Assembly (NCBI RefSeq): GCF_006345805.1
Contig: NC_043004.1
Location: 3,100,001-3,164,000 of the forward strand
DNA from: Octopus sinensis
Lineage: Eukaryota
Direction: 5' to 3'
Length of the DNA: 64,000 bases
The stretch's first letter is position 1; every line of letters begins with the position of its first letter. The notes under the pieces were generated by a model. It did not search any database, was not told the origin of the DNA, and saw only the letters and a list, made by a program, of their open reading frames with translations. The position numbers and the translations under genes are program-made. This document shows, piece by piece, positions 1 to 64,000 of this stretch.

Positions 1-858
1 TTATCCGTTTTGTGTTTACTGCCTTCTTTTATGGCTGTCGGTGGGTTTTTTTCAGCCATATCCGTTGATAGGGGTCTTTGATTTATTGATATATGTAGAC
101 ATATTATTTCTCATTGTTCTTGTGACATGAAATTTGGTTTGACCATTGTTGTTGTTGTTGATGCTAATTACTCTCGACACTATTTTATTCTTTGTTCTTT
201 TCTTTATGTTCCATACAAATTCTTGCCAGTTTTCGTTTTTGTTCTTTACCTTACTGCTTTTTTTTTTTTTTGTTGTTATTTCTTCGCGTAGTTGTTTGAT
301 GCCGAGTTTTTTTTATTTTGATTGTTTGTAGTAATGTGTTTGAGGTTGTCACTGGTTTTTATGAGGTTGGCTATTTTTGGTATGTAATTGGGGCCGTATG
401 TTTTATGTTGGATGTGTTTTACATAAGCCTTTATAATTATTTAAATGAACTGCAAGGTCTCTGTTTGTGATGGTGACTGTGCTGAATTCTGAAAGCATTC
501 ATACTGTTTCTTGGCGAAAGAAGTTGCTATGTACTTTGGTGAAGTTTGCAAAAGTACACTTTCCGCCCTCATTCACATATGAATGCGAGTGTCTATCATG
601 AAAATTAGTATGAGGGCCAAGATTAGTGTTTGTGGTATCTAGATGTGCGGAGCAGAAGGTGAGAACTAACTATGAAAGAACGTTGCAATTGACTTAGAGA
701 GAACTGTATGTTGTGTGTGTTGGCGTGAATTGCCCAGGATATAAAGGGAGCCTGGTTGTGGCATTATCGGTTTATGATGATGACTGTGGCATATATATTT
801 ATATATGTTAATTAATGTACATCCTGTATACGTACAATATATTTATTATATAACGTAC

Positions 859-1230
859 TCGCATGGCTCAGTGGTTAGAGCGTCAGGCTGACAATCATGA
901 GGTTGTGAGGGATGTGTGTTGTGCTCTTGAACAAGATACTTTATTTCATGTTACTCAAATTCACTCAGCTGTAGAAATGAGTTGCAATGTGACTGATACC
1001 AAGCTGTATCGACCCCTTTGCCTTTCCCTTGGATAACATCGGAGGCGTGGAGAGGGGTGTCTGGTATGCATGGGTGACTGCTGGTCTTGCATAAACAACC
1101 TTGCTCAGACTTGTGCCTTGGAGGGAAACTGTCTGGGTGCAATCTACGGATCTCTTTTGCCGAACTGTTATGTTACGGGGAAGCTGTCTGGGTGCAATCC
1201 CCTGATCCTTTATGACCGAAGGGGGTACTC
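859..1230 (+). mobile_element. tRNA-derived SINE, family B
   Basis: A-box-like GCATGGCTCAGTGGTTAGAGCG at 861; body matches the reverse copy at 35381-35697 and the partial copy at 32330-32460. Confidence 0.75.
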
Positions 1231-1454
1231 TAATACATGCACATTGTATTAATGTACGTGTTGATGCAGGTGAAATCCTGCATTTCTACCGTAGTGTAGT
1301 TTAACGTTTACAAATGCCATGTTTGATATCTGTGTAAATGAATACATGTTTTTATGTCCGTTATAAAAGCAACGCCGCTGTAACAGTGTTGCCGATCCAG
1401 TCTCATTTATGGTTTATTTGGGATAATGGATGTTCGATGTTGTGGTAGTAAGTA

Positions 1455-2079
1455 CAGCAATCCGTCGCCATATCGCGGTTCACCTATCGCGGTTTATTAT
1501 TTAAGCTTACGTCGATACCTCTGTGGTGTTGTTTTGCATTTATAATAAAATAAATATATAGGCGCAGCAGTGGCTGTGTAGTAAGTAGCTTACTTACCAA
1601 CCACGTGGCTTCGATTTCAGTCACACTCTGTGGCACCTTGGGCAAATGTCTTCTACTACAGCCTCGAGCTGACCAAAGCCTTGTGAGTGGATTTGGTAGA
1701 CGAAATTGAAAGAAGCCTGTCGTTTATATAGAGAGATATATGTGTGTGTTTTTGTCCCCCCACCATCGCTTGACAACCGATGTTGGCGTGTTTACGTCCC
1801 CGTAACTTAGCGGTTCTGTAAAAGATACCCATAGAATAAGTACTAGGCTTACAAAGAATAAGTCCTGCAGTTGATTTGTTCGACTAAAGGCGAGGTTCCA
1901 GCATGACCGCAGTCAGATGACTGAAACTAATAATAGAATAAAAGAAAAGAATAAAAGAATATACAAATTATAAAAATAATACAAAAAATACACAGTACAG
2001 TACTGCTTCTACTTCGCGGATTTTCACTTATCGCGGAGGGTTTTGGAACGTAACATCCGCGAAAGTCGAGGGATTACTG
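1455..2079. mobile_element. Tigger/pogo-like (Tc1/mariner superfamily) MITE, interrupted by a family A SINE
   Basis: Imperfect TIRs: CAGCAATCCGTCGCCATATCGCGG at 1455 and revcomp CAGTAATCCCTCGACTTTCGCGG ending at 2079; TA on the left flank. Confidence 0.7.
1561..1960 (+). mobile_element. tRNA-derived SINE, family A (full length, nested in MITE)
   Basis: tRNA-like head GGCGCAGCAGTGGCTGTGTAGTAAG, CCTTGGGCAA core, internal (TA)/(TG) tract, AAAAGA-repeat tail; about 20 related copies in the window. Confidence 0.9.
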
Positions 2080-2094
2080 TTTATTGGTTTCTTA

Positions 2095-2983
2095 TAAGGA
2101 CAGTAATTTTGTGAGAAAGGGGCCAATCCATCACGTCTACCTTAGTACTTGCCTGGTACTATACTTTATTGACCATGGAAAGGATGCAAGGCAGATTTGA
2201 TCCCGGTGATCAGTGAACTCGGAACGTAAAGCGAAAAATGACAGCAAGCATTTTGTCTGACACAGTTCTGCAAACTCGCCACGTGAGTAGTGGTAAGAAT
2301 ATTACCTGAAATATTGTTCTCTCGTTTTGGCACAAGGCCAGCAATTCTGGGGGAGGGAGTAAGTCGATTTAACCGAACCCAGAATTCAACTTGTATTTAT
2401 TTTATTTATTTATTTATTTATTGCCCACAGGAGGCTAAACATAGAGGAGACAAACAAGGACAGACAAAGGGTTTCACTCGATTACATCAACCACCAATCG
2501 TAACTGGTACTTATTTAATCGACCCCGAAAGTATGAAGTCAAAGTCGACCTCAGAACGTAAAGCCAGACGAAATACCGGTGGGTGTTTCGCCCGGCGTGC
2601 TAACGATTCTGCCAGCTCACCGCCATTATATTTATTTTATTGTATTTTTTTATTGACCCCAGAGGAATGAAAGGCAAAGTCGACCTCGGCGCAATTCGAA
2701 CTCAGAACGTAAAGACAGACGAAATGCCTCTAAGCATTTCTGCGGGCTCGCCATCTTGATTACCTGAAATATTCTTTTCTATTCTAGGCACAAAACCAAA
2801 ATGTTTTGGGGAGGGAGCAAGTCGATTAGATCGACCCCTGTACACAACTAGTACTTATTTTATCGATCCCGAAAGTATGAAAGGCAATGTCGACCTCGGC
2901 GGAATTTGAACTCAGAACGTAGCGGCAGACGAAATACCGCTAAACATTTTGCCCAGCGTGCTAACGATTCTGCCAGCTCGCCA
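2095..2983 (-). mobile_element. Cluster of four family C SINE copies (tandem and nested)
   Basis: Repeated AAAGGCAAAGTCGACCTCGGCGGAATTTGAACTCAGAACGT ... GCTAACGATTCTGCCAGCTCGCC; B-box-like GAGTTCAAATTCC on the minus strand. Confidence 0.85.
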
Positions 2984-4315
2984 TTTTTATTACCTGAAAT
3001 ATTACAACACAATTCTGGTGAGTGATCAGCTCCAGAAAGTTGTTATGATGCTGTTAGCATTGGATTGCATGTGTGTTTGTGCGTGTGTGTGTGTGCACAC
3101 GCGCGCGTGAGACAGAGAGGGGGAAGAGGGGAGGAGAGAGAGAGTAAAAAAGAAAGAGTAATGTTTACACAGGTCTTTACCCTTTTTTGCGTATGAAACC
3201 ATTATAATTCGCTGTATCTCTGCGGATCTGTGACGTCGTGGAAGACGATAACAATGGTGCTTCCAGATTTTCGCCATTCTTCTTCCTCTCAGAGTTATCG
3301 TCACTTTTTCCTGTAAAGACGCGTATTTCTCTGGATTGTTTGAAAATGTTGTTTACTTGTGTTGTTTGCTCAAGCATTTCGAAGATTTTTCTTGGTGTTT
3401 TAAGTATGCAGACTTCTTTGCCATTTCTTTTTGATTTGAATATTTTTCTGAAGCAATCGCGTTCACCAGGAACTGTGACACAATAAATTAGGAACTTTGC
3501 GTAGTGAAATGGCAATGTGTTGTCAGCAGTTTCCCCTTTAAAGTATCTTACAAACCACAATTCGCATAAACTTACACCAGATATAAAAACCACTAAAATA
3601 TTTCTAGTGTCAAGTAGTAATAAGAAGTAAATGGATCTCCGTCAGTTTCAATGATGACTGTACAGTTATTCAGTTGACTGAATGACGCTTTTCATTGGAT
3701 TATCTTTTAAATGTTTACGCAATCATCAAGAAAAATCGCATAACAAATCTGGACATTTGAATTACCAGTATGATGCAACAGACTGGCGGCTTCCGCACAG
3801 TTTCGCTTTACTGAAATTCATTCGCAAATCTTGGCTCGTCACGAAACTATGGTCAAAGATGCCCAAGATGGCTGATAACCTATGACTGCCAAGTAAACTT
3901 CTTGACAATTTGGACATATTGGGATCACCAAGTCCTATCTAACACTAATTTACGCCAGTGAAATACCAAAAATACGATTGATTATATCGATTAGATATAG
4001 AGATGACGAAGATAGATAATAAATCACCAGCTCCCCAGAAACCGCAGAGTGTTAAAAAAAAACGGTTTCGATTCTTGCATGAAGTTATTTCACTTTATTT
4101 GTGTCCTAAACGGAAAAAATACATACTTTTATTATATTGCACGCTTTAGAGGTTGGACTGCCGTTGTATTGGTTTTAGTCGGATATACCAAACTCAGTAA
4201 TTTGGTAGGTATTTATTTTATCGCCACTCGCCAGTCTCCAAATAACTATGGATAATTGGGAGTCAGAAGATGTTTTCTCCGATGACAGCAAATAAATAAT
4301 ATTAATGATTACCGT

Positions 4316-4545
4316 AATGTGGCCAGTTGGCTGAATTGTTAGCACGCTGGGCAAAATGTTTAGCGGCGTTTCGTCTGTCTTTACGTTTTGAGTTCAAATT
4401 CCGTCGAGGCCGACTTTGCCTTTCATCCTCTCGGGTGGGGTGGGTTCTATTATGTAAGTATCAGTTAATCACTGTGAGTCGATGTAACCGACAAGACACA
4501 CACTTTCTCCAAAGTTGCTTGCCTTGTGCCAAAGTGGGAAATCTA
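4316..4545 (+). mobile_element. Family C SINE
   Basis: TTGTTAGCACGCTGGGCAAAATG...GAGTTCAAATTCCGTCGAGGCCGACTTTGCCTTTCATCC. Confidence 0.8.
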
Positions 4546-4549
4546 TATT

Positions 4550-4589
4550 ACTCATATAATATATATATATATAATATATATATATATAA

Positions 4590-4661
<72 letters not shown>

Positions 4662-4797
4662 GCATATATATATATGTATGTATATATATATATATGTACG
4701 TATGTATGTATATATATGTGTGTATATATATATACATATATATGTATACATATATATATATATACGTATATTTATGTATATATATATATATATATAG
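4550..4797. repeat. (TA)n/(TATG)n compound microsatellite
   Basis: Directly visible; source of the YIYI ORFs. Confidence 0.95.
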
Positions 4798-4995
4798 TAA
4801 ATAAAAAAAACGAAGAACAAACACAAAAAAACAACAATGCGTGGACATGGTACATGTAAAGTATTAGCAGACGCTCAGGTAAGGAAATAAAGGTGGTTAA
4901 ACGTTTCGAGCAAAGCTCTTCTTCAGAAACAGAGGGAAGTTCAGTGGAAAAGGAAGACAGAGAAAAATAATCGCCAATGATTCACATGTGGTTAC
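4797..4995 (-). mobile_element. Family F ~200-bp Penelope pLTR-like repeat with minimal hammerhead
   Basis: Minus strand 4930-4896 reads GTTT CTGAAGA A GAGC TTT GCTC GAAA CGTT TAAC; homologous to 7937-8133, 25860-26065 and 40745-40940. Confidence 0.7.
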
Positions 4996-5788
4996 ACACA
5001 CGCACACACACATATATATATACACACATATATATATGTATATGTGTGTGCGTGTGTGTGTCTATGTCTATGGTTCCCACCCCCCACGCCATCGCTTATA
5101 ATTGGTGTGGATGTGCTTGCCTCCCCGTATCTTAGCGGTTGGGTAATTAATAACCGTTGAAATAAATACCAAGCCTTAGAAAGATATACACTGGAGCCGA
5201 TCCATTCGACTAAAAATTCTTGAAAGGCGGTACTGTAGCATGGCCAGAGTCTGATAACTGAAACAGGTAAAAGATAAAAGATGTCGATTCGACGGAAGCG
5301 ACAAATTACAGGACTCAATACAAGTGTAATCTATTCTTTAATATGGTATAGGTACAAGGCTCCGATTTCCAGTTTACGAAGTCACTCGTTTCTGATCTTC
5401 AAATGGTAAACCGAGCCAGGTTTTCTTTTGAATTATTCACCGTTTGAAAATTTGCTGAAACATGAAATGAAGTTTTGAACAAGAAGCTTATTCCTATGTT
5501 CTTTTGTTTAAAAAACGTTTGTGAATGACACATGAAAAAGACAAAAAACAAACAAAGAAAATGCCTGCTTCTAGCTCACGGTTTTCATTTCGTTTCCGTT
5601 CCTCGGAGTAATATTATAAAAGTCTTAAACTTCCTACGAGAGAAGTCAGTCTTATAACTTAACTCATGAAGATGTGGTGTTGTTTAAGTAAAGATTTAAT
5701 TTAATATATTTTAATTAGTATTTTGAAAAACAGTAAATGAATATTGTGCCTGACTCTATACTGTCCGAAATCTACAAAAGTTATCAAT

Positions 5789-5820
<32 letters not shown>

Positions 5821-5967
5821 ATATATATAGATAGATATACAGATATACATATATATATATACATGATATATGTATATATATATATACATATACATACATA
5901 TATTACATATATACATATATACATATATTATGTATATATATATGTATATATATATGTATATATATAT

Positions 5968-6065
<98 letters not shown>

Positions 6066-6239
6066 GGCAATTATGTATGCATGCGTACATATCCACATAT
6101 GTATATACACGCACTCGCACCCATTGAAACCCGCCAACACATATTATAACGTATTAATAAACCATATATTTCGAACACTTTTCCAACCACAAATAAGTTC
6201 AAGGAGGAGGCGGGTACTTACATAAAAATTACTTAGCCG

Positions 6240-7230
6240 CGTGCATGCGAGGCACTAGCATTTGTGTTCTTGTTGAAACCGTTATTGCCTTGAGTCAAAA
6301 TTTTTTCGTGTTTTTTTTTTTTTTGTCTTTTGCTTAGACAAAGGTTACACAACATCTTTGATTTGAAGCTAGCTATCGTTCCTGTATGGCTGATCCCTAA
6401 ATACAACCAATTGGGAATTTTTGAATTCGTGATGACATATCTCACGCCAGAACCATGTAAACTTCGGCAAGCCATAGCACATTTCCTATCGGGGCTGACA
6501 AATGAATGTTTGTGTCTATAATAACGGTCGTTGAATGTTAGTTCCGTTGCGCAGTATATAATTTAGGTTCATCTCTGCTGTTTGAATCAACCTAGGCACT
6601 GTTTAGTACCGATATGCCGAACAGTTACCTTTAAGTGCGCAGTACTCACGAATTCTAAAGTTGCATGACCTTTGACGGCATGCTGTTTGCATGTCTCTTC
6701 AATTCAGTTTTACAACATTATAACCTCTGATACACAACAGGAAATTCTTACAAGTAGAATAACTAACATCAACACAGTCCCTATTCAATATTTTAACTAT
6801 TCTTAAGCCCCATCGAAAAATGTTGATCGCTTAAATTAAGGAATTCTCTAGTTACATTAAGTTTTACTGCTAGGTTAACTACTATGTTGCACCATCAAAT
6901 TTTCGTTTTCCCCTTCCTCTTCTTACTCTGAGTGTTCCCAGTTTTTTGTTTCTTACGTATCTAACTTTATCGGAGAACCCACTATTTCTTAGCACCTATT
7001 TATATTACTAGCATGTTTGTCTGTCTATATCTATTTCTAACTAACTGTCTAACTGATACTAGTAAATATACTGCCCTATCCCTCATGATATATACCCACT
7101 AATTTATAATCCTTTAGATAACGCCGTTTCGTCAAAAGCTAAATGGGAATTTTTCAGACTAATTATTTAAAAATTAGTTCGTTAGGTTTATTTCTACGAT
7201 GATTTATAATTGGTTTTTAGCTAGGTTCCA
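6240..7230 (-). pseudogene. Decayed Penelope-like element ORF (RT C-terminus, linker, GIY-YIG endonuclease); Naiad/Chlamys-type motifs
   Basis: Frameshifted translations in the expected order: ALRNSGFSDKVRY, FLNLSDQHF, VDVSYSTCKNF, CNFRIREYCALKGNC, ATELTFNDRYYRHKHSF, LCNLCLSK. Confidence 0.75.
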
Positions 7231-7249
7231 CAGGACTGTTAGCAGCCCT

Positions 7250-7672
7250 TATGAGATTTTGCTGTAAAAATGTACATGCAATTAATTGGTTATGCTTTTA
7301 CCATACACAGAATATTTTAAGAATTACGGAGATGTACGTGCATAACAAGTGACCTGATCTGAGATCGTGTGCTGGAGCACGGAATTTTGTCAGTGAACAG
7401 GTCGCGGTCTCAAAGCGACGAATATATTTTGATAAATTAAATTTAAATGTTGAAGTGAATCTAACGGATTTTGTGTGTTTCTTAAATAGTTTATAAACAC
7501 ATTCCACGCTGCAATTGTTTTTTTTTAAGAATTCATTTAATACAATATCTAATAATATTTAATTATAAAAATACAACGCAATTCTTTTAAAACTCCGAAT
7601 GGCTATGAGTGTCTGATCGACTTGAATAGGAATTAAAGTGGTCTATGGGTAAAAAATGGTTGAGAAACCTTG
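7250..7672. mobile_element. hAT/Charlie-like MITE remnant carrying an inserted repeat
   Basis: Right end AAAAAATGGTTGAGAAACCTTG resembles the Charlie-type TIR (CAGTGGTTCTCAACC); left TIR not found. Confidence 0.5.
7383..7438 (+). ncRNA. Hammerhead-like motif, G3:C8 core variant (position 15.1 mutated)
   Basis: TTTGTCA GTGAACA G GTCGC ggtctcaaa GCGAC GAA tatattt TGATAAA; stems I and II pair. Confidence 0.55.
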
Positions 7673-7936
7673 ATGTATATTTCCTATATAAACTATCTCC
7701 TCTAACGATTGCTCGTCCTAACACCCGCTCATATTATATCACTTCACTACCCCCATCTGTTGCTGTTTGGGAACGTTGTAAGACATCTGTTACCTCTAAG
7801 TAATAATGACTCCTTCCTGCTAGTATAAACGAATGCACAATATATTAGTACTTGCTATGAACACTTACTGAGTTCTTTGTTGAAATGTGAGATTTTTGTA
7901 ATTCTTTGGAATAAAACCTCTCTCATATATATATAT

Positions 7937-8133
7937 AGTTAATCCAAACATGAAAGCACAAAAACACAACAACGCGAGGACGGGGAACAAATATAGTATT
8001 ATTGGACGCTCAGGAAAGAAGGAGGGTTTAACGTTTCGAGCGGAGCTCTACGTCGGAAACATAGGAGAAGGAGAGATCCAGAGAAGGGAAGACAGAGGAA
8101 AAAAAATCGCCAATGGTACACACGCGGTCACAT
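7937..8133 (-). mobile_element. Family F repeat, hammerhead core decayed
   Basis: Minus strand 8060-8026 reads GTTT CCGACGT A GAGC TCC GCTC GAAA CGTT AAAC. Confidence 0.7.
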
Positions 8134-8237
8134 TTTGAATGGATATATATTATTATATATACATGTATGCATGTGTACCGTATATATATACTATACATGT
8201 GTGTGTGTGTATAATATATATTTGTGCGTATATACAT

Positions 8238-8272
<35 letters not shown>

Positions 8273-8332
8273 ATATTTATGTATTGTATATATAGAATAA
8301 ATATATAAAATATTTATAGATGTATATATATG

Positions 8333-8722
8333 GTGTGTGGTAAGTAGCTTGCTTACCAATCACATGGTCCCGGGTTCGCTCCCACTGAGTAGCACCTTCG
8401 GCTACTATAGCCTCGGACTGACCAAAGGCTTGTGAGTGGGTTTGATAGACAGAAACTGAAAGAAGCCTGTCTTGTGTGTGTGTGTGTGTGTGTGTTGTGT
8501 GTGTGTGTGTGTATGTATGTGTGAGTGCTTGTGTGTGTGTGTCTGTGTTTGTCCCACAATCGCTTGACAACCGATGTTGGTGTGTTTACGTTTCCGTAAC
8601 TTAGCGGTTCGGCAATAAGGGTTCGGTAACAAAGAATAAATTCTGGGGTCGATTTGTTTGACTAAAGACGGTGCTCCACGATGCCCGCGGTCAAATGACT
8701 GAAACAAATAAAAAGAGTAAAA
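8333..8722 (+). mobile_element. Family A SINE
   Basis: Homology to 1561-1960 with an expanded internal (TG)n. Confidence 0.9.
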
Positions 8723-8734
8723 CAGTTAAATGCC

Positions 8735-8765
<31 letters not shown>

Positions 8766-8783
8766 GTATACATGCACACACAG

Positions 8784-8834
<51 letters not shown>

Positions 8835-9054
8835 ATATATTATATATATATATAGATATATATATATATAGAGATACTAAGCAATAAGGGTTTAGCAACG
8901 AGTTGCCTTACCACATACCGAATTTAGAAATAGCAGTCAAAGGTTATAGCTATTTCTTCTACAAAAAAGCGAGATCTCAGTAAAAACAGCATTTGGAAGG
9001 CAGACACAAACAGGTAAGAGAGAATGAATTGACTGCAATCTATCATACATTTTT

Positions 9055-9181
9055 TAGTTATCCACGGACGTACGTTTCGAAATCAAGTTTTAAGGAAAGC
9101 ATAAGAATAGATATTAATATTATTAAATAATAAATAATTCTATCTTACCGAAACTTCTTTTCTCTTCAGCGTAGAATACTA
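9055..9181 (-). ncRNA. Type I hammerhead ribozyme (array unit 1)
   Basis: TAGT at TCTACG CTGAAGA [84-nt stem II GAAA..TTTC] GAAA CGTACG TC^CGTGGA ta ACTA; GUC site with predicted cut between 9067 and 9066. Confidence 0.85.
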
Positions 9182-9657
9182 TAATCATAAAAAATTATAT
9201 ATTTAATTTTGAGATACCAGAAGGCACCAACTCCACTCAGTATCAGAGCGAGCTAGAATCGCAACTGGTATCACCGAATTCAATTTGTGAATGAACGATT
9301 GTGTCAACAGCCCCTTCCCACCCGCGTGTAGCCAAAACAAGATGCTGTGGTCATCTACTGAGATAAAATATGGTATCCGTAATAATAAGGGTGAAATTAA
9401 TTAATTTGGAAAAATTATCAATTACACAAGTAGTCTTCGGCATGTAAAAGCCTCATTCGAGGAAAATTTAAGTAATACTAAGCAATAAGGGTTTAGCAAC
9501 GAGTTGCCTTACCACATACCGAATTTAGAAATAGCAGTCAAAGGGTTATAGCTATTTCTTCTACAAAAAAGCGAGATCTCAGTAAAAACAGCATTTGGAA
9601 GGCAGACACAAAACAGGTTAAGAGAGATGAATTGACTGCAACTATCATACATTTTTT

Positions 9658-9779
9658 TAGTTATCACGGACGTACGTTCGAAATCAAGTTTTAAGGAAAG
9701 CATAAGAATAGATATTAAATTTAAATAATAAATAATTCTATCTTACCGAAACTTCTTTTCTCTTCAGCGTAGAATACTA
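9658..9779 (-). ncRNA. Type I hammerhead (array unit 2; 1-nt deletions in GAAA and stem I, possibly sequencing error)
   Basis: Same motif as unit 1 but reads CGAACG instead of CGAAACG. Confidence 0.65.
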
Positions 9780-10254
9780 TAATCTAAATAATTATATATT
9801 TAATTTTGAGATACAAGAAGGGCACCAACTCCACTCAGTATCAGAGCGAGCTAGAATCCGCAACTGGTATCACCGAATTCAATTTGTGAATGAAACGATT
9901 GTGTCAACAGCCCCTTCCCACCGCGTGTAGCCAAAACAAGATGCTGTGGTCATCTACTGAGATAAAATATGGTTATCCGTAATAATGAAGGGTGAAATTA
10001 ATTAATTTGGAAAAATTATCAATTACACCAAGTAGTCTTCGGCATGTAAAAGCTCATTCGAGGAAAATTTAAGTAATACTAAGCAATAAGGGTTAGCAAC
10101 GAGTTGCCTTACCACATACCGAATTTAGAAATAGCAGTCAAAGGGTTATAGCTATTCTTTACAAAAAAGCGAGATCTCAGTAAAAACAGCATTTGGAAGG
10201 CAGACACAAACAGGTAAGAGAGAATGAATTGACTGCAATCTATCATACATTTTT

Positions 10255-10379
10255 TAGTTATCCACGGACGTACGTTTCGAAATCAAGTTTTAAGGAAAGC
10301 ATAAGAATTAGATATTAAATATAAATAATAAATAATTCTATCTTACCGAAACTTCTTTTCTCTTCAGCGTAGAATACTA
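10255..10379 (-). ncRNA. Type I hammerhead ribozyme (array unit 3)
   Basis: Intact CTGAAGA/GAAA/GTC core, same stems as unit 1. Confidence 0.85.
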
Positions 10380-10852
10380 TATAATAAATAATATATATTT
10401 AATTTTGAGATACCAGAAGGCACCAACTCCACTCAGTATCAGAGCGAGCTAGAATCCGCAACTGGTATCACCGAATTCAATTTGTGAATGAAACGATTGT
10501 TGTCAACAGCCCCTTCCACCCGCGTGTAGCCAAAACAAGATGCTGTGGTCATCTACTGAGATAAAATAGGTTATCCGTAATAATGAAGGTGAATTAATAA
10601 TTTGGAAAATTATCAATTACACCAAGTAGTCTTCGGCATGTAAAAGCCTCATTCGAGGAAAATTTAAGTAATACTAAGCAATAAGGGTTTAGCAACGAGT
10701 TGCCTTACCACATACCGAATTAGAAATAGCAGTCAAAGGGTTATAGCTATTTCTTCTACAAAAAAGCGAGATCTCAGTAAAAACAGCATTTGGAAGGCAG
10801 ACACAAACAGGTAAGAGAGAATGAATTGACTGCAATCTATCATACATTTTTT

Positions 10853-10976
10853 TAGTTATCCACGGACGTACGTTTCGAAATCAAGTTTTAGGAAAGCATA
10901 AGAATTAGATATTAAATATTAAATAATAAATAATTCTATCTTACCGAAACTTCTTTCTCTTCAGCGTAGAATACTA
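10853..10976 (-). ncRNA. Type I hammerhead ribozyme (array unit 4)
   Basis: Intact CTGAAGA/GAAA/GTC core, same stems as unit 1. Confidence 0.85.
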
Positions 10977-11153
10977 TAATCATAAATAATTATATATTTA
11001 ATTTTGAGATACCAGAAGGCACAACTCCACTCAGTATCAGAGCGAGCGAATCCGCAACTGGTATCACGAATTCAATTTGTGAATGAAACGATTGTGTCAA
11101 CAGCCCCTTCCCACCCGCGTGTAGCCAAAAAAGAGCTGTGGTAATCTAGATAG

Positions 11154-11204
<51 letters not shown>

Positions 11205-11764
11205 ATAAAATATATATACATATACTTATATGTATATAGTATAAATATGTGTGTGTGTGTAAAGAGAGAAAGAGATAGAAAGAGGAAACGCGAGTAGAAT
11301 AGTGAACGGATGTTGTTCATGCGTCCATGCTAGCGATAGTCTCCTTGTTTATTGATCAGGAGCTTTTTAGGATACAATCTACTGTTTGTCTTTTGTGTTG
11401 TTGATGAGAATCCGTTGTATCCGTGGTTGCTTTTGATGACGGTGGGGACTTTCGGTGGTGGTGCACTTTGTCTGTAGGTCAGTCCTTATAAAACAGACCT
11501 TTGATCAAAGGCGTTGCAGTAGTGATGATCCGGTCCTCCTTCTTTGTCCACAAGATAATTTACTCGACTTCATTATCCAATATGTCGGAATCAAACAAGA
11601 GACAGCTTAGAAGACCTCTCATTAGCTCTTTTCTCTTTCTCTTTTTTTGTATATATATATCTATATGTGTATGTATGTGTGTGTGGGGGTGTGTATGTAT
11701 GTATTTGTGTGTATATGTATGAGTGTGTGTGGCTATATTGTCCCTTATGTTGAACAGAGCACTA

Positions 11765-12050
11765 AGGCACCCTATATAAATACTTCCTGAAGGTTTACCA
11801 GCTTTTCAAGGTTGACTAATTCCCTGACTTCAAATGTAAAATTATCTTTTATGGGGAAGTTCTGTTGATTTGGGAATGAGGAACTTCTTGACTTGTGATC
11901 GATGAATGACAAACGATAAGACCCAGTAACCTTTACGAAGAATATCTTATTTGACCCACCTATAATAAGAGTGCATGCGTTGTATAGTTGCAGGTTTTTG
12001 TGTCGTCTGCAATCGAAGTTATTATATAGCTTCGAATTCACGGAGAATTT
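11765..12050 (-). pseudogene. Possible decayed Penelope GIY-YIG N-terminal fragment
   Basis: ORF 11772-12041 contains ACTLIIGG...FPIKDNFTFEVRELV...LQEVFI*G, resembling the CxxI..G..FxIKxxFxC..IY..CxxC..YIG pattern. Confidence 0.4.
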
Positions 12051-12344
12051 CTAGGATGAGTAAAATCTATTCAGATTTAATATAGATTAGAATGTGTTAA
12101 ATAAATGATGGAAGAGTTTGAGGCAGTGATCTTAATAAGAAAGAAATTATTTCGATATATCACAAGAAATACACTATAAAAAAAGTTAAAATATTTGAAC
12201 GATTATCAACATGCAAAAGAAACTGTCTTATATGCTCACGTCTGATTCTGAATTCAGTGTTGGTGTGTTTACGTACCCGTAACCTAGTCGTTTGGCAAAA
12301 AGAGACCGATAGAATAAATACCAGGTTTTAAATAAGTATTGGAC

Positions 12345-12493
12345 CAGTGCTCCACTGGTCGTTATTTTATCGATCCCAAGAGAATAAAAGGCAAAGTCGA
12401 CCTCGGCGGAATTAGAATGCAGAACGTAAAGACGGATGAAACGCCGTGAAGCATCTGATCCGGCATGCTGACGTTTCTACCAGTTCGCCACCT
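12345..12493 (-). mobile_element. Family C SINE, preceded by a family A 3' fragment at 12255-12340
   Basis: AAAGGCAAAGTCGACCTCGGCGGAATT...CAGTTCGCC. Confidence 0.8.
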
Positions 12494-12764
12494 TCGAACT
12501 ATGATAAGCAAACGATTTAACATTAAACTAAAGAATTACTACTTTTTGGAAGAGAGTGTTTTTGTTATATATTTGCAATAGATGGTGACAGTGACTTCGG
12601 AGTTTCCGTGGAAGAGTTAGGGACGTAGGCAGCATGTTGTTGGTCAGATGCTGGAGTGTGCCTGTGGTGGATTTTATGCTAATCTATCGAGGGCTTATTT
12701 CAAGACGCAGGCTATGAGGTCTATGTATATGGTTGTAGAACTGTCCCAAATAGAGGAACAGTGG

Positions 12765-13143
12765 CTCTCCGTCGGTTATGACGACGAGGGTTCCAGTTGA
12801 TCCAATCAACGGAGCAGCCTGCTCGTAAAATTAACGTGCATGTGGCGGAGCACTCCACAGACACACATGTACCCTTAACGTAGTTCTCGGGGAGATTCAG
12901 CGTGACACAGAGTGTGACAAGGCTGGCCCTTTGAAATACAGGTACAACAGAAACAGGAAGAAAGAGTAAGAGAAAGTTGTGGTGAAAGAGAACAGCACGG
13001 TTCACCACTACCCCTGCCGGAGCCTCGTGGAGCTTCAGGTGCTTTCGCTCAATAAACACTCACAACGCCCGGCCTGGGAATCGAAACTACACTCCTACGA
13101 CCGCGACGCCGCCGCCCTAACCACTAGGGCATTGCGCCTCCAC
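12765..13143 (-). mobile_element. tRNA-derived SINE, family D
   Basis: Minus-strand head GTGGAGGCGCAATGCCCTAGTGGTTAGGGC...GTTTCGATTCCC; near-full homolog at 28035-28393 and partial copy at 35735-35880. Confidence 0.85.
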
Positions 13144-13624
13144 ATAGGAGCAGTATACCACTGGGGAGCGACTGCATTTTGAGACATACTTCACTTAAGC
13201 TTTTTAATGTGTCATCTATTATTGGGGTATGAAAAGGTTACTGGTCCTGAACGGAGGGGCGAGTCATTGGGATTCAGTCCTAGTTATGTTGAGGATGTGA
13301 TCTCGTCAGTAAAAGACCGCCAGAATACAGATTCTTAATCATACACATCTACTCGTACACATACACAGACACACGTACACATACAGACACACATAAAGAT
13401 ATGCGTACATGAGAGGAACTGAAGAGGAGAAAAAAACTGAAACGGTAGACGTATTAGCTGGAGGTGAATCGAGACAGATTAAGAGATCATCTTGAGATGG
13501 GGCGACGTGCAGAATGGTTCCTGTAACAAAGTCGAACACACAGACACAAACGCTGAGTGTTGTCAATAATAACAAGTGCTGTTAAAATAATCGGACAGCA
13601 GCGCATGCGCAGCCAGATACAGAT

Positions 13625-13672
<48 letters not shown>

Positions 13673-13814
13673 CATATATACATACATGTACACGTACACA
13701 CACAAACACTCATACTGATATACATATATAAAATGTACAAACGTATTATGTTTGTGTGTGTATGTGTATGTGCGCGTACGCGCGTTTGCGTGTGTGTATT
13801 TACATATATATATA

Positions 13815-13874
<60 letters not shown>

Positions 13875-13966
13875 TGGGAGAGCGTGAGAGAGAGAGATAG
13901 GTATATATATTATATATATATATATATAATATATATATATAGATAGATAGATAGATAGATAGATAC

Positions 13967-14014
<48 letters not shown>

Positions 14015-14286
14015 ATAAATGCATACATGCATGCGCGCGCGCGCGCGCGTGTGTGTGTGTCTATAGTTACGAAGCTAATATTGTAACCCCGTGTTTTCGG
14101 TTTAATCCCACTGGGTGACACCTTCGGCAAGTCTCTTCTGCTATAGCCTCCGGCTGACCAATACATTATGAGTGAACTCAGCCGAACGTTACTGCCGTAC
14201 GCGCGCATATACACACGCACATATATATATATACATACATGCAAATATAAAAACGTATGCCTGTCTGTCTGTATGTATGTGTATAT

Positions 14287-14391
<105 letters not shown>

Positions 14392-14518
14392 TATACATGC
14401 ATATATATATTTCCTTCTTTCCTTGTTCCACGTCCTCGCGTTGTTGTGTTTTTTGCTTTGTGTTTTCATGTTTAGATTAACTATATATACATACACACAC
14501 ACATACACACACACACAC

Positions 14519-14557
<39 letters not shown>

Positions 14558-14739
14558 TATTTATATTTATATTTATATTTGCGTAAATAGAAGCATACAA
14601 GCACGCATATACGCTCGACTAATCGTTTTGCCGCACATGTACGGATCTACGGGACATCAGACTCAGTAATGACACACCGATTTCGCGCCATTTCTGCTCT
14701 ACTGGTCATTGCATGCAACTATTATCAATGCTCCTACTA

Positions 14740-14835
14740 GACTTGCACAAGGTATTCCACAGTCCCATCTTCGTTAGAGGAAGTATTTTAATTTTTCCTT
14801 CCGTACTCGACCCCTAACGGCCTAAATTCACCACC
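14740..14835 (+). pseudogene. Possible Penelope GIY-YIG C-terminal remnant
   Basis: TTCCGTACTCGACCCCTAACGGCCTAAATTCA reads as frameshifted FRTxxPNGLNS (PLE TLxPxGLN motif), followed by a C/A-rich tract. Confidence 0.4.
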
Positions 14836-15752
14836 ACTTTTCATTTACTCCCCCTTCACAAACACATAAAATGCAGCCACCTCTTACATTTTTACAGTCC
14901 ATTTCGCCAACCCCGACCGACACACCTACGATACACCACTGAACCCATCGCCCTACACACCAACACGTTCGAACAGTATACAAAGAAACCTACACAGACT
15001 CACCTATTTCCTTCTTCACACACTCCAGCTGCCACACTTCCATTTTGCTCCCGTAGGATATTGACACTTATAGCAACCAGTATAGAATACACCTACACTT
15101 CCCATCACTTCCTACAATCTTGTCACGTCTATTTCATCACCATGCCCTTCCCGTATGACTCACAAAATAGCCTCACAGAAACGCACACACGTATAAACAG
15201 AAAACAAGCGCATACGCACATATATACACCCACAAATACACAGTATACATACACACAAAACGTCATACACACACACGTGACGATATGGCGGAAGCAGATT
15301 TACCGTAAGCCTAATCCTTAAGCTGAACCAGGGTATCATAGTGTGATATAGCTGGATATTCGAAGTATTCGATCGATCTATCCGATCGGGATTCACTCAG
15401 TTTCTATCTTCCCGATTTCAGTCATAAGCCTTCGGTGAATCAGAGCCGAGCATAAAGACATTTATCAAAGGTGAGAGGAAATTGGTTCGAATCGAGAAGC
15501 TTGTGTAAAGGAAGCGGGTTTCTTAATTATTCAACTTTTCTGCGTCCACGTTCGTGCGTGCGCGTGCACACACACGTGTGTGTGTGTGTGTGTGTGCGTG
15601 TGTGTGTGTGTGTGTATGAGTGTAGTCGTATTCCCTTTTCCTACGGTTTTCCAAAATGCCCGGAGAATGAATTGCCATACTATGGAAGAATTTGTACCTC
15701 ATAGAGAACAGTCGTCGCCAGTTCATTTATGATTTATTTATTATATACTATC

Positions 15753-16364
15753 ACATAAGGGGGATCAGCCATCTGAATGTGGCTAGGGTCAGGGCGGGGT
15801 GGTGGGGGTGTTACTGATGCATTTAGCCCCAGGCGAACATCAACGTCACCAGAAGAGCTGACACCATCTCGGTGTCCTTGCCAGCCTGCAAAGGGAGATC
15901 AGCCTCCCCGAAGATACGGATATTACATACGGACCGGTTTCGAGGTTATTGCCTCTTGTCAACGTATGGTAAGCACCGCTCTTCTTTGAGGGACTCCCTC
16001 TACAGGCTGGATATATAGATTTTCACAGTAACCACAGTCACTGGCGTAGAAAATCCGTTCGAAAACAATAATAAATCTCTGAGCGAGATATAAACAGTAA
16101 CTGCTCTATAACATAAGGGGGATCAGCCATCTGAATGTGGCTGTAGTATCCGTATCTTCGGGGAGGCTGATCTCCCTTTGCAGGCTGGCAAGGACACCGA
16201 GATGGTATCAGCTCTTCTGGTGACGTTGATGTTCGCCTGGGGCTAAATGCATCAGTAACACCCCCACCACCCCGCCCTGACCCTAGCCACATTCAGATGG
16301 CTGATCCCCCTTATGTTATAGAGCAGTTACTGTTTATATCTCGCTCAGAGATTTATTATTGTTT
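15753..16364. mobile_element. Retrozyme/Penelope-pLTR-like element: 358-bp unit plus inverted partial copy, flanked by a TSD
   Basis: 15753-15927 is revcomp of 16142-16316 (2 mismatches seen); 16063-16142 is revcomp of 16285-16364; direct repeat at 15754 and 16112; TTTATTATATACT at 15737 and 16362. Confidence 0.85.
15926..15968 (-). ncRNA. Minimal type I hammerhead ribozyme, U3:A8 variant
   Basis: CATACG TTGACAA GAGG caataa CCTC GAAA CCGG TC^CGTATG; perfect stems I and II, palindromic stem III ACCGGT, GUC site. Confidence 0.8.
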
Positions 16365-17144
16365 ATTATATACTGTTATTCCAGAAATACAATACTCGAA
16401 AAAAAACAAGGCGGTGCGACATCCATATCTCTTATTATGGATGTGGTGAATCAGGGCTGGCCTAGGGTTAAAAAACAGCATAACGTCTTCTACCACCACC
16501 ATCATCAACACCACCGGCACCAATATAATCATATGGCCACCACTTCCAACAGTAAATGGTTACCAACACAGCAAACCTCATCCATATCGCCACACTCACA
16601 TAACGAAAACTACCACCACTACAACTGTCACGTCTACCACTACAACCATCACAGCTACCACCGTCACCAACGAAACCAAATTCACACAACAATCTTTTAA
16701 AACCTACACTACTACCACCACAACCATCATCACCACCAAGGCCACCACCATCACCAGAAATTCGATGGTGATAAAATGTCGGTGTCATAATGAATTTCCC
16801 ATATTAGGCACACATCAGATGTTGAACTGATAACGGCAGATATCACAGTTTGATATTGGCGAAACAGGCTGAGAAATGAGATATAAGCATAGACAGATAT
16901 ACGTGTAGATAAGAGAGTTGCCGGGTATATAGACACTACCCAGCCATTTCAATTGCTAGAAATAGTAAGCAAATACTCGAACACTTGTAAAAAACATTAA
17001 ACTATATAGCTTTAGGAACATTATGTCTTACAAAATATACGAGATCGTCACGGTTGGCTTATCATAATTCACAGACCTGCGGCTTCATCAGTAATGACCT
17101 TGGGCTAAACGACAAGAAATATAAATACAGCAATTATCCCACTT

Positions 17145-17199
<55 letters not shown>

Positions 17200-18119
17200 C
17201 TCCCTCCCTCCCTCTATTTTTTCTCTCTCTTCCGTCTGTCTATCTCTCCCTCCCTCTCTCTTCACATCCGCCTCTTCCTCCTCTCAGAATATATATATAC
17301 GTATATTGGGGTCGATAAATTAAGTACCAGCTACGTACTGAGATCGATCTTATCGACTGGCCCTCTCCGCCAAAATTTCAGGCTTTGTGCCTAGGCTAGA
17401 AAAGAATAAAACTGTCTTCTTCAAGTCTTCAAGCAACATACCCATATATGGTCTTCTTGTTAGGATCATGAATGTTTCACCTGCTGGTCTTCTTCGAGGT
17501 ATGATAGTCCGGTTGTTTTTGTGCTCGTATCGTGGTCAACGGGAAGAGAGTGCTTCCTGAATAGCTCAATGCGGACACTTCGAATATTATCGTCTTCTCG
17601 TCTCAACTCTATTTTGATGTATTTATTTTTGCTGTTCTTACGCAAGTGCTGTCTGAGAGACACTATACGACATTCGAAGGCTGATCACGTCATAAATTTC
17701 CATGGGCTGAAAATAAATCCCTTTGACGAGTTTCTCATCTTTTGAGGCCTGCAGAGAAAGAGTACGTCTATCTTGTCACGGAAACTAATATTAGGCACAG
17801 CTATTTCTATTCTGCCAGCTCGGGGTGGTTGGGGATTGGGCTGCATTCGAATGACTAATTTACATAAGAGTTCATGCGATGATAAAATTGGAATAATTAA
17901 TTTATTAATTGTGCACTTTCGTTTTAACAACCTGAAATTTCAGTTGTACTTTTTTAATAAACTCACAATTTATTTTCGCCGTGAAAAACAAATTGCTTTC
18001 TCAAAGAATTCCTCATATTTGGAGGCAGAAAAAAAAGCTTCAATTCGCGAACACCTAGTCACTGTTAGACCCTCATCAAATTCAGGATAAACAGCATGTT
18101 TGCATGCAATATAAATATA

Positions 18120-18177
18120 GACGGAAACTGAAAGAAGCCCGTCGTATATATGTATATATATATATATATATATATAC

Positions 18178-18228
<51 letters not shown>

Positions 18229-18582
18229 TGTGCTGGTTGTGTTCACGTCCCCATAACTTAGCGGTTCGGCAAAAGAGACCGATAGAATAAGTACTGGGCT
18301 TACAAAGAATAAGTCCTGGGGTCGATTTGCTCGACTAAAGGCGGTGCTCCAGCATGGCCACAGTCAAATGACTGAAACACTTAAAGAGTAAAAAGAGTAA
18401 AAGAGTATATATCAGGCGCGCATGCGTGACTGATTAGTAAGGGGCTTACTTCACAACCACACAATCCTGGGTTCAGTCCCACTGCGTAGCACCTTGGTCA
18501 AGTGGCTTTAACTACAGCCTCTGGTTGACCAAAGCCTTTATTAGTGGATTTGGTAAAGGGAAACTGAACGAAGCTTGTCGTA
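18120..18582 (+). mobile_element. Two family A SINE pieces (3' half 18120-18407; 5' half 18415-18582)
   Basis: Homology to family A. Confidence 0.85.
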
Positions 18583-18587
18583 TATAC

Positions 18588-18650
<63 letters not shown>

Positions 18651-18729
18651 GAGAAAATAATTGAGATTCAGTTGAATTAGGTACTTAAGTTGAAACACCA
18701 GAATTAGTGGAGTATTATCCGTACAACTG

Positions 18730-19520
18730 AGGGTGTGATGAATAGACTGTCGTCTAAAATACACAAAAAGTGAAAATAACACTGACATCTCATTTTTAAC
18801 AGATATATTTACCAAAATTACATTCAAATATTTTGAAATACTAAAGAGTAAATTTATTCAATAAAATTGCCATTAGCTTCAACCACGGTCTGCAGACGAC
18901 TTCGGAATCTCCTGCAACACTTCTGGACGTTCTCCTTGTTTAAGTTGGTGAATGCTGCCATAATTCTTGCCTTTAGCTCATCTTTGATGTTACAAGGAGT
19001 TTTGTTGGTCTCTGACTCAACTGCGCCCCACACATAGTAATCAAGGGAGTTGCAGTCTGGGGAGTTAGATGGCCAGATATTAGGGGTGATGTGGTCACAG
19101 AAATTGTCTCCTTGTGTGGCATGGTGCAGATCCTGTTGCCAGATAAAGGGCCTTTCAGTAGCCACCGTTCACCCAGGCAGCACTACCTCCTCCAGGCACT
19201 TGATGTAGGCCTCCGCCTTGAGTGTGAAGCTATGCGGAAGATGAATTTAGGCATAACCTCGCCATCCCTTGTGATCATTCTATGCACCATGATGTTGACT
19301 GGACGTTCGACTTTTATCATTCTCGGTACATGTCCTCAGGTTAACACTCAAATACTCTGAAATGGTTCGTATTGGAGCTTCCAGCGCGAATGCCAAGCAG
19401 TACAGCATGGCGTTTCCAAATTTGTGGCAAAGTGAATTGCGTCATGCGGCTGTTTTTCTCATAGATGGTGCGCAACTACCCCTAATATACGGTGTAGACG
19501 ACAAAATCAAAAACAAACAG
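18730..19520 (-). mobile_element. Internally deleted Tc1/mariner transposon, maT/DD37D-like transposase remnant
   Basis: ORF 18854-19165 contains WQQD...WPSNSPDCNSLDYYVWG...RFRSRLQTVVEANGNFIE; upstream IMVHRMITRDGEVMPKFIF; putative N-terminus from ATG at 19445. Confidence 0.85.
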
Positions 19521-19549
19521 TTTAAACGACCAGCCAGATTAAGTAAACA

Positions 19550-20256
19550 TTTTAACTTTAATACATAAGAGCTTACATAAAAAGTTACATAGAACCCACA
19601 AAATTTGTAATAAACATAAAGTAAAGGTTAGCTATTGTTGCACTGAAAATCTGGCTGCATTAACAGAATAAATTGTACAAATATAAAGCAAAAACAGTTA
19701 CAAGAAAGCATTTCAACACTCCTGAATCTACTTTTTCTTTAAATTTTACGTCTGTTTCTTTTTCCTTGCAGCGAAGCTAATTCAGTGTCAGCTTGTCTCA
19801 CCTAGTGTTGTTATTTTCCGCCGGCATGTTATGACTTTCAGCCACTTTTGGTCTTCCCGCTTCAGCCATATATAGAAGCTGACTTTTTCGACCGCCTCCT
19901 GTACTCTCCTTATTCTCAGCTCCGAGCTAGAAAAAACAAATCTTCTTTTGAATAGCGTTGTCATTTTTCTTTCAATGAAGCCCCTAGCCCCCACTGCAAG
20001 GTGGTAATACTCGACATTCCATCCCTGTTCTCTGCACTCTCCGATGAGTTTTTCGTACCACTTCTCCTTTCGTTTCTCTGCATTGCCGATGTTCTCTTCC
20101 CATGGCACTATCAGTTCTAGCAAAATTCCTCTTCCCCGTTCTCTGTCCTATAGGACTAAATCTGGTCTTTTTGTCTTATTAATGGAAATATTACTAGTCT
20201 TTCCAAATCCGTGGCCAGCTCCCAGTATTCCTTCCATCTTTCGTCTATCTTGGTGA
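19550..20256 (-). mobile_element. 5'-truncated HERO-like non-LTR retrotransposon (restriction-like endonuclease domain plus probable 3'UTR)
   Basis: WELATDL...TKRPDLVL*...ILLELIVPWEENIGNAEKRKEKWYEKLIGECREQGW...VGARGF...EAVEKVSFYIWLKR, a PD-(D/E)xK RLE of HERO type. Confidence 0.85.
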
Positions 20257-20779
20257 AATAAACCATGAACAATATGTCTGACAACCAACTCATTTGAAAA
20301 CAGTTATACGTAGCACATAATCTTTCTTTGGTATCCAGGATAATAGAAAGTCTACTTTATTGTCTAAATGTATGTGGAGCCTAAATGTTAAAAAAGAAAA
20401 GGAAACGCTTAAACAAGACTACCAGTCATTAAAATTGCTGCACCGTACACTAACAAACTCAACCGATCTCAAATCTACCCAGCCGATAAAATTAAAAACC
20501 TGAAAGATTATCTCATACCGTTCAATAAATTGTTTGATCTGTTCTCAAAGTGTCGCCACCAAGGCGAGTATCTTTTCAGACACTCTTTTACAGACAGGAT
20601 AAATCCTTGGATTTATATACATCGATCATCAAAATATATTTATATACATCGATCACAAAAAACATATCGACAGTTCACAGAACCATCTCATAAATTCTGT
20701 TGCAGTAGTGTTCTAATGCGATCAGTTTTACTTTTATTAATTCCATTCTCTATTTTTTCTCTTTCGTTTATTGTCGCAT

Positions 20780-20816
20780 ATATGTATGTATGTATGCATG
20801 CATGTATGCATGTATG

Positions 20817-20847
<31 letters not shown>

Positions 20848-21265
20848 GTCAGTATGTATGAATGTAAGTAGGTATGTCAGTATGTATGTATGTATGTATG
20901 TATGCATGTATGCATGCATGTATGTATGTATGTATGTATGTATGTATGTATGTAGGTACGTCAGTATGTATGTATGTATGTATATCAGTACGTATGAATG
21001 TAAGTAGGTATGTCAGTATGTATGTATGTATGTATGCATGTATGCATGCATGTATGTATGTATGTATGTATGTATGTAGGTACGTCAGTATGTATGTATG
21101 TATGTATGTATGTATGTATGTATGTATGTCAGTATGTATGTATGTATGTATACATGTGTGTGTACGTACGTGTGTATGTATGTATATGAGTGTGTGTATG
21201 TAAGTATGTTTACATGTGTGTGTACGTATGTATATATGTGTACATGTGTGTGTGTGTGTGTGTGT
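20780..21265. repeat. (TATG)n compound microsatellite with higher-order duplications
   Basis: Directly visible; the GTCAGTATG and GAATGTAAGTAGG interruptions recur. Confidence 0.95.
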
Positions 21266-23343
21266 TTATAGGTTTATACGCTTATTGCGTATGCTTTATG
21301 AAAAATGTTGTATTTGTATATGCTTCACCAAAATGCACCATTCTTTATTATATCGTTGCATTATACGTAACTCGAACTACGAAATTTATGCACAGTTTAC
21401 ATGTTATTACAAGCGAGCATACGCGCACATACACATACTCACACACAAGCACATATATATTCAGTGAAGGAAACAAAGTGAGACGGAGTGGAACGAAGAG
21501 AACATGGAGAGAGGGGCATAAATTAAGAGAATCGCGAGGAAGTCGGGGTGCAAAATACCTTGTAGAATTTCGTCCGGCTCTTTGCATTCTGAGTTAAAAT
21601 GGCGTCCGATGTACATTCTGCTTCTCATCCTTCTTGGTGGGGGCGATAAAAAAAAATATATATATATATATAGATATATCTGTGTGTGTGCGCGTGTGTG
21701 TGTATGTGCGTGCGCGTGTGTGTGCGTGCGCGTGTGTGTGCGTGCGTGTATGTGGGTGGGTTGGTGTAGATTGATACCACCATTATACTAATTGTAAGTA
21801 ATTACGTATTATTGAAACAATTAATGAAGATTAATAATAAATTTGTTGATAAACGAAAATAAAATACAAGAATCCAACTGCAAAATGCTTTTTACAGAGT
21901 AATTCCATCATATCTAGAACTAAAATTGTAAAATATTTTAATTTTAATTTCAAATTAGCAAAACAGGTTTCATAATAATTCTATATATACACACATATGT
22001 GCATATATACTTGCATATAAACACCGAACATATATGTGTCTGTGCATGAGTGTATGTGTTGGTGTTGTGTATACACACACACACACATACACAGAGGTAC
22101 ATGTGTGTGTAAATGAGTGTATGTGAGTGCGTTTGTGTTTGTGTGTGTGTGAAGAAGAGCTCATATATGGTTGTAATTTTACTACAGCTGTTTCAATAAC
22201 ATTTCAATAACATTTTACTGATGTATTAATACATGGCATCATATTTTAAATGCTCCAGCTGGGAGGAAATTTTTTAAACGGTTTAAACACGCAAGGTAAA
22301 ACATTCATGACAACCTATCCTACAGACAAGACGAAGAAGTGATATTATAAAAAAGAACATTCGAATTCATTGAGAAATCAGAAATATAACGAGCATGCGA
22401 GGCACAAAGAGGTCAAAACAACTTAATTATTTCTTAATTAGTTTGCAACCATAACTTGCTGTGAACGAGTGCTAGGAAACATTTCTTTGAGGTTGATTCA
22501 GTGGGATAAAGGAACCAAAACTTTTGGCAGCAGAAAGACATAAAACTGTCATCACATTTTCTCTCTAGTACACACACACGCAACGTACATGTATACACAC
22601 TCACATGCACACACACGTTTACATACGCTATTCTACGTAAAGAATGGACGAGGCGGGATAAAAATGGAGAGAGAAATGAACAAGCATGTCTCAATTACAC
22701 GGCCACGGAATGCTAAAATGACTGGAAGAGGTCACTAGAAGCGTGAATGCCGAAGGAGACAACTGTGAGAATTGAGTTGAGGCAGCAAATCTACATTGAA
22801 AGTGTGAACAGAAAAACCACACCTTGTCTTGGGATTCACGGTCAAGCGGCTGGGTGGAACTGCGCGAAAAATTACACAGATGTGAAGAATGATCCGATGG
22901 TGATGCTGGGTTTTGTATTGTTTTCATAGCCACCATGGTTACTGAAATACTCTACTATAATAATACTCTTGTGTTTAGGAATGAATAAGGAAGGAAGGGG
23001 TGATGTCATACTTGGTAGTGGGATGATAAAAATTGTACGCTGAAAAATATAAATCAAACAGCGTTTCAACTCTGTGAATATGTGTATGTGCATGTAAATG
23101 GGGGGGGGGCATGTGAATGTGTGTGCGCGCGTGCAATGGAATTAGGATGGTTCTTCTTTGTTCGCTTAGTATTTGGGTTTATTGTTTGATTTAGTTGAAT
23201 CATGGTTGGTTTATTTTTGTTGGTCAGTTATTTTTAGCATTTGACAGAAAAAAGTCATTTTTAAATTGTATTTTAACGTAAGCATTCCCAAACAAGTCGA
23301 ATGCTTACACAGAGCAGGTTTTACAGCCACATCATCCAAGCCG

Positions 23344-23372
23344 ACCGGGTGACATCGGGCTTAGCTGCTAGT
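23344..23372 (+). mobile_element. Helitron-like 3' terminus
   Basis: Short hairpin CCGG-GTGACA-TCGG followed after ~9 nt by CTAG|T. Confidence 0.4.
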
Positions 23373-24039
23373 TCCATATAAACATCGTTTGGCTTGCATC
23401 CCGTTTGCACACACATTATAGCACATTTCTCGTCTATGCACGTTTGTTTCCCAAATATATCTTATAATTTCTTTCTTGTATTTCTCTACGATTTAATCCT
23501 GCCATATTCTCCCAGTAATACGGATTTGATATCATTTTGAATTCTGGATTTCTTACCCTTAAACTTTTGTAAATTTGTAACATTCATATTTATGGATTTT
23601 GTATTTCTGCATCCTATATTTTTTTGTCCTCATAATAAACACATCACAACATTTGTATTTATATTCTAATATTTCTCTGTTTTTCGTATTTACAATTTCG
23701 TAATTTTTCGTTACAGCATTTCTGTACTGCAGGATGTTTGCATTTAGAAATTTTTCTAATTGCTATGCATTTCCATAATGATAATTTTAGCACATTTCCA
23801 TATTCATAATGTTGGTATCTGATATTCGTCCACCGTTGCACGACTTCAAGAATGCTCTTGTACCCAATATGTTTTATGTCCATGTATGTGTGTGCATGCG
23901 TGTTTGCTTCTCTTGCGAAGAACTGTATGTGAGGAAAAACTTTCAAAACTGATGCAGTAAGCCGATTGGCGTGGAACGAATAAAGTTACAGGCATCGATT
24001 GCTTTCTCTTCATATATAAATAAATATATATATATATAT

Positions 24040-24428
24040 TCTTTTACTCTTTTACTCTTTTACCTGTTTCAGTCATTTGACTGTGGCCATGCTGGAGCAC
24101 CGCCTTTATTTGAGCAAATCTATCCAAGGACTTATTCTTTGTAAGCCTAGTACTTATTCTATCGGTCTCTTTTGCCAAACCGCTAAGTTACGGGGACGTA
24201 AGCATACCAGCACCGGTTGTCAAGCGATGTTGGGGGACAAACACAAACACACAAACACACACACACATATATATATATACATATATACGACGGGTTTCTT
24301 TTAGTTTCCGTCTACCAAATCTACTCACAAGGCTTTGGTCGTCCCGAAGCTATAGTAGAAGACACTTGCCCAAGGTGCCACGCAGTGGGACTGAACCTGG
24401 AACCATGTGGTTGGTAAACAACTAATTA

Positions 24429-24430
<2 letters not shown>
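24040..24430 (-). mobile_element. Family A SINE
   Basis: Homology to family A. Confidence 0.9.
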
Positions 24431-24480
<50 letters not shown>

Positions 24481-24686
24481 CTTTGCAGTAAATGTTAACG
24501 AAAAAATACGCCATCCAGTGAGAGATAAATATTGTTTAATGTACAGAGTATATAATTATGAGTTACTAACAGTTTTATACATTAGATATATTTTCTAGGC
24601 AGGTTTTGCTAACGCGCATAAAGTCATCGAGCCATCGTGAGGTTGAAGATTGCCTGGAGACACTTGGAGTGTTAATAAAGCCGGTC

Positions 24687-24819
<133 letters not shown>

Positions 24820-24829
24820 TATAAACTTC

Positions 24830-25037
24830 CTCCTATAGACAAAATGTCTGAAATTTTGGAGAAGGAGACTAGTCGAGTGCCCTGACCCCCAGTGCTCCAC
24901 TGGTTCTTTACTTATCGACCCCGAAAGGATGAAAGTCAAAGTCGATCTTGGCGGAATTTGAGCTCAGAACCTGAAGACGGATAGAATGCTGCTTAGTATT
25001 TTGTCCAGCATGCCAACGATTCTGCCAAATGACCGCC
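24830..25037 (-). mobile_element. Family C SINE
   Basis: TTATCGACCCCGAAAGGATGAAAG...CCAACGATTCTGCCA. Confidence 0.8.
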
Positions 25038-25654
25038 ATAACAACGACAATGATCAGAATTGAACCCGGAAAGTGAAAATGCCTTGATGGAACACTGCAG
25101 GCATTTTGCCGCACGTCGAAGCAAATTGATCGAATTCGATGACAATAATGGTGAAGACGATGTTAACGATGATGATGATGATGATGATAATGAGGAGGAG
25201 GAGGAGGATGGGGACGACGACGATGATGATGGTAGTGGTGGTGGTGGTGGTGGTGGTGATAATGATGATGGCGATGGTGATGACGACGAGCACGAGAACG
25301 ACAACGACGACTACGATGATAAGGAAGAGGGAACAGGAGAAGTAAGAAGAGGATGATGATATAAACACCAGGAGAGTTAATGGCAATTTCTTGGTTGTGT
25401 ACAAGGTGACATTAATAAGTAAGTAAGGAACCTGATAGCCAAGGTGTGGCTTTGTACAGCCGTGTCTCTGCATGGTAAACACGAAAACGAAGTTACCTAC
25501 AAAACACGTCTCATTAAATTTCACAGGACGCTCATTAATTCTCATTAATTCTGCTATTTTTTCCAAATCTATGGAAGGCCATAAACACATTCCCATTATA
25601 ATTTAAACCTGTGTTTTGTTGTTTATATTTTTCTGTAAGATTGTAAAAAGACAT

Positions 25655-26190
25655 TTCTTACAAAACCCCAAGCCTGGCACTCATTCTATCGGTCTCTCGT
25701 GCCGAACTACTAAAGTTACGAGGACGTAAACAAACTAACACCGACTGTGAAGCGGTGGTGGCAGACAAACACGCACACACACACTCACGCTCAAGCACAA
25801 ACATATGCACACGCACACTTGCACTCACACACGCACAATGTAACCATATATGAATCGTTGGAAATGTTTCTCCTCCGTCTTCGTTTTTTGTTTTGGACTT
25901 TCCTCTGATTCCTGTTTTTGACGAAGAGCTTTGCTCGAAACGTTGAACCACCTTTCTTTCCTTCCCTGAGCGTCTGCTAATACTTTACATGTACCACGTC
26001 CTCGCGTTTTTGTTTGTTTTTTCTTGTGTTTCTTCTTCGTTTGAGGGGGGATATTTACTCTAAATATATACATATGACGAGCTTGTTTCTGTCAGTCAAG
26101 TCCACTCACAAGGCTGTGGTCTGCCCGGGGCTTCAGTAAAAAACATCCATCCAAGGTGCCACGCTGTGGGATTGACTCTGGATGCATGTG
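25655..26190 (-). mobile_element. Family A SINE interrupted by a family F repeat
   Basis: Family A halves at 25655-25770 and 26075-26190. Confidence 0.75.
25860..26065 (+). mobile_element. Family F repeat with minimal hammerhead
   Basis: 25914-25948 reads GTTT TTGACGA A GAGC TTT GCTC GAAA CGTT GAAC. Confidence 0.75.
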
Positions 26191-26539
26191 TTACGCATTC
26201 CTCCACAATTCATGTTATTACAAACGTAACTGGCACGAAACGATGAACACTATTAGACAACATCTATAAACAAATTAAGAGGGATAACTAATTCTTTCTT
26301 ATGAAATCATTTGTCTTCTACGTAATTTTTCTTCTTTTGTCGGAAGAGGAAAAATGGCGCTTGTGGTCCTTTCCAAGGTTTTTTATTCAAGGAGGAGTAA
26401 GATATCGTCATATTGGATTCTGTCCCAGTTGCATGAAAAACAGTGGAATTCAGTAAATGTTTCCAAGTCCCAGACGGCTGTGTATGAAAGCACACACACA
26501 CACGAAAGCACATTCAGTCATACTCCAAGGTAGACAAGC

Positions 26540-26770
26540 TCTGCTATGTTCTTCATACTATTGTACCACTCAACGACTGTGCAATGACTTGCTTTACAAT
26601 TCAATAATCAATATCCAAGTCTTCGTCGCTCCTGAAGAAGGAACCTCGCCTTGGACTCCTTCCACCACTGTCTTCCCTTAGCCAGTCGTGGCCCCAGTTA
26701 GCGAGCGAGATCATCTCACCATCTTGTCTTTGATCGACGACTTGATCTTGTCCATTGTCTGGGAATTCAT
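26540..26770 (-). pseudogene. Possible highly decayed RTE-clade LINE C-terminus
   Basis: GKTVVEGVQGEVPSSGATKTWI resembles the RTE KTILQGxVxGxRxRGRPxKxW motif. Confidence 0.3.
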
Positions 26771-27069
26771 TCCATCACCATGATTGTTCAGTTGGCTTTC
26801 AGTCATGCAATGCGTTCAACCTATCCATATCTGTTCACCTTCTTAGAATGCAAATTGTCTCTCTAACACGCTTCAAATCTTTTCGTCGACCTATTTTCAT
26901 TTCCTACGCTTTGTTCGTCAAAGAAAATAGTTAAAATATCTTCTAAGTATATAATGGGAGCAAGTTTTACATCATCTGAAAAGTCATTAGTTTGAGCTAT
27001 CATTCCTCTTACATTCTGGCGAGTATCGGATCGTTTGAGTTACATTAAACCCCAACAAAGGCTCATAAA

Positions 27070-27156
27070 TTAAATGCATCTAGCTGGGCCAATATCGTGG
27101 CCTGTCGACCTTTGCTTGGCGGCCACGATCGTGGCCCGTCACGCTTTATGCGTTAA
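27070..27156. mobile_element. Small palindromic MITE remnant bounded by TTAA (piggyBac-like)
   Basis: GGGCCAATATCGTGGCC and GGCCACGATCGTGGCCC are inverted (15/17 match); TTAA at 27070 and 27153. Confidence 0.5.
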
Positions 27157-27254
27157 CTAAATGTTTGAGTATGCAGTTGACATAAAAATGAAAAATTAAG
27201 AGCATTGTGTCAAATTCTGCACCTTTCTTTTTTTTATTATTATTCAGCATTCTA

Positions 27255-27575
27255 AGGCTGTTTGCCTGCAGAATTGTTAGCATACTGGACGAAATGCTTA
27301 GCGGTATCACCTTTCCCCAAATTTCAGGCTTTGTGCCTGTAGTAGAAATTGGTATTTATAAAGCGGCATGCTGGCAGAATCGTTGGCACGCTGGATGAAA
27401 TGCTTAGCAGTATTTCCCCCGTAACTACGACCTGAGTTCAAATTCCGCCGAGGTCGACTTTGCCTTTCATCCTTTCGGGGTCGATAAATTAAGTACCAAT
27501 GAAAGACTGGTGTCGATGTAATCGACACATCCCTTCCCTCAAAATGGTTGTCATTGTGACAAAATTTGAAATCAT
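27255..27575 (+). mobile_element. Two tandem family C SINEs (first internally deleted)
   Basis: Head GCAGAATT/CGTTAGCA occurs twice; full body at 27360-27575. Confidence 0.85.
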
Positions 27576-28034
27576 TGTTAATTGGCAGGCTACGAAACAA
27601 AATGGGTTACGTCGCACATACTCCGGAAAGATAATCCGGATTTCAAAAAAATAATAAAAACATTGATAAACAATAACAATATATAATCTAAATTCTACAA
27701 CGCACTGGATAAAGAAGCCGACTTCATCATTCTGATGTCCTGCTGTTGTTTCTAGATGTATGAGTAGGGATCCTTGAATACCAACAACAGTTGTTTACCT
27801 ATGTACACATTATTTCGTTGATTATCAATAATTAACACTGATTATCGATTAGATGGCAATCAAAAACCACGAACCAAAAGCCATTCGATCACACACGTTA
27901 AAGCGTCGGATAAAATGCTTTGCATTGTTTAGTTCGGCTGTTCACATTCTGAGTTCAAGTTCAACTGAGATCAACTTTGTCTTTCATTCTACCGAGATCA
28001 ATAAAATAAAGTACCAGTCATGTACTCGTAGCAC

Positions 28035-28393
28035 TCCGTCGGTTCCAGTTGATCCAATCAACGGAACAGCTTGCTCGTGAATTTAACGTGCATATGGCTG
28101 AGCACTCCACAGACACGTGTACCCTTAATGTAGTTCTCATGTAAATTCAGCGTGACACAGAATGTGACAAGGCTGGCCCTTTGAAATACAGGTACAACAG
28201 AAACAGGAGAAAGAGTGAGAGAAAGTTATGGTGAAGGAGTAAAGAAAGGTTCACCTCCAGCCCCTATCGGAGCCTCGTGAAGCTTTAGGTGTTTTCGCTC
28301 AATAAACACTCACAACGCCAGGTCTGGGAAGCAAAACCGCAATCCCACGACCGCGAGTCCCTTGCCCTAACCACTGGGCTATTGCGGCTCCAC
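28035..28393 (-). mobile_element. Family D SINE
   Basis: Homology to 12765-13143. Confidence 0.85.
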
Positions 28394-29309
28394 AGTCTTG
28401 TTCTAAGTTGATGGTATTGACTAACTCCTCCTCTCAAAATTGCTGCCTTCTAATCCTTGGACGATTTTAAGTTCTAATCCTTGGAGTATTTTAAACTCCA
28501 TATTGCAAACTATTTACAAGCAAAATCCCGTTCTTCACCTACCGTAGTTCTCCCACGAGGACTTCAGATGTGAACTACTTTTAAGTATTGTAACTTTTTA
28601 CATCTCCATCGAAACAGAAGAGTGCTGTGATGTTAGCTGAAGAATTATCAAAGGCAAGATGCAACGGACCGGCTTCAGTTGCAATAATTAAATCCATCTT
28701 TGCTAGTTTCATTGTCGCCAAACTTGGAAAGACATCGCGTGACGATTCTGTCACACGTTACTGAACTGGCCCATCCATCATATGTCAGCAGAATTCAGCT
28801 CCATAGAGATTCGAAATGGCAAGCTGTATAAAGTATCAGCTTTTCCAGTTTTTCTTTTGTGTTTTTTTGGTAAATGCTGATACAGTTACTGGGGCTGTGT
28901 GGTGCCGCGTGAAGACACGAAAACTTTCGTTTTCCCACATTGAGTGTACCAGAAAGCGATAAATAAAAATGTGTGTATGTGTATGTGAGAGAGAAAGAGA
29001 GAGAGACAGACAGACAGCCAACAGACAGACAGAGACACAGAGAGAAAGAGAAACGCAGAAAGAGAGAGACAGACAGACAGAGTGATTGATCGATACAGAC
29101 AAGAGTCAGAGTTTCGCCCTGGCGAGAGAGATACGAAGTCGGCTCCAAAATACATTTTCTTCAAAAGAAGTGAAGATAGAATCGACTTTGGGTCTTATAA
29201 TGTGAATTCCAAAATAAATAAACGAATAAATAAATAAGAGACGTGGTTAAAAACAAAAACAAACGCTTAGCCATACGGTAGATAAGGTTATCTAATATGT
29301 GATATCCTC

Positions 29310-29503
29310 TTACTTGATTCAGTCATTAGATTGCGGCCAAGCTGGAGCATCGCCTTCAAGATCTAGTTAGTAGAACGAATCGAGCCCACTACTTGCTTTT
29401 TAAACCTAGTAATTATTCTAACGGTCACTTTTGTTGAACTGCTAAGTTACGGGGACATAAATACACCAACACCGGTGTGAAGCGGTGGAGGACAAACACA
29501 GAC

Positions 29504-29538
<35 letters not shown>

Positions 29539-29715
29539 AACACATATATGTGCGTGTGTGTATGACGAGCTTCTTCCTGTTTCCGGCTACGAAATTCACT
29601 CACAAGGCTTTGGTCAAACCGAGGCTACAGCAGAAGAAACATACCTAAGGTGCCAAGCAATGGAACTGAACCCGCATCCATGTGGTTGAGAAGAAAATTG
29701 CCTACCAGACAGCCG
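29310..29715 (-). mobile_element. Family A SINE (diverged)
   Basis: Homology to family A. Confidence 0.8.
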
Positions 29716-29894
29716 CGAAATATTTCTACTAATCCGAACGATACCATAAAGGAATTCTTCTTCCGACGTGGCTCTATTCCGTTTTATTTGCGTTTCGGAG
29801 TAGGTTGATACAAATCCATAGCCCATAAGAATTGTCTTTCAAAGACAGTGATGTCAATATTAACTTAGTTGTTTTCTTTAAATATTTCTATCCC

Positions 29895-29967
<73 letters not shown>

Positions 29968-30251
29968 TCATGTTTGACTTTTGCTTTTGCATTTGTAAAA
30001 GTTGGCTCCACGTCTCACCCAGAGACCTCAAGTGACAACAAGTTGGAAGTTCATGTCGGTGTTATGCCTAGGGTGCCATATATTTGGTTTCGTAGTGTTC
30101 TTCTAGAGAATGTTTAAGAAATCATAAGAAAATTATGTTTGCTTTAAAATTTGAGATTACATGATGTTGAAATTCCAAAGAAGGAACCTTGGATCTAGAT
30201 TAGAAAAGGTTCTTCCTCTATTGGTGAGAAATTTTAAAATAAACTGAATAA

Positions 30252-30294
<43 letters not shown>

Positions 30295-30903
30295 CGTGCG
30301 TGCATATGTATGTTTGTAAGAATGTATGCTAGTTTTGGTACCGCAGCTATATGTGTACACATTTGTAGACACGCACACATACTATACGTGTGTGTATGCA
30401 TATATGTATGTATTACTGGAACAGATTTTCGTTGATCCCTTCAATACATTCAAAAGGCGAGCTAAAATTTGATCGTCTGCGTTATTGCTACCACCAGCGC
30501 CATAAACGTGGCATTTTTTTCCTGGGAGATTTTTTTAAAGATTTTTTAAAATTTTGGGTCTTATCCCAGATCAATATTGATTCAAGTGGTTAGAAATCAG
30601 GCTTCAAAATTAACGCCGTCGATATTTTAAAACTGACCCTCATCGACCAATGTGTTTCTAAAAATAATTTCTGAAATAAATTTTATGACTACCGCAATAT
30701 CATCGATTATCGAATGATTGTCGCCCCTGGAATAGAATCCACCAGGTGGCTCTGAATCTGGAATTAACAAAGCACACGAATACACACATCCATGTATGCA
30801 TAAATATATATTTCTTTACTACCCACAAGGGGCTAAACATAGAGGGGACATATATATGCATACATGGATGTGTGTTTTTATGTATGTATTTATGTAAGTA
30901 TGA

Positions 30904-30939
<36 letters not shown>

Positions 30940-31014
30940 AATCCCTCCCAGAAAACGAAGAACAAACGCAAGAAAAAACAAAGCGAGGACGTGGTACATG
31001 GAAAGTATGAGCAG

Positions 31015-31086
<72 letters not shown>

Positions 31087-32287
31087 ATGTATGTATGTAT
31101 GTAGGTATGTATGTATGTATGTATGTATGTATGTATGTATGTATGTAGGTATGTATGTATGTATGTATGTATATATGTATGTATGTATGTATGTGTGTGT
31201 ACATATATATATATATGGAGAAAGAGAGAGAGGGAAGGATCGATAGATAGATATAGACATATCGACATACAGGTATCCATACATGCATATATATATATAT
31301 GTTTTTATACACCCACACAAATATATATATATATATATTTGTTCTGTTAGTTCGTGTTTAGGTTGCACTTCTAGCCATAGGAGAATATATTCTCATCAAT
31401 TCGCTTGGTGTTAAAACACCTGAAAGTCTTAGACAAGCAACGAGATATCTCGCATCCAATCACGTTCAGGAACGACAGACATCGATATTTCGTCATTTTT
31501 GTTACTTGCCAATACCGTTTACCCGAAACGAGACCTGATGTAAGCTAAATCGGTGCCTATGACATATGCAAAATGGTGTAAGAATCATCTGCTCGTATGT
31601 CCCAATGTTTCATACCACTAGAAAAATTCAAATATGAATTAGATTGACTTTTATCATACTTTTAACTAAACATCGAATATCGTTACCATTCTGTTTACGA
31701 AGTTGTACGAAGTTATCATCCTGTTTATACGAAATTATCTATCAGTTTTTCTCTCTTACACGACTTGATAATTGCTATTAACAGCAAATGTTATTAGCAA
31801 ATTATAAAATGTTAAATTAAAGAGGCAGTGAAAATATTTTAGATAATGTGTAGCATTAAAAAAAAAAAAGAAACAAATTTGCGAATTTCTATCACTCAAG
31901 GTCAACATTTTGTAAAGGAATGTTTCGAATTGATTAAATAATCTCTGCATTGTCTGACCGTTTCTTATTTTATTGTTCAGGAGAGAAGACAGACACTAAA
32001 ATGGTGAGAAAGGTTTAGCTCAGGCACATAATTTTTCAAAATATGTCCGGTTTATAATATAGATGCAACACTCTAAGGATTACATGAGGATATAGTCTCT
32101 CAAATGGATCTAAATAATGGATACAAAGGGAATTTCATTCCAGAACATAAATCTTCGTTACAGAATACCACAAGGCATTGAATTATCGACAGTTTTTCTA
32201 CCAATTTTCATCATGATTGTCACGAAAATCTCTAACCTGTGTTCTGGAAAAAAAAACAATGACTAGTAAACAGCACAAATATGTTTG

Positions 32288-32328
<41 letters not shown>

Positions 32329-32559
32329 TGAGGGCGCATGGCTCAGTGGTTGTAGTGTTGTATTCAAGATCGCTAGATGGTGGTTTCATTTCCTAGATCG
32401 GTCGGTGCGTTGTACTTCTGAGCTAAACACTTCATCTCACGTTGCTCGATGATCATTTAGACATCTGGCGCGTGGTACCGAGCAGGGGAATTCACCATCT
32501 CTCTCTCTCTTTCGCCGTCTCCCCCTCTCTCTTTCTCTCTCTCTATCTATATATATACA

Positions 32560-32612
<53 letters not shown>

Positions 32613-33129
32613 AATAATATATATATATATAATATAAACAATATATATATATATGCACATATACATACGTATATGTACATACTTACATATATATGTATAT
32701 ATACATGTATATATGGGTACAGGTCGTCAAAACAACTTAAACAAAATGATAAACGAGAATATAAATAAAAACATGGAAAACGAACTTTTATCGAACCACG
32801 AAAGAAACAAATAGAGATGGTGGTTTCCCAGGCGGCCAATATATTTCGATCGCAGTTAACAACACCGGATTAAAAGGTACTGCTCAGGTGTCGAAACCAT
32901 AGTGATATTTGTTTGGCAGCTGACAAAGAGAATACACATTTGTTTTGTTTGGTTGTGAATTTCTTATACCTTAATCTCATTATTCTGGGTCGTACTTCAT
33001 TCTTGTAAAGTAGAAATCGTTTATTAATTCATAGTTTGTGGGGGCCACTTACGTTGGCATTGGTTGTTTTTTCTTCATAGGTAATCATACACACACATAT
33101 ATATATATGTATATATATTCCTTCAATCT

Positions 33130-33333
33130 TGTATTCTTTTATTTGTCTCAGTCATTTGACTGTAGCCATGCTGGAGCGCTGCCTTTAGTTGAGTAAATTA
33201 ACCCCTAGAGTACTTATTCTATCGGTTATTTTGCCGAACCGCTATGATACGGGAACGTAAATACACCGGCATCGGTTGTCAAGCGATGTTGGGGGCCACA
33301 AATACAGTCACACAAACATATACACACACATGC

Positions 33334-33373
<40 letters not shown>

Positions 33374-33545
33374 TATATATACTACGGGTTTCTTTCAGTT
33401 TTCGTCTGCCAGATCCACTCACAAGGATTTGGTCGGCCTACGGGTATAGTAGAAGACACTTGCCCAAGATGCCACACAGTGGGACTGAACCTGGAAAGAT
33501 GTGGTTTGTAAGCAAGCTACTTACCACAAAGCCATTCCTGTGCCT
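33130..33545 (-). mobile_element. Family A SINE
   Basis: Homology to family A. Confidence 0.85.
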
Positions 33546-33871
33546 ATATATATATATATATATATATATATACGCAATCAAGTCATGTTACTGAAAGACA
33601 TTCCAAGTGTGAAGGTTAATATAAGAAGCGTCAGACATATTTGAATAGAAGACTATAACTTCCACTCACCTTTCGCTGACGACGTCATTTTCTCTTCCAC
33701 ACACGGAAGGTTTTAACAGAAGCCCGTTCGGTAACAAAATGACAGTGAAGACACTACATATATTGTTGTATAAAAATAATACGTATGTATGTAATTGCGT
33801 ATGTATGTACAACTATAATATTCATGGAATTTTATATTTGTATGTATGTGTATGTGTGTGCGTGAACGAGA

Positions 33872-33904
<33 letters not shown>

Positions 33905-35197
33905 GTTTGTTATTTCTCTCTCAGTATTGTTCTATACCTGTTTGTTTTGTTCTTTTGTGTCTTTCCATCTATTTTTCCTCAACGGAAACCTTCTCACTTT
34001 TATTCCATTATTTTCTACATATTTTACAATGTTTTAATAACTTCATCTCATATCGCCGAACATTGCACTTTGCTTACATTTCAATTACAATTGTTCATAT
34101 ACCAAATTTAAAATTTAAATTATATCTCCGGTCTTAATTGAATTGTAGATGGTTTTATTTTTTTTTTTTAAGTATTTTTTTAACAATTTTCACAGAACAA
34201 AATATCGAGGTCAGAACAACGAAATCTACATATTACGTAATCTCTACAAAATACGCTAAGGTTTATACACACACAGCCATACATATCACACACATACATA
34301 CATACATACATACATACATACATACACACAGACACACACACACAGACACACACACATTTATACGCACACATACATACATACACTCACGTATAATCAATAT
34401 TTTGTGTAAATCTACCCAAGAAACTTTTCGACAAAACTTTATAATTAAGTCGAAATATGAAAATTTCTTAAGAAGGCCGACTTCTACGTATGTCATAGAT
34501 TAATGTCTTTCGTATATTCTCATTGAGTGGTGAGTCCAGACCAGTTGTTCTTTATTTTTCTGGTAGTTGATTAAGCTGTATTGATTTCAAGCGAAATATT
34601 GTCTAAAAACATAATATATAATTTGACGTGTATGTGCGGGTTTGTATGTGTGTGTGTGTGTGTGTCTGAGTGTGTTAAAAAATAATTCTATAAACGCAAT
34701 AAATAATCCTTTATTATCGACGAAAGATTCTCATAAATCTGTAGAACGGTCAGAGCAGAGTATTTCGCTGTCTCTTAAACAATAACAATGACTCCTGGTC
34801 GTGGAATATGTTCTGGGAGAAAGATGGAATGGATTGAATTGTCTGGTATTTATTTTATTGGACCCGGTAGGGGAATGGGGAAATTGATGAAATTAGAACC
34901 GGCAACCGTTGCACGAAATTTGAGGGCGATTTGACTGATTTTTCTAGCAGGCCACGTAGCTTCTTAACGTATCTGTCATTTGTTCTTTCAAATTAATTTC
35001 GAAGATGTCGATGCCGTGACAGAAACACTGAAGATCTAAACGCAATCCCTGATTATATGTCCCTTGCTATTGTTAGTTAAAAACTCCCTACCATGCTGAC
35101 ATTGCATTTTAATCCTCCTTAACTAACTAATAAATTGTTTCTGTTGTTAATTTGTCATGTATTTATCTTAATTCATTTGAAAAACAAACAAACATAA

Positions 35198-35880
35198 GCG
35201 CCGGAAGGGCTGTGTGGTTAGAGGTTTCCTTCCTAACCACATGGTTCCCGGTTCAATTCCACTGCTTGGCACTTTGGGCAAGTGCCCTCTATCATAGCCT
35301 TTGACTGTAATAGACCAAAGCTTTGTGAGTAGATTTGGTAACTGGAAGCTGAAAGAAGCCCATCACGTATATATATATAAAGACCCCCTTCGGTTGCGAA
35401 TTACCAAGGATTTACACCTAGAAAGTCTGGGGAAGGTTGTTTATGGAAGACCAGCAGTTGCCATGCATATCAGCTTCCCTTCTCAATGCCACCTATGTTA
35501 TCCAATACAGCCTGGCACCAGTGATTTCGCAGCTCATTTTTACAGCTGAGTGAGCTGGAACAACGTAAAAATAAAAAGCCTTGCTCAAGAACACAACAAA
35601 CACAACACAACACAACACAAAGCCGGGTCCGGGAATCGAACTCACAACCTCATGAGCGTAAGCTCGGCGCTTTAACCACTCAGCTATGCACCTTCACATA
35701 TTTTTTACTCTTTTTTTGTATATATGTATAGTGGCAGTCCGTCAAATCACGACGACAAGGGTTCCAGTTGACCCGATCAACGGAACAGCCTGCTACTGAA
35801 ATTAACGTGGCTGATGGATGAGCACTCCACAGACACGTGTACTCTTAATGTAATTCTCGGGGAGATTCAGCGTGACACAG
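35198..35880. mobile_element. SINE cluster: A 5' half (+, 35198-35370), B (-, 35381-35697), D 3' part (-, 35735-35880)
   Basis: Homology to other copies in the window. Confidence 0.8.
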
Positions 35881-36559
35881 GATGGTCATGAATCTTTATT
35901 TTTGTTCCGGGATGTGTGACGCTAGTAATATAATGTTGGGTTTGTTGGAGTTTTGAACGTCTGAATATCTGAAGTGTATTTAATTTTGAATTTCAATGTC
36001 AATCCAAGGGAGGTTTTTTAATGTTATTCCTCTTCTCCGTGCAACAACCTATCAAACTGCGTTCAAGATTTCACTATAAGCTACATCGAAATAGACGTTG
36101 GCGATATTGAATGCCGGGAAAAAAACTCTGCTGTTTAATAATTACTACGCCGAGTAGTAATTATCGAACATAATTGACATTAGTTCGGAGTTGTAGGAAA
36201 TGCAAATATATATAATCCCGTAGGATTATGCGTCTTAGATATACTTCCTAAGAAACTTATCATCGTATTGTGTGGCCCATAGAGGAACGACCGATTATGC
36301 ATAAATAAAAGCATTGATGACTAGATCATAGACAAATTAAGGAGGGACATTATCCAGACTTTTCGGTGATGAGGCACCGATAGTCACTAACCTAACTATT
36401 TTTGGATTCTAGATGTTTCGCTAGATTTAACGACAAACCTACAAAACTGTTTAGAAAACTAAATCAAATGTTCTCTTACACGTGCGTTGACAATGCAAAG
36501 TGTTTAAGAATCTCATCTACAATATAATCATAACAATGTTTAATGCTTTCTTGAATATT

Positions 36560-37152
36560 AGTTCAGTTCTATATTTGAGAGATGAAGAATTATGTACATT
36601 ATTTACATTATTTACATTTGACGAATATTTGTCCTCATCTTGTTTGTTGTTAACACAACGTTTCGGCTGATATACCCTCCAGCCTACATCAGGTGTCCAG
36701 GAGGAATTTTGAACCTGGGTTCTCATTCCTAAGGTATATTTTCAATGGCTATTATTATTATTTTACTCTTTTACTCTTTTACTCTTTTACATGTTTCAGT
36801 CATTTGACTGCGGCCATGCTGGAGCACCGCCTTTAGTCGAGCAAATCGACCCCGGGACTTATTCTTTGTAAGCCCAGTACTTATTCTATCGGTCCTTTTT
36901 GCCGAACCGCTGAGTGACGTGGACGTAAACACACCAGCATCGGTTGTCAAGCAATGCTAGGGGGGACAAACACATATACACAAACACATACATATATATA
37001 TATACATATATACGACAGGCTTCTTTCAGTTTCCGTCAACCAAATCCACTCACAAGGCAGAAGACACTTGCCCAAGGTGCCACGCAGTGGGACTGAACCC
37101 GGAATCATATGGTTGGTTAGCAAGCTACTTACCACACAGCCACTCCTACGCC

Positions 37153-37210
<58 letters not shown>

Positions 37211-37245
37211 CATTATTATTATCATCATCATCATCATCATCATCA

Positions 37246-37318
<73 letters not shown>

Positions 37319-37397
37319 AGTCACTCCCTGGAATCGAACTCGGAATTTTGTGGTTAGTAGCCTGCGCTGTTAAGCACTACGCTATATGGCCGTGGAC
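36560..37397 (-). mobile_element. Family G: tRNA-headed SINE with (AAT)n spacer and internal hammerhead (copy 1)
   Basis: Minus-strand head CATATAGCGTAGTGCTTAACAGCGC...GAGTTCGATTCC (37390-37320); (AAT)n; HHR 36697-36652 GACAC CTGATGT A GGCTG..CAGCC GAAA CGTT GTGTT. Confidence 0.75.
36763..37152 (-). mobile_element. Family A SINE nested in the (AAT)n tract of family G
   Basis: Full-length family A copy with (ATT)n on both sides. Confidence 0.9.
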
Positions 37398-37411
37398 AGG
37401 GACCTGAATGG

Positions 37412-37452
<41 letters not shown>

Positions 37453-37458
37453 GTTATG

Positions 37459-37490
<32 letters not shown>

Positions 37491-37509
37491 GAGGAGGAGG
37501 AGGATAATG

Positions 37510-37567
<58 letters not shown>

Positions 37568-37742
37568 TAATAATAATAATAATAATAATAATGCCATCGG
37601 GAAAATACCTCAGGAATGAGAACCCAGGTTCAACATTTCCCCAAGACACCTGATGAATGCTGGAGGGTATATCAGCTGAAAAGTTGTTTTAACAACAAAC
37701 AAGATGAGAACAAATATCCGTCAAGTGTAAATAATGTAAATG
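37398..37742 (+). mobile_element. Family G copy 2, 5'-truncated, inverted against the head of copy 1
   Basis: Starts at GACCTGAAT (end of the tRNA head), then (GAT/AAT)n, then HHR at 37645-37690 with intact CTGATGA. Confidence 0.75.
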
Positions 37743-38704
37743 ACGTATATGAAATTAGTTGATTAGGCGAATCACAAGTAGAACAAAGCCTTAATAACTT
37801 GTTCAATGAAAGATGATCACCTGAACATGCCTACTCGCACCGATAAATTATGTTTCACTTTAATATATGATTAAAACTCCATTTTCATTCAGTGGATAAC
37901 TTAAAGTAACAAAAGATTTCCTAAATCCAAAGAACACACGATTCCCGCTTGAGTAGAGATACAGAAAAAAACCTATTAACAGAAAAAAAAACGTTTAAAT
38001 GAGCCATTGGTGCATCATGAATGTGAGAACCATTACTTTGGTAAAAATTAAAATCCGATGTATAAAGGCACATACTTATAATTCGTGCAGGATACCTATA
38101 ATATTCCAACTTCAGAAACACTGCAAGGGCTGATAATTTATGCCGAAACGCATAAACTTAATATAGGTATGATGGAAGGAGTATTCAAATAAAGATTGCG
38201 TTGTGATACGTCTTCGTTTAAACTGATAAATACGAAGTCTACAGCAAGAAGTTAAAGAAGTGCGACTTTGGACTACAGCCTTTATAAAGAAAACATCTTG
38301 GAAGGGCCGTGTTCCATCAAACTGAAGGAAAAACGCTTGATATATGCACAGCAGACAAGAAGAGAATCCTGAAAGAACGTTTCTTAACAAGACCTCTGTT
38401 TAAATACGAGATCAAAAGAAGTACAAATATCCACAGATATTCACTTTCATCTTTACCCCCATAATTCCTCTACAGCATCTTTCTTTCATACCCCACCCAT
38501 CTCCCACTTCCATTCTTGACCGAGATTAAATTCTCTTAATCACATTAGTATTGATAAGCCACAATAATAGCGAAATGTCGATCACTTCGGGGTCTGGTTG
38601 TCGGACCTGGTCTTGAACACTCGTTCGTTGTTCTCTAACGCTCAGCGTTGTGTAGGGAGATACACATAGACACACACACACACACACACACCACACACAC
38701 ACAC

Positions 38705-38753
<49 letters not shown>

Positions 38754-39249
38754 ATATATATATATATTATATAAAACTTAGATATGTTTCGACCAAGCAT
38801 TGCTCTAGACGTTTTAGACACCCTGTATTTCAGGACGAATAATCGCATATTTGCAACTACAGAATTGATAGATACGTTTGAAACAGGATTTTTATACGTA
38901 CATAAACAAACGTTGGCTTCTACGACTAATATTTATGCAGATTACACTTCTAAGAAAACTGGTTACCAAATAAACCCCACAATAAAAAAAAGATATAGAA
39001 TATTTACCGTACTTAATTAATAAAAGAGAAATTGCACTTTTAATTACGTCTTAACCGTCAACTGTTGTTTGAACTCAGAAAAAGTGACCCGTTTAGTCAC
39101 ACAATTTATATTAATTGATCTGTCATGTCTAGTTGCTGTCATAGCAGAAAACTGATGGGAGCTTTCACCGTGTTAAGATATCTACGAGAAAAACAACTGT
39201 TCTGGAAAGGTTGTGGGAAATATTCTCAATGCTCTACCGATGGAATACA

Positions 39250-39654
39250 CAGGGTGTTCAAAAAATTAGTCCGCATTAAGTATTTTATTGCAAAATATAT
39301 AATTATAAGAGGGTATAAGACTACAAAAGAATATATTAGACTTTAGAAGACTAAAAAAATTCATAAGAGGCGTTGAAAGTGTCGTCCTTCATTTTCAATA
39401 CATAAGTTGACTCTTCTACATGTTTTGAAATACATCTTGCAGAGTCTGACGTGGTATGGACCGTGTGAAGGTTATGATTGTGTCTTTTTAGCTCATTAAT
39501 TGTTTTCGGGTGATTCTTGTATACTGATACTTTTCTAGGTCCCCAGAAAAAAAAGTCTGGCGGTGTTAAATCAGGTGATCTTGGTGGCCAAAGTCCCTTC
39601 GAAATAATCCGTACACCGAAAAATTCACTGCGGAGACGCTTTTTGAATACCCTG
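39250..39654 (-). mobile_element. Internally deleted mariner-like element (rosa/DD41D-like C-terminus) retaining both TIRs
   Basis: RIISKGLWPPRSPDLTPPDFFFWG...VYKNHPKTINELK; TIRs CAGGGTGTTCAAAAAATTAGTCCGCA and CAGGGTATTCAAAAAGCGTCTCCGCA. Confidence 0.85.
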
Positions 39655-40048
39655 CATTTCGTAAACGAATAATTGCATATCTGCAGCTACAGAACTGATT
39701 GATTCGCTTGAAACAGCATTACATATTTTAAATCTTCTAGGTTGGATATTTTACTGCTCAGAAGATATCTAAACGTTTCGGTGTCGATTTCCCCCTTCAG
39801 CCGTTGTTGGAATACGGGTCGTCACAGATTTAGGTCACACATTACAGCAGCAGTTGACAGTAAACATCTGCTGTAAGTTGTACGAGTAAACAATAAACTG
39901 TGTTGAAATCAAGATTGCCTGACTTGTAGCAGTCACCAAATATATGCATAGATACACACAGAAATACATACATACGTACGTACATATATACAAACATACA
40001 TACATACATACATACATACATACATACATACATACATACATACATACA

Positions 40049-40079
<31 letters not shown>

Positions 40080-40322
40080 CATACATACATACATACATAC
40101 TTATAATGTATAAACGAAGAAGTCAAATGGAGTTTAAAATTCACAACAGCTGTTTCGGCAGCATTTTATTGATACATTCTTAGATTACATCGTAGCAACA
40201 TCCTGCCATCATCAGGTAAACTTTAAACGCATAAACAGGTAAGATAGGAACAGAAAATGACCCCTTCACCAGCCACCATTATGAACAATATATATACATA
40301 ATACATACATACATATATATAT

Positions 40323-40744
<422 letters not shown>

Positions 40745-40745
<1 letters not shown>

Positions 40746-40940
40746 TTAATTAAAAACAGTTAATTGAAAAAGGACAAGAAGAAAAAACAATCTGAGGACG
40801 TAGTAAATGCAAATTATTAATGAGAGGTCAGAGGAGGAAAGAAAGGGTGTTTTACATTTCGAGGAAAGCTCTTCTTCGGCAACAGGAGATATAGGAAAGT
40901 TCAAAAGAAAAGCAAGGACAACAATCGCCAACAGTCCACA
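40745..40940 (-). mobile_element. Family F repeat (decayed hammerhead)
   Basis: Homology to 7937-8133; CCGAAGAAGAGCTTTCCTCGAAATGT on the minus strand. Confidence 0.7.
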
Positions 40941-41945
40941 AGTATACTTATATATATATATATACCCACACACATACACGCCCAGATGTATGTATGTGTA
41001 TATGTACCTCAAGTCGGGCTCAAATTTGCTACCATTGAAAGTACGAGAGAACACTTTTAACAACAAAACTTTCATCTGTTGACTGAGCAAAGAAATATGA
41101 AGAAGTTGCTATTTTAAAATGTCCGAATGAAGGACAGATATATTTTCCATTTTTCCTTTATTTATTTATTTTTTTTAAACATTGAAAGTTTCGAAATTTG
41201 TCTTAATCGCAGACAGTAGAGTTATCTCCCATTAAACCAGAAACCGTTGGATGATCCGCATTGGTGCAGTTTAAGTGTGGGTGAGATTATGCGCGAATAA
41301 TACACACACTTATGAAGGTTTGTGTGTATGTGAGTGTGCGAATACAGATAAACGGTTGACTACATGAGTACGAATGTATGTGTGTGTGCGTGTGTATGTC
41401 CATGTGTGTGTGCGCGCGCGTGTGTGTAAGTGTATTTAAAAGTATATTATTCACAAAAATAATCAGTGCGTATGTATAAATGTGTGGGTGGTAATTAATT
41501 TCGGTGTATTTATATATTAATTACCTCAGAACAAATGAAACACAAAATACAGTAATAATAATGTATATCAGTTTCTGCTTAATGTTTGCCTTATATTAAT
41601 TAAATTACAAATATATTTATTTCTTGTTATTGTAGTTATCTATTAATTAAGTACTACTAATAACAAGTCAACTAAAACAGCGAAATGAATTAATAATTTT
41701 CTAACAAGCAGCTAATCACATTTGAATATAAATAAAGCACAGAATCTGAATATACACTTAATTCTATTAAATATGAACATTTATTTACATATTCCATGTA
41801 TTTATTAGCATAATTTATGCGTAATATATGTATGAATTGAATATCATACGCATTATGTATACAAATACATAAATAAGTGTATTGATTGATTAATGTATTT
41901 ATATACAAATACCAATTTACGGGTATGTGTGCGTATGTGTGTGTT

Positions 41946-41992
<47 letters not shown>

Positions 41993-42362
41993 ATGTTTTG
42001 TTGTAGTTTTTGCGGTGAGAAAGTATATATTCTCGTAGTTCGGCAAGATTGTTGAAGCTAAATATATAACAAATATTTACGATTATTCACTTCACTCGTT
42101 TAACGGCCAATTTTTTTATTCTGCATAATAGGACAGTGACCTCCATATACAGACAGGCAGTCAGACAGACATACTGATTAGCTGACAGACAATATACCTT
42201 AATGACGAAGGCAGTATTAATACGGAACGGGGGGAACAGACTAACAGACTCCAGTAGACAGTCTGAGATAAACTTTCATATTCGCCTTTGGTGCTAAATG
42301 CACTCTTGTTTATATCGCCAGCAGGGATAAATCCCCGCTACCTCCTGCGCTGAGACCACCAA

Positions 42363-42400
42363 ATCATGTGATTTCGACCTTATTTGGTCTTGTCAATGAT
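42363..42400 (-). ncRNA. Hammerhead-like motif, U3:A8 core, cleavage triplet decayed
   Basis: ATCA TTGACAA GACC aaataa GGTC GAAA tcaca TGAT. Confidence 0.5.
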
Positions 42401-42545
42401 GGACACTGACAGACAGACAGACTGACCCACACATATGTACATATACAAGAACTCATAAACACCCTCATATGCATATGTATGTAACTGTATCCATGTATGT
42501 GTATGTGTAATATGCATGCATATATTATTATTATTATTATTATTA

Positions 42546-42580
<35 letters not shown>

Positions 42581-42586
42581 TATTAT

Positions 42587-43676
42587 TGAGTGAGAGCAGC
42601 GCATGCCATTAACGTGACACTGGATAAGATATACGAAACCCAGTATACCCATCACGACTACCCGTCCGATAAAGGTACACCAGGCACATGCATCACAACC
42701 ATATGTGCGCGACATGGTGATCTCATATCAATATAAACAGCCAATGATCTTGCAGGTGGGGTCCAGTTAGAATTTTCTTCAGGTCGAGTAGCTCATCCCG
42801 CTACAAAATTTTATTCTACGAGAGTTCCGGACCCCATCAATGAACTCATTTGCATAATCGAATCAGAGCTCACCTCGATCGTGTTGTCAAATTAACAAAC
42901 ACATCAAGTAAACTCAAGACTAAGAAAGGTGTTGTAAGTCGACCGATCGCCAAGTTACGCCTGATTTTAGGAAGAGACAAGTAATTAGATAGATTTGCTT
43001 CTATATCTATTATCGGATTGTGTTAGGGCCCCATATGGTAAAGATGTGGATGAGGAAAATGTGGGTAGAGGGTGATGTGCTAGCAACCCTCTCTTCTTAC
43101 TGTCTTACAAAGTAAACTACAACACAAATAATTACGCGGAGGCAGCCATGGTTGGAACAAGAACAACAAGCATTCTTAAAAGAGAAAAGAAGCATGGTCA
43201 TTCCTTACCCAAGTGACCTAATCTTATTGCCCATCACTTGTTATGCGCTCATAAATTAATTTGATAGTTGAGCTCTGATTGGCTGTATGCAAATGAGTTC
43301 ATAACTGGGGTCTGGAACTCTCGTGGGAAAAAAAATTTCGCATCCTGCTCAAAAGATCTCTGAATAAGGATTGTTGAACGAAACACCCATGTTTCCAAAT
43401 GTGAATTATCCAAAGCCGAAAGAATTCCTCTCAATACATGGCTATGATGCTCCCCCTCAACTTCTGCTCATGATCAGAGATGCACATATCGTCAGCTACT
43501 AAGGGACATACCCAACTGGTTATGGTCAAACAAATCACAAGCAAATCTATGGCATTGAGCAGAATATTTGCTGTAGACCATCTTTTATACCAAGACAAAA
43601 CAATGTACATGATAGCACTTCAAATCAGTTAAGATCAGAAACTATGAGGGTCACTGCCTGGTACTGCATCAGGGTC
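42587..43676 (-). mobile_element. Family E ~610-bp non-coding element between (ATT)n tracts, split by a MULE-like insertion
   Basis: Colinear with 58111-58717, with the same two ends (TGAGTGAGAG ... GGTACTGCATCAGGG); strand inferred from the (TAA)n tail. Confidence 0.85.
42803..43340. mobile_element. Non-autonomous MULE/Mutator-like DNA transposon
   Basis: ~75-bp imperfect TIRs; 9-bp TSD CATCCCGCT (42794) and CATCCTGCT (43341); the empty site is visible in the E copy at ~58321. Confidence 0.75.
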
Positions 43677-43730
<54 letters not shown>

Positions 43731-43737
43731 TATCATT

Positions 43738-43866
<129 letters not shown>

Positions 43867-43867
43867 T

Positions 43868-44371
43868 CTCTTATCACAGGCTTTTGGGGAATTCCTAGCA
43901 TCTTTCATGTGTAGCGGGCTTACTACCTGCATCTTGAATTACCATGCTATTCGTTCTTTTAAGCAATCTGATACTTTCTTGATTATTCTGGTCGTGCCAA
44001 GGAGTCAAAACTTTTGTAACGGTCCTACTGGGAACTCTTTTCCAATTTCCTTTATATTCCCTTTGATGCCTTCTGATACTGTTCCCAAGGACCCAATAAT
44101 AATTGGTACTTCTTCGTATTCCATATCCGGGCTATTTCGTACTTAAGAGGGTTGTATTTATCTTTTCGCCTTCCTTCTTCACTATTCATAGATCAAAGGG
44201 ACATGCAACATCAACTATATATCACATGTGGTACACTTTGTCCACTACCACTATGTCTGGTCTGTCATGCTCTAGCACCTGATCTGTTTGGATTGAGAAA
44301 AACCAGAGGGTTTTGCTAGTCTCCGACTCCGCCACTCTCTGCGGTATGCGCTCATACCACGCCTTGCTTCG
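43868..44371 (-). mobile_element. R4/Dong-like non-LTR 3' end (restriction-like endonuclease) ending in (TAA)n
   Basis: KAWYERIPQRVAESETSKTLWFFSIQTDQVLEHDRPDIVVVDK..IVDVACPFD...VPIIIGSLGTV...LQKF*LLGTTRIIKKV. Confidence 0.85.
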
Positions 44372-44407
44372 ATTATTATTATTATCAGTATTATTATTAT
44401 TATTATT

Positions 44408-44640
44408 CCAATAGTTATATCTACATTGGGAACTATCCCTAAAGATCTGAACAGATGGAAAGAGGAAATAGGCATAAAACCCAGTTTAGTACAACCCAAG
44501 AAAACTGTATTATTAAGGAAACCCAGGATACTTAGGAGGGTTCTTGCCATCTAAGGTTACTTGCTGTAATCCGATGTTAGGATTTTTTCATTACCGTCGG
44601 TCTAATCTGTTGAGTGTATATAAAAATAATAATAATAATG
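44408..44640 (+). mobile_element. Second R4/Dong-like 3' end with (TAA)n tail
   Basis: PIVISTLGTIPKDLNRWKEEIGIKPSLVQPKKTVLLRKPRILRRVLAI* followed by a short 3'UTR and (AAT)n. Confidence 0.8.
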
Positions 44641-44654
44641 ATATCATTATTATT

Positions 44655-45652
44655 GGGGCGGTGAGCTGGCACAATCGTTAGCGCATCAGGCAAAATACTT
44701 AGTAGTATATCTATTTCTTTATTACCCACAAGGGGCTAAAAACACAAGGGACAAACAAGGACATACATAGGTATTAAGTCGATTACATCGACCCCAGTGC
44801 GTAACTGGTACTTAATTTATCGACCCCGAAAGGATGAAAGGCAAAGTCGACCTCGACGGAATTTGAACTCACAACGTAACGGCAGATGAAATACCGCTAG
44901 GCATTTGGACCGGCGTGTTAACGTTTCTGCCAGGTCACCGTCTTTAGTAGTATATCATGATATACTTAGTAGTATATCATTTATCTTTACGTTCTGAGTT
45001 CAAATTCTGCTGAGGTCGACTATAACTTTCATTTTTGCGGCGTCGATGAAATAAGTTCCATTCGAGTACTGGGAAAGATGTAATCGACTTGCTCGTTCAC
45101 TCAAGTTTCAGGCCTTCAGCCTTTTGTAGAAGGGATTATCATTATTATTAAGGCGGCGAAACGCGATGAGCTGGCAGACTCGTTGGGATGAAACGCTTCG
45201 CGGTATTTCGTCCGTCATTACGTTCTGAGTTCAAATTCCGCCGAGGTCGACTTTGCCTATCACCCTTTCGGGGTTGATAAATTAAGTACCAGTTACGCAC
45301 TAGGGTCGATGTAATCAACTTAATCCGTCTGTCTGTCCTTGTTCGTCCTCTCTGTGTTTAACCCCTTGTAACTAGTAAAGAAATAAGTATTTCGCCCCTC
45401 GCTACGTTCCGACTTCAAATACCACCGAGGTCGTTTTTGCCTTTAATCCTTTCGGGGTCGATGAATTAAGTACCTATTGAATACTAGGATTGATGTAATT
45501 GACTCATCCCCACCTCCCGCAAGCTGCCCTTCTGGCAAAAATTTGAAATAATCATTACGGCGGCCAGCTGGCGGAATCGTTAACACGCCGGACAAAATCC
45601 TTAGCGATATTCTAGTATTATGTTTTGTGTTCAAATTCTGCCGAGGTCGACT
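44655..45652. mobile_element. Cluster of five nested or tandem family C SINE copies
   Basis: Repeated family C heads and bodies; inverted copy 44712-44943 flanked by TTAGTAGTATATC. Confidence 0.85.
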
Positions 45653-46354
45653 TCGGATACGTACCTGAAGTAGAAACAGTACTGCACTTCCACATAAGTT
45701 TATTTCAAATAGATATGCCTCCCTTCAGTTACTCTAATAACCTGCCGACTTAGTTATCTATAGAAGAACTAAAAGGTTAATATATCAGTTTAAATAAACA
45801 TACATTTATATATTTATTTACGGATTAAATAAATATGTATTTAGAGGTTAAAATTAACAGCAAAACAATAAATAACTACATAAATAAACAAATAGATAGG
45901 GAGGTAGGAACGTACGTACGTATAACGTAGATAAATAGGTATGTGAGTAGGTAGATAGATAGATAGATAGACGGATGGGTAGACAGACACACATCTTTTA
46001 GGGGTTGTCAGCAACTTTTGGTATGGAACCTTATACCACTCATGTTTCTATATGGTAAATACCTTTCCAAAGACTTTGTCTAGAATTAGTCTAATACCAA
46101 ATCCACTCACATGGCTTTGGTCGGCCCGAGGCTATAGTAGAAGACACTTGCTCAAGGTGCCACGCAGTGAGACTGAACCTGGAACCATGTGGTCGGTAAG
46201 CAAGCTACTTACCACACAGCCACTACTACACCTATATGAATATTTATCTAGAAATATGTACATAAGTTTGTATGGCAGTGTATAAATGTGTTTGTGCATT
46301 AGAACACTCACACAGACAGACAAACACATTCACACACACTCGCTCACGCACACA

Positions 46355-46415
<61 letters not shown>

Positions 46416-46779
46416 TGTTGAATTTCGGGACGGTCGTTTTTATCTTACCGAATAAACACACGCACTGCATATTCATTCTTCACTCATGTCCATTGTCCGG
46501 AAATATTTCGACACACATCTGTGACCTCCTCAGCGATACTTTCCGATTCCGCGTGTGCTCTTGCTCTGCTTAATCCATTCTGTTCTTCTATGATGTGTAT
46601 ACTTATATGCATTTGCATCTGTGTGTGTGCGTGTGTGCGTGTGCTCTTGCTCTGCTTATTCTACGATTGCCACATCACCTCAGAAGACTTTGGCCGGCTG
46701 AGACTACAGAAGATACTTACCCGAGGTACAACACAGAACCACGAGGTTAGGTAGAAAACTTCTAACTACACACCCACGT

Positions 46780-56450
<9,671 letters not shown>

Positions 56451-56631
56451 ACGTACTGATATCTGACTTGTGTCTAAAGGGTTTCGCATTTCGAATGTGT
56501 ATCGCAGACCCTACTGGAGCGCTCTGATCGAAATTGGTAAGCAGCTCCTTCCTGGAATACACGCAAAGGGAGGAGATGGCAGTGAGGACCCATATTCTAT
56601 GCGTGAGTGACATAGTGTAAAGATTTATGTA

Positions 56632-56700
56632 GTGCCAGATATGGAGTGCTAGATATGGAGTACCAGATGTGGTGTGCCAGATGTGGCGTGTCAGATCTAG
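56632..56700. repeat. 14-bp minisatellite, 5 copies (GTGCCAGATRTGGN)
   Basis: gtgccagatatgga gtgctagatatgga gtaccagatgtggt gtgccagatgtggc gtgtcagatctag. Confidence 0.85.
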
Positions 56701-57624
56701 CACCTCCACATATAGAGGTACCTGATGCCCTGTTGGGGTCAGATAGGGTCAATGGAAACTATAAAATGGTTAAAAGAGGAAAGTAAGGTTTCAGGATGGC
56801 TGATTGAATGTGTTGTGGAAGCAGCCAACTCTGCTGAGCAAATGCCATCTTAACATCAGTAGAACGGACTGAGAGGAGGGGCAGCGAGCTTGTGTGACAA
56901 AGGTTATGCCATATTTCGAAGTGGCTTCATGACGAGGCGATCTGGTCTCCGTGTGATGCAGAAGTAGCACCGTCACACATATGAGATCTCTATTCCGTCT
57001 TGGGTCTCTTCTGATCATTGTAGAGTTGGAGTCTGTTGTGTGGACGCCCCCAGACGATGAAGTAGACTAGCCCAATACGTAGATATAGAGGGAGAAGTCT
57101 AGACGTCGAGGAGACCGGAGAACAGTTGAGCAGCAGTCGGTAGACTAGTGAGTAGAGTAGTAGCAGAGTAGAGAAGAGAGCAGAGTTGAGTAGAAGGCAT
57201 CCCAACGTGCGACATGACAGAGTCTAAGTATTTTAGGGCCCAAAAGAGAAGTTGCAATCTCTGTGGAAGTGGTCCTAGTTATGTTAAGGATGCCGTTTCA
57301 GTGAGAGTAAAGCCGAACGAGCACTCGGGATTAGGACATATGTGAACACTGTTGTTGTTCATATATGTATCATTGATATATTCTTGCTGTCGTGTCAAGA
57401 CTGGTCTGTCTTCATTGGGGAATGATTTTTGTGGTTTATGGAGGAGTGATATTTACTTGTGCGATGAGTGGATGACTCACGTTTGGGGATGTTTAGGGGA
57501 CACTTATGGTGGTGTCCTTTTTTGTAAGAAAGGCGTTGTTAAGCATGGTATGAAGTCGTTGGTGTATTGAAGGGTGTAGAAATTACAACAGAATCCTGGT
57601 GTTGATAGAAACTTTAATTATATT

Positions 57625-57958
57625 CTTTTATTCTTTTACTTGTTTCAGTCATTTGACCGCGGCCATGCTGGAGCACAGCCTTTAGTAGAGCGAATCGACC
57701 CCAGGACTTACTCTTTCTAAGCCTAGTACTTATTCTATCGGTCTCTGTTTTGCCGAACCTCTAAGTTATGTGGATGTAAACACACCAGCATGGTGGGGGG
57801 ACTAACACGGACACACAAACACACACATCCACACACACTCACAAGGCTTTGGTCGGTCCGAGGCTATAGTACAAGACACTCACCCAAGGTGCCACGCAGT
57901 AGGACTGAACCCGGAAACATGTGGTTCATGTTACTTACCGCACAGTCACTACTGCGCA
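57625..57958 (-). mobile_element. Family A SINE
   Basis: Homology to family A. Confidence 0.85.
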
Positions 57959-58110
57959 TATTTCCATTTGACGGATATTTGCCCTCATCTTGTTTCTTGT
58001 TAACACAACGTTTCGACTGATATACCCTCCAGCCTTCATTAGGCGTCTTGGAGAAATTTCGAACCTGAGTTCTCATTCGATGTTTTTATTATTATTATTA
58101 TTATTATTAT

Positions 58111-58817
<707 letters not shown>

Positions 58818-58845
58818 ATTATTATTAATATTATTATTATTATTT

Positions 58846-59233
58846 AGTGATTCTGGGGTGAAATATACGAAACCCAGTATAACCATCATGACTACCCATT
58901 TGATGTGGGTACACCAGGCATATACATCACAACCATATGTGCGCGACATAGTGGTCTCATAAACAGAGCACGACTTTGCAGGTGGGGCTTAGTTAGAATT
59001 TTCCTCGGGTCGAGAAGCCCATCTCGCTCAAAAGGTCCTTGAGGATGTCGAACGAAATAATGTTTCCAAAGGTGAATTATCCAAACCCTAAAGAATTCCT
59101 CCGAACACATGACTATGATGCTCACCTACTACTTCTGTTCGTGGTCAGAGATGCACATATCGTCAGCCACTAAGGGACTTGCTCAACTGGTTAAGATCAA
59201 GCAACTGACAAGCAAATCTGTGGTATTGAGCAG
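58846..59233 (-). mobile_element. Family E element, diverged and truncated
   Basis: Homology to 58111-58717; (ATT)n flanks. Confidence 0.8.
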
Positions 59234-59429
59234 TATTATTATTATTATTATTTTTATTGTTGTTGTTGTTGTTGTTGTTATTGTTGTTGTTGTTGTTGTT
59301 TTTATTATTATTATTCAGGTCACTGCCTGGAATCTTGGTGTTAGTAGACTACGCCATATGCCCGTGGGCATATGTAAATAATGCAAATAATGTACATAAT
59401 TCCTCATCTCTTAAATATAGAGCTGCAGA

Positions 59430-60000
59430 GAGAAAACTGTTAATACAAATTGCAATCCAAGACTTGAGGGACTCACCAGCCCGGATGCGAGCAGTTTCGA
59501 TACGAGATTGGTATGAAATCTCAAGCAAAATGTTTTGTGATTACACAGATGGCAATGATTTTTTTCCCAAATCCTCCAAAAAGAGAACCATGGGCACTAG
59601 GTCACCACTGGATTTGGATTTACAAAACTGTATTGGTAATCATTAAGTGAGAGAGGGTGAGAAAGAGAGTGACAATGCGATTTTAAATGTTTGGAGGTAT
59701 GTTTGATGTTACTGGGAGTGTAATAGGACGATAGACGGCAGGGCCACAGGAGTTGTTTTGTTCTTACGAATGGGGGATATAGTTTCCAAAGATCAGGTAA
59801 GATCAGCGCAAAGATTGAGTGATTGGAGTTTTTGCTGAATATAACGGATAATAATGGGGCGTAATGATGGAAGGAAATAGGAGAGATATTGTTAGGGTCG
59901 ATGATCTTGTGGTCTTGCTGATTTGAAAGAACCAAGTGTATTTTCTTTCTTTTTGAAAGGAATCAGAAAGATTAAATGTAGTGTGGTTGGCAGATTAACT
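59430..60000 (-). pseudogene. Decayed CR1/Jockey-group reverse transcriptase fragment
   Basis: DPNNISPISFHHYAPLLSVIF..NHSI..ILPDLWK...LNDYQYSF...HTNLVSKLLASG matches LINE RT domains 0-3. Confidence 0.6.
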
Positions 60001-60683
60001 TGAGGGCTGTAGCAGTTTGAACAGAGATCTTGCAAGAATCGTGTTGCTGGACAATACTGTCCTGGTTTTATGGTTAATTGAATTTCTTTGGTGAAACAAC
60101 ACTTGAATTTTACTAAAACAGCTTCAAAACTTCTGGGTATAACTAACTGAGAGATCTGGAGTACTGAGTGCTGAAGGCTGTATGTCTAAAGACATGACTG
60201 TTTGTGTATATGTGTGTGTTTAATTGTGTGTGTGCCTTTGTGTTGGTCACTATCCACTGCCTACAGAGAGAGACGAGGTTGCCAGACACGAGCATTGTTA
60301 CCTCTGGAAGTCTACATGCTGTAGATGTTTATTTTAACTTGAAAATTCTCGTCTTTTCATAAGGCTCACCTGGGTATTGTGGCACATAGGTTAGGGAGTA
60401 AACCACTTGATCTAGAGTGCAACGTTGAAGGTGGTCTGGTGTTCACCTCCACAATTTTCTCAAAAATTCTGCATTCAAGCAGCCACCAAACATACGATTG
60501 GAACAAACAAATATAATAAAGAAGCATTATCTGGTATCTTGGCAAACTCAGATTTCGCAACACCTGGCTGAGATCTTACCTTTGAGGGTTCCTTCAGTGT
60601 CACAATAGACAATGGGACACATAGCGCGTTAGCAGCTACACACACACATACTCTCACACACACATATATACATACATATATAT

Positions 60684-60743
<60 letters not shown>

Positions 60744-61018
60744 ATATGTATCGGCGCTGCTCCAGCATGGCCGCAAACAACTGAAACAAATAGAAGGATA
60801 AAACAATATATGTATGTATGTGTATGTATATATGAATGAATGAATGTATTCTGAAAATAAGATGTATGCCCAATGGAGAAATCTTGATATGTATAAAAAT
60901 CTTCTATGAATATGATTATAAAGAAACCCCTCCCCTCTACACACACATGAACACAAAGACAGCAATGGAATAGTGTTGTGTTCACTTGCATCCATGCAGT
61001 TAAAACCCAGACTTTCAC

Positions 61019-61051
<33 letters not shown>

Positions 61052-61889
61052 AGTGTTTGTATAAATGTATCTATATACACATATCTTGCATTTATTTTTT
61101 AAACTTGATTTATTTATCTATTTATTTATTTATTAATAAATAAATAACTTACAACACAGTAGAAGAAAAAGAAAGCATTATAACCTGGTTTATTCAAATT
61201 CTACCAACACATTTCGAAAAAAAAACAAAAACAGAATAGATCTGTTTATCTGTATCGTAATTTATTTATTTTTTATGCGAATGTATGAACTTTTCTCTTC
61301 TTATTCGGGAAAAAAAAAAAAACTTTAAATTATAAAATAATATGAAATGCACCAACTGTCCGCTGCCGGTAGAGAAAAAAAATCAATTCCTACGAAATCA
61401 TCTATAATTGTCAATATCGTTAAATTAGTGCAAGGTTGCAGGGGTGTGTGTGGTGGTGGTGGTGGTGGTGATTGTGGGGGGATGTCTGTAATCAGTAGAA
61501 TGTTAGATTTGGTTTCGCCTATCTGTTTTATTATAACTCCCAACCTACTCAATTTTGCCAATATGTAAATATGTTCCATATGAAGGCAGAGCTTTTTTGC
61601 TATCCAAAATCTTCTAGGAACAACATATTTATATATATATATATATATATACAAAAGCAAGAATATATATATATACATATAAAAACAAGAAAATTAGCAT
61701 AATAAGGAAAACGAAAGAAACGCGAGTAACATGGAAGGTTGTTCTGAGGAAAGAGAGGACAGATGATTTTTGCGAGAAAAGAATTTCATTCGCCACGTGC
61801 AGAGATACTAACAAATTGCTGCTCACTTACCTACCTATACTCAGGTATTCCCGTATTCTAACCTATACACCTACACATACATCCACATC

Positions 61890-62250
61890 TTATGCAGATG
61901 AGGCCCACAACAGAAAATTGGTCTCACATCTGGGACAGTGCCGATGACTCATGCAAAGACATCGATGACTGCATCCAGAAAAGTGCCACCAAACTGATTG
62001 GTCTAAAATTATTCAAATACTTTATGCCAAACACCCAGCCTTTTAGGTTCTTGCTACCTTCCTCTTGGAACCTATTGGTCTCTCATTTTTCTTACTGTAT
62101 CCCACATCTCAGATTCCATTGTCATCTCTAAAGCCAGTTCTTCCTTTTCCACACCTGGCTAATCTGCAATTTCTTCTCTGCTCACATCGTTCACGCACTT
62201 GTCGACTTGCAAACTTTTCAGGAGGATATGAATGACATGAATCTCACCAG
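61890..62250 (+). pseudogene. Decayed CR1/Jockey-group LINE C-terminus
   Basis: QMRPTTENWSHIWDSA...DCIQKSATKLIG resembles QVRPxMEYCSHIW..LDRIQKRAxRLI; later VDLQTFQEDMN. Confidence 0.55.
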
Positions 62251-63028
62251 TCTTCGGTGTCTTACGAAAGCCATGGGATCTACACCTTCCTTCAGATCCA
62301 CGGAGAAAAAAAGAATCCTAGCTTCCTAGAATCAATTAATTTGGCTAATAGATATCCATTATTTTATTCTTTTATTCTTTCACTGGTTTTAGTTATTGCA
62401 GAGCAGCCATTTAGGGACTACAAACACACACACACATAGTGAGCTTGTTCTTGCAACTGACCCCTGTTGACTCAATAAAACATATATATATAACTCACTC
62501 AAAACTCTTGTCTGTTACTACACGTGACAAAAAGAATGACTCTGCCAAGAAACAACCTTCTCTTCTAAACTCTTGCGTCTTCAGTTCTTTCAAAATGCAA
62601 TATTTATTGAAAGAACTTTGTTTATACGAAACGTTTTGTTTCGTTCCTCTTTGTTCGTCGCCATTTTCTTCTGTTCATTTCTTTCTTGACGAAGCACTGC
62701 AGACCGAATCATTGAAAAGTTTTAATTTTTGTTTCCTTAACATTTTCTATAAAATTAACCTCATCGTCGTACTGCTTAGTTGATTTTTATTGCATCTGGT
62801 TGATTGTTGTTGATACCTCGTGGACAACATCAATGATCGTTGTCTTAAGTTTACATCTGGACTATATTTATAGTTTTCTCTGCGATTGATTGAATGGTCT
62901 CCGATATTGGTGTTCTACATTAGAAAGTAGGACATCAAGATCTCGACCTATCCCCCAACCAAATTTCGAATGCTTATACCAAACTTGTTCTGGTTAAAGT
63001 CACCCAAGGAACATGTTATTGTGTTAAA

Positions 63029-63153
63029 TCTGGTGACATATTGCCTCTATTGTCCAAGAAAAGCTACCATTCAATTAAACGGATTTCCGAATATGAAATC
63101 CGTTTGAATGAATTGTAGCTTCACTTGGACAACGGAGGCAATATTTCACCAGA
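63029..63153. mobile_element. 125-bp palindromic (foldback) MITE-like element
   Basis: TCTGGTGA..ATATTGCCTC..TTGTCCAAG..AAGCTAC..AAACGGATTTC [7-nt loop] GAAATCCGTTT..GTAGCTT..CTTGGACAA..GAGGCAATAT..TCACCAGA. Confidence 0.75.
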
Positions 63154-63194
63154 CATGTTGTTATTGTTGTTGCTGTTGTTGATGATGATGATGT

Positions 63195-63335
63195 CCAATT
63201 TCCACCGAAGTTGACTTTGCCTTTCATCCTTTCGGAATCAATAAAATAAGTTTCAGTCGAACACTAGGGTCGGTGGAAACGACTCATCCCTTCCCCAAAA
63301 TGGGTGTCTTTATCGCAAAATTTCAAACCATTATA
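63195..63335 (+). mobile_element. Family C SINE 3' part
   Basis: TTGACTTTGCCTTTCATCCTTTCGG...CCCCAAAAT. Confidence 0.7.
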
Positions 63336-63379
<44 letters not shown>

Positions 63380-63396
63380 TAATAATAATAATAATA

Positions 63397-63446
<50 letters not shown>

Positions 63447-64000
63447 CATATTATTATTATTATTATTATGACTAGAGTTTTTTTGGCATTTGTTGAATTC
63501 GGTTTAGCATATAGCTAAATATCTCCGAGTTTTTCGTATTCTTTGTGAAGCAGGAGACCATCACAATGGGATTGGCAGATATTAACTTTAATTGGTCAAG
63601 AGAGTATGTCAGTTTATAAAAATTCAGTAAGACTCCATCCTTAGCCTTCAGCGCTTTGATCCTTACACTTAACCTAGCACAAATATACTTTGAGATTCTG
63701 ACATGACTGCTCTGAGCTGTGGTTACTGAGGTCAATTTTGTATGAATCCTTTCTGACATGTGAGGGAGCTTATATAACAGAGAAACTACAATCTGTATTT
63801 TGCAGTCGGGTTCCTCTCCATTGTATGCAAATATCTTTTGCTTTACATTCATTTTTGATTTATAATTCACACTGATATGAATTTATCTATCGATAAGAAC
63901 TAATTACTTAACTTATATCAATTGTCTTCAATTTAAACGAAGATCTTGCGTGTCTTTTCTACACTTAAGGCTTTACAGAACCAGCCAACATTTTCCACAA

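What the first reader, a model, noticed from the sequence alone, without database searches (positions are those of the whole stretch)
36560..37742. tRNA-headed SINE containing a hammerhead ribozyme, inserted as Penelope-style inverted pairs
Seen: the architecture is a tRNA-like head with A/B boxes, then (AAT)n, then an HHR (GACAC CTGATGA A GGCTG..CAGCC GAAA CGTT GTGTT as the three-copy consensus), then an AATAATGTA-repeat tail. Copy 1 has a 5'-truncated inverted copy fused to its head, and copy 3 likewise has an inverted tail piece joined through the palindrome CATATGCCCGTGGGCATATG (~59354-59373). Established: Schistosoma Sm-alpha repeats combine Pol III-type boxes with an HHR, whereas most SINEs borrow LINE 3' tails. 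Inference: a Pol III SINE mobilised by Penelope-like rather than LINE machinery.
Basis: partly seen in the sequence, partly recalled or inferred. Interest (0 to 1): 0.8.

Follow-up and report, generated by a model that had tools for sequence, protein, structure and literature searches.

The report
tRNA-headed Penelope retrotransposon spawning SINE-like copies
The marked repeat is the end piece of an abundant, now broken Penelope-type jumping gene whose terminal repeat starts with a tRNA-like stretch, which likely served as an RNA polymerase III promoter, so that one RNA would have produced both full protein-coding copies and thousands of short SINE-like copies.

Summary
The anatomy is real, but it is not a stand-alone SINE. 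Window 36564-37749 is one insertion: two back-to-back arms, one ending in a ~35-nt tail, inside an 11-12-bp target duplication. Genome-wide (about 24,000 hammerhead-bearing arms, ~5% diverged) the tRNA-like head directly follows the GIY-YIG end of a Penelope-like ORF (28 of 30 loci), and the hammerhead plus 'tail' are the first codons of that ORF (24 of 30). So head-(AAT)n-hammerhead-tail is the pseudo-LTR of an autonomous ~2.6-kb element. Inverted pairs have one long and one short end in 58 of 61 cases, fitting the two internal priming sites known for a lizard Penelope-like element. The unusual part: the pseudo-LTR starts with tRNA A/B boxes, 65 of 88 head-bearing copies begin within -9..+4 of the tRNA +1, and the sense strand nearly lacks TTTT runs, unlike 65 of 67 relatives. 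Best reading (0.6): a Pol III-transcribed protein-coding retrotransposon that makes its own SINE-like copies. The T-run signal is modest (P 0.01-0.08 in the longest copies, one ancestor), 5' palindromes are normal for these elements, and no RNA ends were seen. None of the window's three hammerheads has an intact core.

The parts
36552..36563 (+). left target-site duplication
   Evidence: matches 37750-37760 with one indel
36564..36747 (-). arm 1 body: ORF N-terminus with hammerhead, ending at the long (tail-bearing) end
   Evidence: 92% to a natural body, positions 1-182; the same sequence runs into the ORF in long copies
36652..36697 (-). minimal type I hammerhead motif, arm 1 (core position A9 changed)
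   Evidence: sequence; stems I and II form in the fold
36761..37153 (-). unrelated SINE inserted in the (AAT)n linker (not part of the element)
   Evidence: more than ten other copies in the window
37154..37318 (-). (AAT)n/(GAT)n linker of arm 1
   Evidence: sequence
37321..37397 (-). tRNA-like head (+1 at 37391; A box 37384-37374; B box 37341-37330) with about 6 nt of leader
   Evidence: aligns without gaps to three tRNA genes of the same genome
37397..37749 (+). arm 2: last 10 nt of the head, expanded microsatellite, body ending at the short end
   Evidence: body positions 7-154 at 92%
37645..37690 (+). minimal hammerhead motif, arm 2 (stem III palindrome broken)
   Evidence: core at 37650
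37750..37760 (+). right target-site duplication
57959..58095 (-). copy 3 body with hammerhead motif 58047->58002 (core G5 changed), short end
58111..59236 (-). two copies of a ~600-nt repeat inserted in the (AAT)n linker of copy 3 (not part of the element)
59316..59370 (-). copy 3 tRNA-like head, internally deleted
59354..59373 (.). palindromic junction of the two arms of copy 3
   Evidence: sequence; the same junction type recurs in other loci
59364..59425 (+). copy 3 second arm: a few head bases joined to the long tail end
   Evidence: body positions 126-182 at 91%

Best explanation
The marked stretch is a back-to-back pair of terminal pieces of an autonomous Penelope-like retrotransposon whose terminal repeat begins with a tRNA-like segment that likely acted as an RNA polymerase III promoter. 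SHOWN: unit order head (73 nt, A and B boxes) - (AAT)n - ATG - hammerhead - tail - rest of one ORF (RT, then GIY-YIG) - stop - about 30 nt - next head; one long and one short 3' end per insertion; 10-15-bp target duplications; 5' ends piled just upstream of the tRNA +1; near absence of TTTT in the sense strand. INFERRED: Pol III starts about 6 nt before the tRNA +1 and, meeting no terminator, reads through the ORF into the next head and tail. The element's protein, as shown for the anole element PAc, would nick both target strands and prime reverse transcription at two internal sites flanking the tail. Priming at the first tail of the RNA copies only ~300 nt back to the RNA's 5' end and gives a SINE-shaped insert; priming at the second tail gives 5'-truncated or full ORF copies. 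The two cDNAs join at their 3' ends by microhomology or through the small palindrome at the RNA's 5' end, giving the inverted pair. The hammerhead is probably a dimer- or protein-dependent inherited motif not needed for insertion. How an uncapped Pol III RNA is translated is untested; protein could also come from Pol II read-through.
For: Head directly after the endonuclease in 28 of 30 DNA-picked loci and 25 of 30 protein-picked loci (the sets overlap). Body directly before the ORF in 24 of 30 N-terminus-picked loci (four are one duplicated insertion); a 320-codon stop-free stretch runs through hammerhead and tail into the N-terminal domain in L162; RT match PF00078; relative P0001 (43-61% identical) also encodes its N-terminus across the hammerhead. 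58 of 61 untruncated pairs have one long and one short end, none two long ends; exact duplications of 8 bp or more in 35 of 61 against 6% in shuffled flanks. The arm reaching further 5' is the long one in 22, the short one in 23, equal in 13; arms share 23 derived non-CpG variants against about 9 expected. Exact 20-mers: 5,213 in the A box, 926 in the UTR just upstream. 65 of 88 head-picked copies stop at -9..+4; stop rate 0.079 per nt there against 0.0024 in the endonuclease region. Tandem junctions also resume at -4 to -6 (L411-L413). T4+ runs: 0,2,0,1,0,0,1 in seven long natural copies, against 9-13 in five control Penelope-like ORFs of equal T content; 65 of 67 relatives from metagenomes have T4+ in the ORF; none of 21 relatives has an A-plus-B box pair between ORF and hammerhead.
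Against: No RNA 5' or 3' ends: only contigs were available. The T-run signal is one ancestral observation: synonymous shuffles give P 0.007-0.083 for the seven longest copies, dinucleotide shuffles 0.02-0.35 for six; the five control ORFs are two families with about twice the phenylalanine content. One unrelated family (L360, L392) also lacks T4 in its ORF with no tRNA head. Palindromes at the pseudo-LTR 5' end and inverted solo pseudo-LTRs are ordinary in Penelope elements with TATA-type promoters (PMC3846280), so the pile-up needs no Pol III. Stops are also frequent inside the head (24 of 45 arms), so the boundary is not razor-sharp. Short copies have longer (AAT)n linkers than ORF-linked ones (median 58 against 22 nt, p=0.0003), which this model explains only if source copies differ. 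A 2.6-kb translated Pol III RNA has no precedent in my searches. The two-copy fold did not return the active hammerhead dimer.
Confidence: 0.6

Rival explanations
1. An ordinary Pol II-transcribed Penelope-like element that once captured a tRNA or SINE head as a passenger in its pseudo-LTR. Short copies are plain 5'-truncated ends that stop or snap back at the palindrome; the lack of TTTT is chance.
For: 5' palindromes and inverted solo pseudo-LTRs are known in such elements (PMC3846280; PMC8557442). A T4-free ORF occurs in 1 unrelated family among 67 loci. P values are only 0.01-0.08 for most long copies. RT stops are raised throughout the head.
Against: The stop zone has an upper limit at about -7 to -9, a tRNA-leader distance from an intact A box, also in 28 copies without an inverted partner. 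T4 is missing from UTR, head and linker as well, whereas 17 of 21 relatives have T4+ between ORF end and tail. No TATA-like stretch is visible between stop codon and ATG, while several relatives show one before the hammerhead (by eye).
Confidence: 0.24
2. One reading: the head is a Pol III promoter only for short RNAs. Solo pseudo-LTR copies became true SINE masters mobilised in trans, while the full element is read by Pol II.
For: Short copies outnumber UTR-linked ones about 3:1 among head-picked loci (65 against 23) and have longer linkers. Non-autonomous Penelope derivatives are documented (bioRxiv 10.64898/2026.07.22.740005; PMC8557442).
Against: No diagnostic base separates short from ORF-linked copies in 258 columns (four columns at p<0.02, none at a level that survives 258 tests). 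In PAc the template needs ORF sequence beyond the tail (PMC11167929), which solo copies lack. It does not explain the T4-free ORF.
Confidence: 0.12
3. The tRNA-like segment is an RNA-processing signal: RNase P cuts a longer Pol II transcript into unit-length RNAs.
For: It sits exactly at the monomer boundary.
Against: 5' ends reach to -7, not +1. By inspection the acceptor stem pairs at about 2 of 7 and the T stem at 3 of 5 positions, while A and B boxes are kept; ARAGORN and Rfam do not call it a tRNA.
Confidence: 0.03
4. A conventional SINE that borrows a LINE 3' tail.
For: tRNA-like head plus short body; target duplications.
Against: The 3' part is the N-terminus of a Penelope-like ORF; two fixed 3' ends and inverted pairs.
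Confidence: 0.01

Closest known systems
Canonical endonuclease-bearing Penelope-like elements, Penelope/Poseidon type (anole PAc, PMC11167929; Adineta Pen2, PMC3846280)
   Same: One ORF with RT and C-terminal GIY-YIG; ORF start overlaps the hammerhead and the 30-40-nt tail; tail on one end only; inverted 5'-truncated partner; partial tandems; palindrome at the pseudo-LTR 5' end; target duplications near 10 bp.
   Different: The pseudo-LTR starts with a 73-nt tRNA-like segment with A and B boxes where the described elements have a TATA/initiator-like promoter; the sense strand nearly lacks TTTT; short end pieces far outnumber long copies.
Minimal type I hammerheads of animal Penelope-like elements (PMC4209133)
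   Same: Short stem I, extra base between positions 9 and 10.1, no stem III loop, palindromic ACGU for dimer pairing; many solo motifs and opposite-strand pairs 100-700 bp apart.
   Different: Nothing in the ribozyme itself; activity not tested here.
Schistosoma Sm-alpha SINE-like repeats (seen only through passages of PMC8490949; Pol III boxes recalled, original not held)
   Same: Short repeat joining a type I hammerhead with a SINE-like context.
   Different: Here the parent protein-coding element is identified and the unit is its pseudo-LTR; copies are dispersed inverted pairs.
Animal non-LTR retrozymes (bioRxiv 10.64898/2026.07.22.740005)
   Same: Short hammerhead-bearing repeats related to Penelope pseudo-LTRs.
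   Different: Retrozymes are defined as head-to-tail tandem units; these are mostly single or inverted, and tRNA-headed.
Helenus, Ajax, Cassandra (TRIMs with Pol III promoters in their LTRs, PMC10886601)
   Same: A small-RNA-derived Pol III promoter inside a terminal repeat.
   Different: Those are short, non-coding LTR elements; this is a Penelope-type element that encodes its own RT.
tRNA-derived SINEs, including octopus OR1, OR2, OK (Ohshima and Okada 1994; seen only as citations in PMC4758252 and PMC4824008)
   Same: tRNA-like head with A/B boxes, under 400 nt, high copy number.
   Different: OR1/OR2 are cited as CORE-SINEs; no sequence comparison was possible. The body here is coding sequence of its own parent.

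Membership tests
EN+ Penelope-like elements | Single ORF with Penelope-type RT and a GIY-YIG endonuclease | tested here: met
   RT PF00078; colinear with P0001 over N-terminus, RT and C-terminus; homologues of P0001 carry PF00078, some PF01541. The endonuclease piece itself got no Pfam hit. All copies examined are broken.
EN+ Penelope-like elements | Pseudo-LTR formed by partial tandems, containing a hammerhead and the ORF start | tested here: met
   L141, L143, L409; L162 frame
EN+ Penelope-like elements | Inverted 5'-truncated partner and a 30-40-nt tail on one end only | tested here: met
   66 pairs in 144 loci; 58 of 61 long/short
Penelope/Poseidon clade | C-terminal endonuclease without the linker zinc-finger motif; phylogenetic placement | tested here: inconclusive
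   No CxxC-type linker is visible between thumb and endonuclease; no tree against named references was built
SINE | tRNA-related head with A and B boxes | tested here: met
   Gap-free alignment to the genome's tRNA-Arg, -Thr and -Ala genes; mean local score 52 against 27 for shuffles with tRNA-Arg(TCT), best of six isotypes sampled
SINE | Transcribed by Pol III | not testable with these tools
   Only contigs available; indirect signs
SINE | Non-autonomous family with its own source genes, separate from the partner | tested here: inconclusive
   No diagnostic bases but longer linkers in short copies; the whole sequence is part of the autonomous element
SINE | 3' end shared with a LINE | tested here: not met
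   The 3' part is a Penelope-like ORF N-terminus
Minimal hammerhead ribozyme | CUGANGA and GAAA core, stems I and II, palindromic stem III, NUH site | tested here: met
   27 of 78 unselected arms keep core and stem III intact; stems I and II fold; same layout with different stem II sequences in 21 relatives. Not met in the three window copies.
Minimal hammerhead ribozyme | Self-cleavage | not testable with these tools
   Needs an assay
Non-LTR retrozyme | Head-to-tail tandem units each with a hammerhead | tested here: not met
   The 144 loci are single or inverted; short direct tandems occur only as a minority among tail-to-ORF copies

The most novel reading that the evidence does not exclude
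An autonomous, protein-coding retrotransposon that switched to an internal tRNA-type Pol III promoter, purged Pol III terminators from 2.6 kb of coding sequence, and, because Penelope reverse transcription starts inside the RNA, produces SINE-shaped copies directly from its own transcript: a route to SINE birth with no separate partner.
Probability: 0.5. Interest if true: 0.85.

Novelty: new variant of a known kind. Interest (0 to 1): 0.64.

Why it matters
Pol III promoters are the mark of non-coding passengers (SINEs, TRIMs); in nine literature searches I found no RT-encoding element driven by one and no SINE tied to a Penelope element. If the reading holds, it shows that a reverse transcriptase gene can live on a Pol III transcript and poses the question of how that RNA is translated. 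Even without Pol III, the family is a large natural test set for Penelope integration: strict one-long, one-short ends with no preferred leading arm support priming on both target strands rather than snap-back. Practically, some repeats annotated as SINEs in this genome are Penelope termini.

Tried and rejected
Rfam at gathering score on the window and at loose E-values on 10 loci and on L090: no hammerhead, no tRNA. The Pfam GIY-YIG search of the own genome returned other Penelope-like families; none of its 30 loci matched the body; the parent was found by reading flanks. Simple snap-back from the long-tailed arm: rejected, either arm may be longer. LINE tail: rejected. RNase P processing: unlikely. 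G4 absence: dropped as uninformative, the controls lack it too. Non-canonical T-rich terminator motifs: no significant depletion. Codon shuffle covered only 660 nt and was not significant (P 0.34); redone on natural copies. Sister families in the own genome: none among the 30 best loci. Viral contigs: no relative. A tRNA hit near relative L337 and an A/B pair near L341 lie outside their units. Sequencing runs: no RNA holder listed; contigs of one guessed-RNA run and three other runs cover all 30 bins but cannot show starts, strand or level. Parent tRNA not fixed: only six isotypes were sampled. Two of seven rows were given on the wrong strand and are ignored. Five of 149 loci were dropped as duplicates before the counts; 2 of 90; 11 of 78 relatives with under 1,200 matched nt. 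Ferbeyre 1998 and Lunse 2017 were not held. Repbase, Dfam and SINEBase could not be searched; the family may be deposited there under a Penelope or SINE label, and unread supplements of the cephalopod repeat papers may hold it.

Full report
WHAT IS IN THE WINDOW. Bases 36564-37749 are one insertion inside an 11-12-bp target duplication with one indel. The minus arm has a tRNA-like head (+1 at 37391), an (AAT)n tract split by an unrelated SINE, and a 184-nt body ending at the long end. The plus arm starts with the last ten bases of the head and ends about 30 nt short of the long end. A third copy (57959-59425) has two later inserts in its linker and a tail piece joined through the palindrome at 59354-59373. 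Rfam and ARAGORN call nothing. Each window hammerhead has a damaged core or stem III. The host is probably an octopus; that label rests on my recall of octopus repeats, not on a call.

COPY NUMBER AND AGE. An exact 23-mer of the hammerhead matches 5,220 times in the 2.72-Gb own genome, reversed control 0. It is exact in 15 of 70 arms not picked by it, which gives roughly 24,000 hammerhead-bearing arms. Arms differ from the column majority by 4.7% at non-CpG sites; 27 of 78 unselected arms keep an intact core and stem III. Contigs of runs with three other species labels cover the whole unit.

THE TWIST: IT IS A PENELOPE END. Reading flanks of position-picked copies showed a GIY-YIG-type reading frame ending about 30 nt before the head (L016, L068, L069, L078, L079). 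Searching with that DNA gave 2,985 candidates; in 28 of the 30 fetched loci the head follows at once, and in 25 of 30 picked with a distant protein (overlapping sets). Upstream lie RT motifs. At the other end the 'tail' runs straight into the ORF: 24 of 30 loci picked by the N-terminal region have the body directly upstream, an exact tail-to-ORF 20-mer has 103 matches, and L162 reads 320 codons without a stop through hammerhead and tail. An unnamed intact relative, P0001 (847 aa; 43-61% identical to four pieces), also encodes its N-terminus across the hammerhead. So the unit is head - (AAT)n - ATG - hammerhead - tail - ORF - stop - 30 nt - next head, about 2.6 kb, and the 'SINE' is its pseudo-LTR. 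This is the layout of anole PAc, where the ORF starts in the hammerhead and the tail lies between two internal RT start sites (PMC11167929), and of rotifer Pen2 (PMC3846280). All long copies examined carry stops or frameshifts.

HOW IT INSERTS. Of 144 non-redundant loci, 66 have an inverted body upstream, 64 do not, 14 lack a same-strand body within 620 nt; in the position-picked hammerhead set the split is 15 of 30. Among 61 untruncated pairs, 58 have one long and one short end, 3 two short, none two long. Exact duplications of 8 bp or more flank 35 of 61 (6% in shuffled flanks), of 10 bp or more 27 (1%). The arm that reaches further 5' is the long one in 22, the short one in 23, equal in 13, and arms share 23 derived variants against about 9 expected. 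A snap-back of one leading cDNA would always make the same arm longer. Two cDNAs primed from the two target strands at the two tail borders, on the same or a sibling RNA, fit, and agree with PAc cutting and extending both strands. That step is inferred; gene conversion between arms could also raise sharing.

THE UNUSUAL PART. The head aligns without gaps to tRNA genes of the same genome and scores best with tRNA-Arg(TCT) among six isotypes. A and B boxes are kept; acceptor and T stems pair poorly by inspection. An exact 20-mer in the A box has 5,213 matches, one just upstream in the UTR 926. Of 88 head-picked copies, 23 continue into the endonuclease and 65 stop between -9 and +4 of the tRNA +1, including 28 without an inverted partner; the stop rate is 0.079 per nt there against 0.0024 upstream. 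Some copies start at the head and run into the ORF (L140, L142, L156), and tandem junctions resume at -4 to -6. Pol III stops at runs of four or more T (general knowledge). Seven long natural copies have 0, 2, 0, 1, 0, 0, 1 such runs in 1.8-2.4 kb; five control ORFs of equal T content have 9-13. Among 67 relatives from metagenomes 65 have them; none of 21 with a located hammerhead has an A-plus-B pair before it, and ARAGORN finds nothing in 37 of the 78 loci scanned.

AGAINST. The copies descend from one ancestor, so the T-run result is one observation, with P 0.007-0.083 (synonymous shuffle, seven longest copies) or 0.02-0.35 (dinucleotide shuffle, six copies). The controls are two families richer in phenylalanine. 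One unrelated family has a T4-free ORF without any tRNA head, though its UTR is T-rich. Palindromes at the pseudo-LTR start are normal, and 24 of 45 hammerhead-picked arms that include the head's 3' end stop inside the head. Short copies have longer linkers than ORF-linked ones (58 against 22 nt), unexplained. No RNA ends could be seen.

MECHANISM, COMMITTED. Pol III starts about 6 nt before the tRNA +1 and reads the whole unit into the next head (inferred). Internal priming at the first tail gives a ~300-nt SINE-shaped copy whose 5' end is the RNA start; priming at the second tail gives ORF-bearing copies (inferred from PAc). No separate SINE master is needed, matching the lack of diagnostic bases. 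The hammerhead is the minimal dimer type (PMC4209133); in PAc it cleaves only with protein and is not needed for insertion in vitro. Translation is the weak link: R2-like cap-independent use is conceivable, and self-cleaving ribozymes were reported to drive cap-independent translation in viral UTRs (PMC13725137, abstract only), but the first in-frame ATG here lies upstream of the cut. I put the Penelope-terminus identity at about 0.95 and the full Pol III reading at 0.6.

LITERATURE SEEN. Main text in large part: PMC11167929 (parts 1-2 of 4), PMC4209133 (1-2 of 4), bioRxiv 10.64898/2026.07.22.740005 (1-3 of 5). Passages: PMC8557442, PMC3846280, PMC10886601, PMC13282606, PMC8967140, PMC6962438, PMC4758252, PMC4824008, PMC8490949. 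Abstract: PMC13725137. Not held: Ferbeyre 1998, Lunse 2017; Ohshima and Okada 1994 seen only as a citation. Searches listed no paper whose title or abstract start describes a tRNA-headed Penelope element, a Penelope-mobilised SINE or a Pol III-driven RT-coding element; this covers open-access text only, not repeat databases or supplements. Three earlier AI notes from other genomes describe non-coding tRNA-bearing units with Penelope-type insertion marks; I did not test them.

VERDICT. Observation confirmed; interpretation partly right. A new variant of a known kind: a Penelope-like element with a tRNA-derived pseudo-LTR head. Interest 0.64; 0.85 if Pol III transcription of the coding unit is shown.

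Noticed in passing
window 58111-58716, 58846-59236, 43341-43674, 42587-42807; L015, L021, L072, L083, L087, L146, L212, L221, L227, L258: A ~600-nt repeat that sits in (AAT)n tracts, often in this element's linker, at times behind the 3' end of a LINE-like sequence that I recall as Dong/R4 type. Near its 5' end it shares about 12 nt with the 3' end of the tRNA-like head; unexplained.
   Followed up: partly
window 36761-37153 and more than ten other places: An abundant unrelated tRNA-headed SINE; it splits the linker of copy 1 and abuts copy 3.
   Followed up: no
L038, L047, L051, L052, L053 (3' of the endonuclease): Another Penelope-like family of this genome, with long open frames up to 883 codons, carries a hammerhead variant with U at core position 3 and A at position 8.
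   Followed up: partly
L360 2501-4406, L392 2501-4623: A metagenomic relative whose ORF has no TTTT run although its UTR is T-rich and has no tRNA head.
   Followed up: partly
window 15748-16321 and 44707-45390: Two long inverted repeats (180 nt at 98%; 200 nt at 85%), unrelated to the finding.
   Followed up: no
L129-L132: The same near-full-length insertion with the same flank on four contigs: duplication or separate haplotypes.
   Followed up: no
L303 493-3006: Seven tRNA-Cys genes in 2.5 kb.
   Followed up: no
L395-L424: Many tail-to-ORF copies hold only 33-432 nt of ORF and then jump to a new head or body, suggesting template jumps between short RNAs.
   Followed up: partly
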